Assembly: GCA_963696385.1 (NCBI GenBank)
Contig: CAVOKF010000003.1
Coordinates: 160,001 to 224,000, forward strand
From: an uncultured delta proteobacterium
Lineage (GTDB): Bacteria; Myxococcota_A; Polyangia; Polyangiales; Polyangiaceae
Length of the DNA: 64,000 nt
Direction of reading: 5' to 3'
Part shown: piece by piece, positions 1 to 64,000 of the stretch
How the letters are laid out: every line of letters begins with the position of its first letter
Numbering within the stretch: position 1 is the first letter of the stretch
The notes under the pieces: model-generated
Seen by the model: the letters and a program-made list of their open reading frames with translations, nothing else
The model's database searches: none
What the model was told of the DNA's origin: nothing
Program-made: the position numbers and the translations under genes

Positions 1-1073
<1,073 letters not shown>

Positions 1074-1115
1074 AGCGCGCGACCGCCGGCCAGGCCAACG
1101 CCATCGGAGAGGGCC

Positions 1116-1796
1116 ATGATCGACCTTTACACCGCACCTACGCCGAACGGCTTCAAGGTCTCCATCGCGCTCGAGGAGCTCGGGCTGCCGTACCGGGTCC
1201 AGCCCGTCGATCTGCGACGGGGCGAGCAGTTCGCTCCGGATTTTCTACGGATCAGTCCGAACAACAAAATCCCCGCCATCGTCGACCGAGAGGCGCAGGA
1301 CCTTGCTGTGTTCGAGTCCGGCGCCATTCTCGTGTACCTGGCCGAGAAGACCCGACGGCTCCTGCCCGCGGCGGGGCCGGAACGATATGCGGCGCTTCAA
1401 TGGCTGTTTTTCCAGGTCGGCGGCACCGGTCCCATGCTGGGACAAGCTCACCATTTTCGGACCTATGCACCGGAGAAGATTCCTTACGCCGTCGAACGGT
1501 ATACGAACGAGGCGAAGCGCCTGTTCGCGGTGCTCGATCGGCGACTCGGGTCGGCGCGCTACCTGGCTGGCGACAACTACACGATCGCGGACATCGCGAA
1601 CGTGCCGTGGCTGACCGGCTACGCACGGCTCGAAATCGACCTCGCCCAGTTCCCGAATCTCGCCCGCTGGCTCGATGAGCTCAACGGGCGCTCGGCGGTG
1701 AAACGCGGCTTCGCGGTCCCGCCGAGCAGCGACGCCCCCCTCGACGCCAGGGCGCGCGAGGCGCTTTTCGGAAAGCAGCAGTACGAGCGCAGATAA
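1116..1796 (+). CDS. Glutathione S-transferase, YfcG/YghU-like
   Basis: TPNGFKV, SPNNKIPAI, FESGAILVYLAEK, YTIADIA motifs; GAGGG RBS. Confidence 0.92.
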   Translation: MIDLYTAPTPNGFKVSIALEELGLPYRVQPVDLRRGEQFAPDFLRISPNNKIPAIVDREAQDLAVFESGAILVYLAEKTRRLLPAAGPERYAALQWLFFQVGGTGPMLGQAHHFRTYAPEKIPYAVERYTNEAKRLFAVLDRRLGSARYLAGDNYTIADIANVPWLTGYARLEIDLAQFPNLARWLDELNGRSAVKRGFAVPPSSDAPLDARAREALFGKQQYERR

Positions 1797-1842
1797 CAGT
1801 CGGGCGATCGCCGGCGTCGTGACTCGGACAGCCGAGGCAGGC

Positions 1843-2020
1843 TGGTCCCCTGGAAAAAGGGGACTTCTTTGAGAAGAGCGAGTCCAGGGGACTCGCGAAG
1901 TCGCGGGAGCGCCTTCGGGGGTTTGGGCGGCGCCCAAGGAAAAAGTCAGTCCCCCGGAGGACGCCGAAGGCGTCGGCGAAGCACAGAAGTTCCGCCAGGA
2001 ACTTCTCTTCCGGGGGACTA
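1843..2020. repeat. MITE-like intergenic element with imperfect terminal inverted repeats and internal hairpins
   Basis: TGGTCCCCTGGAAAAAG (1843-1859) versus CTCTTCCGGGGGACTA (2005-2020); hairpins GACGCC-GAA-GGCGTC and AGAAGTTCC-GCCA-GGAACTTCT; core GCGGGAGCG..GGGGGT..GGGCGG.GCCC shared with other intergenic copies. Confidence 0.6.
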
Positions 2021-3253
2021 AAACGTAGCTTCCAGGCCGGCGGTCACGATGTAGGCGCGCGCATCCGAAATGGGCGTTCCGCCGAGTGTGTATTGCTCGT
2101 ACGTGAAACCCGTCACGCTACCGGATGCTTCGAGCTTCAGCGTCTCGATCAGACCGAGGAGCCGTCTGCCTTCGGGTGCAATCGTCGAGACGATCCGTGC
2201 TCCTCCGAGCCAACTCCAAAACGGCGAGAGCTCGCGATCTCCCGTCCAGTATTGTCCACGCGGACCCAGAGGCGGAGCGCCTCCCGTATAGTCGTCGCTC
2301 CAGAACACCGCCCCGGTCTGATCGTACAGTCGTCCGCGCGCCATGAGTCGAAGCGACTCGCCCAGCGACCTTTCGAACTCGACCTCGAGAGTTCCGCTCC
2401 TGATCGCCCACGTGTCGGAGTATCCGCGAACCGAAACGCGCAGGGCGCTCCGCAGGGCACGAAGATACCAGGCGATGCGAGCCGTGGCCGCTTGACGAGC
2501 TCTCTCGGCCGGAACGTGCTCTTGGGCCTTGACTTCACCGAGAACGACGCTCCGATACGGATCGCTTTGAAAGCCGTTGACGAGCTGCGCCGTGTACGTG
2601 AGCTGCGTCTCCAACTGCGGAGTCCAGGACTGCGCCCAGCTCGCTTCGAACGTGTCTATTCCGATAGGCTCGGTGGTCCTCGTCGGATTGTTCGTAAAGC
2701 AACCCGTCGACGTGTCGAGCGCCACCCACAGTGTGGGATCCGACTCCCCCTGAACCCGGTCGCAAACGCTGTCGAAGTTGCGTGCATACGACAGCGAAAA
2801 CTGAGTGTTGTGCTGGAACGCATCATCGCGGGCGTTCACGTGAAAAGAGTGCGACCGATAATCGTGCTCCTCCGAGTAGCCGTAACCTGCGGTCATGGCC
2901 GTGGCCGCCCCCTTTAGAGTGAACTCTCCGCGCGCGAGGTTCCGGAAATCGTGCACGCTCGCGGTGCTCACGACGTCTGCGGGATGATTCGCGTGATAGG
3001 CGGGTCCGAACTTCGTCGCCACGCTCGCCCCCGAGACGACGTCGGCTTCCCATCCGCCGCGAACGTCAATCCACGACGAGGGAGAGGCTTGTGCGTCAAC
3101 CGTAGGTGAATACACGAACATGTGCGTTCGCGTCGGCGCTTCATAATAGATGGAGTGCGAAGTGTCGATCTCGGCCACTTGAGCTTTCGCTTGCCCCGCC
3201 AGAGCGAAAGCTGCGGATACCGCCATGGTCGCAACGAAAGGTGCCGGATTCAC
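2018..3253 (-). CDS. DUF3570-family putative outer-membrane beta-barrel protein
   Basis: ADVVSGAS and ADVVSTAS motifs, YSEEHDYRS, GFQSDPYR, GDRELSPF, C-terminal Phe; signal peptide; GTG start with GGAG (alternative ATG at 3226). Confidence 0.78.
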   Translation of the reverse strand: MNPAPFVATMAVSAAFALAGQAKAQVAEIDTSHSIYYEAPTRTHMFVYSPTVDAQASPSSWIDVRGGWEADVVSGASVATKFGPAYHANHPADVVSTASVHDFRNLARGEFTLKGAATAMTAGYGYSEEHDYRSHSFHVNARDDAFQHNTQFSLSYARNFDSVCDRVQGESDPTLWVALDTSTGCFTNNPTRTTEPIGIDTFEASWAQSWTPQLETQLTYTAQLVNGFQSDPYRSVVLGEVKAQEHVPAERARQAATARIAWYLRALRSALRVSVRGYSDTWAIRSGTLEVEFERSLGESLRLMARGRLYDQTGAVFWSDDYTGGAPPLGPRGQYWTGDRELSPFWSWLGGARIVSTIAPEGRRLLGLIETLKLEASGSVTGFTYEQYTLGGTPISDARAYIVTAGLEATF

Positions 3254-3284
3254 GCCCGCTCCACCGCACGCAGGCGCGCTCGGG

Positions 3285-3477
3285 TTAGTAGTCCACCCCG
3301 CCACTCGCGCGAACCAAGAAGTGCGACGGTTCTTGGGGGGTGGGACACTCGCAAAGCGCGGGAGCGGTTTGGGAGGTACGGGACGGAGCCCTGGAAAGAC
3401 AAGGCTCGTGGTCTATTTTCGCTGCGCAGCAGCGTGCCCGCGGATGGATCCGGGGGGCTTACGAAACGGACCCCTAG
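3285..3477. repeat. Dispersed MITE-like repeat copy
   Basis: Colinear similarity with 11873-12045; right end CTTACGAAACGGACCCCTAG is the reverse complement of 26677-26696 at 19/20 positions. Confidence 0.7.
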
Positions 3478-3692
3478 TTGCACCCGCATCCTCCGCCCGA
3501 AACGCCCGTTCCCCCCATCGATCCTTCTCGGTTGTCCAGGGCATGCCGGAGCGCTGCGTCGTGCTTCGCCTCGGCGTCGAACTGCATCGTCGGATCGGCC
3601 AACATCGCTCGCTGTTCCGGCGCAACCGTCGCGCAGCCGACGACCACGATCGCGACGCAGAACGTGAGGATCAGAAGGAAAAACCGGGGCAT
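3474..3692 (-). CDS. DUF4266-family small lipoprotein
   Basis: Lipobox VVGC, LADPTM, REGSMGG and terminal GGGCGCN. Confidence 0.88.
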   Translation of the reverse strand: MPRFFLLILTFCVAIVVVGCATVAPEQRAMLADPTMQFDAEAKHDAALRHALDNREGSMGGTGVSGGGCGCN

Positions 3693-3701
3693 CGCGACTC
3701 T

Positions 3702-4508
3702 TCAGAAGTAGACGCCCAAACCGCCGGAATAGGTCTGTCCGTTTTTGTAGGAGTCGGCCGAGAATACGGACAGATCGGTCGCTTCGAGCCGCACCAGGAT
3801 ACGATTGCGCAGCGCGAAAAGAAGCCCGCCTCCCGCACGCGCGACATACAGGTCCTCGCGGCGCAAAACGAATGAGTCCGCATTCGGCAGCACGCTCATC
3901 CCTCCCGCGAAGATGCCCAGGAACGGACACACGGGCCACGAAGGGGCCAGATAGATGGCCAGACCGCCGCCGTAGAGGAGCTCGGATCCGTCATTCGTCA
4001 AGCCGTCGCCGACAAATCCTTCCAAGCTGACCGTCTCGTGCAGTACGAGTGAAACTCTCGCCTCGACGTACCCGAAGCGCTGCACGGCCCCACCGACGAC
4101 GGGGATGCTCAGCAAGCCACCGAGCATCGCCACGCCTCCATGCGACCCTCGGAGCGGGGGCGGGGCGAACACCCCCGGTCGCGAGGGGCCCCCCTCATCG
4201 GCCGGGCTGACCCCAAAGGGCTGCACCTCATCGCCAAGCACAAACGCTACCCGCCCGTCCGACAGAATGACGCGAAGCCAAAAGCCCGCCCCCGTGCGCC
4301 CGTCGAGCGCGAACGTCTCTCCGCGATGCGCCTGGTAAATCACGCGGTAGCTGATTCCAGGCCCCGTCCGGAGCTCGGCGGCGTCGACAATCACGCGCGC
4401 GAACGCGTTGACTTCTGGATCGTCGGAGTGAGGGCCCGACGCCGCGACCGGAGCGGCCATGCAGACCCACCCGACGACAGGCCCGAGCACGTGAGCGGCC
4501 CCCTTCAT
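3702..4508 (-). CDS. SH3b-domain protein with a C-terminal outer-membrane beta-barrel-like region
   Basis: LRTGPGISYRVI SH3 motif; amphipathic strands ending GGLGVYF; ATGA overlap with the upstream gene. Confidence 0.75.
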   Translation of the reverse strand: MKGAAHVLGPVVGWVCMAAPVAASGPHSDDPEVNAFARVIVDAAELRTGPGISYRVIYQAHRGETFALDGRTGAGFWLRVILSDGRVAFVLGDEVQPFGVSPADEGGPSRPGVFAPPPLRGSHGGVAMLGGLLSIPVVGGAVQRFGYVEARVSLVLHETVSLEGFVGDGLTNDGSELLYGGGLAIYLAPSWPVCPFLGIFAGGMSVLPNADSFVLRREDLYVARAGGGLLFALRNRILVRLEATDLSVFSADSYKNGQTYSGGLGVYF

Positions 4509-4975
4509 TGGGCCCAAGTGCTCAGAAGCGTGACGACCGTCGGGTCTTGAGGGTTGATTACGGTCACGTGACCGTTTCCGCTCGGCCGAACGAGGAGGGG
4601 CGCGACCGTGTAGTCGCGGCTCATCTCGGAGGACACAGCCACATAATTGCTTTGGGGTGGGCTGCCGGTCCCGATCTGCGTCAGGTCGACAGGATGATCC
4701 CCGCCGTCGCAATCAACGGCTGCATGGTCGATGAGGCCCATGCCGCTGACGGCAGCGGGATTGAAGTGACAGCTGTTCGGCGGATACTTCGAATCGCCGG
4801 GCCCACAATTGTTCGCGAAAATGTACTGCGGCTCGACGTGACAGTAAAAGTAGTCGGCATCGAATGTCACGTCGGCGACGACGAAGTTGGTCCCCGGATC
4901 GACCGTCGTGCACCCGACCAGAAGCGCGGACCACGCGCACGGGCCGGCGCGCCAAATCGTCGCCCCAAAGGCCAT
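4505..4975 (-). CDS. Hypothetical Cys/His-containing lipoprotein
   Basis: Lipobox LLVGC; CX11CH motif; translationally coupled to the downstream gene. Confidence 0.72.
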   Translation of the reverse strand: MAFGATIWRAGPCAWSALLVGCTTVDPGTNFVVADVTFDADYFYCHVEPQYIFANNCGPGDSKYPPNSCHFNPAAVSGMGLIDHAAVDCDGGDHPVDLTQIGTGSPPQSNYVAVSSEMSRDYTVAPLLVRPSGNGHVTVINPQDPTVVTLLSTWAQ

Positions 4976-5287
4976 TTTCAGACGATAGACCGGTGAGCTC
5001 AACGGCTGCAACGATTCCGCGCGATCTCACCAAGCATCCACACGAACCGTTCGCGGCTTGGAACGGGTCGCCGAAAGAGTGACCTTGTCCTCTGCTCGCC
5101 TGAATGGACGGGGTGCGCCTAGGTACCCCTCGCGACAAAGCCCTTTCGCCACCGGTCGGTTTCGCTTGCCCCACCGGCGGCTCATCAGTAGAAGTTTGGA
5201 TTCCCGCAGTTGGATGTCGTAACGTAACCCACATGTAAGGCGCTAACGCCCGCAACCCCGTCGACGTCCTCGCGGAGATCCTCACGC

Positions 5288-5479
5288 ATGAAGCTGACGC
5301 CCTGGTATCTCATTGCCATTACCCCTATCGCCGTCGCTGGGTGCTCCGGCGCCTTCCTCGGGCATTGCGCGGTGTTGGCCGTTACCGTTTGCATCTTCGT
5401 CGGTACGCTGTCTCTCGGCCGCCATTCGGCATCGACCCCTCTGGCTGGCGAGCCGGGAGACTTGCGCGAGACGCGCTGA
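5288..5479 (+). CDS. Small hydrophobic hypothetical protein (63 aa)
   Basis: GGAG upstream of ATG; signal or lipobox-like VAGC followed by a hydrophobic helix. Confidence 0.5.
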   Translation: MKLTPWYLIAITPIAVAGCSGAFLGHCAVLAVTVCIFVGTLSLGRHSASTPLAGEPGDLRETR

Positions 5480-5489
5480 ACCAAGGGTC

Positions 5490-5516
5490 CGTCAGGGGGG
5501 CGCAGCGCCCCTGACG
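5490..5516. repeat. GC-rich hairpin (REP-like or terminator-like)
   Basis: CGTCAGGGG ... CCCCTGACG 9-bp stem just after the stop at 5479; no U-tract. Confidence 0.45.
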
Positions 5517-5598
5517 CGCCTGCCCCATGCCTCGTCCTTGCGATAGGGGCACCCGGCGAGTTTGAGCTAAGGTCCAACGCCCCCCATTCGGGGCCTCC

Positions 5599-6708
5599 AT
5601 GAACGACGCTGATCGCGAGCCGGGAGAGCGGCTGAAACCGCTCGATGAGTTCACGCTCGCCGATCTGGAGGCGATCCGACTCATCCTGCGCGGCGACTCG
5701 GTCATCGATTGGCGCCGTCTGGACCTCACGACCGAAGAACACGTGCGGGAATTTCTGCATGCTCAGGAGCTGCATCCGGACGAGCCCGCTGACCGGGCGC
5801 GCATGGATCACGTCAAGAGCGAAGCGATCGGATACTTGCGCCGCCAGTTCGATTACCCGATCCCCAGGCCGGTCGAGCAAGCGACGGTGTCCGAGCTCCT
5901 ACTTCTCGCGGCCGGCCGTGGCCACCGTGCGATGTGCGCATGCACGATTCTGAAATGCATGCACATCATTCACCATCTCGACGGCCGCGAGCTGCTGTTC
6001 GTTCTGCCGATGTCGGATCACGACGTGTTCCACATCGTCGAGGAGAAGGTCTACCGAGTCATCGGTGCGATGCTCGCCGGAGGCTTTCCGATCATCGAAT
6101 TCGTCGGAGGACGCAAGAACAAAGACTCGCTGATGACGAAGCTCCTTTCGAAGCAGGACACCATCGCCGCACAAGTCTTCGACAAGCTGCGGTTTCGTGT
6201 CGTTACGCGAACGCGTGACGATATTTTTCCAGTCCTTCAATACCTGACCAAGAAGCTGTTCCCGTTCAATTACGTCGTCCCCGGCCAGAGCATCAACTCG
6301 ATCTTCGGCTTCAAGTCCTACGTGGACAAGACGACTCTGAAACCGCTTCTCGATCAGATGCAAGTGTGCGGATGGAACGACAACGAATTCACGCCCAGCG
6401 ACAACCAGTTCTCCGCGGAATCCTACAGGATTATTCATTTCGTCGTGGATATGCCGGTGCGATTGCCGAGGCGAATCCTCGACCGCGCACCCTCCAGTGC
6501 GGGAACTCTCGGCAACGTGATTTTCGTTATCTGCGAGTTCCAGATCGTCGACCGCGACAGCGAAGCCCACAACGAGATTGGTGATGCGTCGCACGCCAAG
6601 TACAAAGAACGGCAAAAGAAGGCCGTCATGCGTCGACTTCAGCTCGGCGGGGCCGGCGACGCACCTGCAGGCGCGGAGCCGTCGCAAGACGTGCGCAGAA
6701 AGAGGTAA
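5599..6708 (+). CDS. TIGR04552-type protein with RelA/SpoT synthetase-like motifs
   Basis: LRGDSVIDW N-terminus; GRKNKDSLMTKL, FDKLRFRVV, SYRIIHFVV, EFQIVD, EIGDASHAKYKE. Confidence 0.8.
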   Translation: MNDADREPGERLKPLDEFTLADLEAIRLILRGDSVIDWRRLDLTTEEHVREFLHAQELHPDEPADRARMDHVKSEAIGYLRRQFDYPIPRPVEQATVSELLLLAAGRGHRAMCACTILKCMHIIHHLDGRELLFVLPMSDHDVFHIVEEKVYRVIGAMLAGGFPIIEFVGGRKNKDSLMTKLLSKQDTIAAQVFDKLRFRVVTRTRDDIFPVLQYLTKKLFPFNYVVPGQSINSIFGFKSYVDKTTLKPLLDQMQVCGWNDNEFTPSDNQFSAESYRIIHFVVDMPVRLPRRILDRAPSSAGTLGNVIFVICEFQIVDRDSEAHNEIGDASHAKYKERQKKAVMRRLQLGGAGDAPAGAEPSQDVRRKR

Positions 6709-6729
6709 CGGAGTAGAAAGGCCGCTGCC

Positions 6730-7239
6730 ATGCGTCTGTACAGCGGAAAAATTCCTGCGGTCTCGGCCGAAATCGTTCGCGCGCTGCTCACTTCGAACGA
6801 CATCGAAGCGGAGAGCCCCAAACAGGTGGAAGCGGACGTGGCGGCCGTCCTCACGCAATACCTTTCCGACGAACGCGAGGTGAACGACCGCGCCAAGGAC
6901 GTCCTCGAACGAACGGGCAAGCCAAATACCGAATTCTCGAGGGTGCGGCAGCTCGTTGCGGAAGAGAAGGGCATCAAGGTGGGCGACGATGCGTTGGATT
7001 ATTTGCTCGACCAGGTCGTCGAGATGTTGATGCACTCAAACCATGTCGACGAGGTGTATGTCGAAGACGTCGAGCTTCGGCGAAAGATGGCGCCCATCTT
7101 CAAGAAGCACATGGCCGTCGATGCAACGGTCGACGCCGAAGTACGAGCGCAGATCCGGAACGTTCGCGAGGGAACGCGCGAATGGGAGATTGAGTTCGCG
7201 AAGGTCCTCGAGCAGGTGAAGCGCAAGAAGGGTCTCTGA
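6730..7239 (+). CDS. DUF507-family protein
   Basis: MRLY N-terminus, helical acidic/basic composition, REGTREWEI..KRKKGL C-terminus. Confidence 0.75.
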   Translation: MRLYSGKIPAVSAEIVRALLTSNDIEAESPKQVEADVAAVLTQYLSDEREVNDRAKDVLERTGKPNTEFSRVRQLVAEEKGIKVGDDALDYLLDQVVEMLMHSNHVDEVYVEDVELRRKMAPIFKKHMAVDATVDAEVRAQIRNVREGTREWEIEFAKVLEQVKRKKGL

Positions 7240-7352
7240 GGCGCGCCGTCGTGGCGGCCGGCGTTGGACGGCCCTCACGGCGGGTTTCGGGCCTGGCGGT
7301 GTTCGCGCTCTGTCTGGAGGCCGATGCGAAATCGTCGTAGCGTGGGAAATCC

Positions 7353-8225
7353 ATGCGCAGCATGACCGGATTCGGGCTGGGGCAGACGCCGCTGGGCGCA
7401 GGCACGCTCGGGGTCGAGATCCGCGGAGTCAACCACCGATTTCTCGACGTCCGGGTGCGAGTGCCGCGGGAGTCGACGGACATGACGGGATTTGTAGAGC
7501 AACTGGCCCGCGAGCGACTGACTCGAGGTCGTTACGAGGTCGTGCTTCGGATCGACGGCGTCGCGCTCGGCGCTCCGGCACTCGACCGCGACCGGGCACG
7601 AGCCGCCTTCCGTGCCCTCTCCGAGCTGCGCGACGAGTTGGCGCCGGGCAGTGAGGTCCCGCTCTCGCTGCTCGCCGTCATTCCAGACTTATTTGCGCCG
7701 CCGGTCGACCCCGAGACGGATCGAATTCGGGACGCTACCCGCTTTGCCTTCGACGCGGCTGTCCGCGCACTCGACGCCATGCGCGAGTGCGAGGGGACGG
7801 CCTTGCGAGACGATCTCACGCGACGGCTCGAACGTGTGAAGCGCATCGCGCGCGAGATCCATCGGCGCTCGCCCGACGTCCTCGAGGCGCACCGAAGGCG
7901 CCTGTCCGATCGTGCGGAGCGGCTTCGAGCCGGTGGAGAGATCGACGTGGACGCCGGACGCCTCGAGCAGGAAATCGCCGTATTCGCCGAGCGTTGCGAC
8001 ATCACCGAGGAGCTCACGCGTCTCGAGAGTCACTGCGGTCAATTCGCCGCGCTTCTCGGCGCCGAAGAAGCCGTAGGACGCCGCCTCGACTTTCTCCTGC
8101 AAGAGATGGCACGCGAGGCCAACACGGTTGGCGCAAAGAGCCCGGACGCGCCCGTCGCACACGCCGTGGTCGAGTTGAAGGCGGAAATCGAACGGATGCG
8201 CGAGCAAGTGCAAAACGTCGAATGA
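7353..8225 (+). CDS. yicC: YicC/YloC-family endoribonuclease
   Basis: MRSMTGFG, VNHRFLD, DITEELTRL, GRRLDFLLQEMAREANT, REQVQNVE. Confidence 0.95.
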   Translation: MRSMTGFGLGQTPLGAGTLGVEIRGVNHRFLDVRVRVPRESTDMTGFVEQLARERLTRGRYEVVLRIDGVALGAPALDRDRARAAFRALSELRDELAPGSEVPLSLLAVIPDLFAPPVDPETDRIRDATRFAFDAAVRALDAMRECEGTALRDDLTRRLERVKRIAREIHRRSPDVLEAHRRRLSDRAERLRAGGEIDVDAGRLEQEIAVFAERCDITEELTRLESHCGQFAALLGAEEAVGRRLDFLLQEMAREANTVGAKSPDAPVAHAVVELKAEIERMREQVQNVE

Positions 8226-8854
8226 ATTCCAAGGACGACTTTCTCCTCCTGATCCTTTCGTCGCCCAGCGGTGCGGGCAAGACGACGCTCACACGACGGC
8301 TTCTCGGGTACTGCCCGGAATTGCTCTTCAGCGTAAGTCACACGACGCGACCCGCTCGTGCCAACGAGGTGAATGGACGCGACTACCATTTCGTCGATCG
8401 GGCAACGTTTCTGGACTTGGCCGCGAAGGGGGCGTTTCTCGAGTGGGCCGAGGTGCATGGCAATCTTTACGGTACCTCGACCGCGGAAATCGACCGCGCG
8501 CGAGCCGTCCACGGCTGCAACGGAATGCTCTTCGATATCGACTACCAAGGGGCCCGGCAGATCAAATCGAAAGTGACTGACGTCGTGGCAGCCTTCATCT
8601 TGCCGCCGTCGATGATGGAGCTCGAACGACGCCTCCGCGGGCGGGCCAGCGAAACGGAAGAGACTCTCAAACGTCGATTCGAAGTTGCCAAGCGCGAGAT
8701 TGAGCACTACGGTCTGTTCGATTATCTGGTGGTCAACGACGATCTGGACCGGGCCGTCGACGAGCTGCGCTCGATCGTCGTCGCCGAGCGAGCGCTTCGA
8801 CCGCGGCGCGCGCATCTAGCCGAATCCCTTCTGCGAACGGGCAGGCTGGTGTAA
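8222..8854 (+). CDS. gmk: Guanylate kinase
   Basis: SPSGAGKTT P-loop, SVSHTTR, GRDYHFV, EWAEVHGNLYGT; ATGA overlap with yicC. Confidence 0.96.
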   Translation: MNSKDDFLLLILSSPSGAGKTTLTRRLLGYCPELLFSVSHTTRPARANEVNGRDYHFVDRATFLDLAAKGAFLEWAEVHGNLYGTSTAEIDRARAVHGCNGMLFDIDYQGARQIKSKVTDVVAAFILPPSMMELERRLRGRASETEETLKRRFEVAKREIEHYGLFDYLVVNDDLDRAVDELRSIVVAERALRPRRAHLAESLLRTGRLV

Positions 8855-8884
8855 GCGATGGACGTCGGGAACCGGAGCCGAATC

Positions 8885-9748
8885 ATGTCCAGACGAAACA
8901 CGTTGGCCGTCATCGGCGGGAGCGGATTGTATCGAATCGAGGGCCTCGAAGAGGTCGAGGAGGTCGACGTCGACACGCCGTTCGGTCCCCCGAGCGATGT
9001 CGTTGTTCGGGGTCGGCTCGGCGACACCACGTTTCTGTTTTTGCCCCGGCATGGGCGGGGCCACAGCATCGCGCCACACGTCATCGACTATCGCGCCAAC
9101 GTGTGCGCCTTAAAGAAGCTCGGGGCCACTCATCTATTGAGCGTGAGCGCCGTCGGCTCGATGCGCGAGGACATTGCTCCCGGTGACTTCGTGGTCGTCG
9201 ACCAGTTCATCGACCTCACGAAAAGGCGCGTCGCGACATTCTTCGAAGACGGCGTCGTCGCGCACGTCGGGTTCGCCGATCCGGTCTGCGCGGACTTGGC
9301 CGGCGCGCTCGCGCGCGCCGCGGAAGGGGTGGGTGTCCGAGTCCATCGCGGCGGAACGTATATCTGCATCGATGGACCTCAGTTCTCGACGAGAGCCGAA
9401 AGCCGCCTCTACCGGTCGTGGGGAGTGTCGGTGATCGGAATGACGGCCATGCCGGAGGCCAAACTCGCGCGCGAAGCGGAACTCCCCTACGCGCTTTTGG
9501 CGCTCGCTACGGACTACGACTGTTGGCACGAGAGCGAGGCTGACGTGACCGTCGATTCGGTCCTTGCCGTGATGGATCGCAACGTGTCTTCCGCGCGGCG
9601 CGCCGTCGCCGAACTTTCGCTCCGGCTTCCGGACCCGGAAAAGAGCTCGGCGTCGGGGGCGCTGCGCCTGGGGTTGATGACCGATCGCCAGAGCATTTCC
9701 GCCGCCGCGCACGCACGGCTCGACTGGCTCGTAGCCAAGTACTTGTAA
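8885..9748 (+). CDS. mtnP: S-methyl-5'-thioadenosine phosphorylase
   Basis: IGGSGLY, TPFGPPS, LPRHGRGH, GPQFSTRAES, VIGMT, TDYDCW. Confidence 0.94.
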   Translation: MSRRNTLAVIGGSGLYRIEGLEEVEEVDVDTPFGPPSDVVVRGRLGDTTFLFLPRHGRGHSIAPHVIDYRANVCALKKLGATHLLSVSAVGSMREDIAPGDFVVVDQFIDLTKRRVATFFEDGVVAHVGFADPVCADLAGALARAAEGVGVRVHRGGTYICIDGPQFSTRAESRLYRSWGVSVIGMTAMPEAKLAREAELPYALLALATDYDCWHESEADVTVDSVLAVMDRNVSSARRAVAELSLRLPDPEKSSASGALRLGLMTDRQSISAAAHARLDWLVAKYL

Positions 9749-9765
9749 ACCTCAGGGAGATTGTC

Positions 9766-10707
9766 GTGACCGGCAGCAACAACGATTCACTTCTCGTCGT
9801 AGGGTCCATCGCGTTCGACGACCTCGATATGCCATCCGGTGAGTTCCGCAGCGTTCTTGGCGGATCCGCGACGTACGCGTCGCTCGCCGCCTCGCTCTTG
9901 TCACCGGTTCGCGTCGTGGGGGTTGTGGGGGCGGACTTTCCGGAGTCGCTCCTCGAGCAAGTCCGCGCCCGGGGTGTGGACACGTCCGGTATCGAGCGGG
10001 CCGATGGGCGAACGTTTCGCTGGCACGGCCGCTACTCCAGCAATCTCGCGAGCCGCACGACGATCGACACGCAGCTCAATGTCTTCGCAAACTTTGCGCC
10101 CCGAGTTCTCTCGGTTCATCGCACATGTTCGTTCGTCCTTCTCGGAAACATCCGTCCCCAGTTGCAAACCGACGTCCTCGAGCAGATGCCGCGCTGCAAA
10201 TACGTAGCCGCCGATACCATGAACTTCTGGATCACAGGCGAGCCGCTCGCACTCGCCCTGCTTCTGCGCCGCGTCGATCTGTTGATTGTCAACGACGAGG
10301 AGGCGCGTGCTCTTTCCGGAATCGACAACTTGGTGCGCGCCGCGGCGGACATTCGCAAGCGTGGCCCCAGGGCGCTCGTCATCAAACGTGGTGAGTTCGG
10401 GGCTCTTCTTTTCGACGATACCGGAACGTTCTTTGCGCCGGGCTATCCGCTGGAAGAGGTCTTGGATCCGACCGGCGCCGGTGACGCATTCGCAGGAGGG
10501 TTGATGGGCTACCTCGTATCGCGCGGCGAGGTGTCGCCTGCGGCCGTGCGCCAGGCGATGTTCTTCGCGTCGGCGCTCGGAAGCTTTTGCGTCGAGTCGA
10601 TCGGGCCCGCTCGGTTGTTGGCGATCGGTCGATCGGATCTCGCAGCGCGCATCGGTGCGTTCGCACGACTCGTCGATCACGGAGGCAACTTGGGTCTGTC
10701 CGTGTAA
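9766..10707 (+). CDS. PfkB-family carbohydrate/nucleoside kinase
   Basis: VGSIAFD, LGGSATY, DTMNFW, DPTGAGDAFAGG. Confidence 0.92.
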   Translation: MTGSNNDSLLVVGSIAFDDLDMPSGEFRSVLGGSATYASLAASLLSPVRVVGVVGADFPESLLEQVRARGVDTSGIERADGRTFRWHGRYSSNLASRTTIDTQLNVFANFAPRVLSVHRTCSFVLLGNIRPQLQTDVLEQMPRCKYVAADTMNFWITGEPLALALLLRRVDLLIVNDEEARALSGIDNLVRAAADIRKRGPRALVIKRGEFGALLFDDTGTFFAPGYPLEEVLDPTGAGDAFAGGLMGYLVSRGEVSPAAVRQAMFFASALGSFCVESIGPARLLAIGRSDLAARIGAFARLVDHGGNLGLSV

Positions 10708-11876
10708 TGGAATCCGACGGCGACGCGCGCGCCTACGAGGCGCTCTCGGAGCTCCCACGGCTCGCCGACCTCGCCGCGATCGCGCAGGAGGTGATGAGCC
10801 GCGCGGCCGAGGCCCGACGGTCCGAGGAGCAGCCGGAGCCGACCGAGAAGCTCGCCGCGCAACGGTGTCTCACGCGCGAGGAGGCGGCGACGCCATTCGG
10901 CAACGCGCTGGACGTTCTCGCCCGAGGGCCCACCAACAGCACCGAGCGCACTCTCGCACGCGCCCTTGCAGGACAGGCCCTCGGACTCTGGCCCACGGAA
11001 GCGTCCGACGAGGAGGACCGGCGAGCGAGCCAACTCCTCTGGCTGGCGACACACACTTGGTTCGATGCGACGGGATTCGTCGACCGGGCGCTCGGGGACC
11101 GCGCGGACAGGGTTTGGGACGCGTTCGCCGAGCGCGTGCGTCGCCATGACGACGGCACGCTTGCGTCGCTCGGTCGCCCCGAGACGCTGGTGGCTGCGAT
11201 CGCCCTGGCGTCTTCCCCGTCGGCCAACGCATCCCGCCTTTGCTCACGGCTCGCTACCGAAGCCCACGATCCGATGATCGCGACCATTTTGCGGCGAGCC
11301 GGTGATCGAGGCGGAGGCCATTCTCTGGTCGGCGAGTGGGCCCACTCACCTCGGGGCTGGTTCGCGACCGCATCGCTCGGCTTGACGGGCCTGTCGCTCG
11401 TCATGAACGTCGCCCGCGCCATCTTGCGCGTGGCATTCGCGTACCGCAAGCCGGCGGAGGTCACGCTTTCCGAGGATGGTGGCGTGCGCGTGCGGTGGCG
11501 AATCGAGCTTTTGGGTCGCACGCTGCGGGATCGAGACGTCGTTGTTCCGCGCTCCGCACTGGCCCGCGCAACACGAGATGTGCGCTACCCCCGGTTGGCC
11601 CTCTATGGAGCACTCTTCGCGCTTGCGCTGGGCAGCTACGTCGGCGTCACGGCCTTCATCGACGGCTTCCGCGCGGAGTCTCCGTCGGTCGTTGCCGCAG
11701 GGCTCGCGATCGTCGCGGCCGGTTTCGGGCTGGATTTGGCGTTGACGAGCATCGCATCGGGCGCACGTGGCCGATGCACGGTTGTCTTCGTTCCCCGCCG
11801 GGGCACCCCCCTGTGTGTTGGGTCCGTGGACATCGCGGCGGCCGACGCCGTATTGACACGGCTGTCTCAGGGCTAG
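10707..11876 (+). CDS. Hypothetical membrane protein
   Basis: TAATG coupling to pfkB; about 3 hydrophobic segments in the C-terminal half. Confidence 0.75.
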   Translation: MESDGDARAYEALSELPRLADLAAIAQEVMSRAAEARRSEEQPEPTEKLAAQRCLTREEAATPFGNALDVLARGPTNSTERTLARALAGQALGLWPTEASDEEDRRASQLLWLATHTWFDATGFVDRALGDRADRVWDAFAERVRRHDDGTLASLGRPETLVAAIALASSPSANASRLCSRLATEAHDPMIATILRRAGDRGGGHSLVGEWAHSPRGWFATASLGLTGLSLVMNVARAILRVAFAYRKPAEVTLSEDGGVRVRWRIELLGRTLRDRDVVVPRSALARATRDVRYPRLALYGALFALALGSYVGVTAFIDGFRAESPSVVAAGLAIVAAGFGLDLALTSIASGARGRCTVVFVPRRGTPLCVGSVDIAAADAVLTRLSQG

Positions 11877-12045
11877 TGGTCCATTCCACACGTCGCGCGA
11901 ATCCATCCGTGCCGTGGTTCTTGCGGGACGGCCACGATCAAAACCTCAGGAGCGGCGTTGGGGTACGGGTCGGGGCCTCGGAAAAAACAAGGCTAGCGGT
12001 CCTTTTGCACTGCAGCTCGCTCGCGGATGCGTCCGCGGGACCTTG
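11873..12045. repeat. Dispersed MITE-like repeat copy
   Basis: CTAGTGGTCCA..GGTTCTTG..GGAGCGG..GGTACGGG..ACAAGGCT..CGCGGATG, colinear with 3285-3450; begins at the TAG stop of the upstream gene. Confidence 0.7.
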
Positions 12046-12050
12046 CCGTT

Positions 12051-13760
12051 TCAATGTCCGTCGGGCGAGTCGATGCGTTCGCCAATGACGGAGTCCAGAT
12101 GTCCAGCCGACGCTCGCATTTCGAAGCGAATGATGCGTGAGGCGTCCTGCGGGGCGCAAGCGCGCACCGCGGCCGCGTGGGCCGCTTCAGCGCGGTCGAT
12201 CTCGACGTCACGCGGCTCGAAGGCGCGAATCTCGATCCCCAATCCATCGCCCTGGGCGCCCACGGTCACGCGTAGACATCGGCCCGCAGGAACGGTCTCG
12301 GTCCAGGTGACGAGTCGCGACTCGTCAAGAGCGAGCTCGCGAGCGGCGCCGTCTTTGCCTGGAAGAAGCATGGCTTCGCCGACGGCGGCACGAGCCAACA
12401 TGCGCGATGATGCGAGAGGATGCGAGGTAAACGAGGGGTCCTTCCATGGTTCGGGCCGCACGAACACAGCGTAGGGCCCGGGCCGTCCCCGCGCCTCGAG
12501 CTCAAGGCGTGCAGGTCCGCGGGTGCATGCGAAGAGCGCAAGAGACGAGGACGCCTCGCCGGACGCCAAAAGCGCATCACCCGCCCCCCAGACGCGGGCC
12601 TCCAGCAACGACAGAGGCGCCCCCGCGACCACGTCGATGCGTCCGCACGAGCTGCCAAGCCATCCGAGCTCGAGAGGCAAGCTCGCCCGTCGCCCGAGCG
12701 CGAGCACGCCGGATGCGGTCGACGCGGGAGGTGGGTAGCCGCTCTTGGCCAGCAACGCGTTGGTGGCCCGCTTCGCAACCTCGAGCGAGCGCGTGGGCGA
12801 CATCCATACAATGGCCGGCCGCTCGGTGAGGTCCCGTGCCACGTCGCCGCCGGCCCGCGCCAGGACGATGGCCACCAATCCACGACCGGCGTGCGGGCGA
12901 ACCGACAGCGTCCCGGCCATGGGCACCGGGGAGCACAGGGTCATGGACCGCGGCCCCATCTCTTCTCGGGCACGCGCCACAACCCGCCCCTGGTCGTCGG
13001 TCGCTTCTACATCCAGCAAGGCGACGTCGTCATCGGGGACGATGATCGCGTCGACGCACTGATCGGCGTCGACCGGCATCGAAGCGTACGTCGGGGCGCT
13101 GACGTCGACTGGGAGGGCAACGCGCTTGAACTCTTCCCATTTGCCGCCCAACTCCAATCGATGACGTCGCACCGCTTCATCCAGGCCCGGCCACGCATCG
13201 GCAGCCCGCGTCCCCTGCCCGAGCGCTCCACGGATCGCGAGCCCGTGAGCTACGGCGGCTGCTTGCTCCCTAGCCACGAGCTGGGCACCCACCGCAACGA
13301 GACCCTCGCCTTCGACCACGTGGGCAGCCACGTAGACGCGGATCGGGTGGGGGGGACACACGAGCACCGTTGGATGCACGTCACGCGCTTCGTCGACGGC
13401 CACCGAGGTCCCTTCATCGGAGTAGACCGCGACGTCCACGTCCTCCACAGAGGACGACGCTCTCGCATAAGCGAGCATGCAGAGCTCCGGCGGCACCTGG
13501 ACGAACGCCCCGAGCCAATCGTTGTCGAGTGCTTCCCCGGAAGCGACCAGCGACGGCGGCCCCGCGCCAAAGCGTGAGGCGCGAGCCGGTACATCCCCGA
13601 GGAGCGCCCGAGCTCCGAGCTGCCCCGCCGCCACCTCGGGGGCCCCCAGCGGCAAGCGCGTCGTCGCCTCGTGCAGAGAAGGTCGGAACGGGGCGCAGCC
13701 GGCCAGCACGATGACACCGCCGAGCCACGCGGTCGGCGCGTTGAGCGACAGGGCCCTCAC
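12051..13760 (-). CDS. Hypothetical lipoprotein with four Cys-paired beta-sandwich-like repeats
   Basis: Lipobox LAGC; four modules with two Cys each; GTGA overlap with the upstream gene. Confidence 0.75.
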   Translation of the reverse strand: MRALSLNAPTAWLGGVIVLAGCAPFRPSLHEATTRLPLGAPEVAAGQLGARALLGDVPARASRFGAGPPSLVASGEALDNDWLGAFVQVPPELCMLAYARASSSVEDVDVAVYSDEGTSVAVDEARDVHPTVLVCPPHPIRVYVAAHVVEGEGLVAVGAQLVAREQAAAVAHGLAIRGALGQGTRAADAWPGLDEAVRRHRLELGGKWEEFKRVALPVDVSAPTYASMPVDADQCVDAIIVPDDDVALLDVEATDDQGRVVARAREEMGPRSMTLCSPVPMAGTLSVRPHAGRGLVAIVLARAGGDVARDLTERPAIVWMSPTRSLEVAKRATNALLAKSGYPPPASTASGVLALGRRASLPLELGWLGSSCGRIDVVAGAPLSLLEARVWGAGDALLASGEASSSLALFACTRGPARLELEARGRPGPYAVFVRPEPWKDPSFTSHPLASSRMLARAAVGEAMLLPGKDGAARELALDESRLVTWTETVPAGRCLRVTVGAQGDGLGIEIRAFEPRDVEIDRAEAAHAAAVRACAPQDASRIIRFEMRASAGHLDSVIGERIDSPDGH

Positions 13761-15043
13761 GGCGGCGGGTCCCAGACGGTTACCGGCACGTGATAAACGG
13801 CGAGGCCCCAGCCGAGCAGGGCAGTGCCGTGCGCTTGCACTTGGGCCGAAGCTCGCGTGTGCTCGCCCGCGCAGAACGCGACCATGGCCACATTGTCGTC
13901 CGGCTCTCGATCATCGAAGACCTCCCTCGCAGCGACGCGAACATGAAGGCTGAGGGCACGCGCCATCCCCTGAATCAGCGAGACAAGCGCCAAGTAACAG
14001 CCTCCCGGCTCGATGGAGAGAGGAGCCACAGTGGTGCCCGATCCGCCTAGCGCGAGAACGACCGGCTCCGCCGGCAAGGAGACGACGTGTCGTGCGAGCA
14101 GAGCCTGAGCCATACGCCCACGAGCCTCGCTGCCCCAGATCGACGGTAGGTATTCAGGCAACGGCCACGCGACGTGCGAAATCAACACCGGAGCTTCCGG
14201 CGGGGAGCCGACGAACGCGATCCCCACGCGGGTGGGCTCGCCGACGCATACCGAGAGTCGGGCGTCCGGAGCGTCGGTTCGGTCGCGCGCGAGCAGGCGA
14301 TCGTCGAATCGGTCTCGCATTTCGGCATCCAAATCGAGCCTGGTGCGACGTGCAGGACGTACATTGTTAGGATCGAGTGCGAACAGCTGAAACCCGTGGC
14401 ATCCCGGCGAAAGGTCCACCTCGCCCAACCCTGCGCCGTCCACACCCGAGTGCCAGATGGCCCGCTTTGCCACCGAGGCTCCGTCTCGCTTGGCCCGCGC
14501 TTCGGCCAAGTCAGCGCGCTTTTCGGGCGCCGGAAGCGCCGGCAATGCTCCCGCCTCTGCAAACGGTCCAAGGCCGCCTGTGCGCTCGGGAAGAATGCTC
14601 TGCAATGCGGGCAACGGCTTCGCGGAACGGGCCACGACGGTTTCGAGAGCGCCTCGACCGGAGTCGCTCGTCACGAAAATTCGGCGCGCCTGGGCCTCGC
14701 CGCATCGCTCGATCGACAGGGCACCTGCCTCGCTCTGCGAGTGCTGGTTTGCGGCGGCTTCGCCGTCGCCGAGGAGCCGGACGTGAAATCCGAGAACGCG
14801 CGCCCCGATGAGGGCGATGGTCGTGCACTCGCCCTCGGGTAGATTGGGCAGTCTGACGACGGTGGTCTCATCGTCTCGGAGAAAGCGTGTCTTGTCGACC
14901 TCGACCCACCCGCCGGCGCTGCGCCACGCGTTCGCGATGCGATCCACCGCATCCTGCAACTGCGCGTGTGCATCGGGTGCGCCGACGAGGATGGCGGTGG
15001 TGCAACCAGCCAGGACCGTGCGGCACGCCCGCGTGAGCACCAT
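13757..15043 (-). CDS. Hypothetical secreted protein with three Cys-paired repeats
   Basis: Signal peptide ending AHA-Q; modules similar to the neighbouring lipoprotein. Confidence 0.72.
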   Translation of the reverse strand: MVLTRACRTVLAGCTTAILVGAPDAHAQLQDAVDRIANAWRSAGGWVEVDKTRFLRDDETTVVRLPNLPEGECTTIALIGARVLGFHVRLLGDGEAAANQHSQSEAGALSIERCGEAQARRIFVTSDSGRGALETVVARSAKPLPALQSILPERTGGLGPFAEAGALPALPAPEKRADLAEARAKRDGASVAKRAIWHSGVDGAGLGEVDLSPGCHGFQLFALDPNNVRPARRTRLDLDAEMRDRFDDRLLARDRTDAPDARLSVCVGEPTRVGIAFVGSPPEAPVLISHVAWPLPEYLPSIWGSEARGRMAQALLARHVVSLPAEPVVLALGGSGTTVAPLSIEPGGCYLALVSLIQGMARALSLHVRVAAREVFDDREPDDNVAMVAFCAGEHTRASAQVQAHGTALLGWGLAVYHVPVTVWDPPP

Positions 15044-15044
15044 G

Positions 15045-15566
15045 TCAGCGACCTTCATCCACCTCGAGCCGACTCGGAACGAACTCGCTCGACCGCGCGT
15101 CCCACACGAAGAGCCTGCGATCGTCGACGTTGCCGTCGCGCACGCTGGTAACCAGGTAGGCGAGATCCCACGGCGGCTCGCCCTGTCCCATCTTCGCAAC
15201 CTCCGCGTCGGTGGCAGAGAAGTACGCCCCGACGTCCAGATGAGAATGATACAGCACCTTCACGGGGCGTCCGTCGGATTCACCGCGACCGATGGCCTCC
15301 TCAAACTTCCTCGAGTCGATGTCGAAGTAGGTCCGCCCCGTACGGGGGTATTGCTCCGGATCGAATCGATGCAGGCGGTTGGCGCGGTTAACCATCGGGA
15401 CCAAGCCGTCGATCCGCAGACCGTCCTGGGCGGGACCGACGAGAAAACCGCAGCTCTCCTCGTCCGCAGCGTACGATCGCCGGGCTTCCTCGTCGACCCG
15501 ATCGAGCACGGAGCGGGGTATGACGAGATCACCATCGATCCAAGGATGTTTTTTGGGGTCGCGCAT
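15045..15566 (-). CDS. JAB/MPN+ (M67) metalloprotease, Mec-like
   Basis: EESCGFL ... YHSHLDVGAYFSATD JAMM motif. Confidence 0.92.
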   Translation of the reverse strand: MRDPKKHPWIDGDLVIPRSVLDRVDEEARRSYAADEESCGFLVGPAQDGLRIDGLVPMVNRANRLHRFDPEQYPRTGRTYFDIDSRKFEEAIGRGESDGRPVKVLYHSHLDVGAYFSATDAEVAKMGQGEPPWDLAYLVTSVRDGNVDDRRLFVWDARSSEFVPSRLEVDEGR

Positions 15567-15594
15567 TGCCCTAGATAGCTCTCGGAGGGATACC

Positions 15595-16539
15595 TTACCA
15601 AACGTATCTGCGCTCCCACCGGATGGGAGCGAAGTAGCGATCGCCACGATCGCAGACGATCGCTACGACGCACCCGGAGCGACCCGATTGCACGAGCTCT
15701 CGCGCGACCTGGAGGGCGGCGAATACGTTCGCCCCCGACGAATGCCCGACATGAAGGCCCTCCTCTCGCGCAAGTCGATCGGCGGTGTCCCACCCATCCT
15801 CGGTCGATACGTGGAAGGTCCGGTCCGGTACGCGAGCGTCGTAAATGGGCGGAACGAGGCTCGTCGCCAAGTGCTTCAAGCCCTCAAGACCGTGCAACGC
15901 CTCGGCGGGCTCGACGGCGATGCATTCGATCCGGCGGGGCCATTCTTTGAGGCGCCGCGCGCAACCCATCATCGTGCCCGTCGTGCCGAGACCCGCGACG
16001 AAGTGGGTCACTCGGTCACCCAACGCCTCCAGGATCTCGCGCCCGGTTCCGTCGTAGTGGGCGAGCCAATTCGACGGATTGGAATACTGATCGGGGTAAA
16101 AATAGGCGTTCGAATCTTTGGCGACGATCTCGCGCACGACGCGGATGGCTCCGTCCGATCCCTCCATCGGGTCGGTGTAGACGATATCGGTCCCGAAACT
16201 CCGCACGATGTCTTTGCGTGCTTTGGTTACATTCGCAGGCATAACCAGGCGAACTCGAATGCCAAAAATCGCCCCAAATATCGAGTAAGCGACACCCGTG
16301 TTGCCACTCGTCGAGTCGATCAAGATCTTGTCGCGCGTGAGCCTTCCATCCGCCAACGCGTCCTGCATCATCCGAAGAGCGGGCCGGTCCTTCACACTCC
16401 CGCCCGGATTTGCAAACTCCAACTTCGCCCAAATCTGCACCCCTGCGAGCTCGCGGGCGATGCCCCTCAGCCGGACCAGCGGAGTGTTGCCGACGGCGTC
16501 GACAATCGATTCGATACGTCGGCTTCTGCCGGCTCTCAC
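15595..16539 (-). CDS. cysM: PLP-dependent cysteine synthase, CysM-like
   Basis: VGNTPLV, KLEFANPGGSVKDR, STSGNTG, GLGTTGT, SSGAN, DRGDRY. Confidence 0.88.
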   Translation of the reverse strand: MRAGRSRRIESIVDAVGNTPLVRLRGIARELAGVQIWAKLEFANPGGSVKDRPALRMMQDALADGRLTRDKILIDSTSGNTGVAYSIFGAIFGIRVRLVMPANVTKARKDIVRSFGTDIVYTDPMEGSDGAIRVVREIVAKDSNAYFYPDQYSNPSNWLAHYDGTGREILEALGDRVTHFVAGLGTTGTMMGCARRLKEWPRRIECIAVEPAEALHGLEGLKHLATSLVPPIYDARVPDRTFHVSTEDGWDTADRLAREEGLHVGHSSGANVFAALQVARELVQSGRSGCVVAIVCDRGDRYFAPIRWERRYVW

Positions 16540-16892
16540 GGTACACCCTCCAGCACGGCGCGCACCGTACGCAGAGCAAAGTGAGCCCCATCGGCCAGAG
16601 CCTGTGCGGCCGGGTCGCGAAATCCGAACGGACCCGGAGCACGTTCGACGGCAATGGCCGGGGCGAATTCGACGCGCACCGACGGATCCATCGCGCGCAG
16701 CGTCGCCGCGAGCGCGGGGTCGCGCACACGCACCCTTCGTGCACCGGCGCCCACTAGGTAGCCACCCGCGACCTCAGCGGCGAACCCGTCGAGCGGTACG
16801 TCGACGCTTGCGCGCGCGATCTTGGTCTGACCCATAGACCCAACCTCGGCGAGCCGGGACTGGCGCCCGTGCCGGTCCATCGTTGCGCTCAT
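16536..16892 (-). CDS. Short degenerate ThiF/MoeB-like protein (putative inactive E1 subunit)
   Basis: RHGRQSRLAEVGSMGQTKIARASV matches the E1 N-terminal arm; no GxGxxG; LRAMDPSVRV matches L..LNP.V.V; 4-nt overlaps on both sides. Confidence 0.75.
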   Translation of the reverse strand: MSATMDRHGRQSRLAEVGSMGQTKIARASVDVPLDGFAAEVAGGYLVGAGARRVRVRDPALAATLRAMDPSVRVEFAPAIAVERAPGPFGFRDPAAQALADGAHFALRTVRAVLEGVP

Positions 16893-17161
16893 CCGCCTGC
16901 AATCGCGGGCACGATACTGATCTGATCGCCCGTATTGAGCTTCGTTTTCAGTCCGTCGAGAAACCGAACGTCCTCTTCGCCCACGTAAATGTTGATGAAG
17001 CGTCGAACTCCACGTTCGTCGAGCAACCGTTCACGTATCCCGGGATGCCGACGCTCCAGATCGTCGATCAGTTCGCCGACGGTACCGCCCGAAGCCGTTA
17101 CCTCGTCGGCTCCGCCGGTCAGCGTTCGCAGCGGCGTTGGAATGCGTACGATGGTCTCCAT
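16889..17161 (-). CDS. MoaD/ThiS/CysO-family ubiquitin-like sulfur carrier
   Basis: VRIPTPLR, RRFINIYV, C-terminal PAIAGG; GAGGAGAG RBS. Confidence 0.94.
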   Translation of the reverse strand: METIVRIPTPLRTLTGGADEVTASGGTVGELIDDLERRHPGIRERLLDERGVRRFINIYVGEEDVRFLDGLKTKLNTGDQISIVPAIAGG

Positions 17162-17180
17162 TGGCAATCTCTCCTCTCGG

Positions 17181-17903
17181 TCAGCCTGCACACGGGCGCG
17201 GATCATAAGCGGCCGGCTCGATCCGTCGAATGCGCGGAGCCGCGCCGCAGAGGGCGCAGTCGATGCGGGGCTCGATCGTGCGACGCCGCAACATGTCGGT
17301 ACGCCCGTCGAAGGTCACCAACTGCCCGGAGATCGCATCGCCGTCGAGCCATGAAAGAGTCCAGTCGACCTGCGCAGCGGCAACGACGCCCAGCACGGGC
17401 CCCATGACGCCCGCCTCGGCGCAGTTGGGCGCATCGTCGGTGGGCAGGTCCTCGAAAAGGCACCGATAGCAGGGTCTGCCGCGCGATCCGACGCCAAGAA
17501 CCGTGCCGATCCATCGGACCGCCGAAGCATGCACGATGCCCACGCCAGCGAACATGCACGCGTCCGCCGCAAGAAATTTCGTCGCGAAGTTGTCGCTGCC
17601 CTCGACGACCACGTCGTACTGTCGCACGATCTCCATGGCGTTGGCGGGCAGCATGCGGGTCGAGTGCGCCCGGATCTTCATGTCTGGAGCCCGCCGACGG
17701 AGCTCCCGAACGGCCGCGTCCACCTTGGGCGCGCCGACGTCACCGTCTCGGAAGAGGATTTGGCGGTGCAGATTGGTCGCCTCGACGACATCGTCGTCGC
17801 AGATGCCCAAAACTTCGATGCCAGTCTGCGCCAGCGCAAGGGCGGCCGGACAACCGAGGCCCCCGACTCCGAGGATGAGAACGCGCGCGCGCGCGCGACT
17901 CAC
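17181..17903 (-). CDS. MoeB/ThiF-family E1-like adenylyltransferase lacking the N-terminal arm and a rhodanese domain
   Basis: GVGGLG, DDDVVEATNLHRQ, GSDNF, CYRC, NCAEAGV, CALC; GGAGG 7 nt before GTG. Confidence 0.93.
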   Translation of the reverse strand: MSRARARVLILGVGGLGCPAALALAQTGIEVLGICDDDVVEATNLHRQILFRDGDVGAPKVDAAVRELRRRAPDMKIRAHSTRMLPANAMEIVRQYDVVVEGSDNFATKFLAADACMFAGVGIVHASAVRWIGTVLGVGSRGRPCYRCLFEDLPTDDAPNCAEAGVMGPVLGVVAAAQVDWTLSWLDGDAISGQLVTFDGRTDMLRRRTIEPRIDCALCGAAPRIRRIEPAAYDPRPCAG

Positions 17904-18874
17904 CGACCGGCCTCCGGAAAGTACTCCTCCAGGCTAAAGTATCGCTCGCCCGTGTCAGGCAGGACGGTCACGACGTTCTTGCCCATTCCGAGCTCTCGCG
18001 CGACGTCGAGTGCAGCGTGAACCGCCGCGCCGGCGCTGATGCCCACGAGCAGCCCTTCACGGCGTGCGAGTTCGACCTTCATACGCCACGCGTCCGAGTC
18101 GCTGACCGTGCGCACCTCATCGACGACTTCGGGGTGATAATTTTTCGGAACGAAGCCTGCGCCGAGTCCCTGAATCTTGGTCGGGCCGCGCTCGTCGCGC
18201 GAAATGGTTGCGCAGGACTCAGGCTCGACGGCGACGATCCGGGGTCGGGGCGAAAGCTGGTGACGCAACGCTTTGCCCACACCGCTGATCGTTCCGCCCG
18301 TGCCCACCCCCGCCACGAACGCGTCGATATGCAAGCCGTCCATCGCTCGGATGATCTCCTGCGCCGTGGCGTGCTCATGAATGTTCGGGTTGGCCGCGTT
18401 CCCGAACTGATCCGGCAGGAACGCCCCAGGGGTCGTGTCTGCGAGGGCTCGCGCCGCAGAGACTGCCCCGGCCAGCTGTTCGGTCTCCGGCGTGAGCACG
18501 ACCTCGGCTCCGAACGCCTCGAGCAATTGGCGGCGCTCGAGGCTCATGCTCTCGGGCATCGCCAGAATGCACCGGTACCCACGAACCGCGCAGACCAAAG
18601 CAAGGCCGACTCCGGTGTTTCCGCTCGTGGGCTCCACCACGACACCGCCCGGCTTCAGACGTCCCGTGCGTTCCGCGTCGTCGATCATGGAAAGAGCAAT
18701 GCGGTCCTTGACCGACCCGGCCGGATTGGCCTGCTCCATCTTGGCCCAGACGGCCGCCCTGCGACCCGGGCGCCCGGGCGTGCGGATGGCGATGAGCGGC
18801 GTCTCGCCGACCAGATCGAGCACGCTTTCGGCCAGTAGGAGCGGAGGCGCCGAGGAGCGCTCAGGCATCGTCAT
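17900..18874 (-). CDS. cysK: Cysteine synthase A
   Basis: NPAGSVKDR, EPTSGNTG, MPESMSLERR, GVGTGGT, KIQGLG, PDTGERY. Confidence 0.93.
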   Translation of the reverse strand: MTMPERSSAPPLLLAESVLDLVGETPLIAIRTPGRPGRRAAVWAKMEQANPAGSVKDRIALSMIDDAERTGRLKPGGVVVEPTSGNTGVGLALVCAVRGYRCILAMPESMSLERRQLLEAFGAEVVLTPETEQLAGAVSAARALADTTPGAFLPDQFGNAANPNIHEHATAQEIIRAMDGLHIDAFVAGVGTGGTISGVGKALRHQLSPRPRIVAVEPESCATISRDERGPTKIQGLGAGFVPKNYHPEVVDEVRTVSDSDAWRMKVELARREGLLVGISAGAAVHAALDVARELGMGKNVVTVLPDTGERYFSLEEYFPEAGR

Positions 18875-18940
18875 GCAAACTTATTTCTAGCACGGTGACC
18901 CCCGCGGGCGGATCGGAGGCTGATTGCGTTATAGAAGCTC

Positions 18941-19936
18941 ATGCGCGGCTCCGACCACGCTCAATCGCTCCACGCCCTGCACCCTCCAATCGACCTGCAC
19001 GCCGACACACTCATGTGGTCGAGGTGGCTCGGCTACGACGTTCATAAGAGGCACCACGCTCCCCTTTGGCGTTCGGCACTCGGCGGACACGTGGACGTCC
19101 CGCGGATGCGAGACGGAGGCATCGGAGCGCAGTTTTTCAGCCTCGTCTCGCTGCCCATCGTACCCCACGCGGGCGGGCTGACGCGCGCTGTGAACGAGCA
19201 AATCGACATTCTTAACGAGTTCGTCCTGCGCGGTCCGCAGGACATCCGTCTTGCCCGCACTGCCGCTGAGGTCGAGCGGTGCCGCCGCGACGGCGTGATC
19301 GCGGCGCTTTTGGGCATCGAAGGCGCGCACGCCCTAGAGGGAGATCTCGACAAGATCCATGCCTTCGCGTGTCGAGGCGTACGTTACTTGGGCCTTCTGC
19401 ACTTCAGCGCGAACGACGCTGGCTACCCTGCCTACGGATCGGGCCGGCGGGATGAACAAGGGCTGACCCCCTGGGGGTTCGAGCTCATTCGACGCTGCGA
19501 GGCCGAGAATGTTCTCGTCGACCTTTCGCACATCAACCGTCGAGGCTTTCTCGATGCGTGCCGGGTCGCCTCCAGGCCGCCCATCGTCAGTCATACCGGC
19601 GTCCTCGGGGCCCACAAGCATTGGCGCAACATCGACGACGATCAGCTGCGCGCCGTGGCCGACAAAGGCGGCGTTGTCGGCGTCATTTTCTATCCACGTT
19701 ACCTCGGCGGCGAGGGATTGGAGCCCGTCGTCAAGCACTTCATGCACATTCTGAACGTTGTCGGAGAGGACGCCCCGGCGCTCGGGAGCGACTGGGACGG
19801 ATTCATCGTGCCGACGCGGCAGCTCTCCGACCCAGGCGGCTTGCCGCTCCTCACGGACGCTTTACTTCGCGCAGGCGTCACGGAGCGGGCCCTAAGCAAG
19901 ATCTTGCGCGGCAACGTCCTGAGAATCTTGTCGTAG
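18941..19936 (+). CDS. Membrane dipeptidase family (M19) metallopeptidase
   Basis: IDLHAD, GHVDVPRM, GIEGAH, VDLSH, VSHT, RNIDD, LGSDWDG. Confidence 0.92.
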   Translation: MRGSDHAQSLHALHPPIDLHADTLMWSRWLGYDVHKRHHAPLWRSALGGHVDVPRMRDGGIGAQFFSLVSLPIVPHAGGLTRAVNEQIDILNEFVLRGPQDIRLARTAAEVERCRRDGVIAALLGIEGAHALEGDLDKIHAFACRGVRYLGLLHFSANDAGYPAYGSGRRDEQGLTPWGFELIRRCEAENVLVDLSHINRRGFLDACRVASRPPIVSHTGVLGAHKHWRNIDDDQLRAVADKGGVVGVIFYPRYLGGEGLEPVVKHFMHILNVVGEDAPALGSDWDGFIVPTRQLSDPGGLPLLTDALLRAGVTERALSKILRGNVLRILS

Positions 19937-20013
19937 ACCCCCCCGAGCGGCACGGTCGAGCTGGGGGTTACCTAGACCCGTTGAAGGCGATACGCTAGCG
20001 TCGTGCTTCGTAG

Positions 20014-21291
20014 GTGACTGCCGCCATCGAACTCGTCGCGACCGCTGCGGCGACCGCCATTGGGTCGCTGTTCGCCGCGAGCGACGCCGCGCTGAGCGAG
20101 ATTCCCGAGGGACGAATGCAGGCGTTGAGCGCCGATCCCGGCGCCGCGGGAGCGGCTTTTCGGCGATTCACCGATGACCCCCAGCGCTTGCTTTCGCGTT
20201 GGTTGGTGGGGCGCGTCGTGGCCTTGAGCGTGGCCAGCGTACTGCTGAGCGACGCGGCCAGGCTGATGGGGCTCGATCGCTTTGCCCTTCCCGTGGCTGT
20301 CCTCGGCGCGGTCCTGACGTACGGCACATTCACGGAGATATTCGGTACCCTGGCGCGGCGACGTCCCGAACGCGTCGGAGCACTCGGACTCGCCTTCCTG
20401 CGCCCGCTCGAATGGGTGGTCGCTCCTCTCGCGGATCCCCTGGCCGTCCTCGGCCGGGCGGTGCGACGGCGCGTTCCCAAGTCGCGTCCGACCGACGCGC
20501 GCATTGCCGAGAGCGAAGTCGAGTGGGTCGTCAGCGAGGGGGAGAAGGCTGGAGCCATCGCAAACGAGCCGGCGGAGATGATCCGCAAGGTCCTCGACTT
20601 CAAGGACCTCACCGCCGAGGAAGTGATGGTCCCCAGGCGTCTGATTCGTGGCGTGGAAGTGGGTACGGCACTCGTGGACGTCGTGGCGCTCGTCGCCTCG
20701 GAGAAACATTCGCGTTACCCGGTCTTTCGAGAAAACCTCGATAACGTCGTGGCGCTTCTCTACGCCAAGGATTTGTTCGCCGTCATGCGCGACGGGCGCC
20801 TCGGCACCGCGAAGCTTTCAGAGATTGCGCGCACCCCCGTGCCTTTCGTGAGCCAGAACGAGCCGGCCGCGAAGGTCCTTCAGGATATGCGATCGCGTCG
20901 GCTGCACGTCGCCATCGTGAGCGACGAATTCGGAGGTACATCGGGCCTGGTCACGCTCGAGGACATTCTCCAGGAAATCGTCGGTGACATCCGCGCCGAG
21001 CATGACGTCGACGCTCTGATCCATGCGATCGGAGACGGGCGCGTCGTCGCGGACGCATCCGTCCATCTCGATGAGCTTTCTCGCGCGCTCGGCAAGCCGC
21101 TCCCCAACGACGGAGAGTTCGAGTCGCTCGGAGGCCTCATCGTGAGCCGCGCGGGCCACGTACCGCAGGTCGGTGCAACGCTCCAAGTGGACGGGCTCAA
21201 ACTCATCGTCCGCGAAGCCGACGCGACCCGTGTCGTGAAGGTGGAGATTGTACCTGACCGGGCGCTGCAGCCTGCGCCCACGATATCGTGA
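20014..21291 (+). CDS. Hemolysin/CNNM family protein (DUF21-CBS-CorC)
   Basis: N-terminal TM helices, EVMVPR, HSRYPV, DEFGGTSGLVTLEDI, ESLGG. Confidence 0.92.
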   Translation: MTAAIELVATAAATAIGSLFAASDAALSEIPEGRMQALSADPGAAGAAFRRFTDDPQRLLSRWLVGRVVALSVASVLLSDAARLMGLDRFALPVAVLGAVLTYGTFTEIFGTLARRRPERVGALGLAFLRPLEWVVAPLADPLAVLGRAVRRRVPKSRPTDARIAESEVEWVVSEGEKAGAIANEPAEMIRKVLDFKDLTAEEVMVPRRLIRGVEVGTALVDVVALVASEKHSRYPVFRENLDNVVALLYAKDLFAVMRDGRLGTAKLSEIARTPVPFVSQNEPAAKVLQDMRSRRLHVAIVSDEFGGTSGLVTLEDILQEIVGDIRAEHDVDALIHAIGDGRVVADASVHLDELSRALGKPLPNDGEFESLGGLIVSRAGHVPQVGATLQVDGLKLIVREADATRVVKVEIVPDRALQPAPTIS

Positions 21292-21689
21292 AGGCGCCGC
21301 GCCCCGACGCGATTCGGCTCTACACGTGCGTTCGGGACGTCAAGGCGCCGAGCCCACCTTTTGGGCTCGCCCACTGGAGTGACGACGCGACCGCGCTAGC
21401 GGTATGGCTCGAAACCGGCAGAGCCGAGGACCTCGCGGCGATTGCTGCCCAGATCCCGCAGGCGGACACGCTGGCCGCGAACGTGTCCGTCGCGATCCTG
21501 GGGACCGCCGTCCGTCGACGCGGAGTCTGGGGTCGGGTCTTCGGCCTTGGCACGGTCATCGTTTCCACGGACGTCCGTTGCACGGCCCTGCTGGTGCGCG
21601 GCTACGTCGACATCGGTGCGGAGCCGACGATGCACCGCGGTGCATGCGTCGTCTGGGGACGGTCGCCCGAAGCCGATCGCGCTGGATAG
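21288..21689 (+). CDS. Hypothetical protein
   Basis: GTGA overlap with the upstream gene; fills the gap before the convergent gene. Confidence 0.6.
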   Translation: MKAPRPDAIRLYTCVRDVKAPSPPFGLAHWSDDATALAVWLETGRAEDLAAIAAQIPQADTLAANVSVAILGTAVRRRGVWGRVFGLGTVIVSTDVRCTALLVRGYVDIGAEPTMHRGACVVWGRSPEADRAG

Positions 21690-21741
21690 CCATGCGCGAG
21701 AGCGCATCCAAAAGCGGGATCCGCCTCGCCGCGACCGGCGG

Positions 21742-22908
21742 TCAGTTCACCTTGTTCAATTGATCGGCCAGCTTGGCCGCCGTGTCGGCCAGGCCCGGCT
21801 TCGGCTCCGAGATGGCTTCGCCTTCGGCTCGTTGGCCCTGAATATCGTCGACGACCGAGTTCATCGAGCTGATGAGCTGTGCGATTTGACCCCGCGTTGC
21901 GCTCGGACAGACCTTCTCGAAGGTGTTGGGCACGATGGTGATCGCCGCGCCTTCCTTGGGGACTTTGTCCGTCGAGAGACGCGGAAGCTTGACATTGCCT
22001 CCGCCACGCGGATTCGCAAACGTCAGTTCGCTGGGGACGCCGTTCTTGTCGTCCGGTGCGATGGGAGTTGCGAGCGGAGCGAGGAATGCCCCAGAGGAGG
22101 GCGTGTCCTTGTCGACGACCACGACGTACGAGACGGGCAGCTGGCCGGGCGGGCGGCTCAACTCCTCGGTGATCGGCTTCTGCAACTTGCTCAGCAGCGA
22201 GACGATGAGATCCTTTTTGTCGTTGAGGGTCTGCACGCGCGTAATGAACTCAAACAGAAGCCGCGTCGTATCCGCAGGCACGCCGCTGAAGCGCCGGCCA
22301 AAGAGCTTGTCGCCGCCGAAATCGACGTTCAATCCCGAAAGCTGCTGACCGAGATCCGCCGGGAACTTGCGATCGGCGATCAACGTCTTACCGCCGTCTT
22401 GAAGTTTTTGCCTGAGCTCTTCAAGCGAGGTCTTGGCCTTGACGACGTCCGCCGCCAGGTCGTGCGCATCATGCACGCCCTGCATCCGTGCGGCCCCCTG
22501 GGAAGTTGCGCTGCCGCCGACGTACCCGAGAACGCCGAACACCCCCGCGACGACTATCCCCGCCATGAGTCCGCGCTTGAAGCCTCCGCTGCGAGCCTGC
22601 CGAACGACTCCTTCATCGAGCTCGATGAGCTGCGGCTGCATCGGCGAGGCGGCCACGGCTTGGGCGAACGGTTGGGCCACGGCCGCCAACTGGCCGGCGA
22701 CGTCAAGGCCCGGAGGACGACCCGAGACCGATCGCTGCGGCGCTCCCGAAGGCATCGATCCGGGCGGAAGCGAGGGACCTCTCAGCCCCGAGGGGCCCAC
22801 GGCGGGAGGCATACTCCCACTTGGAGGCGGCGGCGTCGGCCCCGGGGGACCACCCATCTTTTGCAGACGGGACTTCAAATCAATCTTCGGCTTTCTGTCT
22901 TCCGCCAT
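21742..22908 (-). CDS. Hypothetical bitopic membrane protein with a Pro-rich N-terminus and helical periplasmic part
   Basis: Strong GC3 codon bias; single TM GLMAGIVVAGVFGVLGYVGG; candidate promoter upstream. Confidence 0.8.
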   Translation of the reverse strand: MAEDRKPKIDLKSRLQKMGGPPGPTPPPPSGSMPPAVGPSGLRGPSLPPGSMPSGAPQRSVSGRPPGLDVAGQLAAVAQPFAQAVAASPMQPQLIELDEGVVRQARSGGFKRGLMAGIVVAGVFGVLGYVGGSATSQGAARMQGVHDAHDLAADVVKAKTSLEELRQKLQDGGKTLIADRKFPADLGQQLSGLNVDFGGDKLFGRRFSGVPADTTRLLFEFITRVQTLNDKKDLIVSLLSKLQKPITEELSRPPGQLPVSYVVVVDKDTPSSGAFLAPLATPIAPDDKNGVPSELTFANPRGGGNVKLPRLSTDKVPKEGAAITIVPNTFEKVCPSATRGQIAQLISSMNSVVDDIQGQRAEGEAISEPKPGLADTAAKLADQLNKVN

Positions 22909-22920
22909 CGTGAGTTCGCG

Positions 22921-22950
22921 ACCTTACGTGCCCCCATACTCGAATGTCAA
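22921..22950 (-). promoter_or_regulatory. Candidate sigma70 promoter for the 21742-22908 gene
   Basis: Minus strand TTGACA-18 nt-TAAGGT ending 12 nt upstream of the ATG. Confidence 0.5.
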
Positions 22951-23304
22951 CGTGACCGGCGTCCGGCGCCGGGGGCTTTTTTTCGTCCGCCGCTCGTCTG
23001 CCGCCCGCGCCAGAAACGTCCGTTGCGCACCGCTCCGCAACGCCCTCTGCCGTACGTCGGTCGTGTCGCACAATCGCGCCCATTTGACCATGTTTTCGAG
23101 AACCGCCAGCAAGCTTCCGAACAGCCAGGCCCCACGGCGGCGACAGGGTCGCGTCGTTTGCTCCCACGATTGTTGCGGCTGCTCCATCCACTCCACCTCG
23201 GCGGAGCGAGCTCCGAGCGCAGCGAAGCGCTCAGGGGTGGGGCGAGTTTCTGACAGGCGGCGTAAGGTCGAGTTTATGACTAGGCTCGGACCTGACCGAA
23301 AGCG

Positions 23305-23907
23305 ATGAGCCTGCGCGTCTTGGTGATCGACAACTACGACTCGTTCACGTTCAACCTGGTGCAATACCTCGGAGAGCTCGGTGCGAGCGTCGAGGTACAC
23401 AAGAATGATGCCATCGGCGTCACGGGAGTTCGTGCAGCAGACCCGGATGCCATTGTCATCTCCCCGGGGCCATGCACTCCGAATGAGGCCGGTGTTTCGC
23501 TTGATTTAATCCGACAACTGGCCGGTTCCTCGCCGATTTTGGGCGTCTGCCTTGGCCATCAGGCCATCGGACAGGCTTACGGAGGGCGGGTCGTCCGCGC
23601 GGAGCGACTCATGCACGGAAAGACGTCTCCCATTTTGCACGATGGCCGTGACCTCTTCGAGGGCATCGCATCGCCGTTTGACGCTACGCGCTATCATTCG
23701 CTCCTGGTCGAGCGCGAATCCCTACCCGCATGCTTGGAGGTGAGCGCGTGGACCGAAGATGGCGAGATCATGGGCCTCAGGCACCGCGAGCACCCCGTGC
23801 AGGGGGTGCAATTCCATCCTGAAAGCATCCTGACCCTTCCAGGCAAGCAACTGGTGGCCAACTGGCTTCAGCGCATCGCCGGCTTCCGTGGTTCGATTTG
23901 CGATTGA
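23305..23907 (+). CDS. trpG: Anthranilate/aminodeoxychorismate synthase component II
   Basis: [33 protein letters not shown]; adjacent to trpD. Confidence 0.92.
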
Positions 23908-23918
23908 GCTGGGGCCCG

Positions 23919-24953
23919 ATGAGGGGGAGTTTCCCGGAGGCGCTCGCTCGACTCCTGTCGTCGGCACCGATTGCGAAGGGAGAGGTTCGGAGCGCGTTCG
24001 ACGAGATCTTCGCCGGCCGGTGGACGGCGGTGCAAGTCGGAGCGTTTGCGGTGGCGCTGCGCATGAAGGGCGAGCCCGCCGAAGCCATCGTGGCCGGAGC
24101 TGAGGCTCTGCGGGCGACGATGACGGTTGTGGATCACGACTTTCCAATCGTCGTCGACACTTGCGGCACCGGAGGGGATGGGGCGCAAACGCTCAACCTT
24201 TCGAGCGGCGCCGCGCTGGTCGTCGCGGCATGCGAACTGCCGGTCGCCAAGCACGGCAATCGGTCCGCCTCGAGCCGTTGCGGGAGCGCCGATGTGTTCG
24301 AGGCGATGGGCATCCCCATCGACTTATCCCCGGCCCTCCAGGCCGATGTCTTTCGCGAAGCGGGCATTGCGTTCCTCTTTGCCCAAGCGCACCACCCGGC
24401 CCTTCGACACGCCGCGCAAGCGCGCAGGGAGCTCGGTACCCGAACGATTTTCAACGCACTGGGGCCGCTCGCGAACCCTGCTCGTCCCACCCATCAACTC
24501 GTCGGCGTTTACGAAGATTCGCTCAGGCCGATCGCCGCGCGCGCCCTCGGTATGTTGGGTGTACGGCATGCTTGGGTCGTACGGGGTGAGGACGGCCTCG
24601 ACGAGGTAAGCCCGTGCGCGCCCACGCGCGTGAGCGAATGGAAGGTTGCCGAAGGCGATGTTCGCGAACGCATCGTGACTCCGGAAGACTTCGGGTTGTC
24701 GCGACTCGCCCGAGCCGCCGTCCTGGGAGGCGAGGTCGAGGAGAACGCGCGCGCGCTCGACGCCATCATCAACGGCCAGCCCCATCCCGCCCGGGACGCG
24801 GTCCTGCTCAACGCCGCCGCGGCGCTTGCCATCGCGACGGGCGACGAGTTGCGAGGGTGCACCGAGCGCGCCCGACGCGCCGTCGACAGCGGCGCTGCGC
24901 GAGAGACCCTCGAACGATGGAGGCGCGTGGCACATCGCGCGCGCATGGCTTGA
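23919..24953 (+). CDS. trpD: Anthranilate phosphoribosyltransferase
   Basis: DTCGTGGDG, KHGNRS, GSAD, RTIFNALGPLANP, GLDE. Confidence 0.95.
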   Translation: MRGSFPEALARLLSSAPIAKGEVRSAFDEIFAGRWTAVQVGAFAVALRMKGEPAEAIVAGAEALRATMTVVDHDFPIVVDTCGTGGDGAQTLNLSSGAALVVAACELPVAKHGNRSASSRCGSADVFEAMGIPIDLSPALQADVFREAGIAFLFAQAHHPALRHAAQARRELGTRTIFNALGPLANPARPTHQLVGVYEDSLRPIAARALGMLGVRHAWVVRGEDGLDEVSPCAPTRVSEWKVAEGDVRERIVTPEDFGLSRLARAAVLGGEVEENARALDAIINGQPHPARDAVLLNAAAALAIATGDELRGCTERARRAVDSGAARETLERWRRVAHRARMA

Positions 24954-25759
24954 GTCGGCTGGCCGCCATCGTCGAATCCAAGGTCCGCGAAGTTCAGGCG
25001 CTTCGTGGAACCCCCCGCACTCGGTCGCGCCGGGATCCGCTCGGGATTGGGCCCGCGCTGCACCGCGGTCCGGGCGGAGAACTGCGCCTCATCGCCGAAG
25101 TCAAGCTGCGAAGTCCGAGCGCGGGGCTGCTTTCGCGTGCGCTCGATCCCGCTGCGCGCGCGGCGGCGTACGCTGAAGCGGGCGCGTCGATGGTGAGCGT
25201 GCTCTGCGACGGGCCGTTCTTCGACGGCTCATGGCAGCACCTCTCGGCGGTGCGCGAGCGTCTCGACGCGGCGGGCTACAGGACGCCCTTGCTCGCCAAG
25301 GAGTTCGTCATCGACCCGCGACAGATTCAGGAGGCACGAGACCGGGGTGCCGACGCCGTACTCCTCATCGCCCGCATCGTGGACGCGGCGGCGCTGATGG
25401 CACTTGCTCGCGTCGCGCGAGACGAGGGCATCGAGCCTTTCATCGAAGTCGTCGACGCCCGGGAGATCGAAGCGGCCCTTTGCGCGGACGCGTGCATCGT
25501 GGGGGTCAACGCGCGCGACCTCGACACCCTTGCCATGGACGCCGCTCGCGCGGAGAGTGTCCTCGCCTCGATCCCCCAAGGCGTCGTTGCGGTGCACCTG
25601 TCCGGCTTGCGTGAGGCGAGTGACGTCGCCGCCATCGCTCGTGGTCGCGCAGACGCGGCTCTCGTCGGCGAAGCGTTGATGCGTGACGACGACCCCAGGC
25701 CCCGCCTGCGGGCGCTCGTCGCCGCGGGGCGACCGCCAAATGTTTCGCCGCGCGAGTGA
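24950..25759 (+). CDS. trpC: Indole-3-glycerol-phosphate synthase
   Basis: IAEVKLRSPSAG, SVL, KEFVID, GADAVLLI, GVNARDL, LVGEALM; TTG overlapping the trpD stop. Confidence 0.92.
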   Translation: MSRLAAIVESKVREVQALRGTPRTRSRRDPLGIGPALHRGPGGELRLIAEVKLRSPSAGLLSRALDPAARAAAYAEAGASMVSVLCDGPFFDGSWQHLSAVRERLDAAGYRTPLLAKEFVIDPRQIQEARDRGADAVLLIARIVDAAALMALARVARDEGIEPFIEVVDAREIEAALCADACIVGVNARDLDTLAMDAARAESVLASIPQGVVAVHLSGLREASDVAAIARGRADAALVGEALMRDDDPRPRLRALVAAGRPPNVSPRE

Positions 25760-26695
25760 TTGTCGCCTACGATCGACCGTAGCTTGGAACTGCACGGTTG
25801 GATTGACGCGTACCTCAACCACCTGCGCGTCGAGCGACTTCTGGCGCGCAACACGCTCGATGCTTACGCAAACGATTTGAATGCGCTGGCTCGTCACGTC
25901 GGGGCCGAAGTGGACCCGGCTCGGGTCGGGGCCGAAGTGATCGGATCGCTGCTGCTCGAAAATGTGGAGCGGCACGGATTGAGTGCACGATCGAGCGCGC
26001 GCCAGCTATCGGCCATTCGCGGACTGTTCCGATTTCTCGTCCGCGAGCGCGCCATCCCCGAGGACCCCACTCGGCTCCTCGATCGGCCGCGCGTAACTCG
26101 GAACCTTCCGCGGATTCTCTCGTTCGATCAGGTCGATCGCTTGCTCGCGGCGCCCGACTGCACCACCGACAGAGGCTGCCTGCACGCCGCCATGCTGCAT
26201 CTGATGTACGCATCCGGCCTACGGGTCAGTGAGCTATGCGCCTTGTCCGTCGCCGATCTGGATCGACAGCGCGGCGTCGTCCGGGCTCGCGGAAAGGGTG
26301 GCAAACGGCGCCTCGTTCCGGTGGGCGAGGTCGCGTTGGCGCACGTCGGCCACTACCTCGACGTCGTTCGTCCCAAGGCACGTGTCGAGATGCCATCGGT
26401 TCTGTTTCTGTCGCCCCGTGGGGGCCCATTCACTCGCGAAGGCTTCTGGAAGCTCGTGCGCCGGTACGCCGTAGGGGCTGGCATATTGCCCCTGCCCTCT
26501 CCGCACAAGCTGCGGCACTCGTTTGCAACGCATTTGCTGCGCGGCGGTGCCGATCTACGCGCCGTGCAAGCCATGTTGGGACATGCCGACTTGGGTACGA
26601 CCGAAATCTATACACATATTAGCCCCGAGCACGTGCGCGAAGCGCATGCCAAAGCCCATCCGCGCGGCCTGGGGCGCCAGGGGTCCGTTTCGTAA
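25760..26695 (+). CDS. xerD: Site-specific tyrosine recombinase XerD
   Basis: YASGLRVSEL, GKGGKRRLVP, TREGFW, SPHKLRHSFATHLL, LGHADLGTTEIYTH. Confidence 0.9.
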   Translation: MSPTIDRSLELHGWIDAYLNHLRVERLLARNTLDAYANDLNALARHVGAEVDPARVGAEVIGSLLLENVERHGLSARSSARQLSAIRGLFRFLVRERAIPEDPTRLLDRPRVTRNLPRILSFDQVDRLLAAPDCTTDRGCLHAAMLHLMYASGLRVSELCALSVADLDRQRGVVRARGKGGKRRLVPVGEVALAHVGHYLDVVRPKARVEMPSVLFLSPRGGPFTREGFWKLVRRYAVGAGILPLPSPHKLRHSFATHLLRGGADLRAVQAMLGHADLGTTEIYTHISPEHVREAHAKAHPRGLGRQGSVS

Positions 26696-26755
26696 GGGCA
26701 AGGGCGAATGGGCGGGAGCGAATTCGGGGGTCGGGCGGAGCCCAAAGGACAGATC
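26677..26755. repeat. MITE-like repeat fragment overlapping the xerD 3' end
   Basis: CCAGGGGTCCGTTTCGTAAG is the reverse complement of 3458-3477 (19/20); GCGGGAGCG..TTCGGGGGT.GGGCGG.GCCC core as at about 1903-1940. Confidence 0.65.
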
Positions 26756-26864
26756 TCGTCTCGCGCACCGCCGAGTCGCGAAGCGAAGCCATCGCGCCGC
26801 GATGGCTGGAGGGTGCATCGACGGCGGTGCACGGGTGCGCGCCATGCTAGTTTCGCCCTCGGCC

Positions 26865-27704
26865 ATGCGCGCTCCGTTTGAGCGAATCGATCCCGTGGCG
26901 CCCGAGACACCCGTCGTCGTCGAGGTACCGCACGCCGGGCTCGAAATGCCCGCCCCGTTTCTGGAGCCGCTAGCCGCTCCCGCGCGCTCGATCGCGCGAG
27001 ACGCTGATTTGTATGTGGACGGGCTTTACGAAGACGCTCCGGCGGAAGGCGCAACCCTACTCGTGGCCCGAGCGTCACGTTATGTCATCGACTTGAATCG
27101 TGCCGAGGGCGATGTGGACGCCGAGGTCGTCGAGGGCGGACGGGCCGACAGCCGGATGCAGCACGGGCTCGTGTGGCGCACGACGAGCGACGGCGAACGG
27201 GCGCTGGTTCGACGCCTGACGTCTACCGAGCTCACGGAGCGGCTCGATCTGGTGTGGCGCCCTTATCATCGCGAGCTGAGCGCCATCGTCGAGCGCAAAC
27301 GAATCCGCTTCGGGTTCGCCATATTGCTCGCCGCTCACTCGATGCCAAGCGTCGAGCGGGGATCGCGAGGCGCACCGGGCCGCGAACCCGGCTCGAGCGG
27401 CCGCAGAGCCGACGTCGTACCCGGGTCACGCGGCCGCAAGAGTGCGGGGGCACCGTTCATCGCGGCGATCGAGGACCACGCCATTGCCCACGGATGGAGC
27501 GTGCGGCATGACGACCCCTACGCGGGTGGCTTCACGACGCAGTACTACGGCCGGCCGGCTCAACATGTCCATGCCGTTCAGCTCGAGCTCTCTCGCCGCC
27601 TGTATCTGGACGAGGTGTCCCTTCGGCCGCTCGCGAGCTTCGGCGCCGTCCGGGACTGGTGCCGCAGCCTCGTTGCACGGCTCGGTCGAATGGATGCGGC
27701 CTAA
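26865..27704 (+). CDS. N-formylglutamate amidohydrolase
   Basis: VPHAG, DLYVD, SRYVIDLNR, PYH, HSMPS, PYAGG, QLE. Confidence 0.9.
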   Translation: MRAPFERIDPVAPETPVVVEVPHAGLEMPAPFLEPLAAPARSIARDADLYVDGLYEDAPAEGATLLVARASRYVIDLNRAEGDVDAEVVEGGRADSRMQHGLVWRTTSDGERALVRRLTSTELTERLDLVWRPYHRELSAIVERKRIRFGFAILLAAHSMPSVERGSRGAPGREPGSSGRRADVVPGSRGRKSAGAPFIAAIEDHAIAHGWSVRHDDPYAGGFTTQYYGRPAQHVHAVQLELSRRLYLDEVSLRPLASFGAVRDWCRSLVARLGRMDAA

Positions 27705-27708
27705 GTAC

Positions 27709-27823
27709 AACCGCCCCGGAACAAAGGGATCGGCCGTGCGGCGTACTTCAATCGCCGGGAGGCGATTGGGGGGTTGGGGGGCGAAGCCCAAGGAAATCAT
27801 CTTGATAGAGCGCCAGCCTGCAA
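27709..27823 (+). repeat. Dispersed structured repeat copy
   Basis: Aligns with the reverse complement of 39852-39971 (ACCGCCCC..CAAAGGG..CGCCGGGAGGCG.TTGGGGGGTTGGGG..CGAAGCCC..GGAAATC..CCAGCCTGCAA). Confidence 0.75.
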
Positions 27824-27923
27824 AGCTCGCATATCCGAGCGAAGCTCGGGTATCGTTCAAGGGGGCGTTCTGCTTAAAAGTACACCGCGTGGGTGTGCGA
27901 ATCGCGGTAAACGGATGGTTCCC

Positions 27924-27951
27924 TTGACAGTGGAGCAATCGCCCGTAATGT
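27924..27951 (+). promoter_or_regulatory. Candidate sigma70 promoter of rpmB
   Basis: TTGACA-16 nt-TAATGT ending 13 nt upstream of the ATG. Confidence 0.5.
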
Positions 27952-27964
27952 GGGCGGCGTTATC

Positions 27965-28198
27965 ATGGCCAAGAGCGACATCACCGGCAAGCGCAGGCTC
28001 AAGGCGCACAACGTTTCGCATTCGAACATCAAGACCAACCGCTGGCAGCACGTGAACGTGCAGCGGCGCCGAGTTTGGGTGCCGGAACTGAAGCGTTTTG
28101 TGTCTCTGAACTTGACCACGCGTGACATTCGTACGATCGACAAGCTGGGCATTACGGAATACGCGCGTCGTTACGGCGTTGATCTCAGGCGGGTGTGA
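27965..28198 (+). CDS. rpmB: 50S ribosomal protein L28 (Cys-free form)
   Basis: ITGK..NVSHSNIKTNR..N.Q.RR.W..E, IRTIDK.G. Confidence 0.95.
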   Translation: MAKSDITGKRRLKAHNVSHSNIKTNRWQHVNVQRRRVWVPELKRFVSLNLTTRDIRTIDKLGITEYARRYGVDLRRV

Positions 28199-28268
28199 TC
28201 GGATCGGTTCGACGCCCCCTCGCCGATGCGAATGCGGTCGGCTTGTCGCGTCTGGCGTTGCGGGTCCG

Positions 28269-29270
28269 TCACGCGGACGCGACGACGTGCACGTGGCCGG
28301 TTGCTCGCGACAGCGCGACGGGCTGTCCCCCGGCGACCGCAGCCAAGGCTTCGGTGATCGTCGCCGTTCGAGCGAGCTTCGCGACAACGATGCCCAGCAG
28401 ACGCTGCGCTTCGGGCAACGCGGCGAGTCCGATGGCGAGATCGACCGACCCGCCACGAGCCCGTAAGGCCATCGGCGCCGAGACGATCAGCGGAACGCCC
28501 GGCGCGACCCTCGCTTGGCCGCGCATGACCGGCTGAGCGGCCTTGGGCGCGACGATGCCGAGCGCCGGGATCGCAAGCCCGTCGTCCGGCGCTTCGTAAC
28601 AGGCGACGGCGACCAATCCGCGCGCATCGGCGGCGGCGACCACTTGGGTGGCCGAGGCATCGATGTGCTCTTTGTCGAGCCAAGGCACCATCAGGATTGC
28701 GTTCGAGTCGAGGCCCGGCTCGTCGCAGCGAACGAGTTCCGGCCGGACCGCTGCGAGATCGTGCGCCGTGAGGAGTCCACGCGAGGCGCGGCCCCCCGCA
28801 GCGAGCAGCTCGGTGGCGATGTACCCTGACGACAGCGCCGGGGCACCGCGACGAGCGAATGTTTCGAGCGTGCTCGCTCGTTCGCCCGATCTCCCCTTCG
28901 CTCGGGCCAGAGCGTAACTGCATGCGCGCAGCAGCGACCACGTTCCCGCCGTCGCGATCACTGCGGCAAGCGTTGCAGGAAGCGTTGGAACGGCGATCCG
29001 CGCCGCGTCGGGGACGGGCTCCTGCGCAACGAACCCGCGAGGCCGCGGCGCACCTCGACCGGGCTGACGGAGCCTGCCGTCGAACGCGAGCAACCCCGAT
29101 CCCGCGCCACCCACGATCAGCTGAGCGGGTCCCAGCAACACGGAGGGGACCTCCGCGGCGGCCGCGAGAACCCCAGCGACTACGGCGTCGACCGCGTTGC
29201 CGCGCGCGAGCGCTTCGCGAGCGGCGTCTGCCGCATGCGCGTCGGAGGCGGCGGCGGCGGACTTAGCCAC
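28269..29270 (-). CDS. Shortened, degenerate gamma-glutamyltransferase-like protein
   Basis: GNAVDA, FDGR..QP, AVP, GLLT.HDL, TQVVAAADARG follow the GGT motif order. Confidence 0.7.
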   Translation of the reverse strand: MAKSAAAASDAHAADAAREALARGNAVDAVVAGVLAAAAEVPSVLLGPAQLIVGGAGSGLLAFDGRLRQPGRGAPRPRGFVAQEPVPDAARIAVPTLPATLAAVIATAGTWSLLRACSYALARAKGRSGERASTLETFARRGAPALSSGYIATELLAAGGRASRGLLTAHDLAAVRPELVRCDEPGLDSNAILMVPWLDKEHIDASATQVVAAADARGLVAVACYEAPDDGLAIPALGIVAPKAAQPVMRGQARVAPGVPLIVSAPMALRARGGSVDLAIGLAALPEAQRLLGIVVAKLARTATITEALAAVAGGQPVALSRATGHVHVVASA

Positions 29271-29344
29271 GGCGCGAAGCGCTCGGACCGCGCACGTTCA
29301 TTCGAGCCGCAAGGGCCCGACCCCTCTGCCCAGACGACTCGCCC

Positions 29345-30100
29345 TCATTCCTGCTCGTCGTCGCGCACGACGATACCGCCGCCCCGAGGGCGAATGAGCC
29401 TTGATTGCCCGCCGGGCGCCCCAGCCGGAGCGCTCTGCGCGAGCTCACGCAAACGCTTCGCCTCGAGAAGTGCCGAGTCCGTCTCGATGATGGCGAAGAC
29501 CTCGCGAGCTGCCCCAACCGCTCGGAAAATGCGCTCCAAGGCGACCGGGCCGAACGAACGGGTCTCGCCGAGAGCGCGGAGCCGAAGGTACGCGACGGCT
29601 CCACCCGGGACGGCCTCGCGCGCGGGATCGACGGCCAGCACGACGTCCCAGGCGCGAGCTTGCGCGGCCGCATCGTCGGTCTCCCAGACTCCGCTCGGCT
29701 CCCAAACGAAATGGGTAACGTCCCGTGGAAACCGAGCGACAAGCTTTGCGATCCGTTCACGCCATAGGGGACTGGGCGTCACTTCCGGAGGGGTTCGCAG
29801 CACAAAGCACCGCGCCTGCAGCGCATCGATGGCAGCACGGGCTGCCTCGAGCTCACGCTCCGCGCTCTCACTGGGTCGAACCCGCGACAGATGCGGACCG
29901 GCGACGACCGCGAAATGGAACGGAGGGGGAACGGACTTTCGCCAGCGGCGCAGCGTCGCCGCGGTGGGCGTTGCTGCCGGATCCGCGCCCCGCTCTTCGG
30001 TCGCTATGGCAACGCGCACTTCGAGCAGGTCAAATCGCTTGGAATACGAAGCGATGGCGCCACGAAGCTGCTTTGCGCCGATGTGCCAGCGAGTGCTCAT
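29345..30100 (-). CDS. DUF72-like protein (divergent)
   Basis: Y..RFDLLEV, RWRKSVPPPFHFAV, WEP, VDP, YLRL motifs. Confidence 0.65.
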   Translation of the reverse strand: MSTRWHIGAKQLRGAIASYSKRFDLLEVRVAIATEERGADPAATPTAATLRRWRKSVPPPFHFAVVAGPHLSRVRPSESAERELEAARAAIDALQARCFVLRTPPEVTPSPLWRERIAKLVARFPRDVTHFVWEPSGVWETDDAAAQARAWDVVLAVDPAREAVPGGAVAYLRLRALGETRSFGPVALERIFRAVGAAREVFAIIETDSALLEAKRLRELAQSAPAGAPGGQSRLIRPRGGGIVVRDDEQE

Positions 30101-30185
30101 GTCGGGGGTGATGAGATGTAGTTTAATTTCGTCGGCTGCGTCACGGAAACCGTCTGGCCGGGGAGGCGTGCCACGTGAGGGTCGA

Positions 30186-31067
30186 CTACGCGACGAAGTG
30201 AAACCATTGCGTCGGGTGGTCTCGGACGAAATCCTGCACGGCATTGGCCATTTGCTGAGCCGCGGCGTCGAGATCGACATCGCTGGCGGACCGTGCGATC
30301 ACGATCGGCGGATCCGCAACCACCTTATATCTGCGGTGACCGGTTCGTGCGGCGAAGATCGGAACGATTGGCGCTCCTGTCAGGGCTGCGAGTCGCAGCG
30401 GTCCCTCCGGGACCTTCGCGGTCTCACCGAACATCGTCACACGCCGCCCGCGCTGCCCGGGAGGAGAACGGTCCACCTGGAGAGCGACGATCCCTCCCCC
30501 GCGCAGGTGCCTCGCCAGCGGTAGCGCCGACAGTGGATCGTCGCCGACGTGAGCAACGGCTACCCCGTGACCGCGGCGAACCTCGTCCTGAATCGCACGG
30601 ACGGACGCGTCTCTCTCCGGCGCCTCGGCCACCATGACCCGCAGACCCTTGTCCCGTGCCACTACCCTACCCACCATGTCCCAGCCGGCCGTGTGCGCCG
30701 TGGCGAAGATGGCTCCGCGACCGCGCGACAGCGCCTGTTCGACATGACGTTCGCCCAAACAGCTTGCGCGGACGCATCGTCCTGGGGTCGGGTCGTCCCC
30801 GAGCACCTCCGAAAGGCAGGATGCGTACGTCGCGAACGTGCGCGCGACGTCGGTAGAATCGCGCAGCCAGCCCCGGGATCCGCGCACGCGATGCAGGTTA
30901 CGCGTCACGATTCGGCGGTGCTCGGATGTCAGAGCACAAATGACGACACCGATCACCGGCGGCGAGTACCGCGCGAACCACTCCGGCCCGCGCGCCCCGA
31001 AGCGCGCTGCACGTCTCCAAAACGCACCGTCGAGCGATAGCGGCCCCATCGCCTCAGGCGCTCCCAC
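30186..31067 (-). CDS. LpxL/HtrB-like lysophospholipid acyltransferase
   Basis: GRGAIFATAHTAGWD, VALQVDR, PEGP.RLA..TGAPIVP, HPTQWF. Confidence 0.88.
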   Translation of the reverse strand: MGAPEAMGPLSLDGAFWRRAARFGARGPEWFARYSPPVIGVVICALTSEHRRIVTRNLHRVRGSRGWLRDSTDVARTFATYASCLSEVLGDDPTPGRCVRASCLGERHVEQALSRGRGAIFATAHTAGWDMVGRVVARDKGLRVMVAEAPERDASVRAIQDEVRRGHGVAVAHVGDDPLSALPLARHLRGGGIVALQVDRSPPGQRGRRVTMFGETAKVPEGPLRLAALTGAPIVPIFAARTGHRRYKVVADPPIVIARSASDVDLDAAAQQMANAVQDFVRDHPTQWFHFVA

Positions 31068-31074
31068 CGCTCAT

Positions 31075-34000
31075 TTAGACCCGGATGATCGCGGGCGATC
31101 CACTGAGGAGCTCATCCAACCAGGCGGCGCCCAGCTTCTCCTGCATCGAGTTGGCTCGAAGTCGATCGTGCAGATTGCGGAAATCGACGTCGTCGAGATT
31201 CTGGTCTTGGTTGAAGCACGTGAAGACCACTCGTTCCTTTCCGGTGACCGGGTCGCGCAACTTCTGAAGGCATTGCGCACAGACCTCCTTCATCATGCAT
31301 TGCATGGGTGAATTGATGCTTCCGATCGCCCGGTGCCGGGGATTGAGAAACGGTGCCAGAACTCCGTGCCGAGCCTCGCGCACGGCGTTCATCATGGCGT
31401 CGCTGCCGATGGCGATGATTCGAACGACCTCATGGAGCGCGATGGCGGGGGGCCCGTCCATCGACCCGCTCGCGTACGCGTGCATCGCCTGAACGATGTT
31501 TCCGCGGAAATACTTGTCTTGAGGGCGGTGCGGCTCGATGGCCGCGCCCCCATCGGTGCACCAGATCACCTGGTCGGTCCAGCGTTCGATGTCTTCGCGT
31601 TTGAACAGGTCTTCGCCGCGCCGGTAGCCAGCGAAGTAGAGCACCCTGCCGCCGAGAGCCCTGAACGCACGGGCGATGGAGAACAGAACCGCGTTGCCGA
31701 GACCGCCGCCACAGAGCAGCACGGTCTCTCGTCTCGCCAGCTCGGTCGGTTGGCCCGTGGGTCCCATGAGAACAATGGGCTCTCCCGGGACGAGCGCCGC
31801 GCAGAGACGCGAGCTTCCGCCCATTTCAAGCACGATCGTGCCCAGTAAGCCCCTTTCGACGTCCACCCATGCACCCGTGAGTGCGAGCCCCTCCATCGCC
31901 AGTCGGACGTGAGCCGCCTCTTCGGGGTCGCCGGGCTGGTCGCCCGGCCGGTCGACATCCACGACGGGGGCGAACGTCTCGAAATTCTGAAGTCGGTAAA
32001 ATTGACCCGGTTGAAACTTGCGGGCCGCCATCGGGGCGTGGACCACGATTTCGACGATGGTGGGAGTCAAGCGGTTGATGGCGTGCACTCTCGGGACGAG
32101 CTCTTCATCGAGCCGCTCGAAGAGCGCGCGCAACTCGGCGTCCCGCGTCGCCGGCGCCTCGCACGATAAATCGTCGGGAAACAAGGACGCGACGTGGGCA
32201 TAACCGTCCTTGGCGCTCGCCATCGCCTTGACGACGCTGCCGGCGTAGTGCGGATGATTGTCTCCGTAAAACGATACCGTGTGACCATCCTTCAGATAAC
32301 TCGTAAAAAAGCCGTCGCGAGCCCGAGTGGCCCTCTCGAGAGTGATCCGCCGATTTGCGTCGACTCTCGCGACATAGGGCCGGAAATACTCATTGCGGTC
32401 GTCGAGATCGAAGGTGCCCGGATATTCTTTTTCGTAAATGACGTTCGGGCTGGTCCCGGCCGCTACGCACACGGTACGTGCCGGCAGATCGATCGTGCTG
32501 CCATCGGATCGTTTGAACCGGACCGCCTCTACGGAACGGCGCGTGTCGAGCACCGCCTCGACCGGCGACATGTGCTCGACGTATCGCACCCCTTCCTCGA
32601 GGCTCTTCGCCACCTCTTCATGATTCAGCCGATACGCAGGCGAATCGCGCAGGGCCTTTCGGTACACGACGGTGACGCCTCCCCAGCCTTCCAGAAGCTT
32701 CTGCACACGCGGTTCCCGCGACTCGGCGACGGCCAGTCTCTTCTCGGCACGCAACTCGCGACCATGTGTCAGGTGACGTTGCAACGCCTCCCACTCGTCA
32801 TCGTCGAACCGCGCCCGCAAGTCGGCCTCCGAGTAGCCGCGACGCAGCAAGAGCTCGTAGCGCGTCAACTCCTTGTCGATCTGAATCTGATAATAGGCGA
32901 GCAGTTCGGTCGCGGTATCGATCGCCGTGAGTCCGCCACCAATGACGATCGCGGGCAAGCTCACTTGCAAGTTGGCGATGCTCGTCCGTTTGTATGCGCC
33001 CGTAAGTTGCAGACCCATCAGAAAGTCGCTGGCCTTGCGAATGCCTCGCGCCAAGTTATTCTTCATGTCGATGATCGTCGGGCGCCCGGCACCTGCCGAG
33101 ATCGCCACATGGTCGAAGCCGAGCGCCCACGCGTCGTCGAGGGTGATCGTGCCGCCAAAGCGAACCCCCCCATACATCCTAATGCGCGGATGGCGCGCGA
33201 GCGTAAGCTGGATCAACCTGAGAAAGTTTTTGTCCCAGCGAACCGTGATCCCGTATTCGCTCACTCCACCGAAGCCGAGAAGCTTGCGATCGTCCAGTTC
33301 CGAATAGAGCGAAGCGACGTCTCGAATCGGCACCGGCGGGCGGTCCGGGGATCCACTCAGCGCGCCGTCGACGGGCTCGATTTTCAATCCATCGACCGCG
33401 ACTACGCCAAACCCCTCGCATGCGAGGTGGTGCGCCAGCGTGTATCCCGCGGGCCCCAGACCCACGACGAGAACGTTCCTGCCGCGGTAGGGGCGCATGA
33501 CCGGTCGGCTCACGTTGAGCGGGTTCCAGCGCGTCAAGAATTGATAGATTTCCAACCCCCACGGTAGCGCCAAGGTCTCGGTCAACACCCGTGTCTCGAC
33601 CTGTGGGATGTTGACGGGTTGCTGCTTCTGGAAGATGCACGACTTCATGCAGTCATTGCAGATGCGATGACCCGTCCCCGGGCACATAGGGTTGTCGATC
33701 GCGATCAGCGCCATGGCCGCGATCAGCTCGCCTATTTTTCGCATGGCGTGCATCTCGCTGATCTTTTCTTCGAGAGGGCAACCCTCGAGCAGGACCCCCA
33801 GCGGATTCTTCTTCGCGGCGCCCGTCTTCGTATCCACAAGGCCCTTGCTGCACGAGTCCTTCTCGCGGTCGTGGCACAAAAGGCAGTAGTCGATCTCTTG
33901 TTCGACCTCGCGCTCGGTCATCCGGCGGTCGGTGAGCCGAAAACCGAGACGCTGCCGCCGGTCGTGCTGAGGTCCGACGAGCAGCTCGGGAAGTGCCGCA

Positions 34001-34851
34001 TCGGGTCGCTCGAGCTCGACCAAACGCGAATAGTCGAGAGCTTTCGCAACGTGCATCGTCGGCCAACGTGAACAAGGGTCGTGCTTGTCGGCGTGCCGCG
34101 CCGAAAGCCACGCCTCGAGCGCATCGAGGGCAAACGCCACGACGCGGCCCAGCGACGCATCGTCTTCTTTAGCGCACGCGTCGGGCAAGAATGGGGCGAC
34201 CGCAACACAAACCTTGCGCGCGCGAGCGCGCATCGCATCGGTCCACTCGGCGCCTCCGGCTTTGGCGGCCTTGCGGGCGACGTCATCGATCTCGAGAAGC
34301 GAAAGCGCAGCGTTCGCGACCGTCGCTTCCTCATCGGTGGTGCCTCCGATCGGAGCCGCTGTCATCGACTGCAACGCGGCCTTGGCGACACCGGCGGCGA
34401 CCTGCGCCCCTCGAGTCCACGCCTTGCCCGCTTCCGCCCGGAGTACGCGTTTCTTCACGAACTCCTTGCGGAACTGCCACAGCGGATCCCGCCCCCGGAC
34501 GTCTTCGCGAAATGCGTCGAGTTCGCGCTCGATGTCGAAAAGCTTCCCGACAAAGCGCCCCACCAATGGGGCTGCAGCGAGCAGCGCTTCGCTCCGGGCC
34601 AAGCCCGACATTCCATGCCCCCGGCAGCTGCGGTACGCGTCGAAAAGCGCATGGCGATCGGGCGACTCCCTCTTGAACCATGCGTCGAATGCCGCGTACA
34701 GCCCGTCGAGCTTGAACGGGTCGTAGAGATCGGCATAGACGAATCCCTCGAGGCCGAGACGCAGCGTCGAGGGCATGTCCGCAGCCGGCGGATGGGCCTT
34801 CGCGGGGTCAGCCGTCGGAGCGGGCCCGGCTCCATTCGGAGTCACGTGCAT
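31075..34851 (-). CDS. Large Fe-S flavoprotein: GltD/NfnB-like module fused to an FNR/NfnA(PyrK)-like module
   Basis: CLLCH..C..GCP and GHRICNDCMKSC Fe-S motifs, VGLGPAG (FAD), IGGGLTAID; C-terminal PGQF, MGPTG, GGGLG, MQCMMKEVCAQC..C. Confidence 0.88.
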   Translation of the reverse strand: MHVTPNGAGPAPTADPAKAHPPAADMPSTLRLGLEGFVYADLYDPFKLDGLYAAFDAWFKRESPDRHALFDAYRSCRGHGMSGLARSEALLAAAPLVGRFVGKLFDIERELDAFREDVRGRDPLWQFRKEFVKKRVLRAEAGKAWTRGAQVAAGVAKAALQSMTAAPIGGTTDEEATVANAALSLLEIDDVARKAAKAGGAEWTDAMRARARKVCVAVAPFLPDACAKEDDASLGRVVAFALDALEAWLSARHADKHDPCSRWPTMHVAKALDYSRLVELERPDAALPELLVGPQHDRRQRLGFRLTDRRMTEREVEQEIDYCLLCHDREKDSCSKGLVDTKTGAAKKNPLGVLLEGCPLEEKISEMHAMRKIGELIAAMALIAIDNPMCPGTGHRICNDCMKSCIFQKQQPVNIPQVETRVLTETLALPWGLEIYQFLTRWNPLNVSRPVMRPYRGRNVLVVGLGPAGYTLAHHLACEGFGVVAVDGLKIEPVDGALSGSPDRPPVPIRDVASLYSELDDRKLLGFGGVSEYGITVRWDKNFLRLIQLTLARHPRIRMYGGVRFGGTITLDDAWALGFDHVAISAGAGRPTIIDMKNNLARGIRKASDFLMGLQLTGAYKRTSIANLQVSLPAIVIGGGLTAIDTATELLAYYQIQIDKELTRYELLLRRGYSEADLRARFDDDEWEALQRHLTHGRELRAEKRLAVAESREPRVQKLLEGWGGVTVVYRKALRDSPAYRLNHEEVAKSLEEGVRYVEHMSPVEAVLDTRRSVEAVRFKRSDGSTIDLPARTVCVAAGTSPNVIYEKEYPGTFDLDDRNEYFRPYVARVDANRRITLERATRARDGFFTSYLKDGHTVSFYGDNHPHYAGSVVKAMASAKDGYAHVASLFPDDLSCEAPATRDAELRALFERLDEELVPRVHAINRLTPTIVEIVVHAPMAARKFQPGQFYRLQNFETFAPVVDVDRPGDQPGDPEEAAHVRLAMEGLALTGAWVDVERGLLGTIVLEMGGSSRLCAALVPGEPIVLMGPTGQPTELARRETVLLCGGGLGNAVLFSIARAFRALGGRVLYFAGYRRGEDLFKREDIERWTDQVIWCTDGGAAIEPHRPQDKYFRGNIVQAMHAYASGSMDGPPAIALHEVVRIIAIGSDAMMNAVREARHGVLAPFLNPRHRAIGSINSPMQCMMKEVCAQCLQKLRDPVTGKERVVFTCFNQDQNLDDVDFRNLHDRLRANSMQEKLGAAWLDELLSGSPAIIRV

Positions 34852-34954
34852 CGGCCATGCAACCAGGCGCTTTTCGCGCGACTTTCCCCGGCCGGTACGG
34901 ACTCAACGGCCCTACGTAGAAGAATCCATGGTGCGCAAGGTATCCTCATGGCTA

Positions 34955-35248
34955 TCATTTTCTCGACTCGGAATCTGCACTCGGGGTCCAAGCTGTCTGC
35001 GCGAGCTCGCCCTCCTCGAATCCGAAGTAGATGGCGCACTGCTTGAGCATGAAGCTCTGTCCCTCGGGCGTTACCAAGTCGACCCGGTACGTATTGATGA
35101 ACCGCACGGAATCCTTGAGCCACTGTTGCCAGGCTTCCTTCGAGACTTGTTCGAAGAGGCGCTTTCCAAGGTCGTTTCTGAACGGCGGGCGATCCAATCC
35201 CGGCAAATCCTTCTTGAGCAAGCGGCAGTGGACGATGCGATCCGGCAT
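34955..35248 (-). CDS. yggX: Oxidative damage protection / Fe(II) trafficking protein YggX
   Basis: RIVHC..LKK..PGL..PPF..LGKR.FEQVSKEAWQQW..IN. Confidence 0.9.
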   Translation of the reverse strand: MPDRIVHCRLLKKDLPGLDRPPFRNDLGKRLFEQVSKEAWQQWLKDSVRFINTYRVDLVTPEGQSFMLKQCAIYFGFEEGELAQTAWTPSADSESRK

Positions 35249-35373
35249 AGCGCCGGACCCATAGCCGCGCGCTGCCCCGCGCGCCAGCCGCGGCGGCGGA
35301 TCCAGGCCGGGAAACCCGGGTCCACCCGACCGGGTGCACCGGGTTCGGGGACGCCCCGGTGCCCCGGACCCGG

Positions 35374-36174
35374 TCAAAAGCCGAACGCGAGCTGATCCGC
35401 ATGCGATCCTGGGCAAACCCTTGCCGTGTCGAATCGACGAGGCACCCCGTGCGCCAGCGCCTCGACGGCAAGACGTCGCAGGCGCGAGCCCACGACATCG
35501 AGCGCCCGTTCGGGTGTGTTGTTCGCCCTCGATAGATGAAGCAAGACCAAACGCGCCACGCGTGTGCTCTCGAGAGACACCGCCACGTCCGCCGCTTGTT
35601 CGTTCGCCAAGTGTCCAAGCGGCCCGCCAACCCGACTCCTCAAGCGGGGCGGATACGGACCCGCCGCGAGCATCTGCGGACAGTAGTTCGACTCGAGCAA
35701 GGCGAGATCGCAGCCCGCGAGAAAGTGACGCAACTCGCGCGGGGCGTGGCCCAGGTCCGTAGCGATGCCCACGCGATGCCCGTTGGCCGAGACTCGGATG
35801 GCGGCATGAGGCGCATCGTGGGGGATGCTCAGCGATTCGACGATGAAGGGGCCCAACACGAGCGACCTGCCCGGAACGTAAGGGCGCACCTCGACACGCC
35901 GCCGTACTCGGTCGATCGCCACCCCGTCGTGCGCGAAAATGGGAGTCCGCAGAGCGCGTGCAAGCGGGTGGGCGTACGCGGCATGGTCGCCATGCTCATG
36001 GGTGACCAAGAGGCCCAACGGCGGGTGGGACGTGACCAAGTCGGCTCCGAGCGTCCGCATGCGCTCGATCGCGCGTGTGGGTCCAAGTCCAGCGTCGATG
36101 ATCAGCCGATCGCCTTCCGCCTCGACAACGAGGCAGTTGCCGCTCGACCCACTCCCCAGGATGAACACGCGCAA
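35374..36174 (-). CDS. MBL-fold metallo-hydrolase, YycJ/WalJ-like
   Basis: LGSGSSGN, THEHGDH, PHDA, ATDLG, LESNY, GHLAN, HLS..NN. Confidence 0.9.
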   Translation of the reverse strand: MRVFILGSGSSGNCLVVEAEGDRLIIDAGLGPTRAIERMRTLGADLVTSHPPLGLLVTHEHGDHAAYAHPLARALRTPIFAHDGVAIDRVRRRVEVRPYVPGRSLVLGPFIVESLSIPHDAPHAAIRVSANGHRVGIATDLGHAPRELRHFLAGCDLALLESNYCPQMLAAGPYPPRLRSRVGGPLGHLANEQAADVAVSLESTRVARLVLLHLSRANNTPERALDVVGSRLRRLAVEALAHGVPRRFDTARVCPGSHADQLAFGF

Positions 36175-36314
36175 CGGCCCTTTTTTACCATGCCCTTGCC
36201 GGCCGGCCGAGCCGAAGAGAAACGCGGCACGGAAACGGCACTCGCGTATATGATGTCGCCCGCGGCCGGACGCCGGCGTGACGAACGGCGTGACGATGGC
36301 GAACAATGGCACCC

Positions 36315-38066
36315 ATGACCGAGCGCCGATGCGTGCACTGCGGCCAAACGTTGGCCGAAGGAGCCAACTTTTGCGCTGAGTGCGGGGCTCCCAGCGGGCC
36401 GTCTCGCCCTTCTTCCACGACGACGTCGCCCGCCGCAACGAGCGCCCCAACGCCGACGACAGCCGCCGCTTTGGCCACGCCGACCGCGTCGACCACCTTG
36501 CTGCACTTCGGAACACTGGCCGGGCCGGCAGCCGACGCGGCGTCGCCCGCGAAACGTTCTAACCCTGACTTGAGCCGGACCATGATCGGCATGGCCGACC
36601 CACCCACCGGTGCCCCGCGGGGTTCGGCTCCGCAGCCGCCCGTCCAGAATCCGGCGAGGCAAACGATGCTCGGGGTCGCTGTTCCCGGAATCGCCCCGCT
36701 TCGTGCTGGTGAGCCCCCTTCGCCCGCTTACCCTCGTGCCCGGGACGAGGCACCGGTGAACGTTGCGGCGGTTTCGGCGTCCGCGCGGACCCCTTCCCCC
36801 GCGAGCGCCGCGGCGCCACCGCCCGAACCCCTCGCCGATATACCGACTCCGGTCCCGCCGCGACTCGCCGCAAGGCGCGGCGTACCGATCACGGCGGTAG
36901 CGCTCTTGACCGCGTCTTTCGTTCTTGTCGCCGGACTCACAACAGCCTGGTTGTGGCGCGGATCTCCACCCATCGCCGCGGAGGCGCGATCTTCACCCGA
37001 CGGACGAGACGTCATCTCCCTGCACTGCGACCCCAGCAGCTGTCGAGACGGCACCACGGTCGAGGCCGGTGGCGCCAAGGGAACCTTCGCTGCGGGGGAA
37101 GTGGAACTCGTGCTAGCCGATTCGCTGCACGTCGGTCCCAATCGGCTCTCTCTGCGCGTCGATCGGCCCGGTATGGGCCGCGACGAGGTGTTGTCGCTCC
37201 TCGTTCCGGTGGCGTATCGCGTACGCGCCGACGTCTCCACGATGAACGGCCCGCGTCCGTCTATCGTCATCCGCGTCGACGCTGCGCCGGGTAGCGACGT
37301 GACCCTGGACGGAAAGAATCTAACGCTCGATCCGCACGGTGCGGGCGCCTACGCAGTCGACGAATCGTCTGCGACCGAAGGGCCTGCGGACGAATCCCGC
37401 GTCGTCGCTCTTGACGTCGGCTACCGGGTCACCGCTTCGGGGCGCGAGGCAGGGCGCGGGACCGTCAGCGCCCGCGTGGCGGTCGCTCCTCTTCACGTCG
37501 ATGTGCCGGGCTCCCACGCCGTCGTGACTCGTGACGCCATCGTGATCGCCGGACGCGCGGCGAAGGGCGCATCGGTCAGCGTGGACGGCAACTCGGTCGA
37601 CGTCGACGCCGACGGTCTCTTCGAGACCAGCGTAACGATCCCTGGGCTCGGCGAACGGACCCTTGAGGTGCGCACCCTGACCCCGGTCCTCGTCGCACGG
37701 ACCGTGCACGTTCTGGTCAAGCGGGTGGCCAGCCTTGCGTCCGAGGCCAGGGACTTCGAACGCCAGAACCTCATCGGATACGACGCGGCCGTCGCGAGCT
37801 CGGCCGATAGCGTCGGCCGACCCGTGGTCGTCGAGGGCGATGTCATCGAGTCGCGGACATTCGGACATCGCACAGTCGCACTGGTCGACGATCGGCGCGG
37901 ATGCGCTCGGGGGCCCTGTCTAGCGCGCGTCGTGATCCGCCAGGATGTTGCGATTGTGACGGGCAAAATGGTCCGTGCGTACGGTCACTTCACCCATCCG
38001 TATGCGACCTCTCCGGGGCAAACCGTGCCCGAGGTCGAAGCCGACTTCATCAGTTCCGGGAAATGA
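36315..38066 (+). CDS. Zinc-ribbon bitopic membrane protein with a Pro/Thr-rich linker and periplasmic Ig-like domains
   Basis: CVHCG..FCAECG; TM at about residues 195-217; beta-rich C-terminus. Confidence 0.8.
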   Translation: MTERRCVHCGQTLAEGANFCAECGAPSGPSRPSSTTTSPAATSAPTPTTAAALATPTASTTLLHFGTLAGPAADAASPAKRSNPDLSRTMIGMADPPTGAPRGSAPQPPVQNPARQTMLGVAVPGIAPLRAGEPPSPAYPRARDEAPVNVAAVSASARTPSPASAAAPPPEPLADIPTPVPPRLAARRGVPITAVALLTASFVLVAGLTTAWLWRGSPPIAAEARSSPDGRDVISLHCDPSSCRDGTTVEAGGAKGTFAAGEVELVLADSLHVGPNRLSLRVDRPGMGRDEVLSLLVPVAYRVRADVSTMNGPRPSIVIRVDAAPGSDVTLDGKNLTLDPHGAGAYAVDESSATEGPADESRVVALDVGYRVTASGREAGRGTVSARVAVAPLHVDVPGSHAVVTRDAIVIAGRAAKGASVSVDGNSVDVDADGLFETSVTIPGLGERTLEVRTLTPVLVARTVHVLVKRVASLASEARDFERQNLIGYDAAVASSADSVGRPVVVEGDVIESRTFGHRTVALVDDRRGCARGPCLARVVIRQDVAIVTGKMVRAYGHFTHPYATSPGQTVPEVEADFISSGK

Positions 38067-39406
38067 CGACCCAAGCCCAGGTCGCGTGTGCGGCGATCGC
38101 TTTCGCCGCAGCATGCGCTGCGGGCCATCTGGCCGCTCGTGGACAGGGCGTGGACGTCGAACGACCGAGGACGATCGTGGTCGGACACGCCGCCTGCGGC
38201 GCGCCGGTGGATCGAATCGACACCGCGCGCACGGGGCTCGCCCGCACTTTCTTGCCGTCGACGGCGCTGCGCAGCCCATGGCGGATGTCGTTGGGAATGC
38301 CGGTAGACCACGCCCCGCTGATCGACGCGCGCGGCCAGATTTACGTGGTCGGAAATCAAGGCGAAATCGTGACGGTGTCACCCCGTGGCGACGAGCAATG
38401 GCGTGTGTCGACAGGAGGAGTCCAGGCGGGACCGGCCGCCCTTCTTTCGGACGACACGGTCGTCTTCGTCGACGGGGCTGGAGAGGCGCTCGGAGTGCGC
38501 GAAGGGACCCTCCGCTTTCGCACCCCGATCGGATCGCCGAGTGCCGCCCGCGCGGCGCCGCTTCCCTTGGACGACGGCGGCGTCGTGGTCGCTGCCGGCC
38601 GCGAGTTTGCCATGCTCGATTCGCAGGGCCGTCCAAGGGCCAACATCGAACTCCCTGAAGCGTCGGCGAACCCGATCGTTGCCGCGATGGGGAAAGTGGT
38701 CATCGTGACGACGAGCGGTGCGGTTTGGATCTGGCCACCGGGGGCGGCGGAGGCTATCCAGGTCGGCACTTTCGGTACTCCCATCGATGGCGGAGCCGGT
38801 CTGGCCGATAATCATACTCTCGTTGCCGTCACTGCAACCCATGCGCACTTGTACGCCATCGACCTGGTCGGGGGCACAACGACTGTTCGCGCGCGATCCA
38901 CCGGCGACCTCTGGCTTGGTCCGCCCGCGATGTTCGGCTCTACCGCGAATGTGACCGCTCTTTCGGCGGCCGGCGAGCAGATGGTCTCCGTCGATGCGGC
39001 CGGCGTAGAGACCCACACTGCGGTCGTAGTCAACACGGCATCGGCCCCCGACGGGGGCCTCGACGGGTGGTTGCCGCTTGCGCGCACGCCACCCTTGATC
39101 GACGCGTTGGGCCGTGTGGCGTTCGCGACGTTGGACGGGAGCGTGGCGGTTGCCGAGAGATCGAACGCCAACGGCGGCGTCGAAGTCGAGCGCCTTGCGC
39201 ACGTGTGCTTCCCCGAGCTCACCGGCGCTGCGAAAAGCGAATCTCCCATCGCAGGATTGGCTCCGCTGCGACCCTATGCGCTCGTGGCCGTCTGCCGGTC
39301 CGGAACAATGGTCGCCGTCGAAGGCTACGTCCGAGGCGAAGCGGCCACCTCGATAAGCGGTCAGGCCGAAGCGCGTACTGGCGAGCGTTGCCAAGGGCAC
39401 TTATAG
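38063..39406 (+). CDS. PQQ-like beta-propeller secreted protein
   Basis: Signal peptide; repeated P.I...G..YV..G..W blades; ATGA overlap. Confidence 0.75.
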   Translation: MTTQAQVACAAIAFAAACAAGHLAARGQGVDVERPRTIVVGHAACGAPVDRIDTARTGLARTFLPSTALRSPWRMSLGMPVDHAPLIDARGQIYVVGNQGEIVTVSPRGDEQWRVSTGGVQAGPAALLSDDTVVFVDGAGEALGVREGTLRFRTPIGSPSAARAAPLPLDDGGVVVAAGREFAMLDSQGRPRANIELPEASANPIVAAMGKVVIVTTSGAVWIWPPGAAEAIQVGTFGTPIDGGAGLADNHTLVAVTATHAHLYAIDLVGGTTTVRARSTGDLWLGPPAMFGSTANVTALSAAGEQMVSVDAAGVETHTAVVVNTASAPDGGLDGWLPLARTPPLIDALGRVAFATLDGSVAVAERSNANGGVEVERLAHVCFPELTGAAKSESPIAGLAPLRPYALVAVCRSGTMVAVEGYVRGEAATSISGQAEARTGERCQGHL

Positions 39407-39484
39407 TACGGTTGACTCGGATCCAACGAGGGCAGCGTTACGAGGCCGTAACGCGAGCGACCTCACGAAGCGTAAGGTAAAGCC

Positions 39485-39808
39485 ATGATTACGATCACAG
39501 AGAAGGCCGCGCTCAAGGTCAAGGAAATCGCCGAGGCCGAAAATCTTCTTGGCCAAGGTTTGCGACTGCGTGTCATGGGCGGTGGGTGCGCCGGCTTTAG
39601 TTACGACCTGTATTTCGAAGACAAGTTGGGTGAGACGGATGAGCAGTTCGAGTCGAACGGCGTCAAGCTCTTCGTCGATCCGATGAGCTATCAGTACCTC
39701 GAAAACGTCGAAATTGACTATGTCGAGGGTCTGCACGGCGCAGGCTTCAAGTTCAATAACCCGAACTCGAAAGGTTCCTGCGGCTGCGGCTCGTCCTTTT
39801 CGGCCTAA
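39485..39808 (+). CDS. A-type Fe-S carrier (IscA/ErpA, HesB family)
   Basis: ITITEKAA, GGGCAGFSY, FNNPNSKGSCGCGSSF. Confidence 0.95.
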   Translation: MITITEKAALKVKEIAEAENLLGQGLRLRVMGGGCAGFSYDLYFEDKLGETDEQFESNGVKLFVDPMSYQYLENVEIDYVEGLHGAGFKFNNPNSKGSCGCGSSFSA

Positions 39809-39851
39809 ATACAGCGCCCCGTTGGACGCTACCCCGCTGCGCAGGTCTGAG

Positions 39852-39971
39852 TTGCAGGCTGGGCCTGTCCTTAAGCGGATTTCCTGGGGGCTTCGCCCCA
39901 ACCCCCCAAGCGCCTCCCGGCGTGTGCACTGCACTGCACCGCCCCGCTGACCCTTTGCCCTTGGGGCGGTG
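39852..39971 (-). repeat. Dispersed structured repeat copy
   Basis: Reverse-complement match to 27709-27823, including the GGGGC-TTC-GCCCC hairpin. Confidence 0.75.
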
Positions 39972-40091
39972 GGCTCAAGAACAGATAGACGCCCCGAACG
40001 CCGCGTTCCGCAGTGCGGCCGAGCGGCGCCGATCGATTCAAGGTCCGCTTTCGCCGAGCGCGCACCGGAAAAGGTTCCGGCCCCCTGCTGG

Positions 40092-40120
40092 TCGACGCAG
40101 GACTCAAACGTGCGTAAAGT
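40092..40120 (+). promoter_or_regulatory. Candidate promoter of rnpB
   Basis: TCGACG-17 nt-TAAAGT ending 7 nt before the predicted RNA 5' end. Confidence 0.45.
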
Positions 40121-40127
40121 GACCCGT

Positions 40128-40548
40128 GTCGACGCCGCTCAGGCAATCGCTCGCTGCGCGTCCGGCAGCGGGAGGAAAGTCCGAGCTCCATAGAGCACGA
40201 TGCCGGATAACGTCCGGTGGCGGAAACGCCGAGGAGAGTGCCACAGAAAAGCAGACCACCGCCGCAATCGCTTCGGCGATCCGGCGGCAAGGGTGAAAAG
40301 GCGGGGTAAGAGCCCACCGCGCTCACGGTGACGTGATCGGCACGGCAAACCCCATCGGGAGCAAGGCCGCATAGGCAGGCGCCTCGACGCGTCCGGCGAC
40401 GGAGTCGTCGAGTCGAAGGGCGGCTCGTCCGAGCCTGCGGGTAGGCCGCTTGAGGCGTCGGGCAACCGGCGTCCCAGAGGAATGATTGCCTCCGCGGACG
40501 GGGTGACCCGCCCGTGAGACAGAACTCGGCTTACAGAGCGACATCGAC
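40128..40548 (+). ncRNA. rnpB: RNase P RNA (bacterial type A)
   Basis: GAGGAAAGTCCGAGCTC, AGTGCCACAGAAA, GGGTGAAA.GG.GGGGTAAGAGCCCACCG, GGCAAACCCC..GGAGCAAG, ACAGAACTCGGCTTA; P1 pairing GTCGACGCCGCTC / GAGCGACATCGAC. Confidence 0.97.
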
Positions 40549-41946
40549 CCGTTCGCCCGAGCTCATCCGCTCGGGCGAATGGCTTTTATCCCGGGTTCGA
40601 GTGGGTCTCCGAGTGGCTGGTGCAGCGAATGCCAACGCGGCCACGAAGGGTGCCACGACAAGGCCATAACGTCCGGAGCCGAAAAATGCTGCATGGATTG
40701 CCACAGTCGCCAGGATGACTGCGGCCGTCACCGGCAAGATGGATGGTGCGCGGGTGAGTGATCGCCGACCCAAAAAGACCAAGCACGTTGCGACGCCGAT
40801 GTAACCGAGCCATCCGTGCACAGTCAGGGTTGCCGCGGCGCCGGCGAATGCCACGCCCTTGCGCGCCCCCATCCGCGGGCCATCCACGCGCGCCGAGGCC
40901 ACCAGCGCACCCAGCAAGAAGAGCCGGCAGACGATCGTCTCGAAACTCAGTAGGACGATTCGGGCGTTGTCATCGAAGGCCCCGGCGTTGCTTGCGTGCA
41001 GGTACCATGGCGCCGCCCCGAAGTAATCGAGGGTCATCGCGATCTTCGCGGGTGCGCGGGCCAACCAGGCCTCCGGCGCGTGCGCGATTTCGCTCAACGC
41101 CGAGCGTTGAAAGCACGCGTCTTTGGCCGCCTCGTCCCAGACCGTCGAACAGACGGCCGGAACGGTCACCGGCGCCCAGCCACCCGAACGCGTTGTCGCT
41201 CCAATGAGCAAATTCCAGCCCCCATTCACGCTGACAAGAGCGCATCGGTGCATCCTCCAGCAGTTTCGCACCGTCCAGGGGCCGATGCAGCCGAGCGCGA
41301 TGGCGGTCACGGCGGCGGCGCGCGCGAGCCGTGGCGCACGGGCAGTGGCGGCTTTGGCACTCAACACTCCGAACACAGGGGCGAGGACCAAGGACTGGGG
41401 ACGGACCAGCGTGGCAGCGGCCATGACGATCCCCAGCGCAACGAGCCAGGGCGCGGCACGTTCGGACGCGCGCGCGCGTGTGGCGAACGCGGCAGCCACG
41501 AGCAGCAAGGACGCCGTGACTCCTTCGGTCATGATGGCCACGGTGTACGGCACCAACGCGGGATGGAGGGCCACTGCCAGCCCTGCCGCGAGCGGTCGCC
41601 AGCGGGCAACCCCGGGGCCATCCACCAGACTGTGGGTCGCATAGGCCCCCGCGGCCCCGAGGCCCGCTTGGATGAGCATGGCGACGGTCGTCGAAGCTCC
41701 GAAGATCGCGTATCCAACGGCCAGGATGGCGGGGTAGCCCACGGGGTAATGGGCCGCATACGTGGTCAGGCCGTCCGGCCAGAGCCACGTGTATCCTGCG
41801 CCGCTCGCGAGACGACGGGCTAGAATGTCGTAATAGTGCCCATCCTCGACGGCGGGGAATCGCCCGTGCGCCCACGCAACGACTCCGAGTCGAACGACGA
41901 GCGCCACAGCCAGAGAGAACCACGCGTCGGCCCGTCCGGGTGTCAC
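40531..41946 (-). CDS. GT-C (ArnT/PMT-like, family 39) membrane glycosyltransferase
   Basis: EDGHYY loop, YPVGYP, MTE, LVRP, PWTVRN, NGGWNL; many TM helices; GTGA overlap with maf. Confidence 0.8.
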   Translation of the reverse strand: MTPGRADAWFSLAVALVVRLGVVAWAHGRFPAVEDGHYYDILARRLASGAGYTWLWPDGLTTYAAHYPVGYPAILAVGYAIFGASTTVAMLIQAGLGAAGAYATHSLVDGPGVARWRPLAAGLAVALHPALVPYTVAIMTEGVTASLLLVAAAFATRARASERAAPWLVALGIVMAAATLVRPQSLVLAPVFGVLSAKAATARAPRLARAAAVTAIALGCIGPWTVRNCWRMHRCALVSVNGGWNLLIGATTRSGGWAPVTVPAVCSTVWDEAAKDACFQRSALSEIAHAPEAWLARAPAKIAMTLDYFGAAPWYLHASNAGAFDDNARIVLLSFETIVCRLFLLGALVASARVDGPRMGARKGVAFAGAAATLTVHGWLGYIGVATCLVFLGRRSLTRAPSILPVTAAVILATVAIHAAFFGSGRYGLVVAPFVAALAFAAPATRRPTRTRDKSHSPERMSSGERVDVAL

Positions 41947-42551
41947 GGAGCCTCGAGCCAACCAAGCGCGCGGAGCGCCGCGAAGACTTCGCAAAGCGGG
42001 AGCCCGACCACGTTGGTGTAGCTCCCGTCGATTCGCCGAATGAACATGGCCGCCGATCCCTGGATGGCGTATCCGCCCGCCTTGTCCCTTCCCTCGCCGT
42101 TGACGGCGTAGGCGCTCGCCTCGTCGGGTTCGATCTCGCGAAACATCACGCGGGTCGTGATCGTCTCGGCACACGCCGGGCTCGCACCCGATGGATTCTC
42201 GGCGAGAAGGAAGCGCGTACTTACCTCGTGTACCGCTCCGGCGAGCCTCAAGATCATCGACCGAGCCTCGTTGACGTCCCGGGGCTTTCCGAGCAAGGCG
42301 CCGTCCGGCGCGATAACAATCGTGTCGGCGACAAGGCATGCTCCCGAGGGCGAGAGATCGAGCGCTCTCACGGCGTCGAGCTTGGCGCGCGCGACGCGCA
42401 CCAGGTAGCTTTGTGCGGATTCCGCGGGCTGCGCGCTTTCATCGATGTCCACGGAGCGCACCACGAAAGGAATCCCGGCCAGTCGCAGCAGCTCGGACCG
42501 CCGCGACGAAGCGCTTCCGAGAACGAGCGGCGATGCTCGCGAGATTCGCAC
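41943..42551 (-). CDS. maf: Maf-family nucleoside triphosphate pyrophosphatase
   Basis: LVLGSASSRRSELL, ADTIV, LGKP, DKAGGYAIQG, GSYTNVVGLP. Confidence 0.94.
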   Translation of the reverse strand: MRISRASPLVLGSASSRRSELLRLAGIPFVVRSVDIDESAQPAESAQSYLVRVARAKLDAVRALDLSPSGACLVADTIVIAPDGALLGKPRDVNEARSMILRLAGAVHEVSTRFLLAENPSGASPACAETITTRVMFREIEPDEASAYAVNGEGRDKAGGYAIQGSAAMFIRRIDGSYTNVVGLPLCEVFAALRALGWLEAP

Positions 42552-42590
42552 GCGCGCTGATTACCATAACGGTGATAAGGTCTGCCGCCG

Positions 42591-43601
42591 ATGCGCCCAC
42601 GCATCGCGCTTGTCGCGTTTTCTTGCGCCGCGTCGCTGACGCTCGCTGTCCGCCATTCTGCGGCGACGGACTGCTTCGGCATTTACAGCCCGTGTGTCAA
42701 TGACGATACGTTGTGGCCCCACGCCGGGTACGCGCGCTTCGAAAGCGTCGGATCCACGCAGACCATCGCTCCGCAGCAACTCGGCTTCGGTCTGGTCGCC
42801 AGCTACTTGTCGCGCCCTGTCGTTTTTCAGTTCCGCATGCCCAACGCATCGAGCGATCCATACGCCGTCGACAACCAGGGCGACGCCACGTTCTTGTGGT
42901 CCTACGGCATCGCCCGCCGGTTGGAACTCGACCTCGCGCTGCCGCTCACGATCGGCCAGAACGGAGCCGGGCTGAGTGCCGTGACCGGTGGAGGCCCCCT
43001 GAAGAACACCGCAGTTCGCGACATGCGGTTCGGTTTGATGTACACGATCGTGCCACACCAAGTGTCCACCCTGCAGGGCGGTCAAGGCGGGGTTGCTGCC
43101 CGCTTCGAGGTCAGTGCCCCGACGGGCGACCGCGACGAGTTCGCGGGCGAGCAATCGGGGGTGCTTTCGCCGAGTGTCGTCGCCGACTTCCGCGACGGCC
43201 CATGGTTGTTCGGAGCCGAATTGGGTTTGAGGCTGCGGCCGACGACCGAAGTCGCGGGGGCCCAGATCGGGTCCCAAGTGTTCACTTCGCTTGGCGTCGG
43301 TGTCGAGATTCTGCCGAGGGATTTGTTCACGGCGGCCGTCGAGGCGTGGGCGCTGCCGACGCTCGTGGGACAGGACACCCTGATTTTTCAAGACGACGCG
43401 GTCGTCAACCAGCCAAACGGAAAGTGGCTCGTGCCCGCCGAATGGCAGCTCACGGCGAGAACTGCACCGACGACTTGGGGCGACGTGTCGGTTCAGCTCG
43501 GCGGGGGCGGTGCGCTGCCCTTGACCGGCGAAATTCCCGTGACGACACCGCGTTTTCGCTTCACTTTGGCAATCCGCTGGGCGCCTACTCGCGCGCCATA
43601 G
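42591..43601 (+). CDS. Secreted protein, probable outer-membrane beta-barrel
   Basis: Signal peptide; alternating amphipathic strands, PTG..D.FAGE, P.FR C-terminus. Confidence 0.7.
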   Translation: MRPRIALVAFSCAASLTLAVRHSAATDCFGIYSPCVNDDTLWPHAGYARFESVGSTQTIAPQQLGFGLVASYLSRPVVFQFRMPNASSDPYAVDNQGDATFLWSYGIARRLELDLALPLTIGQNGAGLSAVTGGGPLKNTAVRDMRFGLMYTIVPHQVSTLQGGQGGVAARFEVSAPTGDRDEFAGEQSGVLSPSVVADFRDGPWLFGAELGLRLRPTTEVAGAQIGSQVFTSLGVGVEILPRDLFTAAVEAWALPTLVGQDTLIFQDDAVVNQPNGKWLVPAEWQLTARTAPTTWGDVSVQLGGGGALPLTGEIPVTTPRFRFTLAIRWAPTRAP

Positions 43602-43652
43602 TCCGCGCAATCATCCCACGACGGTTTCGACCAACCTGGTATCAAGCGGCAC

Positions 43653-44486
43653 GTGACCTTCCGAGTTCATCGCAGCCAGAAATCCCGCCGTGTGGTCTTC
43701 CGCGCGTCGGGCGGCGAGTCTTTGCCCGATGCGCTCCTCACCTGCTTGCGCCAGGAGCAGGTTTCATGCGGCTGGCTGCGCGCGAGTGGTGTACTCATCG
43801 AGGTCGAGCTTCGCGTCTTCGACGCGGCCCTGAGCGCCTTAGGCGGTACTCGGCGTTTCGCCGGCCCCGTTCAGGTCCTCATGCTCGAGGGCGGGGTGGG
43901 GCTCTCGGGCGGCGAACCGTCCGTGTCGCTGCGTGCGCTCCTCTCTCAGGAGACCGACGCTCGGCTGGAGACCGTGGGGGGAGAGATCGCGAGCGCGCGC
44001 ATCGTGGCCTTCGAAGGCATGCTGGAGGTGTTCGACAATCTGCAGCTCGAGCGCTCGCTCGACGAATCGGCTGGCATCTGGCTGTTTCGCAGGGAGGCAG
44101 GCGGAACGCCGCAGCAACCGACGGCTGCGTCGCGGCCCGCTCTCGCATCCGGGTGGACGACGGCACTCGAGGCGAGCGCCGAGACCGATCGCGAACCAGG
44201 CGCTCATCCGCGCTCAGGGGAGGGCGGCGCCATGCCGGCCCCGATCCGGTATCAGCGGCAAGCTCGCCCCGGCGCAGACCTGGACGCGCCCGTCCCCGAG
44301 CCCGGCGACATCGTCGAGCACTTTGCGTTCGGCCCATGCGACGTCGTCAAGAGCGACGGCGATCGTTTGCATCTTCGCGTGCACAAGGACGGCCGCATCC
44401 GAGAAATCGCGCTCGAAATGCTTCGCGTCGCGCGTCTCGACGATGCCACGGGGGCGCGGCGCTTCAGGCTCGAGCGAAGAATATGA
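43653..44486 (+). CDS. PPC/DUF296-like domain protein with a C-terminal extension
   Basis: GESL.DAL, G.L..VEL, L.LEG, VGG, LER..DE..GI.L pattern; His motif absent. Confidence 0.65.
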   Translation: MTFRVHRSQKSRRVVFRASGGESLPDALLTCLRQEQVSCGWLRASGVLIEVELRVFDAALSALGGTRRFAGPVQVLMLEGGVGLSGGEPSVSLRALLSQETDARLETVGGEIASARIVAFEGMLEVFDNLQLERSLDESAGIWLFRREAGGTPQQPTAASRPALASGWTTALEASAETDREPGAHPRSGEGGAMPAPIRYQRQARPGADLDAPVPEPGDIVEHFAFGPCDVVKSDGDRLHLRVHKDGRIREIALEMLRVARLDDATGARRFRLERRI

Positions 44487-44596
44487 TGTGTCCTCGTGGC
44501 GACGAAGCGATGGGAGGCGTGACGGTTCGCTTGACGCTGCCTCTTGGAAACGATTAAGCCACGGCCAGGCAGTTTCTCGACAGATTGGAGGAATGG

Positions 44597-45148
44597 ATGA
44601 TGAGTCCGCATGGTCGCCATCTGGCCCGGGTCGCTCTCGCGCTCGCGGTCTCTTCGCTTTTGGCTTGCGGCGAAGAGCCTCCCCCGAAGACGGCCCAGGC
44701 CGTGGCGCCCCAGCCCTCGGCGACGCCACCGGCCAATCGCCTTCCATCGCAACCGCCCGACTCACCGACCGCGAGTGCCGTGCGCATCTCGGACGAAATC
44801 GTGAAGGCGTGCGGGATCAGCGAACCAGACGCTTACTTTGCGTTCGACTCGGCTCACCTGCGGCCGGACGACACTCGGGTGTTGGACCAGGTCACCGCGT
44901 GTTTCTCCACCGGGCCGCTCAAGGGACGCACGCTGAAGCTCGTCGGTCATGCCGATCCTCGCGGGGGCAGCGACTACAATATGACCTTGGGCCAATCCAG
45001 AGCCGACTCGGTTGCCGGGTACATGCTCGGGCATGGAATGGATCGGTCGAAGACGGAGTCGACCTCCCGTGGCGCCATCGATGCCACGGGCACCGACGAG
45101 CCCACGTGGGCTCGCGATCGACGCGTCGACCTGATGGTTGGACAGTGA
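44597..45148 (+). CDS. pal: Peptidoglycan-associated lipoprotein (Pal/OmpA family)
   Basis: Lipobox LLAC; YFAFDS, GHADPRG..YN..LGQSRA, DRRV; precedes tolQRAB. Confidence 0.82.
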   Translation: MMSPHGRHLARVALALAVSSLLACGEEPPPKTAQAVAPQPSATPPANRLPSQPPDSPTASAVRISDEIVKACGISEPDAYFAFDSAHLRPDDTRVLDQVTACFSTGPLKGRTLKLVGHADPRGGSDYNMTLGQSRADSVAGYMLGHGMDRSKTESTSRGAIDATGTDEPTWARDRRVDLMVGQ

Positions 45149-45164
45149 CCGCTCGAGCCGACCG

Positions 45165-45905
45165 ATGATTCGCCTTCAGGCCACGCCGGGGGCGGCCCTT
45201 GCGGCAGACGCGCCCATGATGCGCCTGGATCTCGTCGCCCTCTTTACCCATGCCGCGTGGCCGATCAAGATGACGATCGGGTTGCTCATCGGATGCTCGC
45301 TCCTCGTGTGGATCATTTCGGTGCTCAAGTTCTTGCAGCTCGCGCGGCTGTACGTCACGCAGTCCGACTTTGATCGCAGGGCGCGGCATGCCGGGTCGAT
45401 CGCGGAGCTGTTCGAACTGGCGCAATCGCACCGATCGCCCGGCGCCCGGGTGATTGGCCAGGTGTACGCTCGGGGCGCGGGAGCGCAGATGGCGCGGCTC
45501 CGGGCGCTCGCCGATCGGGCGATCGTCACGGAGGCCCATGGCGCACGGGAGCTCATGTGGTTATTGGCCTTCATTGCCGCGGGAAGCCCGTTCATCGGCC
45601 TCTTCGGTACGGTCTACGGAATCATGGACGCGTTCATTCGCATCGGAGCCGCCAAGACGGCGAGTCTGCCCGTCGTCGCGCCGGCGATCGGCGAGGCTCT
45701 CATCACGACGGCGATAGGCCTCGCGGCGGCGATTCCGGCCGTTTTCTTTTACAACTGGATCGACAAGCGAATCGGCGACTTCGTGGTCGAGCTCGAGGCG
45801 GCGACCGCCGAGTGGGTGGCGCTGATGGCTGAGCACGCACCCGCGGCCGACGGCGCGATTCCGCTCGTTGCCAACGCTCGCCCCGGCGGCTACCGGTCGC
45901 GGTAG
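45165..45905 (+). CDS. tolQ: TolQ/ExbB/MotA proton-channel protein
   Basis: SPFIGLFGTVYGIMDAF, VAPAIGEALITTAIGLAAAIPAV. Confidence 0.88.
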   Translation: MIRLQATPGAALAADAPMMRLDLVALFTHAAWPIKMTIGLLIGCSLLVWIISVLKFLQLARLYVTQSDFDRRARHAGSIAELFELAQSHRSPGARVIGQVYARGAGAQMARLRALADRAIVTEAHGARELMWLLAFIAAGSPFIGLFGTVYGIMDAFIRIGAAKTASLPVVAPAIGEALITTAIGLAAAIPAVFFYNWIDKRIGDFVVELEAATAEWVALMAEHAPAADGAIPLVANARPGGYRSR

Positions 45906-45920
45906 CCGGAGAAGCACGCG

Positions 45921-46337
45921 ATGGCGCTCTCGATGGGCAATCGCGGAGGCGGAGGTTTCCGCGAGATCAACGTCACGCCGCTCGTCGACGTGATGCTCGT
46001 CCTGCTCATCGTGTTCATGGTCACGGCGCCACTGCTGACGACCGGCCTGCACATCGATTTGCCCGAGGTCCAGGCGACCAACACTCCGATCAAAGACGCG
46101 AAGCTCGTCGTTTCGATCACCAAAGAGGAGCGCATCTTGTTTGGCGAGGTCGACGTCACAAGCGACGTCGAGAGGGTGTTACTCGACAATTCTCGCGTCC
46201 AAAAGGAGCATGAGCTCTACATCCGGGCGGACAAAGACGCCCGCTATGGGGTCGTTGCGCGTGCGGTCGCGGCCTCGCGAGCCGCGGGAGTCACTTCGCT
46301 GAACCTTCTCGTGGACCCGGAGGAGCTCAAGCCGTGA
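45921..46337 (+). CDS. tolR: TolR/ExbD
   Basis: EINVTPLVDVMLVLLIVFMVTAP, RADK..YG.V. Confidence 0.9.
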   Translation: MALSMGNRGGGGFREINVTPLVDVMLVLLIVFMVTAPLLTTGLHIDLPEVQATNTPIKDAKLVVSITKEERILFGEVDVTSDVERVLLDNSRVQKEHELYIRADKDARYGVVARAVAASRAAGVTSLNLLVDPEELKP

Positions 46338-47134
46338 CGAGCGGCGCGGCACGAACATTCGACGCACACGACCTGACCATTGCGTTTGCCGTCGCGTTGC
46401 TGGCGCAAATCGGCTTCGTCGCGGCGTTCTCGCTGCCCACTCCCGCGCTCGTGCAAGCGGATATCTCGAACGACAACGCGCAGCCCATCTCCGTCGCCAT
46501 CACACCTGTGCTCAAGCTGGGCAGCAAGGCGCCCACGAAGGCCGCCTCGATGTGGGAGCGCAGGCACCCGGTCGCCTCGAAGGCAAAGCCCGCCGCCGCC
46601 TTGCCCTCGACCCAAGCAGAAAAAACGCCCGAGGCGATCCCGAGCGTCTCGGTTCCCGACGCCTCGGTGGCGCCCCGATCCGTGCCGGACGCCGGGCGCG
46701 CGGAGCCGAATCTCACCGCGCCGGAGGACGCGGGCGGAGCACCCACCGCATCATCGATTCAGGGCTCTGAACAGGGTGCCGTCAACGGGACCGAGACCGA
46801 TCCGCTCAAGGCCCGCGCCGTCGATATGTATCGCGCCCAGCTGCAGGCATGGTTTGCCGCGCGATTCGCCGTCCGCGGCAAAATTCCATTCGAAAAATTG
46901 AAGACCCTGCATGCTGCGGCCCAAGTCACTATCAACCCGGATCGCAAGGTGACAAGCTTTTCCATCACGCGTAGAAGCGGGGATTCGATCTTCGACGGCG
47001 CCGTCGAATCGATGCTGGTACAAATGGAGTCGAGCGGCGTCGAGTTACCCGCGCCTCCTCCGATGTATCCGGATACCCTTGGCAGCAGTCTCCCGGTGGC
47101 ATTTCAGTGCAACGTGCAGAGAGACTGCGAATGA
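46334..47134 (+). CDS. TolA/TonB-like energy transducer
   Basis: N-terminal TM, Pro/Ala linker, C-terminal SGD..FD.AV..LP.PP domain. Confidence 0.78.
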   Translation: MTSGAARTFDAHDLTIAFAVALLAQIGFVAAFSLPTPALVQADISNDNAQPISVAITPVLKLGSKAPTKAASMWERRHPVASKAKPAAALPSTQAEKTPEAIPSVSVPDASVAPRSVPDAGRAEPNLTAPEDAGGAPTASSIQGSEQGAVNGTETDPLKARAVDMYRAQLQAWFAARFAVRGKIPFEKLKTLHAAAQVTINPDRKVTSFSITRRSGDSIFDGAVESMLVQMESSGVELPAPPPMYPDTLGSSLPVAFQCNVQRDCE

Positions 47135-48522
47135 ACGGCTCGGGGCGTCTGTGGATTTTGGCCGCAATCGGCGCCCTGGTCGGTGCCCGTGGCCGGACGG
47201 CGTCTGCGGGGGATCCGCCGCCACCGGGGTCCACATCCGCGAGCAGCGCGCCCGACGAAAGCCTGCTGGGCACGGTCGAGGTCAATGGTGCCGCAGGGCT
47301 TCCCCCCTTGCCGAAATTGGCGGTCGTGCCCATCGTCACGACCGGGAGCGCTGACAGTGTCGCGAACCTCGTTGTTCGGCGGGACATGGAGCTCAGCGGG
47401 CAATTCGACGTGATGGACGAGAGCGCGTCACCAGCGGGCCCGTTCACCCATACGACCCCCGTTGATCTCGGCGCCTGGCGCGGCAAGGGCGCCGAGTACG
47501 TTCTTCGGATTCTGGCCGAGCCGGCGCCCAACGACTCCATCCGCACCCAGCTCGTCGGCGAGGCGTACGTGACGCCGGCGCGCGCCGTGAGCGATCCGGC
47601 CTCGGATCCCAAACCAGCCTTCCGAACCATCGTGCCGACGTCCACCTTGGAGGTGCGGGCCGCTTCGCATCGGCTCGCCGATCAGCTGCTCGGAGCGTTG
47701 ACGGGGCGGCCGGGCGGGTTCGCGAGTCAGATGGCGTACGCCGAGACGGTTGGACGTTGGCGGAGAGTCTTCGCCATCGACGCGGATGGATTCGATCTTC
47801 GATCGATCGGACCGACGGACGCCATCGCGCTGTCGCCTGCGTTCGGTCCGAACGATCAGATATTTTACGCCCTTTCGCGCGACGACTCTCCGTTTCGCCT
47901 CGTCTTCGGCCCGAACGCCATTGCCGTCCCTCTTTCGGTTCCGGGGTCGGTTCTCGGCGTCGGGTTCAGCGCCGACCGCGCGCGCATCGCACTCAGTGTC
48001 ATGGACGAGGGACGGAGCGAGCTTTGGACCGGGGACCGAGGCAACATCAAGCGCACCGATGCGCCGCCGTTCGCCAATCACCCGGTCTTTGGTCCGTTCG
48101 GTAGAATGGCCTACGTCGCCGGATCGCCGGTGCAGCGCGTTTACGTCAACGGCAAGGCCGTTTCGCCACCGGGCTTCATGGCGAGTGCGCCCGTCTTTTG
48201 CGATACGCCCCAAGGCTTGCTCATCATTTACACGGTCGGCGTGGGCAGCGGCGCCGATATCGTGGCATCCGATAGCGGCGGAGGGGGCGTACGACGGCTT
48301 ACGCAACACGAAGGAGCCAATACCTACGCCGCATGCAGCCCGGACGGACGGCTCGTCTCCTTCTTTTCGACGGGCAAGGTGAAGCGAATCGGAGCGGCTC
48401 AGGACGAGGGCGCGGGGCTATTCATCATGCCCATCGCGCGTCCGTGGCTCGCAAGGAAAATCTCGAGCGAAGTGGGCGAATCGCTCCGCTGGGAGCCGCT
48501 GCCGCCCGTGGGACCCCGATAA
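47131..48522 (+). CDS. tolB: TolB-like beta-propeller protein
   Basis: RDMELSGQF, HRLAD..LTG.PG.F.SQ.AY, DADG, RRLT..SPDG. Confidence 0.8.
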   Translation: MNGSGRLWILAAIGALVGARGRTASAGDPPPPGSTSASSAPDESLLGTVEVNGAAGLPPLPKLAVVPIVTTGSADSVANLVVRRDMELSGQFDVMDESASPAGPFTHTTPVDLGAWRGKGAEYVLRILAEPAPNDSIRTQLVGEAYVTPARAVSDPASDPKPAFRTIVPTSTLEVRAASHRLADQLLGALTGRPGGFASQMAYAETVGRWRRVFAIDADGFDLRSIGPTDAIALSPAFGPNDQIFYALSRDDSPFRLVFGPNAIAVPLSVPGSVLGVGFSADRARIALSVMDEGRSELWTGDRGNIKRTDAPPFANHPVFGPFGRMAYVAGSPVQRVYVNGKAVSPPGFMASAPVFCDTPQGLLIIYTVGVGSGADIVASDSGGGGVRRLTQHEGANTYAACSPDGRLVSFFSTGKVKRIGAAQDEGAGLFIMPIARPWLARKISSEVGESLRWEPLPPVGPR

Positions 48523-48542
48523 CGGCGTCTGGGACGGGCGGA

Positions 48543-49487
48543 TTAAGGACCGCCTTCGCGGACCACGCTTTGACCCGTCGCTGCAGGCGGCGTCGAGTCT
48601 CCAGACGGCAAGAGGGCAAACTCGATCCGCCGGTTCAGCGCGCGATTGTCGGGACGGTCATTTTCGATCCACGGATCGAACGAGCCCGCGGCAGCCACGA
48701 CGAGCGACGTTGGCGGCACTCCGACCGACACAAGAAACTCGACGACGGAAACGGATCGAGCCGCGGTGAGTGTCCAGGATGACGGAGACGCTCTTGTACC
48801 ATGGGTAGGCCTCTCCTGCTCCTTGTCCTCCACGCCATCGCTGTCGGCCGTCACGAGAAAACGCCGATGGCTCGACCGAGGGGACGTCGTTTCGATCGCG
48901 CGTGCGATTTCCATCAACGCTCCCTTCCCAGCGCTGCGCAGTTCCGAACGGCCTTGGTCAAACAGGAGATCGCCTTGGACGTTCATGACGAACTCGCCGC
49001 GTCGCGAATCGATGCGGATCTGTCCAGCGTCGATGAGCGGTTTGAATCGCTGCTGGAAATCCCGGAAAATCTGCGCACGTTCCTCGGCAACGGCTTGCGC
49101 CTTGCGAAGCTCTTGCAGGCGAAATTTCGCGTCGTCCAAAGCCTTGGCCAACGTACCTCGCTCCGCCAACATCTTGTCCACGTCGGTGCCCAACCGCTGC
49201 AATTCGCCTCGCAATTGCTGATTGATTGCGGTGGCCTCGTCGAGCTGGGCTTGCACGTTGTGCGACGCGGTCGACAGATCGACCAACTTAGCGTCACGCT
49301 CTTGCACGGCCGCCTGTACAGAAGACAGCTGCTGCATCAGACCCTGCAGGCGCGCTGCGTCGTCTCTCTGCCTGGCGACGGCGTCCGCCCGAACTCTCGC
49401 GTCATCGGCGATGCACTCGTCGTAGTGCGTCTTCGAAACACAGCCGGCGGAAACCGCCACCCATAACAGTGCTGGGACGAGACGCAT
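48543..49487 (-). CDS. MotB/OmpA-family lipoprotein with a coiled coil
   Basis: Lipobox SAGC, long coiled coil, LLFD.G..EL, W.LT.AR..V, NRRIE. Confidence 0.85.
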   Translation of the reverse strand: MRLVPALLWVAVSAGCVSKTHYDECIADDARVRADAVARQRDDAARLQGLMQQLSSVQAAVQERDAKLVDLSTASHNVQAQLDEATAINQQLRGELQRLGTDVDKMLAERGTLAKALDDAKFRLQELRKAQAVAEERAQIFRDFQQRFKPLIDAGQIRIDSRRGEFVMNVQGDLLFDQGRSELRSAGKGALMEIARAIETTSPRSSHRRFLVTADSDGVEDKEQERPTHGTRASPSSWTLTAARSVSVVEFLVSVGVPPTSLVVAAAGSFDPWIENDRPDNRALNRRIEFALLPSGDSTPPAATGQSVVREGGP

Positions 49488-49511
49488 CGATCGCGCCCTG
49501 TTGCCATACCG

Positions 49512-50438
49512 TCAAGTCGGCGGGGCGACCACTCGCCCGCGCACACCGCCGACCGAAACGACGCGACCGACGTCCGCAAACGGTCGCTTCAGCATCGCCA
49601 GAGCGAGAGGATGCCCGTAGGTCGGCGATGCCACAGCGCTCGTGACTTCGCCCGCGGGCGACCGGTCATCCGCCGTGACGCTCGCCCCCGCGGCAGGCGC
49701 GTCGCCTCCTTCGAGCTCAAGTACGACGAGCTTTCGCTTTACGTGACCGCGCATCTCGAGCATGCAAACCACCTCTTGACCCAGGTAGCAGCCCTTATCG
49801 AAGCTCACGGCGGCCTTCTCGAGCGCTGCCTCCTGCGGATACGTCGCGTCGCCGAAATCGACGCCGAATTCGGGAATGCCACGCTCGAGGCGCAACGCTT
49901 TCCAGCCGTCGGAAGCCCCGGTAACGCCACCGAGGGCATGCGCCGCTGCTTCGATCGCCCTACCCGCTTGGGCGTCAACCTCTTCGGGGATCACCACGAT
50001 GGCTCCGCCAAGACCCGTGCGATCGACGATCGAACCGATTGCGCCGGCATCGCAAGCGGCCGCAAGGACGTCTCCGGATCGGGGCCCGTGCAAAGAAACG
50101 ACGGAAAACGCATCTGTGCGCGACGCCACATGCGCGTCCTCCATCACCAGGTAGTGGTCGAGGTGCCGCCTAAGGGTGTCTACCACCGACGACGGCACAG
50201 ACACGAATACCTTTTCGCCGGCGTCGGCGATGAGCGCGTCCGCCAGGATCCGCCCGTTGCGCGCGACGAACAATCCGTACGTCGCGTACCCCTCACGCCG
50301 CTTGAGCAAATCGCAGGTGACCAAGCCGTTGAGCCACGAAACGCGGTCGCCGCCGGTGACCACGAGCGTCGCTCGGCCGCTCTCCGATAGCGCGAGCACA
50401 CGGTGCCGCGCAGCGGTCACTTGGTCTCTGACATCCAT
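49512..50438 (-). CDS. ygfZ: Folate-binding protein YgfZ (GcvT family)
   Basis: SFDKGCYLGQE signature. Confidence 0.92.
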   Translation of the reverse strand: MDVRDQVTAARHRVLALSESGRATLVVTGGDRVSWLNGLVTCDLLKRREGYATYGLFVARNGRILADALIADAGEKVFVSVPSSVVDTLRRHLDHYLVMEDAHVASRTDAFSVVSLHGPRSGDVLAAACDAGAIGSIVDRTGLGGAIVVIPEEVDAQAGRAIEAAAHALGGVTGASDGWKALRLERGIPEFGVDFGDATYPQEAALEKAAVSFDKGCYLGQEVVCMLEMRGHVKRKLVVLELEGGDAPAAGASVTADDRSPAGEVTSAVASPTYGHPLALAMLKRPFADVGRVVSVGGVRGRVVAPPT

Positions 50439-50578
50439 GGCAACGCCATCGATTGGCACATCTGCGCGCAATCGCAAGGGCCATGCAACAAGGTGACGAG
50501 GGATGGCCTCGGCGCCGCGAAGGGCCCTTCGCCGCTCGCCATCCGCATTGACGGCGACGGATCCGGCAGACGATATCG

Positions 50579-51610
50579 ATGTCCGCCATGTCCGGCATCG
50601 GCGTTGTCGTCAATCCGAAGAGCAGACGGAACCTGGGCGACCCAGGCGCGGCTGCTCGCTTGGCGCGCCAGCTGGGCGACTCCGGCATCGTGCGCGAAGC
50701 TCGATCCATCGACGAGCTTCATCGCGTCGCGGAGGATTTCCAGCGCGCCGACATCGACGTACTCGCCATCAGCGGAGGCGACGGAACGAACAGCGTGACG
50801 CTTACCGGCTTCGTCCGCGCCTACGGGTCGACCCCACTTCCACCCATTGCCCTGTTGCGCGGCGGCACGATGAACACCGTAGCGAACTCGGTCGGCGTAG
50901 CGCGCGGTCGACCCGAGCACCTGCTCGGTCGGCTCGTTCATCGCTACGCCCGGCGCGCGACGGAGCCGATTGCCGTCGTGGAGCGCGACGTCATGCACGT
51001 CGTGTCGGAGACCGACCGCACGACCCGCTGCGCATTTCTCTTCGGAACCGGGATCATGCATCGGTTTCTTGCCGAGTACTACGCCGGCGGTGCTTCGTCG
51101 CCGCTCGTAGCGGCCAAGGTCCTGGCGCGCGGTATCGGCAGCGCGATGGTCGGCGGGCCCATGATTCAGCGGCTCGCCGAGCCGTTTCGGGGCTCGGTCA
51201 TGGTCGATGACGGGGTCGAATGGCCCGAGCGCGACTACCTCGCTGTCGCCGCGGGGACGGTTTCGCACATCGGTCTGGATTTCAAGCCGTTCTACCGATT
51301 CGCCGAACGCGCTGGAGCGTTTCACTGCCTGGGAATCGTTGCCTCGCCCGCGGCTTTCGTCGCGGAACTTCATCGCATTCATCAAGCGCGTCCGATGCGG
51401 GCGGGTAAAGCGTACGATGCCGTCGCGAGCCGAATGGTCGTTCAAAGCACCGTGCAGCCCCTGCGGTACATGATCGACGGGGATTTGCACGAGACGAGGG
51501 GCCGGCTGGAGGTGACGGTTGGCGCCCGGGTTCGCCTGATCGTCGAGCCTGGAGAACACAAAGACGGGTTCAGGGGCGCCCCGCTTGCGCCCGGCAAGCT
51601 CCCTTCTTAA
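50579..51610 (+). CDS. Diacylglycerol kinase-family lipid kinase
   Basis: VVNPKS, SGGDGT, GGTMN, IDGD. Confidence 0.88.
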   Translation: MSAMSGIGVVVNPKSRRNLGDPGAAARLARQLGDSGIVREARSIDELHRVAEDFQRADIDVLAISGGDGTNSVTLTGFVRAYGSTPLPPIALLRGGTMNTVANSVGVARGRPEHLLGRLVHRYARRATEPIAVVERDVMHVVSETDRTTRCAFLFGTGIMHRFLAEYYAGGASSPLVAAKVLARGIGSAMVGGPMIQRLAEPFRGSVMVDDGVEWPERDYLAVAAGTVSHIGLDFKPFYRFAERAGAFHCLGIVASPAAFVAELHRIHQARPMRAGKAYDAVASRMVVQSTVQPLRYMIDGDLHETRGRLEVTVGARVRLIVEPGEHKDGFRGAPLAPGKLPS

Positions 51611-52238
51611 CGTTGTAAACGCCGTGTGGCCCATTGCTTTCGCCCTCGCCGCTTGTATTGGTGTGCTTTCGGCCGAATCGGGGGCTCGGGCCGATGGCCT
51701 GACCCCCGCCGAGGCCGATCGGCTGGCCCGAGCGGAGACCGTCGTACGAAACGAGTCGATCGAGCGAAACGGGCGACGCTATGTCGGCGGCGTCGCGTAC
51801 GCCATACTCGACACGTCACCCGCAGACCTCGAAGCGCTTCTCGTGAACGACGAGGCGTGGCAGCGCATCCTTCCCAAGGCGCGATCCGCCTGCAGGGTGG
51901 GAACCGAGGCGGGCGACGCGCTCGTGGAGATGACCCACGGGACGCCGCTTTTGCATGCGACGTATACGATTCGCGTCCGGCACGAGGCGCACAACGTTCG
52001 CTTCTGGCTGGATCCGCGGCGTCCACACGACATCGAGGACGCATGGGGCTTCCTTCGTGCCGTTCCCCGGCCCGACGGCCGAACGCTGGTCACCTACGGA
52101 GTGCTCATCGACATGGGCCCGGGGCTTCTTCGCGATATGTTCGAGGAGCGCGTGCGTGTCGCGGCGCTCACGGTGCCCGATCGCGTTCGCGACCTGCTTC
52201 TCGAACGAAGTGCCACGAGTGTGCGAGCCTCGAGGTGA
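51585..52238 (+). CDS. SRPBCC/START-like lipid-binding secreted protein (start uncertain)
   Basis: Signal peptide ending ARA-D; W..ILP, helix-grip pattern. Confidence 0.65.
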   Translation: MRPASSLLNVVNAVWPIAFALAACIGVLSAESGARADGLTPAEADRLARAETVVRNESIERNGRRYVGGVAYAILDTSPADLEALLVNDEAWQRILPKARSACRVGTEAGDALVEMTHGTPLLHATYTIRVRHEAHNVRFWLDPRRPHDIEDAWGFLRAVPRPDGRTLVTYGVLIDMGPGLLRDMFEERVRVAALTVPDRVRDLLLERSATSVRASR

Positions 52239-53191
52239 CTGTTCGCGCACCCACGGCAGCCGTTACGCGGGTCTCGATCATTGCGCTCAGCACGTATCGC
52301 GAAGCGGTTCGAGCGCGCGTTCTTCTTTCGGTGTTCGCGCTCGGGCTGATGACGTGCGCGTATTCGCTCGTGGTGGCCTCGCTGTCGCTGCATAACGAAG
52401 AGCGTGTCGTCGCCGATCTTGGGGGCGCCTCTCTCTCGCTTTACGGGGTCGCCATTGCGATCGTGCTCGGCTCGACGTCGCTGTACCGAGAAGTCGAGTA
52501 TAAGACCGTATTTCCCATATTGTCTCGCCCCATTCGCCGTTGGGAGTACCTCGTCGGCAAGTACTTCGGTACCGTGCTGACGGTCGTCGTTTTCGTCGGC
52601 ATCGAGTCCGCGGCGGTGCTTCTTGCCCTCGCGCTCGAAGCCGGGGCGCCAGGGCTCCGAATCGGCGCGGTCACGGCTGCCGCTTTCCTGATTCTGGCCG
52701 GATGCATCGCGCGCTTCCGACACGCGGGAGTTTTCGTCGCGATCCCCTGGTCGATTGCCGTAGCGGCCATCGCCTGGACGCAAGCGTCCTACGCACTGGG
52801 TGAGCGACAGCTCGTCACGGTCTCGGCGGTACTCGCCGTGCTCGAAGTGAGTATCGTGGCCGCCGTGGCGACGTTGTTCGCCTCGTTCTCGTCGCCGTTT
52901 CTGACGGCCACCTTCACGTTCCTGGTGTTTCTCATCGGGCGCTCCGCGGACAGTCTCGCGCACCTGCCCACGAGGACATTCGGGGCCCAGATTGCTGGAC
53001 TCGGCCGATGGCTCTCGCACGTATTCCCGAATCTGCACGCTTACGTTCCCGCACGGTCGCTCCTTCTCGGGCAAGTCGCCGACGATCGGGTGTGGTCTTA
53101 TGTGGGGCGCGCCGGAGCCTACGCCGTGGCCTACGCCACCGTTGTCTTGGTGATTGGAGCGCTTGCGTTCGGTAGGCGGGACTTCTCATGA
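52235..53191 (+). CDS. ABC-2 type transporter permease
   Basis: IALSTYREAVR, REVEYKT..ILSRPIRRWEYLVGKY, terminal F.RRDF; multiple TMs. Confidence 0.9.
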   Translation: MTVRAPTAAVTRVSIIALSTYREAVRARVLLSVFALGLMTCAYSLVVASLSLHNEERVVADLGGASLSLYGVAIAIVLGSTSLYREVEYKTVFPILSRPIRRWEYLVGKYFGTVLTVVVFVGIESAAVLLALALEAGAPGLRIGAVTAAAFLILAGCIARFRHAGVFVAIPWSIAVAAIAWTQASYALGERQLVTVSAVLAVLEVSIVAAVATLFASFSSPFLTATFTFLVFLIGRSADSLAHLPTRTFGAQIAGLGRWLSHVFPNLHAYVPARSLLLGQVADDRVWSYVGRAGAYAVAYATVVLVIGALAFGRRDFS

Positions 53192-53346
53192 GCCGAACGA
53201 CGTGGGGCGGAGCGCCGTTCGGGCGCACCGGAGCCTACGCCGTGGCCTACGCCACCGTTGTCTTGGTGATCGGAGCGCTTGCGTTCGGTAGGCGGGACTT
53301 CTCATGAGCCGAACGACGTGGGGCGGAGCGCCGTTCGGGCGCGCCG
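53105..53346 (+). repeat. 116-bp tandem duplication with 10-bp terminal microhomology
   Basis: 53105-53220 and 53221-53336 differ only at 53111/53227 (G/A) and 53155/53271 (T/C); GGGCGCGCCG at 53105 and 53337. Confidence 0.97.
53188..53307 (+). CDS. 39-aa chimeric ORF created by the duplication
   Basis: MSRTTWGGAPFGRTGAYAVAYATVVLVIGALAFGRRDFS; ATGA overlaps with both neighbours. Confidence 0.45.
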   Translation: MSRTTWGGAPFGRTGAYAVAYATVVLVIGALAFGRRDFS

Positions 53347-53942
53347 CCCTCTTCGCGTCGTTCGTTGCCGCGACGGCACTGAGCGTGCTGGCTGCGCGCG
53401 AAGTCGTCATCGGTCGTGACGAGGTGAGCGAGTCGGACGCCGCGTCGGCCCATGGCAACTGGCTCGACGCGATCCGCCACGCTCGCAACGCAGCTCAGGC
53501 GAGCTCGCCCGGAAGCCCTTGGCCGTCGCGGGCGCGCCGCCGGCTCGAAGCGATGGGGTTGGACGCCGAGCGGCGGGGCGATGACGACACGGCGCTCCTC
53601 GCGTACGGCTCACTTCGCTCGGCGGCCCTGGCGACGCGCGGGATCGGCTCGAACAGTGCTCGGTGGCGAGCCGCCGCCGAAGACGGACTGTCGCGCGTCG
53701 CAGGGCGGCGGTCGGACGTTCCGCACCCACGGGACGCGCGGTCGAGCATGCTCGCAGCGCTGCAGCACGAGGAGGCTCCGCCAGCTGGAACCATGGCGCT
53801 GCTCATGGCTTCGGCGCTGGCGCTGACGGCCGGGCTCGGACACCTGGCGTGGGTCGACTCGCAGAGGGCCGGCGTTCGACTGGGACAGACTCTCGTTGCC
53901 GGCGGGATACTCACATTCGCCGCTGCGCTCTTGATGAATTGA
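53304..53942 (+). CDS. Hypothetical membrane protein
   Basis: N-terminal TM, helical TPR-like middle, two C-terminal TMs. Confidence 0.75.
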   Translation: MSRTTWGGAPFGRAALFASFVAATALSVLAAREVVIGRDEVSESDAASAHGNWLDAIRHARNAAQASSPGSPWPSRARRRLEAMGLDAERRGDDDTALLAYGSLRSAALATRGIGSNSARWRAAAEDGLSRVAGRRSDVPHPRDARSSMLAALQHEEAPPAGTMALLMASALALTAGLGHLAWVDSQRAGVRLGQTLVAGGILTFAAALLMN

Positions 53943-53967
53943 ATCGGGGTGTGGCAAATCTTGTCCG

Positions 53968-55524
53968 ATGGCTACGGTACCCATGGATGCCGGCAAGGTC
54001 ATGCGCTGCCGCGACATCGCCGAGCGCATCGCGGCCGACGTGCAGCGCTACATCGACACGCACACGACCGTCGGAGTCGAGCGCACGATCCTTCGGGCCT
54101 ACGGCGCCGAGGGCGTCGACCACGAGGGTGTGCCCCTCGTCAACACGGCCGTCGATCGCTACGCGCGGGCCGGGTTGCTCGGACGCGGCATCGCCTTTTT
54201 TTTGGGTCGGGCCCTTCTCGCGGGGGCAAAGACGGCGCAGAGCGCCGCCGAGTCCCTGGCATTTTCCGCGGAACTCGACGCAGGCGACAACGAGCCGGGT
54301 CTCGATGCTGTGCGCCACGTCCTCGTAGACCCTACCGAAGCCGCTCTCGCCCGTATCGACACCGCACGCGACGAGCGAGAAGAACTGAAGCGTCGCGTCC
54401 CCACCGGACCCACACCGCTCAAGTACGTGATCGTCGCGACGGGCAATATTTTCGACGACGCCGTGCAAGCCAAGGCGGCGGCCCACGCCGGTGCCGATGT
54501 CGTGGCCGTGATTCGGGCCACGGCGCAGTCTCTTCTCGACTACGTCCCGCACGGGGCCACGACCGAGGGTTACGGAGGAACGTTCGCGACCCAGGAGAAC
54601 TTCCGGATCATCCGACGCGCTCTGAATGAGTTCAGCCAGGCCGGCGGCCGCTACGTGCTCCAGGCGAACTACTCGTCGGGCCTATGCATGGCCGAAATCG
54701 CCTGGATGGCCGCCGTCGAGAGGCTCGACGTACTTCTCAACGACGCCATGTACGGGATCCTGTTTCGCGACATCAACATGTGCAGGACATTTGTCGATCA
54801 ATACGTGTCGCGTCGGTTCATTGCCCGCGCGGGCATCATGATCAATACGGGGGAGGACAACTACCTGACGACCGCCAATGCGGTCGAGAAAGCGCACACG
54901 GTTCTAGCGAGCCAGTTCATCAATGAAGCGTTCGCACTTCGCGCCGGCCTGCGGACTGCCCAAATGGGACTGGGCCATGCGTACGAGATCGATCCGTGGC
55001 TCGAGGACTCGTTCTTATTGGAAATGGCGCAGGCGCAGCTCATCCGACAGATTTTCGACTGCCATCCGATCAAATGGATGCCGCCGACCAAACACAAAAC
55101 GGGAGACATCTTCTTTGCTCATGTGCACGACGCTCTATTCGATCTCGTCGGGGTAACGACAAAGCAGTCCATCGAGCTCTTGGGCATGTTCAGCGAGGCG
55201 ATTCACAACCCCCTGCTGATGGACCGCTACCTCGCCCTGAAGGCAACCCGGTACGTCTATAACGCGTGCAAGCACCTGGGCGACGAGATGGAGTTCAGGA
55301 CCGACGGTATCGTGGCGCGTCGCGCCGTTCAGGTGCTCGACGAAGCCCTCGAGTTGCTGGTCGCGGTCGAGCGTGACTCGATTTGGGATGCGATCGGCGC
55401 GGGCGCATTCGCTGATGTCAAGCGAACACGCACCGGCGGCAAGGGTTATGGCGGCGTCATCCGGCGCGATCGGGATTATGTCAATCCGCTGCTCGATGCG
55501 CTGGAGGCGAGCTCGACGGCTTAG
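53968..55524 (+). CDS. kamD: Lysine 5,6-aminomutase alpha subunit
   Basis: HTTVGVERT, YVIVATGNI..D, AVIRATAQSLLDYVP.GAT.EG.GGTFATQENF, NTGEDNY, MPPTKH. Confidence 0.94.
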   Translation: MATVPMDAGKVMRCRDIAERIAADVQRYIDTHTTVGVERTILRAYGAEGVDHEGVPLVNTAVDRYARAGLLGRGIAFFLGRALLAGAKTAQSAAESLAFSAELDAGDNEPGLDAVRHVLVDPTEAALARIDTARDEREELKRRVPTGPTPLKYVIVATGNIFDDAVQAKAAAHAGADVVAVIRATAQSLLDYVPHGATTEGYGGTFATQENFRIIRRALNEFSQAGGRYVLQANYSSGLCMAEIAWMAAVERLDVLLNDAMYGILFRDINMCRTFVDQYVSRRFIARAGIMINTGEDNYLTTANAVEKAHTVLASQFINEAFALRAGLRTAQMGLGHAYEIDPWLEDSFLLEMAQAQLIRQIFDCHPIKWMPPTKHKTGDIFFAHVHDALFDLVGVTTKQSIELLGMFSEAIHNPLLMDRYLALKATRYVYNACKHLGDEMEFRTDGIVARRAVQVLDEALELLVAVERDSIWDAIGAGAFADVKRTRTGGKGYGGVIRRDRDYVNPLLDALEASSTA

Positions 55525-55650
55525 GGCCCGCACCCGTAATGCAACCGTCGTTCTTGGCTTGCGGGGGGCCTTCGACGGGGGTGCACCCGCACGAGCAGAG
55601 CTCAGCCGCCGTCTGAGTCGCGTGCCATCCATTTGCGGGAATCCGCTCCG
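55521..55650. repeat. Possible degenerate MITE-like insert between kamD and kamE
   Basis: Begins at the kamD TAG with TAGGGCCCGCACCCGTAA, similar to the TAGGGGTCCGTTTCGTAA end motif; contains GTTCTTG and G-rich stems. Confidence 0.35.
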
Positions 55651-55675
55651 CGGTGCACGCTACCCGTACCGTCGC

Positions 55676-56431
55676 ATGCAAAACGCCGGCCCTCCCAGGC
55701 AGCTCCGCGCATACGGCGACCGCGAGGGCGACGGCATGGTGCAGATGTCGTTCGTTCTTCAGATTTCTCCGAGCCCACGCGGCCGTGAGGCGGCCAAGCG
55801 ATTTGCCGAAATGCATGGCCTGGCCGACCCTCTGATCGCCACGATGGAGGCCTGCGCGGAGGGTTGCTCGTTTTTTGTGGTCTATGGCCACTCGCGGCAC
55901 GCAGTCGACGAGGCGACGGTCAACGTGTCCGAAATCCGCACGGAACGGCTGGAGCGAGAGGAAATCGAGCAGCGCATCCGGACGCGGCTCAGACGCAAGA
56001 TCATCGTGGTCGGTGCCTGCACGGGCAGCGACGCGCACACCGTCGGCATCGACGCAATCCTCAATTACAAGGGATATGCGGGGAATAAAGGGCTCGAGAG
56101 CTACAAGGGATTCGAAGTCTTCAACCTCGGCGCACAAGTCGAAAATGAGCAATTGGTCGCTCGGGCTCAGGCGCTGCACGCCGATGCGATTCTGGTGAGC
56201 CAGGTCATCACTCAACGCAATTGTCACAAGGAAAACGGGCGCGCACTCGTGGATCTGCTGAAGCGGTCGGGAACGCGTGACGCCTTCATCTTGCTTTTTG
56301 GGGGTCCGCGAGTGGACCACCCGCTGGCCTTGGAGCTCGGATTCGATGCGGGATTCGGTCCGGGCACGAGCCCCACCGACGTCGCGTCGTATCTCATCGA
56401 GCGCATGTGCGGCGAGGGCTCGGGGGCGTAG
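55676..56431 (+). CDS. kamE: Lysine 5,6-aminomutase beta subunit (B12-binding)
   Basis: YGD..GDG.VQ.SF, TGSDAHTVGIDAI (DxHxxG), NYKG PLP-lysine, ELGFDAGFGPG. Confidence 0.94.
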   Translation: MQNAGPPRQLRAYGDREGDGMVQMSFVLQISPSPRGREAAKRFAEMHGLADPLIATMEACAEGCSFFVVYGHSRHAVDEATVNVSEIRTERLEREEIEQRIRTRLRRKIIVVGACTGSDAHTVGIDAILNYKGYAGNKGLESYKGFEVFNLGAQVENEQLVARAQALHADAILVSQVITQRNCHKENGRALVDLLKRSGTRDAFILLFGGPRVDHPLALELGFDAGFGPGTSPTDVASYLIERMCGEGSGA

Positions 56432-56489
56432 CGCTGCAGTCTTCGAGGCGCTCCGAATGATTCAGCGGATCTCGAAGACACGACAATCG

Positions 56490-58421
56490 TTACTCGTGCA
56501 CGGGTGCGATCGGCAAATCGACCGATATCCATGCGTCTATGCCCGCCCGGCCGACCCGATGGGCGCCCGTCGCCCGAACGACCACGCACTTGCAGGGGTC
56601 GTGGAACTCGAGCGCCGCGACGGTGGCGACGAGCTCACCTCCGTCGAGTCGCACATCGGCCCCGGCGCGTGCGGTGATCGGAGCCGCAATCGGAACTCCT
56701 AGCCGTGCTCCTCCGGTCCAACCGGGGGAAGCGAGAAAGCCGCTCGAAGGTTCGATGGTCGGGTCGGCGAGGGCCCGGGCGACAAGTGGATCCAAGCCTT
56801 CACGACCTGCCACGTTCATGGCCAGATGCATTCCCGACCCTGGCCCGATGCGCATGCCGGCGACGACCGCGGTTCCGATACCCGTAGACGGTGCGAACGC
56901 TTGGGCGGCATCGGCACGGAAGGCCAACCACGGCCCTCCAAGCGTGGCGCGAGCGCGAACCGCAGCCGTGGCCTGCCCGTCGTGTCCGACTGCTCCTGCG
57001 GCGAGATCGACGTCGGCCGCAGCACGAGACCCCCACCGACCGACGGTGTTGGACCAGCCCAAATCGCCGACCCATGCGGTCCCGCTCGGTACGGCCATTG
57101 CTCGGCCGGCGGGCTCCACGAAAACGTCGCTTGCGTGGGTGGCGATTGCCGAGATTTCCACTCGCGGCTCGGTACGGTGCACCCACGGATCAGCAGCCTC
57201 GGCCGAGGCGTAGGCGCGTGCGAGCGGTACGCCTAGGGCGATTCTGGCTTGCGCAGCGCCATTTAGCCCCGCCAGCGTGCCGTTGTCGGCCGCCTCGCCG
57301 AACGCCCGAACAGCGAGCGTAGCCCCCATCGGGCCGATGGAGGTCGCCAGGAGCGTCCCTCCCTCCCCGCGGGCGAAACTCGTCGCGTTGTGCGCGGTCC
57401 ACGCGAGAGCCGCCGCCGGTGCGGCGGACGCTCCCGCGACTTGTCCCCCTTCGAGCATCACGTCGTAAGCCCCAACCCACCCGAGAGCATCGGCGCGATG
57501 GATGGCGAGGATCGGACCGCTCGCAAAGTCCAGTCCACCGGCGCCACGCACCCCGACCGCTCGAATGCCGGATGCCATCATCCACCCACTCTGGCGCCAC
57601 TCGGCCTGGGCCTGCGCTCGATCGAAGGGTCGCGCCGCCGTGTCGACGTCGGTGACAGCCTGAACTGCGCGCGCCCCGCGCAGCGCGTCGATCTCCCAGG
57701 CGGCTGACGGTCCGCGCCCGTCGGGATCGACTGGTTCTGCGCCGCTGGCGCGAATCGCAACTCCGTCTTGTCCGTGAAGCCGATCCCAGTGGATCTGCGT
57801 GGCGGTCATGGTGGTGCGGACCGCCACGTCCGCTGCGACGCCTCCCTCGACGTACCCACCCGCGCGCGCGTCGAAGCCGTTGACCGTATCGCCTTGTACC
57901 CATGGAACGTGGACACCGCCGCCCGCAAAAAAGCCATCGGCTCCGCGCCACGCAAGATCGGGCGGCAATAGCCCCAGTCGTCCTGGAGATCGGAGCCAGG
58001 CGACGGGCAGCCATGCCACGGGGATGCCGAACACCTCCAAGACGGGATTGCGGAGAATGACATCGTGCGGGGGCGCCAGAGTCGCTCCCGAAAAGCGCAG
58101 GGCCAGCGGAGTTCCGAGGCACGGGCAAAACGCGAGCACCCCCTGCCCCTCGAGCACCACGCCCATCGGGACGCGCCGCAGGCGCAGCTCGTTGCTCGTG
58201 ACATGAAAAGGCGGCTCGTCGACGCGTACGTGCCCGGAGGCATCGACGGATTGCGATTGCGCATCGAATTTGACTTCGTCCGCACCAAACGCAACGGGAA
58301 CGGCTTCGGGCGAAGCCGTTGGCTGGGCAAAGAGCCCTCGGCCCGCCCCGAGAACGACCGCCGCCGCAGCGGACGCGATCCAGCGATGCGTGAGGTGCCC
58401 CCTTCCGCCCCTCGTGCGCAA
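56490..58421 (-). CDS. Divergent LptD-like outer-membrane protein (start uncertain)
   Basis: ADEV.FD..A.GHV OstA-like N-terminus, FCPC, PVAWLP, R.GLLPP, C-terminal PCKC; beta-barrel pattern. Confidence 0.6.
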   Translation of the reverse strand: MRTRGGRGHLTHRWIASAAAAVVLGAGRGLFAQPTASPEAVPVAFGADEVKFDAQSQSVDASGHVRVDEPPFHVTSNELRLRRVPMGVVLEGQGVLAFCPCLGTPLALRFSGATLAPPHDVILRNPVLEVFGIPVAWLPVAWLRSPGRLGLLPPDLAWRGADGFFAGGGVHVPWVQGDTVNGFDARAGGYVEGGVAADVAVRTTMTATQIHWDRLHGQDGVAIRASGAEPVDPDGRGPSAAWEIDALRGARAVQAVTDVDTAARPFDRAQAQAEWRQSGWMMASGIRAVGVRGAGGLDFASGPILAIHRADALGWVGAYDVMLEGGQVAGASAAPAAALAWTAHNATSFARGEGGTLLATSIGPMGATLAVRAFGEAADNGTLAGLNGAAQARIALGVPLARAYASAEAADPWVHRTEPRVEISAIATHASDVFVEPAGRAMAVPSGTAWVGDLGWSNTVGRWGSRAAADVDLAAGAVGHDGQATAAVRARATLGGPWLAFRADAAQAFAPSTGIGTAVVAGMRIGPGSGMHLAMNVAGREGLDPLVARALADPTIEPSSGFLASPGWTGGARLGVPIAAPITARAGADVRLDGGELVATVAALEFHDPCKCVVVRATGAHRVGRAGIDAWISVDLPIAPVHE

Positions 58422-58429
58422 ACCCGAAT

Positions 58430-59059
58430 TCAGCGACGCGACCGAGTCTCGTCGCCGGGCGACGCGCGCTCGTGGGGCGATGACCCGGCCGTGCCGGTGG
58501 GGTCCGAGTCCGCGCCGGAAGCGCTCGGAACGTAGTCGCCTTTGGGAAATTCGATGCGCATCATAGTGCCCCCGTCCTTGCCCGGATCGAAGCTCACGAT
58601 AGGCGTCACAGAGGCGCGCAGGGCGATCACGAACCAAAGGTCATGTCCGTGAAGGACGAGCCGCGCACTCGTCACCGGGGTGTTGAAGTGCACGGTCACG
58701 AGTGGATTGTAGTTGTTGCGCAGACCCACACGGGCCCCCTTGAGGACGTAGGTGATCGTCGTGCGCTCGACCTTCGTCTCGTACGCGACCGGCTGAGACA
58801 GCTCGACGAACAGCCTCGTGGATCCGTCGGCGAGTGTCTCGAAACCAGCCAGCATGGCGTCTGCGGGCGTCGGGCGTTGGCGTCCGGACCGAACCGGCCC
58901 TCGTCGAGGCGGCGACGCGCGAGACGGACCCGCATTCGCGGTCGACGCGCTCGCTCCCGGCGCGGCCGAGACGGAGTCTTGGGCAAAGCCCAACGCCACC
59001 GGACAGAGCGCCAGCGGGGCCGCGAGAGCGATGCAGGCTGCGCGAGCGGAGTACCGCAT
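58430..59059 (-). CDS. AMIN-like domain secreted protein
   Basis: Signal peptide; TRLFVELS.PV.Y, NPL...HF.TPV..ARL. Confidence 0.6.
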   Translation of the reverse strand: MRYSARAACIALAAPLALCPVALGFAQDSVSAAPGASASTANAGPSRASPPRRGPVRSGRQRPTPADAMLAGFETLADGSTRLFVELSQPVAYETKVERTTITYVLKGARVGLRNNYNPLVTVHFNTPVTSARLVLHGHDLWFVIALRASVTPIVSFDPGKDGGTMMRIEFPKGDYVPSASGADSDPTGTAGSSPHERASPGDETRSRR

Positions 59060-59224
59060 GGCCAAAAATTAGAGCACGACGACGACGTCCCTTGCGAACT
59101 TTGGTGCGCCCGGCCCTTCACGTGCACGCGAACGGTCGCTCGCACCATCGACCCAGCCGCTCCTCGGCCGCGGGCCCGCTGGCGAAGTTGCCCGAAAAGC
59201 CCGGCGCCTGGTACGCCCCAGACG

Positions 59225-59623
59225 ATGGAACAGCAGCTCCCGGCCGCGGAAATTACCGCCTTGCTCGGGCGGGGGACCGAATTCGAAGGAAAGCTCCATT
59301 TCGAGGGGCGCGTGCGCATCGACGGCCTCTTCAAGGGCGAGATCGGCAGCGAGGATACCCTCGTCATCGGGGAGGGAGCCGACGTCCACGCGGAGATCGA
59401 CGTGGCCACCGTCATCGTGCGGGGGGGAGTGGTTCACGGCAACATCCGTGCAAAGACCGCCATTGAGATCCATGCCCCCGGAAAAGTCGTCGGCAACCTG
59501 CACTCGCCTTCGCTCTTCATCGACCGGGGCGTCGAGTTTCAGGGAAGCTGCCGCATGGATCCGTTCGAGGCGGCCGCGACCGAGCAGCGGATCCCATCGG
59601 CTGCCGCGAAGCCTCGCGTCTGA
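59225..59623 (+). CDS. Bactofilin (polymer-forming cytoskeletal protein)
   Basis: LGRGTEFEGKL.FEG.VRIDG.FKGEI..G.EFQGSC.M. Confidence 0.93.
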   Translation: MEQQLPAAEITALLGRGTEFEGKLHFEGRVRIDGLFKGEIGSEDTLVIGEGADVHAEIDVATVIVRGGVVHGNIRAKTAIEIHAPGKVVGNLHSPSLFIDRGVEFQGSCRMDPFEAAATEQRIPSAAAKPRV

Positions 59624-59691
59624 GGCGTGGGCGACGGCCTGCGTCGCTCCATGCCGCTCACCCATGCTCTCGATGCCGATGTGGCTCCCGC

Positions 59692-60372
59692 TCATTCCGA
59701 CGAGGACGGCCTTCCGATGGCTTTCTTGGACGGCTTAGAGACGTGCGCACTGTTCGCCTCAAAGAACCGCCACGGCTCGTCCGCCCAAGCGCCCGCGTAG
59801 GCGACCCCGACCCGCGCCGTGGTCGCTAGACGCACGCGCTTCACGCGGCGAGAGCACAGGTAAAGGGTGGGGCCGGTAAGGTCGGTGTCATCGAGCGCTC
59901 GGGTAATCTCCATCGCGCGCGCGAAGCGACCCGGACCATCGAGGCGCGCCGAGGGCTCAATGCCCCACACCGCCGCGCCCGCCCGCACGAGGACCGCGTG
60001 ACCGTGGCCTGCTCCTCGACAGGTCACGTTGAAGCAATGATGCATGCCGTACACGAGAAACACGTAAGCATGGCCCTCTTCACCCCATAGCGATCGCGTT
60101 CGTTTCGTGGGGCCGGCGCGTGCGTGGCAGGCCAAGTCCTCGGGACCCCGATAGGCCTCGGTCTCAACGATTCGAGCGACCCGCAATCTCCGGCCACCGC
60201 CTCGCTCATGCACCAGCAAGCAACCGATGAGAGCCCGGGCGATGACGAGCGCGTCCCGTTGGTACCATGTGCGCGGCAGACGCTCGGCGCGCAGCGATGC
60301 GAGATCGAGATGCCCCCAGTCTTGACCGCCTCGGGTGTCGGCCCTGGAGTATCGCTCCGAGAATTTCGTCAT
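59692..60372 (-). CDS. DNA-3-methyladenine glycosylase (AAG/MPG type); start uncertain
   Basis: IVETEAY, D.ACH, GHAYVFLVYGMHHC.N, AVLVRA, GPG, RVGV, PWRF. Confidence 0.92.
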   Translation of the reverse strand: MTKFSERYSRADTRGGQDWGHLDLASLRAERLPRTWYQRDALVIARALIGCLLVHERGGGRRLRVARIVETEAYRGPEDLACHARAGPTKRTRSLWGEEGHAYVFLVYGMHHCFNVTCRGAGHGHAVLVRAGAAVWGIEPSARLDGPGRFARAMEITRALDDTDLTGPTLYLCSRRVKRVRLATTARVGVAYAGAWADEPWRFFEANSAHVSKPSKKAIGRPSSSE

Positions 60373-60628
60373 GCCAGCCGGGCCTTGCATTCGCGTAAGC
60401 CGACCGACCCGTTTTTTCCGTTTCGAGCATCCGTCGGAAGGGGTCACATAGCCGCCGCGGTGGCCCATTGTCCACACGGTGCCACCTCTTTTCCAGACCT
60501 CGCATCGGTTGACGACCGACTCTGCTCTGGAAGTGCGTGCGAGCAGGCGCTATGGCCTCTATCGGTGCCATGCACCGAAGTCGGCCTGGCAGAGTCGCGC
60601 ATCGTGGAGCGCGAAGCACTGGAGACCC

Positions 60629-63455
60629 ATGTTCGAGGAGTTCGGAATCAACGCAGGTTATGTCGAAGAGATCCATGCGCGTTGGGTGCAGAGTCCGCAG
60701 TCGGTCGAAGACGGGTGGCGCCGACTCTTCGAAGGGACGACCCCGGTGTCGCCGGGCACGCCGAAGGGCAACGGGGTGGCCGCCCACCCCACGGGCCATG
60801 GCAACGGCGCAGCCGCGCCCGCGCCATCGCGGACGGCAACGTCGTCGGCAGCGTCTTACCGAGAGTCCGTCCGCGATACGGTCATTGCTGCAACGGAGCT
60901 ACAGAGTCGCGTAGCCCACTTGGTCAACGAATACCGCGTGAGGGGTCACCTCTCCGCGGATCTCGACCCGCTCGGAAGTCGACCGCCCATCGCGCCGGAG
61001 CTCGAACTGTCGAACTTCGGACTGACCGAAGGGGACGTCGACAAAACGTTTTCGACGGCCGGTATGAGCGGCTTTCCGGAGCGAGCTACGCTGCGCGAAA
61101 TCGTCGCCCACCTGCGTGAAACGTATTGCTCGTCGATTGGTGTCGAGTTCACGCACGTCGGAGAGCCCGAGCAGCGTCTCTGGCTGCAGCAGCAGATGGA
61201 GTCGACGGGCAACCACGCATCCCTCGACCGCACGGAGCTCGTTCGAATTCTGACGAAACTCACCGAGGCCGAGATCTTCGAGCAATTCATTCATAAAAAC
61301 TACGGCGGCGGGGCACGGCGATTCTCGCTGGAAGGCGCCGAGAGCGTCATACCGATGATCGATCTGCTGATCGAATCGGCGGGGCAGCACGGCATCGAGG
61401 AGCTCGTCATCGGCATGGCCCACCGGGGTCGGCTCAACGTGCTCGTCAACGTGATGGGCAAGAACGTGCGCGAGATTTTTGCTGCCTTCGATGACAAGAA
61501 GCCCGAGCGGTTTCTGGGAGCCGGCGACGTCAAATACCATCTCGGATACTCGAGCGAAGTCGTCACGCAGTCCGGACGGCCGATTCACCTCTCGATGGCC
61601 TTCAATCCGAGTCACCTCGAGTTCGTGAATCCGGTGGTCGAGGGGCGCGTGCGCGCCAAAATCGATCGAAGAAAACGGAAGAGCACGATGCCTTTGCTCA
61701 TCCATGGGGACGCGGCATTCATGGGTCAGGGCGTCGTCGCCGAAACGCTGAATTTGGCCCAGCTCGAAGGCTACACGACGGGCGGGACCATCCACCTCGT
61801 CGTCAACAACCAAATCGGATTCACTACGCTGCCCGTCGATTCACGCTCCACCCGTTATTGCACCGACGTCGCGCGGATGCTCCGCGTCCCCGTGTTCCAC
61901 GTGAATGGTGAGGACCCCGAAGCGGTCATTCAGGTCACACGCCTCGCGATCGAGTTCCGACAAAGGTTCAAGCAGGACGTGGTCATCGACATGTACTGCT
62001 ACAGGAAGTACGGACACAACGAGGGCGACGAGCCGCGTTTCACGCAACCGCGGATGTACGCGCTCATCGACAAAAAGCCTACGGTCCGCGAAGTCTACGT
62101 CGCCCGCCTGGTGAAGGCGGGACATGTCTCGCGCGAAGAAGCGGACGCCATCGCCCAAGAGCGCAGGGCCACCTTGGAGCGCGCGCTCGAAGAAGCGCGT
62201 CAGGGGGATTTTCACCAGATGCCGGAGGCGATGGGGGGTGTATGGGCGCCCTATCGGGGCGGCCTCGACGCTAGCGTCCCCGAGGTGTCCACCGCGTTTT
62301 CAAAAGAGACGCTTTGCCAGGCCCTCGACAAGCTCGCGACCATGCCGCCCGGATTTCACGCCAACCCGAAGGCGCTCAAGATTCTCGAGCAGCGGAGACT
62401 GCGGGGATTGGATGGCCAGCCGCTCGATTGGGGGACGGCGGAGCATCTGGCTTTCGCGTTCCATCCTATTGGAAGGCCATGGGATTCGCATCAGCGGGCA
62501 AGACTCGCGACGCGGAACGTTCTCCCATCGCCACGCGGTCCTCTTCGACACAGAGACCGGAGAGCCGTATACGCCGCTCGCGCATTTGGGCGACGGAACG
62601 ACCGGTGTCGGACGGTTCGAGATCTACGATTCGCCGCTCAGCGAGGCCGGGGTGCTGGGCTTCGAGTACGGGTACTCGCTCGATCGGCCCGACAAACTCG
62701 TCGTCTGGGAGGCCCAGTTCGGCGACTTCGTGAACGCCGCACAAGTGATCGTCGACCAGTTCATCGTGTCGGCAGAAGACAAGTGGTCGCGCCTGTCGGG
62801 ACTCGTGCTGCTGCTGCCCCACGCGTTCGAGGGCCAAGGCCCGGAGCACTCCAGTGCGCGCATCGAGCGATTTTTACAGCTCTCGGCGGAAGACAACATC
62901 CAGGTCTGCAACCTGACCACGCCCGCGCAGTTCTTCCACGTGCTGAGGCGTCAAGTGAACCGTCCTTTGCGCAAGCCGCTCGTCGTCTTCACTCCGAAGT
63001 GGCTTTTGCGACATCCCGAGGCCACCAGCTCGCTCGACGAGCTCGCATTCGGGTCATTCCAGCGCGTCATTGCCGATGACGTCGTGGACCCGGCAAAGAC
63101 GCGCCGCATCGTCCTATGCAGCGGCAAGGTCTACTACAATCTCGTGGAGGAGCGGCGACGTCGAGCGCGCGATGATGTGGCGATCATTCGGCTCGAGCAA
63201 TACTATCCCCTGAGCGGCGCCCTCATGGATGCGCTCCGTCGATACCCCGAGGGAACGCCGCTCGTTTGGGTTCAGGAGGAGCCGCGCAACATGGGCGCAT
63301 GGTATTTCATCAACTCGCGCAAGCACGAGATGTTCTCGGATCGTCATCCGCTCGCCCTGGTCTCGCGCGCGGAAAGCGCCAGCCCGGCAACGGGAAGCAA
63401 GGCCGCGCACGACTTGGAGCAGAGGATCCTGATGAACGAAGCGTTTGCCACCTGA
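60629..63455 (+). CDS. sucA: 2-oxoglutarate dehydrogenase E1, interrupted by a +1 frameshift near 62459-62460 as sequenced
   Basis: [32 protein letters not shown] in one frame; [30 protein letters not shown] in the next; deleting one T restores AFASILLEG. Confidence 0.93.
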
Positions 63456-63501
63456 CCCGGCGTGACGGCGCCTGTCGAGCTTGTCCGCCACCGCAGCGAC
63501 G

Positions 63502-63609
63502 CTATCCCCGCGCGCGTTTGTCCGAGATCACCAACACGGCGACGACCCAGGCGACGAGCCCGACGATGACGACGGCCATCGTGGCGTAGAGGATATTGGG
63601 GTTCACCAT
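63502..63609 (-). CDS. Small single-TM protein (35 aa)
   Basis: MVNPNILYATMAVVIVGLVAWVVAVLVISDKRARG; nearly all codons end in G/C; basic tail after the TM. Confidence 0.55.
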   Translation of the reverse strand: MVNPNILYATMAVVIVGLVAWVVAVLVISDKRARG

Positions 63610-63717
63610 CAGCCACCACCGTAGCCGAACTCGACCCCCATGACGACGAGAAGGCAGCTCACGTCGACGGGGAGCGGGCGCTGGCCGGCGGGCAAGCCAC
63701 GATCGGCCGCAAGCGAA

Positions 63718-64000
63718 TCAATCGATGGCTACGAGCTCCACTGCGAACTTGAGCCCGGCGTTCGGCGGGATCGCTGGAGGACTTCCACTCTCGCCGTAAC
63801 CGAGATCCGAAGGAATCGTAAGATTTCGTTTGCCCCCGACTTTCATGCCGACGACTCCGCGATCCCAGCCCTTGATGACTTCGCCTCGGCCCAGCGTGAA
63901 CGTGAACGGCTCGCTCCCGTGATCGTACGAACTGTCAAATTTCTGGCCATTCATCAGCGTCCCCGTGTACTGCACGTGAACCGTATCCCCGGTCTTCGCT
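63718..64000 (-). CDS. FKBP-type peptidyl-prolyl isomerase; 5' end outside the window
   Basis: YTGTL..G.KFDSS, VIKGWD.G, MKVGGKR, IP..LGYG, IPPNA.L.F.VEL. Confidence 0.95.
   Translation of the reverse strand, partial: AKTGDTVHVQYTGTLMNGQKFDSSYDHGSEPFTFTLGRGEVIKGWDRGVVGMKVGGKRNLTIPSDLGYGESGSPPAIPPNAGLKFAVELVAID

Follow-up and report, generated by a model that had tools for sequence, protein, structure and literature searches.

TIGR04552 proteins of Myxococcota are a variant of the RSH enzymes with a predicted rebuilt acceptor pocket

The window, the 64,000-nt stretch of DNA analysed here and to which all coordinates refer, contains a TIGR04552-family gene followed on the same strand by five genes whose HMM scores confirm the DUF507, yicC, gmk, mtnP and PfkB kinase assignments of the original prediction:

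5599..6708, + strand: TIGR04552-family gene, an open reading frame of 369 aa (stop included)
6730..7239, + strand: DUF507 gene (PF04368, E 1.2e-35), 21 bases downstream of the TIGR04552 gene
7353..8225, + strand: YicC/YloC-family endoribonuclease gene (TIGR00255, 212.6 bits; Pfam YicC-like N and C domains)
8231..8854, + strand: guanylate kinase (Gmk) gene (TIGR03263, 217.1 bits)
8858..9748, + strand: S-methyl-5'-thioadenosine phosphorylase (MTAP) gene (TIGR01694, 307.6 bits against a cutoff of 274.85)
9766..10707, + strand: PfkB-family sugar or nucleoside kinase gene (PF00294, E 3.4e-33)

The intergenic gaps from the TIGR04552 gene through the PfkB kinase gene measure 21, 113, 5, 3, and 17 bases. 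None of them holds a terminator-like site, and three such sites lie inside genes, below the shuffle mean. For the PfkB kinase, no NCBIfam equivalog scores above its cutoff.

By its profile scores, the 369-aa protein is a full member of NCBIfam TIGR04552 / TIGR04562, as is, for example, M. xanthus MXAN_4858. It reaches 351.9 bits for TIGR04552 against a curated cutoff of 125 (residues 20-347 on profile positions 2-350 of 352) and 343.5 bits for TIGR04562 against a cutoff of 140. Its relatives are 366-370 aa long and align over 100% of its length. Of 301 genomes sampled in the phylum, 199 have the family, mostly with one match each, and a Bdellovibrio gene bears the same annotation (PMC9888234); the label "lineage-specific" in the original prediction was therefore too narrow. 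The genome from which the window comes has one TIGR04552 copy and one separate canonical long RSH (RelA/SpoT homologue), and a long RSH is present in all 41 of the same-class genomes considered (41/41). The literature searched contained no published function for the family, as had been anticipated. The RSH relationship itself is already visible in databases, because most relatives of the protein carry a precomputed match to Pfam RelA_SpoT (PF04607), and the RSH census (Jimmy et al, 2020) probably caught the family sporadically, with the members it detected apparently assigned by the Rel HMM and named 'Rel[S]'.

In the window's protein the PF04607 match is marginal, at 28.3 bits barely above the gathering cutoff of 27 (E 2.2e-6; residues 173-339 on positions 4-112 of 113). 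A family profile was constructed from 68 diverse sequences with 28-58% identity to this protein, 30 of which match PF04607 at E<=0.01 while 38 do not, and no Pfam family other than RelA_SpoT recurs among them. A single-sequence search of the PDB with the window's protein found no RSH enzyme. When the family profile was searched against the PDB, all six matches at E<=1 were RSH enzymes (RelP, Rel, RelA), with an E to RelP of only 0.0049, and hhalign against the N-terminal halves of 30 long RSH proteins from the same class gave a probability of 94.4% (E 9.3e-8).

The predicted fold had been set beforehand as the decisive check, and the best structural matches of the AlphaFold2 model (pLDDT 90.9, pTM 0.89) are RSH synthetases. 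Foldseek returned 37 matches at E<=0.001, and the best 22 of these 37 are all RSH synthetases (SAS/Rel). The top 11 VIA matches are likewise all RSH enzymes, with Z from 6.1 to 11.1, including Rel (Z 11.1, rmsd 2.9, 130 aligned), RelP (10.7), RelQ (10.5), RelA (9.0), and SpoT (8.0), whereas generic nucleotidyltransferases reach only Z 4-5.5. The toxSAS enzymes CapRel, Tas1, and FaRel score Z 6.3, 6.2, and 5.2. The VIA matches cover model residues ~135-345. Pfam, the profile search of the PDB, hhalign, Foldseek, and VIA thus agree on the divergent RSH-type synthetase homologue that had been proposed, and two domains are predicted:

5644..6003, + strand: family-specific helical N-terminal domain, residues ~16-135 (helices in both predicted models; conservation)
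6004..6645, + strand: RSH-type synthetase domain with a Pol-beta-like nucleotidyltransferase fold, residues ~136-349 (VIA, Foldseek, PF04607)

On the profiles and the model, the C-terminal part of the protein (~residues 136-349) is an RSH synthetase domain, and the protein ends 20 residues past it. Conserved residues of the N-terminal domain include G32, S34, D37, W38, D65, C115, K119 (68/68), and H126. Structural searches with this domain gave no convincing relative: the highest VIA score was Z 5.9, and Foldseek had no match at E<=0.001. A remnant HD domain was considered and rejected, as the structural search was negative and OxsA reached only Z 3.8. The Pfam scan of the protein revealed no HD, TGS, or ACT domain, and together with the structural search it upholds the earlier statement that HD hydrolase and TGS/ACT domains are absent.

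HMM alignments of the family profile to RelSeq and RelP define the correspondence of the synthetase motifs, and conservation is counted among the 68 members:

6109..6141, + strand: motif 1, GRKNKDSLMTK, residues 171-181, with K173/S177/K181 on RelSeq K243/S247/K251
6178..6204, + strand: motif 2, FDKLRFRVV, residues 194-202, with D195/R200 on RelSeq D264/R269
6262..6297, + strand: conserved family-specific loop PFNYVVPGQSIN, residues 222-233, within a ~37-residue insertion replacing the canonical acceptor loop
6418..6447, + strand: motif 3, ESYRIIHFVV, residues 274-283, aligned to RelP GYRSLH
6535..6552, + strand: motif 4, EFQIVD, residues 313-318, aligned to RelSeq E323/Q325/R327/T328
6571..6609, + strand: motif 5, NEIGDASHAKYKE, residues 325-337, gapless on RelSeq A335..., with H332/Y335/K336 on H342/Y345/K346

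The five motif strings originally quoted in RelA/SpoT order are all found in the translation of the open reading frame at 5599-6708 (+), and motifs 4 and 5 align to RelSeq with no gap between them. The catalytic and ATP-site residue set (K..S..K, D..R, E.Q, H..YK) is kept in 62-67 of the 68 members: K173 in 66, S177 in 62, and K181 in 65; D195 in 66 and R200 in 65; E313 and Q315 each in 67; and, in motif 5, H332 in 65, Y335 in 66, and K336 in 63, alongside G328 in 65. By analogy to the RelSeq, RelP, and RelQ structures, we take K173/S177/K181 to be the ATP-phosphate site, D195/E313 to be metal-binding and catalytic, and the aromatic residue 276 to sit where the acceptor base is stacked.

From the guanine-nucleotide acceptor set (RxKD/ExDD loop, G-Y-x-S-x-H, ExQIRT Arg), the motif 3 aromatic alone is retained, with position 276 aromatic in 66/68 (Y in 49, F in 17). 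The window's protein has no RxKD/ExDD loop, and an insertion with PFNYVVPG occupies that place; within the loop PFNYVVPGQSIN, P222 is conserved in 67/68, N224 in 62/68, and N233 in 67/68. The original prediction was right that an insertion replaces the EXDD/RXKD segment, but two insertions rather than one flank motif 3, with 81 residues from Asp195 to Tyr276 (44 in RelSeq) and 37 from Tyr276 to Glu313 (15 in RelSeq). Similarly, motif 1 had been written as GRxKxxxSxxxK: the K/S/K spacing holds but the Arg does not, the pattern being R-K-x3-S-x3-K with the Arg one residue closer than in R-x-K and kept in 35/68. Position 280 in motif 3 is His in the window's protein and Asn in 41/68 members. The canonical ExQIRT Arg is replaced by Val in the window's protein and by Val, Leu, or Phe across the family, in agreement with the lost QIRT Arg and altered acceptor site proposed earlier, and the catalytic Asp and Glu are kept. 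Family-specific residues are also found at R198 (66/68), D318 (67/68), and N325 (67/68). With the RxKD/ExDD loop absent, the motif 3 His changed to Asn in most members, the QIRT Arg lost, and the motif 1 Arg shifted, activity on GDP/GTP cannot be taken for granted.

Comparison with known systems places the protein among, and apart from, characterised RSH enzymes. The small alarmone synthetases (SAS) RelQ (SAS1/YjbM) and RelP (SAS2/YwaC) of Firmicutes (PDB 5dec, 5ded, 6fgk, 6ewz, 6ex0) have the same fold (VIA Z 10.5-10.7, Foldseek E ~3e-5), share motifs 1, 2, 4, 5 and the motif 3 aromatic, and also lack HD and TGS/ACT domains. However, identity in the structural alignments is only 15-22%, and the TIGR04552 protein adds a 135-residue N-terminal helical domain and insertions of ~37 and 22 residues around motif 3 while lacking an RxKD/ExDD-type acceptor loop and the QIRT Arg. 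Assignment as a Firmicute-type SAS (RelQ/RelP/RelV subfamilies), a single domain of ~200-250 aa with significant similarity to those subfamilies, was rejected because of the length of 369 aa, the extra domain, the missing single-sequence RSH match, and the weak profile match to RelP. Among long RSH synthetase domains (Rel, RelA, SpoT; PDB 8acu, 1vj7, 5l3p, 7qps), B. subtilis Rel is the best single structural match, but the TIGR04552 protein carries neither an HD hydrolase domain nor TGS and the further regulatory domains of the C-terminus. Identity as a long RSH was rejected on the absence of HD, TGS, and ACT and on an N-terminal domain unlike HD structures. The toxic small alarmone synthetases, or toxSAS enzymes (CapRel, FaRel, FaRel2, PhRel, Tas1), which use non-canonical acceptors, share the superfamily fold and match the model more weakly than housekeeping enzymes do. 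Outside the window's own taxonomic family, the neighbours of TIGR04552 genes are heterogeneous housekeeping genes, and in the neighbourhoods surveyed there was no recurrent small partner and no conserved antitoxin-like, immunity, or secretion-related neighbour. A toxin-antitoxin or defence element was rejected on this context and on the core-gene rather than sporadic distribution.

The TIGR04552 protein is a real, not previously studied variant of the RSH enzymes, and its residue pattern suggests that it is probably catalytically active. Our preferred reading, to which we assign a probability of roughly 0.7, is a two-domain enzyme with a helical N-terminal domain and a diverged RSH synthetase, acting as an alarmone-type synthetase with a rebuilt acceptor pocket and encoded by a mostly single-copy core gene. 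The N-terminal domain (~16-135) would pack onto the synthetase domain (~136-349), which would bind ATP and pass its beta,gamma-pyrophosphate on to a purine nucleotide at the 3'-OH; transfer of this kind would make the protein an alarmone-type synthetase. The acceptor pocket would be rebuilt by the exchange of the RxKD/ExDD loop for the PFNYVVPG-containing insertion, loss of the QIRT Arg, and gain of R198, D318, and N325, and because of this rebuilding the substrate or product may differ from the canonical GDP/GTP -> (p)ppGpp. The gene appears to be vertically inherited in most Myxococcota and would work beside the canonical long Rel. RNA-library contigs with 95-100% identity cover 6007-7173 in two runs, a weak hint of expression and not proof of transcription. 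A phenotype hint comes from M. xanthus, where transposon insertions in MXAN_4858 led to a dampened fitness pattern of the motility/aggregation type (bioRxiv 10.64898/2026.08.28.747804). Tentatively, and at odds somewhat below even, the family could be a phylum-wide housekeeping RSH branch in which the N-terminal domain completes the pocket and the product is something other than (p)ppGpp: either another messenger of the nucleotide 3'-pyrophosphate kind, or a target that is not a nucleotide, or is a macromolecule, and becomes pyrophosphorylated.

In the classical picture, RelA-made (p)ppGpp sets off development in myxobacteria, and the recent surprises in the RSH superfamily, (p)ppApp synthesis and tRNA pyrophosphorylation, have all come from divergent small members. 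If active, a second conserved RSH-fold enzyme, with intact catalytic residues and a changed acceptor pocket, in about two-thirds of the Myxococcota genomes sampled would give these social and predatory bacteria a nucleotide-signalling input that has gone unrecognised, and would add a housekeeping, non-toxin branch to the superfamily. A product other than (p)ppGpp would imply a second, undescribed alarmone-like pathway in myxobacteria and, going by annotations, in other predatory bacteria, feeding development and motility. The family is tractable, with a soluble-looking protein of ~370 aa, M. xanthus genetics (MXAN_4858), and clear control residues in D195, E313, and Y276.

We consider it unlikely that the gene belongs to a functional purine/alarmone module with DUF507, YicC, Gmk, MTAP, and PfkB, whose product regulates Gmk or salvage or is made from the products of these enzymes. 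In several phyla (p)ppGpp acts on Gmk, the six same-strand genes are separated by 3-113 bases with no terminator-like site between them, and of 18 genomes sampled in the window's taxonomic family, 17 share the order TIGR04552 -> DUF507 -> (YicC) -> Gmk. The RNA-library contigs cross the TIGR04552/DUF507 junction in two runs; a contig over two genes does not equal one transcript. However, none of the 22 genomes that the synteny survey sampled from other families in the phylum, same-order and same-class genomes among them, has this arrangement, and DUF507-YicC-Gmk or DUF507 ... Gmk occurs without the TIGR04552 gene in 2/2 same-order genomes checked. Even within the window's family, extra genes intervene between cluster members, with offsets of up to 3 kb. 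The adjacency to gmk is therefore a recent, family-level juxtaposition that says little about function, and the yicC-gmk "purine cluster" does not serve as functional evidence; this neighbourhood is an accident of local gene order and not the point of interest.

Pyrophosphorylation of an RNA 3' end (tRNA CCA), as by the toxSAS enzymes CapRel and FaRel2, or modification of another macromolecule in place of a free nucleotide, seems quite unlikely. It would fit the rebuilt acceptor pocket, the basic character of the synthetase-like domain alone (pI 9.2, net +5), and the presence of CapRel, Tas1, and FaRel among the structural matches. Against it, housekeeping (p)ppGpp synthetases score clearly higher (Z 9-11) than toxSAS (Z 5-6), the charge of the full-length protein is close to neutral (family median pI 6.6), and a mostly single-copy core gene with no conserved antitoxin-like or secretion-related neighbour differs from mobile toxSAS genes.

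We regard as improbable a catalytically silent RSH-fold sensor or regulator that binds ATP or an alarmone and acts through its N-terminal domain. Such a role would be consistent with the degenerate acceptor motifs and with the attachment of a conserved extra domain that has no recognisable fold relative. It would also suit the mild phenotype of the M. xanthus transposon insertions. However, Asp195, Glu313, and the phosphate-binding Lys/Ser residues persist across members at only 28-58% identity to the window's protein, as expected for an active enzyme and not for a pseudoenzyme. Finally, we give almost no weight to the idea that the protein has another fold and resembles RSH enzymes only by chance or through its composition, which could draw on the negative single-sequence PDB search and the marginal Pfam score, because four independent lines concur: Pfam, the profile search of the PDB, the profile-profile alignment, and a template-free model that has RSH enzymes as its 11 top structural matches.

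The TIGR04552-family gene and the genes that follow it on the same strand are:

5599-6708, + strand, TIGR04552-family gene, a 369-aa open reading frame
6730-7239, + strand, DUF507 gene, downstream of the TIGR04552 gene
7353-8225, + strand, YicC/YloC endoribonuclease gene
8231-8854, + strand, guanylate kinase (Gmk) gene
8858-9748, + strand, MTAP gene
9766-10707, + strand, PfkB kinase gene

The encoded protein scores 351.9 bits on the NCBIfam model TIGR04552 and 343.5 bits on the sister model TIGR04562, with both models bearing the name 'TIGR04552 family protein'. Its nearest named relatives come from Polyangiaceae metagenome-assembled genomes (77-83% identity), and its relatives in cultured Sorangium and Polyangium are 64-67% identical. 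The original prediction read the protein as a RelA/SpoT-type enzyme from five motif strings, all of which are present in the translation, at residues 171-181, 194-202, 274-283, 313-318, and 325-337.

That reading is borne out by Pfam, by profile searches of the PDB, by hhalign, and by an AlphaFold2 model searched with Foldseek and VIA, four lines which together indicate that the resemblance to RelA/SpoT homologues (RSH) is real. Pfam RelA_SpoT (PF04607) matches residues 173-339 over model positions 4-112 of 113 (E 2.2e-6), with a score of 28.3 bits that lies just above the cutoff of 27 bits. Among the 68 diverse TIGR04552 members of alignment A1, which are 28-58% identical to the query, 30 reach PF04607 at E<=0.01 and no second Pfam family recurs. 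A PDB search with the single sequence returned no RSH enzyme, its sole match being a CO-dehydrogenase subunit at E 1.6, and a family profile is therefore required to detect the relationship. With the A1 profile, the only PDB matches at E<=1 were RSH enzymes, namely RelP/YwaC (0.0049), RelSeq (0.013), S. aureus Rel (0.017), and three RelA entries. Comparison of A1 by hhalign with 30 N-terminal halves of long RSH from the same class gave 94.4% probability and E 9.3e-8 over 260 columns. The template-free AlphaFold2 model of the window protein (pLDDT 90.9, pTM 0.89) yielded 37 Foldseek matches in the PDB at E<=0.001, the best 22 of the 37 all being RSH synthetases. In a VIA search of 48,161 chains, B. 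subtilis Rel ranked first (Z 11.1, rmsd 2.9 Å over 130 residues), followed by RelP (10.7), RelQ (10.5), S. aureus RelP (9.9), RelA (9.0), Rel (8.9), and SpoT (8.0), with an exported small alarmone synthetase (SAS; Z 7.2), CapRel (6.3), and Tas1 (6.2) lower among the RSH enzymes, and generic Pol-beta-type nucleotidyltransferases below them at Z 4-5.5. These matches cover model residues ~135-345, and the predicted fold is that of an RSH synthetase, as the proposal of a Pol-beta/RSH nucleotidyltransferase implied. Matches in the ESM Atlas were confined to the TIGR04552 family's own clusters. As TIGR04552 is already catalogued, and its relation to RelA_SpoT already appears in Pfam-based annotations, the homology itself is not new.

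The profile alignment places K173, S177, and K181 on RelSeq K243, S247, and K251, D195 and R200 on D264 and R269, E313 and Q315 on E323 and Q325, and H332, Y335, and K336 on H342, Y345, and K346, with no gap from motif 4 to motif 5 and the strand SYRIIHFVV paired with GYRSLHLII of RelP. On the donor side these residues are near-invariant among the 68 sequences: K173 (66), S177 (62), K181 (65), D195 (66), R200 (65), E313 (67), Q315 (67), H332 (65), Y335 (66), and K336 (63). Their roles in phosphate binding, in Mg binding and catalysis, and in stacking of the adenine and acceptor bases are ones that we assume by analogy with known RSH structures. On the acceptor side the family departs from the canonical pattern. 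The motif-1 Arg is one residue nearer the Lys and is present in only 35/68 sequences, the Gly of DxxGxR is replaced by Arg (R198, 66/68), and motif 3 retains the aromatic residue alone (Tyr in 49 and Phe in 17 of 68), with its His replaced by Asn in 41/68 and kept in the window's lineage. The Arg-Thr of ExQIRT is Val-Asp in the window protein, with D318 found in 67/68, and no RxKD/ExDD-type motif is identifiable. Asp195 and Tyr276 lie 81 residues apart (family median 83), versus 44 in RelSeq, and Tyr276 and Glu313 lie 37 apart, versus 15. The first of these insertions bears a family-specific conserved loop, PFNYVVPGQSIN, with P222 in 67, N224 in 62, and N233 in 67 of the 68 sequences.

Taken together, the alignments and the model suggest, with a probability of about 0.72, that the TIGR04552 protein is an active RSH-type enzyme, because the donor site and catalytic acids are kept among members only 28-58% identical to the query, because the base-stacking aromatic residue is retained, and because the modelled structure matches housekeeping synthetases more closely than it does toxins that modify tRNA or make (p)ppApp. 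It would be an ATP-dependent RSH-type pyrophosphotransferase with a purine-nucleotide-like acceptor. Since the canonical guanine-nucleotide elements are missing, we regard synthesis of (p)ppGpp by way of an altered pocket and formation of some other product as about equally likely.

The gene neighbourhood bears on a functional module with Gmk. Comparison by tblastn of the window's proteins with the flanks of TIGR04552 loci found the order TIGR04552, DUF507, (YicC), Gmk, and so on, on one strand, in 2/2 and 15/16 genomes of the window's own family; L057 is the exception among them. DNA is inserted at varying places in the same-family loci, where DUF507 lies 32 to 3079 bases past the end of the TIGR04552 gene. 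The order occurs in 0/18 and 0/4 genomes of other families, those of the same order and class included. In both same-order genomes tested, a contig other than that of TIGR04552 carries DUF507-YicC-Gmk (L186 in G170) or DUF507 ... Gmk (L187 in G065), and in 3/3 more distant genomes neither YicC nor Gmk is within 7 kb of DUF507. Synteny in one family, along with the stand-alone DUF507 cluster, indicates that the TIGR04552 gene was set before an older DUF507-yicC-gmk cluster in that family. The significance that the original prediction attached to the purine-gene neighbourhood is therefore unsupported, or wrong, and a functional module with Gmk is unlikely despite the consistent order within the family.

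Modification of RNA or another macromolecule is slightly less probable still; the toxins of this kind share the fold, but the model is closer to the housekeeping enzymes, and no antitoxin- or immunity-like gene is found among TIGR04552 neighbours outside the window's own family. Charge does not decide between RNA and nucleotide substrates: the synthetase-like domain by itself is basic (pI 9.2, net +5), and the protein as a whole is near neutral (family median pI 6.6). A silent nucleotide-binding regulator could do without the canonical acceptor elements, but with the catalytic acids near-invariant we consider it improbable. The four concurring lines leave an artefactual RSH resemblance a negligible chance.

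Outside the window's own family, the neighbours of TIGR04552 vary and include Lon protease, ExbB/ExbD, RsgA (two loci), M16 peptidases (two loci), sigma-54, GreA, TatD, and a Clp-like ATPase; Lon, RsgA, the M16 peptidases, sigma-54, GreA, TatD, and the Clp-like ATPase are not broadly recurrent. At 9/21 of these loci there is a Ser/Thr kinase, in many cases bearing PEGA, and at five it is directly convergent with the TIGR04552 gene, an adjacency that may be old or due to chance. Because such kinases are very numerous in the phylum and may not be orthologous, we do not claim a link. The convergent loci (L037, L038, L039, L040, and L047) come from five genomes of five families, one of which has only its phylum in common with the window, and the kinase has PEGA in 3/5.

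Most Myxococcota have a conserved second RSH-fold enzyme whose chemistry is testable. Besides its single TIGR04552 gene, the window's genome carries one canonical long RSH, encoded by a 742-aa open frame that lies ~460 kb off on the contig they share. A TIGR04552 match above the curated cutoff was found in 199/301 sampled genomes of the phylum, mostly as a single copy, with some families having none in the sample (for example 0/18, 0/10, and 0/9), and a long RSH is present in 41/41 same-class genomes. TIGR04552 matched 777 clusters at E<=0.001 in a 50%-identity representative library and at least 2874 sequences among 8000 candidates scored from a 90% library. A Bdellovibrio gene is likewise annotated as TIGR04552 in a table of PMC9888234. 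Several same-class genomes (G301, G270, G210, G010, and others) have extra frames, ~200-1200 aa in length, that score 40-116 bits on PF04607. They represent further small or fused RSH synthetases, distinct from long Rel and TIGR04552, and may correspond to 'MixRel' in the published census.

Passages of that RSH census describe 30 SAS subfamilies (Jimmy et al, 2020; PMC7229694), and neither these passages nor the 30 Myxococcales rows of its file sd02 contain a subfamily specific to TIGR04552. An extra 'Rel[S]' appears in 5/30 of those rows: M. xanthus DK 1622, M. hansupus, M. virescens, S. cellulosum So0157-2, and Chondromyces apiculatus (PMC7229694). Because the only two PF04607 matches on the So0157-2 chromosome are long Rel and the TIGR04552 gene, the 'Rel[S]' of these rows is very probably the TIGR04552 family, caught only on passing a threshold; such sporadic detection fits the 30/68 rate for PF04607. 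Our literature search found TIGR04552 named in two papers, MXAN_4858 in one, and TIGR04562 in none, and nothing that brings together RelA/SpoT homologues, small alarmones, and Myxococcus xanthus. In one preprint, the M. xanthus member MXAN_4858, near the G1 gliding cluster, is termed uncharacterised, and insertions in it are reported to show, when development is assayed in a pool, a dampened form of the behaviour of motility mutants (bioRxiv 10.64898/2026.08.28.747804).

Residues 1-135 are helical and have conserved positions of their own (G32, S34, D37, W38, D65, C115, K119 in 68/68, and H126). Folded alone, residues 1-140 reach pLDDT 80.1, and residues 10-40, which score ~95 when the whole protein is modelled, then score 64-70, a drop that suggests packing of the N-terminal part against the catalytic domain. 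We found no convincing structural relative: Foldseek with the 1-140 model gave nothing at E<=0.001, and the best VIA match, an RbcX helical hairpin at Z 5.9, scores below the level given as noise when models are helical. At low confidence, hhalign also paired query residues 16-135 with template residues 78-~200, in the C-terminal half of the HD domain region; with an HD protein at VIA Z 3.8 only, a remnant of the HD hydrolase is not supported. The tail, residues 350-369, is predicted to be disordered in the AlphaFold2 model.

Upstream of TIGR04552, three divergently oriented genes encode a small DUF4266 protein (3477-3692, -), a protein with an SH3_3 domain (3705-4712, -), and one of 168 aa without a Pfam match (4508-5011, -). 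The latter two frames share ~200 bases, and the start of one or the other is therefore probably wrong; relatives of both proteins lie upstream on the opposite strand in 8/16 same-family loci. Beyond the PfkB gene, the frames at 10707-11876 (+, 389 aa as tested) and 12051-13760 (-, 569 aa) match no Pfam family at E<=0.01, and a relative of the former comes after the PfkB gene in two same-family loci.

A scan of 4900-11200 was uninformative, with no site resembling a promoter and three resembling terminators, each of them intragenic and their number below that in shuffles. Peat and wetland metatranscriptome libraries yielded contigs 95-100% identical to the window; those of run X16 cover 6007-6888 and those of run X17 cover 6310-7173, spanning the TIGR04552/DUF507 junction, and further such contigs span YicC/Gmk and Gmk/MTAP. 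They give only a weak hint that the TIGR04552 gene is expressed, because DNA can be present in such libraries and a contig does not equal a transcript; the gaps in contig cover at 5642-6004 and 7215-7940, common to the four runs, carry no information. Three short contigs from the wetland metatranscriptome X18 are identical to the window, at 6917-7102, at 8737-8941, and, a little ahead of where TIGR04552 translation starts, at 5426-5576.

Follow-up and report, generated by a model that had tools for sequence, protein, structure and literature searches.

The window, a stretch of 64,000 nucleotides from an uncultured member of the Polyangiaceae, contains a myxobacterial cysteine-synthesis operon. 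All genes described lie on the minus strand, and their features were as follows.

17900..18874, minus strand: cysK, O-acetylserine-type cysteine synthase A (TIGR01139, 374.5 bits, exceeding the cut-off of 350.95); its stop overlaps the MoeB start
17911..17915, minus strand: GGAGG ribosome-binding site, read from the sequence, 7 nt ahead of the GTG of the arm-less MoeB
17181..17903, minus strand: arm-less active adenylation subunit (AAD), MoeB-like, 240 aa (Pfam ThiF, 20-233/238)
16889..17161, minus strand: CysO-like ubiquitin-fold sulfur carrier (Ubl), 90 aa, with C-terminal Gly-Gly (best PDB matches 4n6e_B, E 2e-26, and 3dwg_C, E 2e-23; Pfam ThiS)
16536..16892, minus strand: miniature inactive adenylation subunit (IAD), 114-118 aa (AlphaFold2 fold, VIA-align matches, invariant R10 and Y45)
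15595..16539, minus strand: CysM-like second cysteine synthase with a conserved C-terminal extension ending in W (TIGR01138, 329 bits, under the cut-off of 394.2)
15045..15566, minus strand: JAB/Mec-type zinc peptidase (Pfam Prok-JAB, E 7e-11)

The likeliest start of the Ubl was at 17161 and its last residues were AIAGG. The short open reading frame that follows, 16892-16536, overlaps its neighbours at both ends, at the Ubl stop (ATGA) and at the cysM start (GTGA). The PDB matches of the CysM-like enzyme were CysM and CysK proteins, types that these matches did not separate; it is probably the user of the thiocarboxylate. In the CysO/CysM/Mec pathway, CysM takes O-phosphoserine together with the thiocarboxylate of the carrier. 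A CysO-like carrier, a second cysteine synthase and a JAB peptidase stand together in this operon. The same set is known from the mycobacterial CysO-CysM-Mec-MoeZR pathway and from operon type 4c of Iyer et al. 2006, which comprises ThiS/MoaD, E1-like, JAB and cysteine synthase genes, according to the accessible parts of both papers (PMC3227635, PMC1779556). In the mycobacterial pathway the E1 is one chain fused to a rhodanese (MoeZR), whereas the E1 here is spread over two unequal genes and a Pfam scan found no rhodanese in it. Contigs from RNA libraries do not show transcription and were therefore not counted as evidence of expression; those from relatives of about 94% identity span the operon, and one of them (run X1, 16683-17562) bridges moeB, the Ubl and the short gene.

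The initial annotation had described a MoeB-like protein without the N-terminal RYxRQ arm, its start set by a GGAGG site and a GTGA overlap with cysK. Both signals are present in the sequence of the gene (17903-17181), and the frame is open for only 10 codons upstream of the GTG, so that no in-frame arm can be added. Pfam ThiF aligns from profile position 20 of 238, and the PDB matches to ThiF and MoeB begin at their own residue 29-32. The 240-aa protein carries the marks of the ThiF/MoeB (E1-like) superfamily, namely GxGGxG, NLxRQ, the Lys, the Mg-binding Asp and two CxxC; GxGGxG, DxD, NLHRQ, K60, D104, both CxxC pairs and the crossover-loop C161 were invariant columns of alignment A2. The combination of RYxRQ arm and active site on one chain, as in canonical MoeB/ThiF, is absent. 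Since a PF00899 search of the order gave only canonical genes among the 150 matches listed, a clade profile was used to collect arm-less subunits. Among 120 such relatives, GxGGxG was counted in 104, NLxRQ in 113 and two CxxC in 112. An in-frame arm was absent in the 117 loci listed of these 120, and canonical controls did have it. Candidate RQ-arm matches near arm-less genes were rejected, as they lay upstream of the start and were mostly off-frame translations of the overlapping cysK end.

The missing arm had been assigned to the neighbouring short gene, which was said to hold no GxGxxG, NLxRQ or Cys motifs. This agreed with the data: the short protein carries RHGRQ..EVG..GQ, an arm with R7 and R10, and GxGGxG, NLxRQ and CxxC occurred in 0 of 251 short-protein rows (two sets, slightly overlapping). 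Loss of the ATP-binding motifs with retention of the arm arginine is the pattern of an IAD. The 118-aa frame from 16892 stands, although translation may start at Met5 (16880), giving a 114-aa form as in the homologue P0002. The LNP-like motif was found as DPxV in longer family members but was missing in forms of 86-100 aa. An E1 dimer helix at the C-terminus had been overlooked. In the AlphaFold2 model (pLDDT 91.9), a degenerate beta1-alphaA-beta2-alphaB-beta3 is followed by this helix at 94-115. VIA-align matched the model to Uba4 (Z 13.0, rmsd 2.8, 116 aligned), MoeB (Z 10.3, rmsd 3.2, 116 aligned over chain 5-217) and NAE1 (Z 9.7), and E1-superfamily chains occupied the top 21 rows (HH probability 98%). 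The short-family profile matched the N-termini of Uba4, ThiF and MoeB with E 5e-10 to 7e-5, which, judged by profile comparison, is not chance. Foldseek ranked ThiF, Uba4 and MoeB at the top, but none of its rows reached E<=0.001; Pfam gave no match and NCBIfam only weak N-terminal ThiF/MoeB matches; a single-sequence scan of the genome's contigs gave one weak unrelated match; and the C-terminal dimer helix showed weak homology by sequence alone (HH probability 3.9%, E 0.011). MoeB, ThiF and Uba4 were the best sequence and structure matches for both proteins, and the 118-aa protein is an E1 domain, reduced to a minimum and conserved.

Only two residues, R10 and Y45, were invariant in 138 homologues of the short protein that are mostly 30-55% identical. 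A second alignment of 120 showed R in 95% and K in 4% at position 10, and Y45 in 80%. Across 113 loci, R10 was replaced only by Lys, in 5 cases. These values bear on the possibility that the small protein binds as a structural cap or chaperone over the dimer face of the active subunit, with its arginine adding little to catalysis. A pure cap would not need R10, and we consider this explanation unlikely. It draws on a helix of small residues (G102/A103/A106) about as conserved as the arm, on the loss of the small gene in at least two lineages, and on the behaviour of the eukaryotic NEDD8 E1, in which NEDD8 activation is only slowed by R15A of APPBP1 and UBA3 is active in the absence of APPBP1, as far as the accessible text of the source goes (PMC6031683).

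The two proteins have lost complementary residues. In a comparison of 126 arm-less with 24 canonical domains, Tyr, the LNP-motif Asn and the dimer-helix Glu and Lys were present in 100% of the canonical domains, and none of them was the consensus in the arm-less ones. The arm, the Tyr and the dimer-helix Glu are lost from the active subunit and retained in the short one. The two proteins share homologous segments, an overlap that covers beta1-alphaA-beta2 and the dimer helix, and the short one is therefore a duplicate with reciprocal loss; the earlier term 'split', in the sense of one gene cut in two, had to be dropped. Simple fission is ruled out by this overlap and by the gene order (active, Ubl, inactive), which is the reverse of the fused order. 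The duplicate is not degenerating freely. Its dN/dS was about 0.27 with a maximum of 0.56 (230 of 253 pairs, 23 genomes of genus g35), indicating purifying selection and confirming that the short frame is conserved in relatives, with a ratio not near 1. A reading in which the arm-less MoeB suffices by itself, as homodimer or monomer, and the short frame is a duplicate in decay is accordingly already largely refuted, and we regard it as extremely improbable. Fast divergence, lengths of 86-150 aa and the losses in two lineages would fit such decay; frames intact and a motif invariant across many families would not, nor would the disappearance from the arm-less clade of the dimer-helix Glu and Lys of canonical homodimers.

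Linkage of the two genes was close. Among 120 loci picked by the active subunit alone, the short gene was present in 115 (113 by HMM and 2 by eye), 2 ended at a contig edge and 3 lacked it, so the expected constant company of the two genes held for nearly all loci and failed in these three. Of 43 loci picked by the short gene, 41 had an adjoining arm-less MoeB and 2 were cut by contig ends. In 8 genomes the two genes stood side by side, without an intervening Ubl or cys gene. Of 201 genomes sampled from one order, at least 150 had the two-gene form, although genomes of relatives are not independent samples. The genome also holds a second ThiF gene on contig C5, a canonical MoeB whose Pfam ThiF match begins at position 1 and whose long N-terminal extension is presumably a rhodanese of the PRK08762 type. 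A canonical rhodanese-MoeB, with arm and sulfur-transfer domain, is likewise present in G045, G114 and G130. This enzyme could activate the Ubl, which counts against a dedicated pair. The arm-less subunit might instead pair with it, leaving the small protein as an alternative partner or regulator, for example a dead subunit tempering the canonical enzyme; such an arrangement would explain both the sulfur source and how lineages without the small gene cope. We judge it improbable: the small gene accompanies the arm-less one (in 8 genomes with neither Ubl nor cys genes alongside), no small gene was found without an arm-less neighbour where the contig permitted a look, and the small domain is fused to the arm-less domain in 7 genomes.

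The short gene has been lost in at least two lineages. G130 and genus g62 (G045, G114, G147 and G104) keep an intact arm-less enzyme, and no short gene was found there. The locus reads cysK-moeB-Ubl-cysM without it in G147 and in G130, G045 and G114 (98-100% complete), and a genome-wide search of the latter three gave none; in G104 the arm-less gene stands alone. G042 had no short gene in the 1.4 kb remaining before the contig end. Active-site motifs are intact in the loss lineages, so the arm-less enzyme can persist alone. A compensating arginine (DRHESKF in G045 and G114) was not supported, as G041 carries DRYAVKF in spite of having the short gene. The pair had been called an obligate asymmetric E1. 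'Obligate' is too strong because of these losses, and UBA3 too works, more slowly, without APPBP1 in the available portion of PMC6031683. An asymmetric active/inactive pair is well supported by complementary loss, co-occurrence in 115 of 120 loci, purifying selection and the modelled geometry of a fusion protein.

This fusion of a mini-IAD with an arm-less AAD comes from a different order of Myxococcota, where 7 of 25 genomes had it. It is about 38-47% identical to the split active subunits. Its model had a pTM of 0.90, with only 7 alignment rows covering the N-terminal domain, and may lean on solved E1 dimers. Over both domains the model aligned with BilD (Z 32.0, rmsd 3.6, 348 residues) and UBA1 (Z 27.6, rmsd 3.8, 362 residues). 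The pseudo-dimer IAD:AAD packing of these enzymes was thus seen in the model of a fused relative of the window's pair.

Sequence and model together suggest, with a probability of roughly 0.7, that the pair is a heterodimeric single-site E1 serving a cysteine pathway of the CysO/CysM/Mec type, and that its arginine acts in trans. The two proteins probably act as an unequal pair, like two-subunit eukaryotic E1s, and are predicted to bind each other. The 240-aa subunit would bind ATP-Mg, Zn and the Ubl; its partner of 114-118 aa would pack on it by means of the conserved dimer helix, in the manner of the second MoeB protomer, and R10 (corresponding to MoeB R14, APPBP1 R15 and BilD R9) would enter the ATP site, stabilising the phosphates and the leaving pyrophosphate. 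Ubl-AMP would then be converted to Ubl-thiocarboxylate. As the operon lacks a rhodanese, we infer that sulfide or the separate rhodanese-MoeB is the sulfur donor. The CysM-like enzyme would make Ubl-cysteine, from which the JAB peptidase would free cysteine. The pair would have arisen from a duplicated homodimeric MoeB by reciprocal loss, and the small subunit would enhance rate and stabilise rather than be universally obligate.

The adenylation fold, catalytic motifs, zinc site, crossover Cys and Gly-Gly carrier are shared with E. coli MoeB-MoaD and ThiF-ThiS and fungal Uba4-Urm1 (PDB 1jw9, 1zud, 6yub). The available text of PMC12355090 and PMC12687455 describes MoeB, ThiF and Uba4 as symmetric homodimers with arm and active site on every chain, presents homodimers as the form of sulfur-carrier E1s in bacteria, and assigns the active/inactive pair to eukaryotic E1s; BubCD is also a homodimer in the portion available (10.1101/2024.11.21.623953). 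Here, in contrast, one gene encodes the arm and another the active site, and the protein with the arm is about half the size. SAE1-SAE2 and NAE1(APPBP1)-UBA3 likewise have two genes, an inactive subunit with the arginine arm (R15 in APPBP1; PMC6031683, accessible part) and an active subunit without it. They differ in having a cysteine domain, a ubiquitin-fold domain and E2 hand-off, and inactive subunits of 346-529 aa as against 118 aa. Only a ThiF domain was detected in the 240-aa protein, with no CYS insertion, and no E2 gene among the operon genes scanned. The operon neighbours (cysteine synthases, Ubl and JAB) point to sulfur transfer, not protein conjugation. As the nearest relative of the active subunit is canonical MoeB, the parallel with eukaryotic E1s would be convergent. 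The proposed division of labour is well supported, but an arginine-giving inactive domain was already known from bacteria: Arg9 of the inactive domain serves the active site in fused BilD of the Bil antiviral systems (PMC10557695, in the part accessible), which is a precedent and a bacterial exception to the homodimer rule. BilD and UBA1 (PDB 8tyz, 9mc4) are single-chain IAD-AAD E1s with one active site and the arginine from the inactive domain, as proposed here. They are single polypeptides with a CYS domain and E2-dependent conjugation, whereas the present two separate genes belong to a housekeeping cysteine operon and not to a BilABCD system.

The initial annotation knew of no described two-gene sulfur-carrier E1, and a literature search, with most subscription papers outside its coverage, found none. 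Burroughs, Iyer and Aravind reportedly surveyed the E1 superfamily in 2009, which could bear on novelty. If correct, a two-gene pair in ordinary cysteine metabolism would show E1 asymmetry arising without protein conjugation, open the step from homodimer to heterodimer to tests with two small proteins, reveal the minimal needs of an inactive E1 domain and give a function to more than 100 unnamed proteins without a Pfam match. Fused and loss forms accompany the two-gene form among relatives. We suggest only tentatively that Myxococcota may hold a full series of E1 asymmetry in sulfur metabolism: the canonical homodimer, the single-chain mini-IAD-AAD (7 genomes, UBA1-like), the two-gene heterodimer, SAE/NAE-like and present in most Polyangiales, and forms that have secondarily lost the dead subunit. 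A single origin would underlie the fused and the split forms, and the subunit of about 115 aa would be a minimal arginine-finger donor, gating activation of the cysteine carrier and insulating it from the housekeeping MoeB. No further fused homologue came up when proteins were searched with the N-terminal region of the fusion. Outside the order, none of 20 loci (19 of 36 out-of-order matches, and G005) had the split form; 18 were canonical and 2 were fused.

The two E1 genes belonged to a run of six tightly coupled genes, all on the minus strand:

17900-18874, minus strand: cysK, first gene of the coupled run
17181-17903, minus strand: MoeB-like active subunit, with a Pfam ThiF match from position 20
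16889-17161, minus strand: Ubl, a CysO-like carrier with 4n6e_B and 3dwg_C as best PDB matches
16536-16892, minus strand: short ORF encoding a miniature E1 domain
15595-16539, minus strand: second cysteine synthase of the coupled run
15045-15566, minus strand: JAB peptidase, last of the six genes

The GTG start of the MoeB-like gene was located 7 nt past a GGAGG motif and overlapped the cysK stop. Its reading frame was open only 10 codons upstream of this start, so the gene cannot carry the N-terminal RYxRQ arm, as the initial annotation had claimed from the GGAGG motif and the overlap. In the other ThiF gene of the genome (contig C5), the Pfam ThiF match began at position 1, compared to position 20 in the operon gene. 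The operon contained no rhodanese gene. Two coupled minus-strand genes directly downstream of the JAB gene (12051-13760 and 13757-15058) matched nothing in Pfam and nothing significantly in NCBIfam; by eye, a similar gene also followed the operon in genome G130. An adenylyl-sulfate-kinase-like gene was present downstream of the operon in G130, and an Rrf2/CymR-like regulator gene was recognised by eye upstream in loci L075, L155, L171 and L176 (G130, G045, G114 and G050). Both are consistent with a sulfur regulon. Contigs C5 and C3 of the window's own genome, G000 (loci L239, L240 and L238), held one cysE above the cut-off and three more strong cysE-like matches. Only two ThiS-family carriers were reported in this genome, the operon Ubl and one at C3:587741.

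The short protein's near homologues carried the label Polyangiaceae, placing the window within the Polyangiales, and a Pfam search gave no match for the protein itself. A 30-row profile gave matches at the N-terminal ends of Uba4, ThiF and MoeB, with E from 5e-10 to 7e-5, and a weak match to SAE1. It recovered 515 representatives at E<=1e-10, and most of the best 150 were 80-145 aa long. The finger arginine R10 and Y45 were the only invariant residues in a 138-row alignment. The AlphaFold2 model reached a pLDDT of 91.9, and all of its top 21 VIA-align rows were E1-superfamily chains. Scores were Z 13.0 for Uba4 (rmsd 2.8, 116 aligned), Z 10.3 for MoeB (rmsd 3.2, 116 aligned, chain 5-217), Z 9.7 for NAE1 and Z 8.1 for BilD residues 5-167. 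The invariant R10 and the E1 fold bore out the proposal that the short protein carries the arm. As modelled, its 118 residues run from the arm through the first strands to the late dimer helix; the sheet middle, crossover loop and zinc site were probably deleted. Its last helix aligned weakly in sequence with the canonical QAxEAxK helix (E 0.011). Conservation of the short ORF was also upheld. Calculated with our own Nei-Gojobori script for 23 genomes of genus g35, which belongs to a different family of the same order, its dN/dS had a median of 0.27, rather than near 1, and a maximum of 0.56 (230 of 253 pairs). The active subunit showed 0.15 in the same genomes (251 of 253 pairs). A decaying duplicate is thereby a scarcely credible explanation of the short ORF, and the short protein represents a genuine E1 domain, minimised and conserved. 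In G034, a 539-aa protein (P0043; L008:223-1812, minus strand) held the short E1 domain in frame with a homologue of the unassigned downstream gene, either a fusion or a lost stop.

The comparison of 126 arm-less with 24 canonical adenylation domains revealed reciprocal residue loss. The arm-less clade no longer had the YLAAAG Tyr, the Asn-Pro motif or the dimer-helix Glu and Lys, all of them fixed in canonical domains. The short family retained this Tyr (100% of 138, 80% of 120), the arm and a helix whose consensus in the wider set was GAxAAxEA. The arm-less clade was marked by E101, K109 and F110, where canonical domains have D, R and Y.

Co-occurrence was assessed with an arm-less MoeB profile (27 rows) in 201 genomes of the order, a denominator including the unpublished G123, which supports no claim. 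The best 150 rows had E<=6e-75, and six inspected canonical genes from these genomes scored 1e-62 to 1e-68. Of the 150, 28 were already known beside a short gene, 120 of the other 122 formed the set chosen by active subunit, and the last two were inspected separately. No in-frame arm was found in any of the 117 loci inspected for it among these 120, and canonical controls did show an arm. The short gene was detected downstream in 113 loci by HMM and in two more by eye. Of the remaining five, two reached a contig edge, with the short gene on another contig in one of these genomes, and three lacked it. It was present in both genomes beyond the 120. The expectation that the short gene always accompanies arm-less MoeB thus held in 115 of 120 loci and failed in three, counts that are not independent trials because the sampled genomes are kin. 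At the finger position, the 113 HMM-found genes had Arg in 108 and Lys in five; that the small protein acts as a structural cap is considered unlikely. Throughout the lineage of L138, L151, L167 and L181 (G053, G099, G109 and G081), the finger residue was Lys instead of Arg, in the form RFAKH or RYAKH. For loci picked by the short gene, arm-less MoeB adjoined in 41 of 43, the other two being cut by contig ends, and pairing of the arm-less subunit with the canonical MoeB is judged quite improbable. In eight genomes, the two E1 genes were immediate neighbours without an intervening Ubl or cys gene, indicating that the short gene goes with the E1 rather than with the carrier.

In G130, G045 and G114 (98-100% complete), the Ubl ran straight into cysM, and neither profile found the short gene genome-wide. 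G147 had the same layout as G130, with the Ubl directly before cysM, and G104 held the arm-less gene alone. No short gene was found in G042 within the 1.4 kb left before the contig end. Active-subunit motifs were intact in G130, G045 and G114, and in the tree these were nested among lineages having the short gene, suggesting a minimum of two secondary losses. Lineages without the short gene are the main evidence against an 'obligate' pair, and this part of the initial annotation was abandoned.

A heterodimeric one-site E1, with a small subunit supplying R10 in trans to the active subunit, is the favoured reading (probability about 0.7). The active subunit would bind ATP-Mg and the CysO-like carrier, and R10 would complete its ATP site in trans. 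The arm arginine R14 of MoeB has a comparable role. Later steps would proceed as in the CysO-CysM-Mec pathway (excerpts of PMC3227635). The inactive domain of BilD provides R9 to complete the site (PMC10557695) and APPBP1 provides R15 likewise (PMC6031683). Excerpts of the latter source also state that APPBP1 speeds up NEDD8 activation without being needed for it, and that the SUMO E1 requires both subunits. The short-gene losses fit the NEDD8 pattern of a subunit that is accelerating but not required.

The pair resembles SAE1-SAE2 and NAE1-UBA3 in the adenylation step as proposed here, but is not a member of these systems, having no cysteine domain, ubiquitin-fold domain or E2. It differs from canonical MoeB in the arm-less active chain and is not a member of the Bil system. 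The operon is of the known type 4c, but the E1 is rhodanese-fused there (excerpts of PMC1779556). No two-gene sulfur-carrier E1 was found in the excerpts of the literature searched. The two-gene pair is real and conserved.

Single-chain relatives were detected among 221 genomes sampled from the phylum. Of 20 inspected loci, 18 were canonical, and two had the miniature inactive domain (mini-IAD) fused in frame to the arm-less active domain (AAD). The fusion occurred in 7 of 25 genomes of another order of the phylum, with proteins of 320-390 aa:

L241:1501-2658 (G272), minus strand: fused mini-IAD and arm-less AAD; also in G222, G227, G364, G391, G392 and G268

No Ubl or cys gene was present within 1.5 kb of the fused genes. 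For the 386-aa protein of G272, the model had a pLDDT of 85.6 and a pTM of 0.90, from 60 alignment rows with only seven over the N-terminal domain. Both domains aligned with BilD (Z 32.0, rmsd 3.6, 348 residues) and UBA1 (Z 27.6, rmsd 3.8, 362 residues). The UBA1 alignment began at model position 10 and chain position 52, which would place the G272 arm arginine R15 on UBA1 R57 if ungapped there. UBA1 R57 stabilises the pyrophosphate position (excerpts of PMC12355090). A FastTree tree was built from 152 active domains, including two of the seven fused proteins, after 21 of the 120 loci had been removed by thinning. In it, the G227 fusion grouped with the arm-less clade at a support of 0.98 and that of G272 at 0.63, both on long branches. 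A common origin of fused and split forms is plausible. At L261:1495 (G227), no ATG, GTG or TTG was located just upstream of the arm motif of the fused gene, unlike in its relatives.
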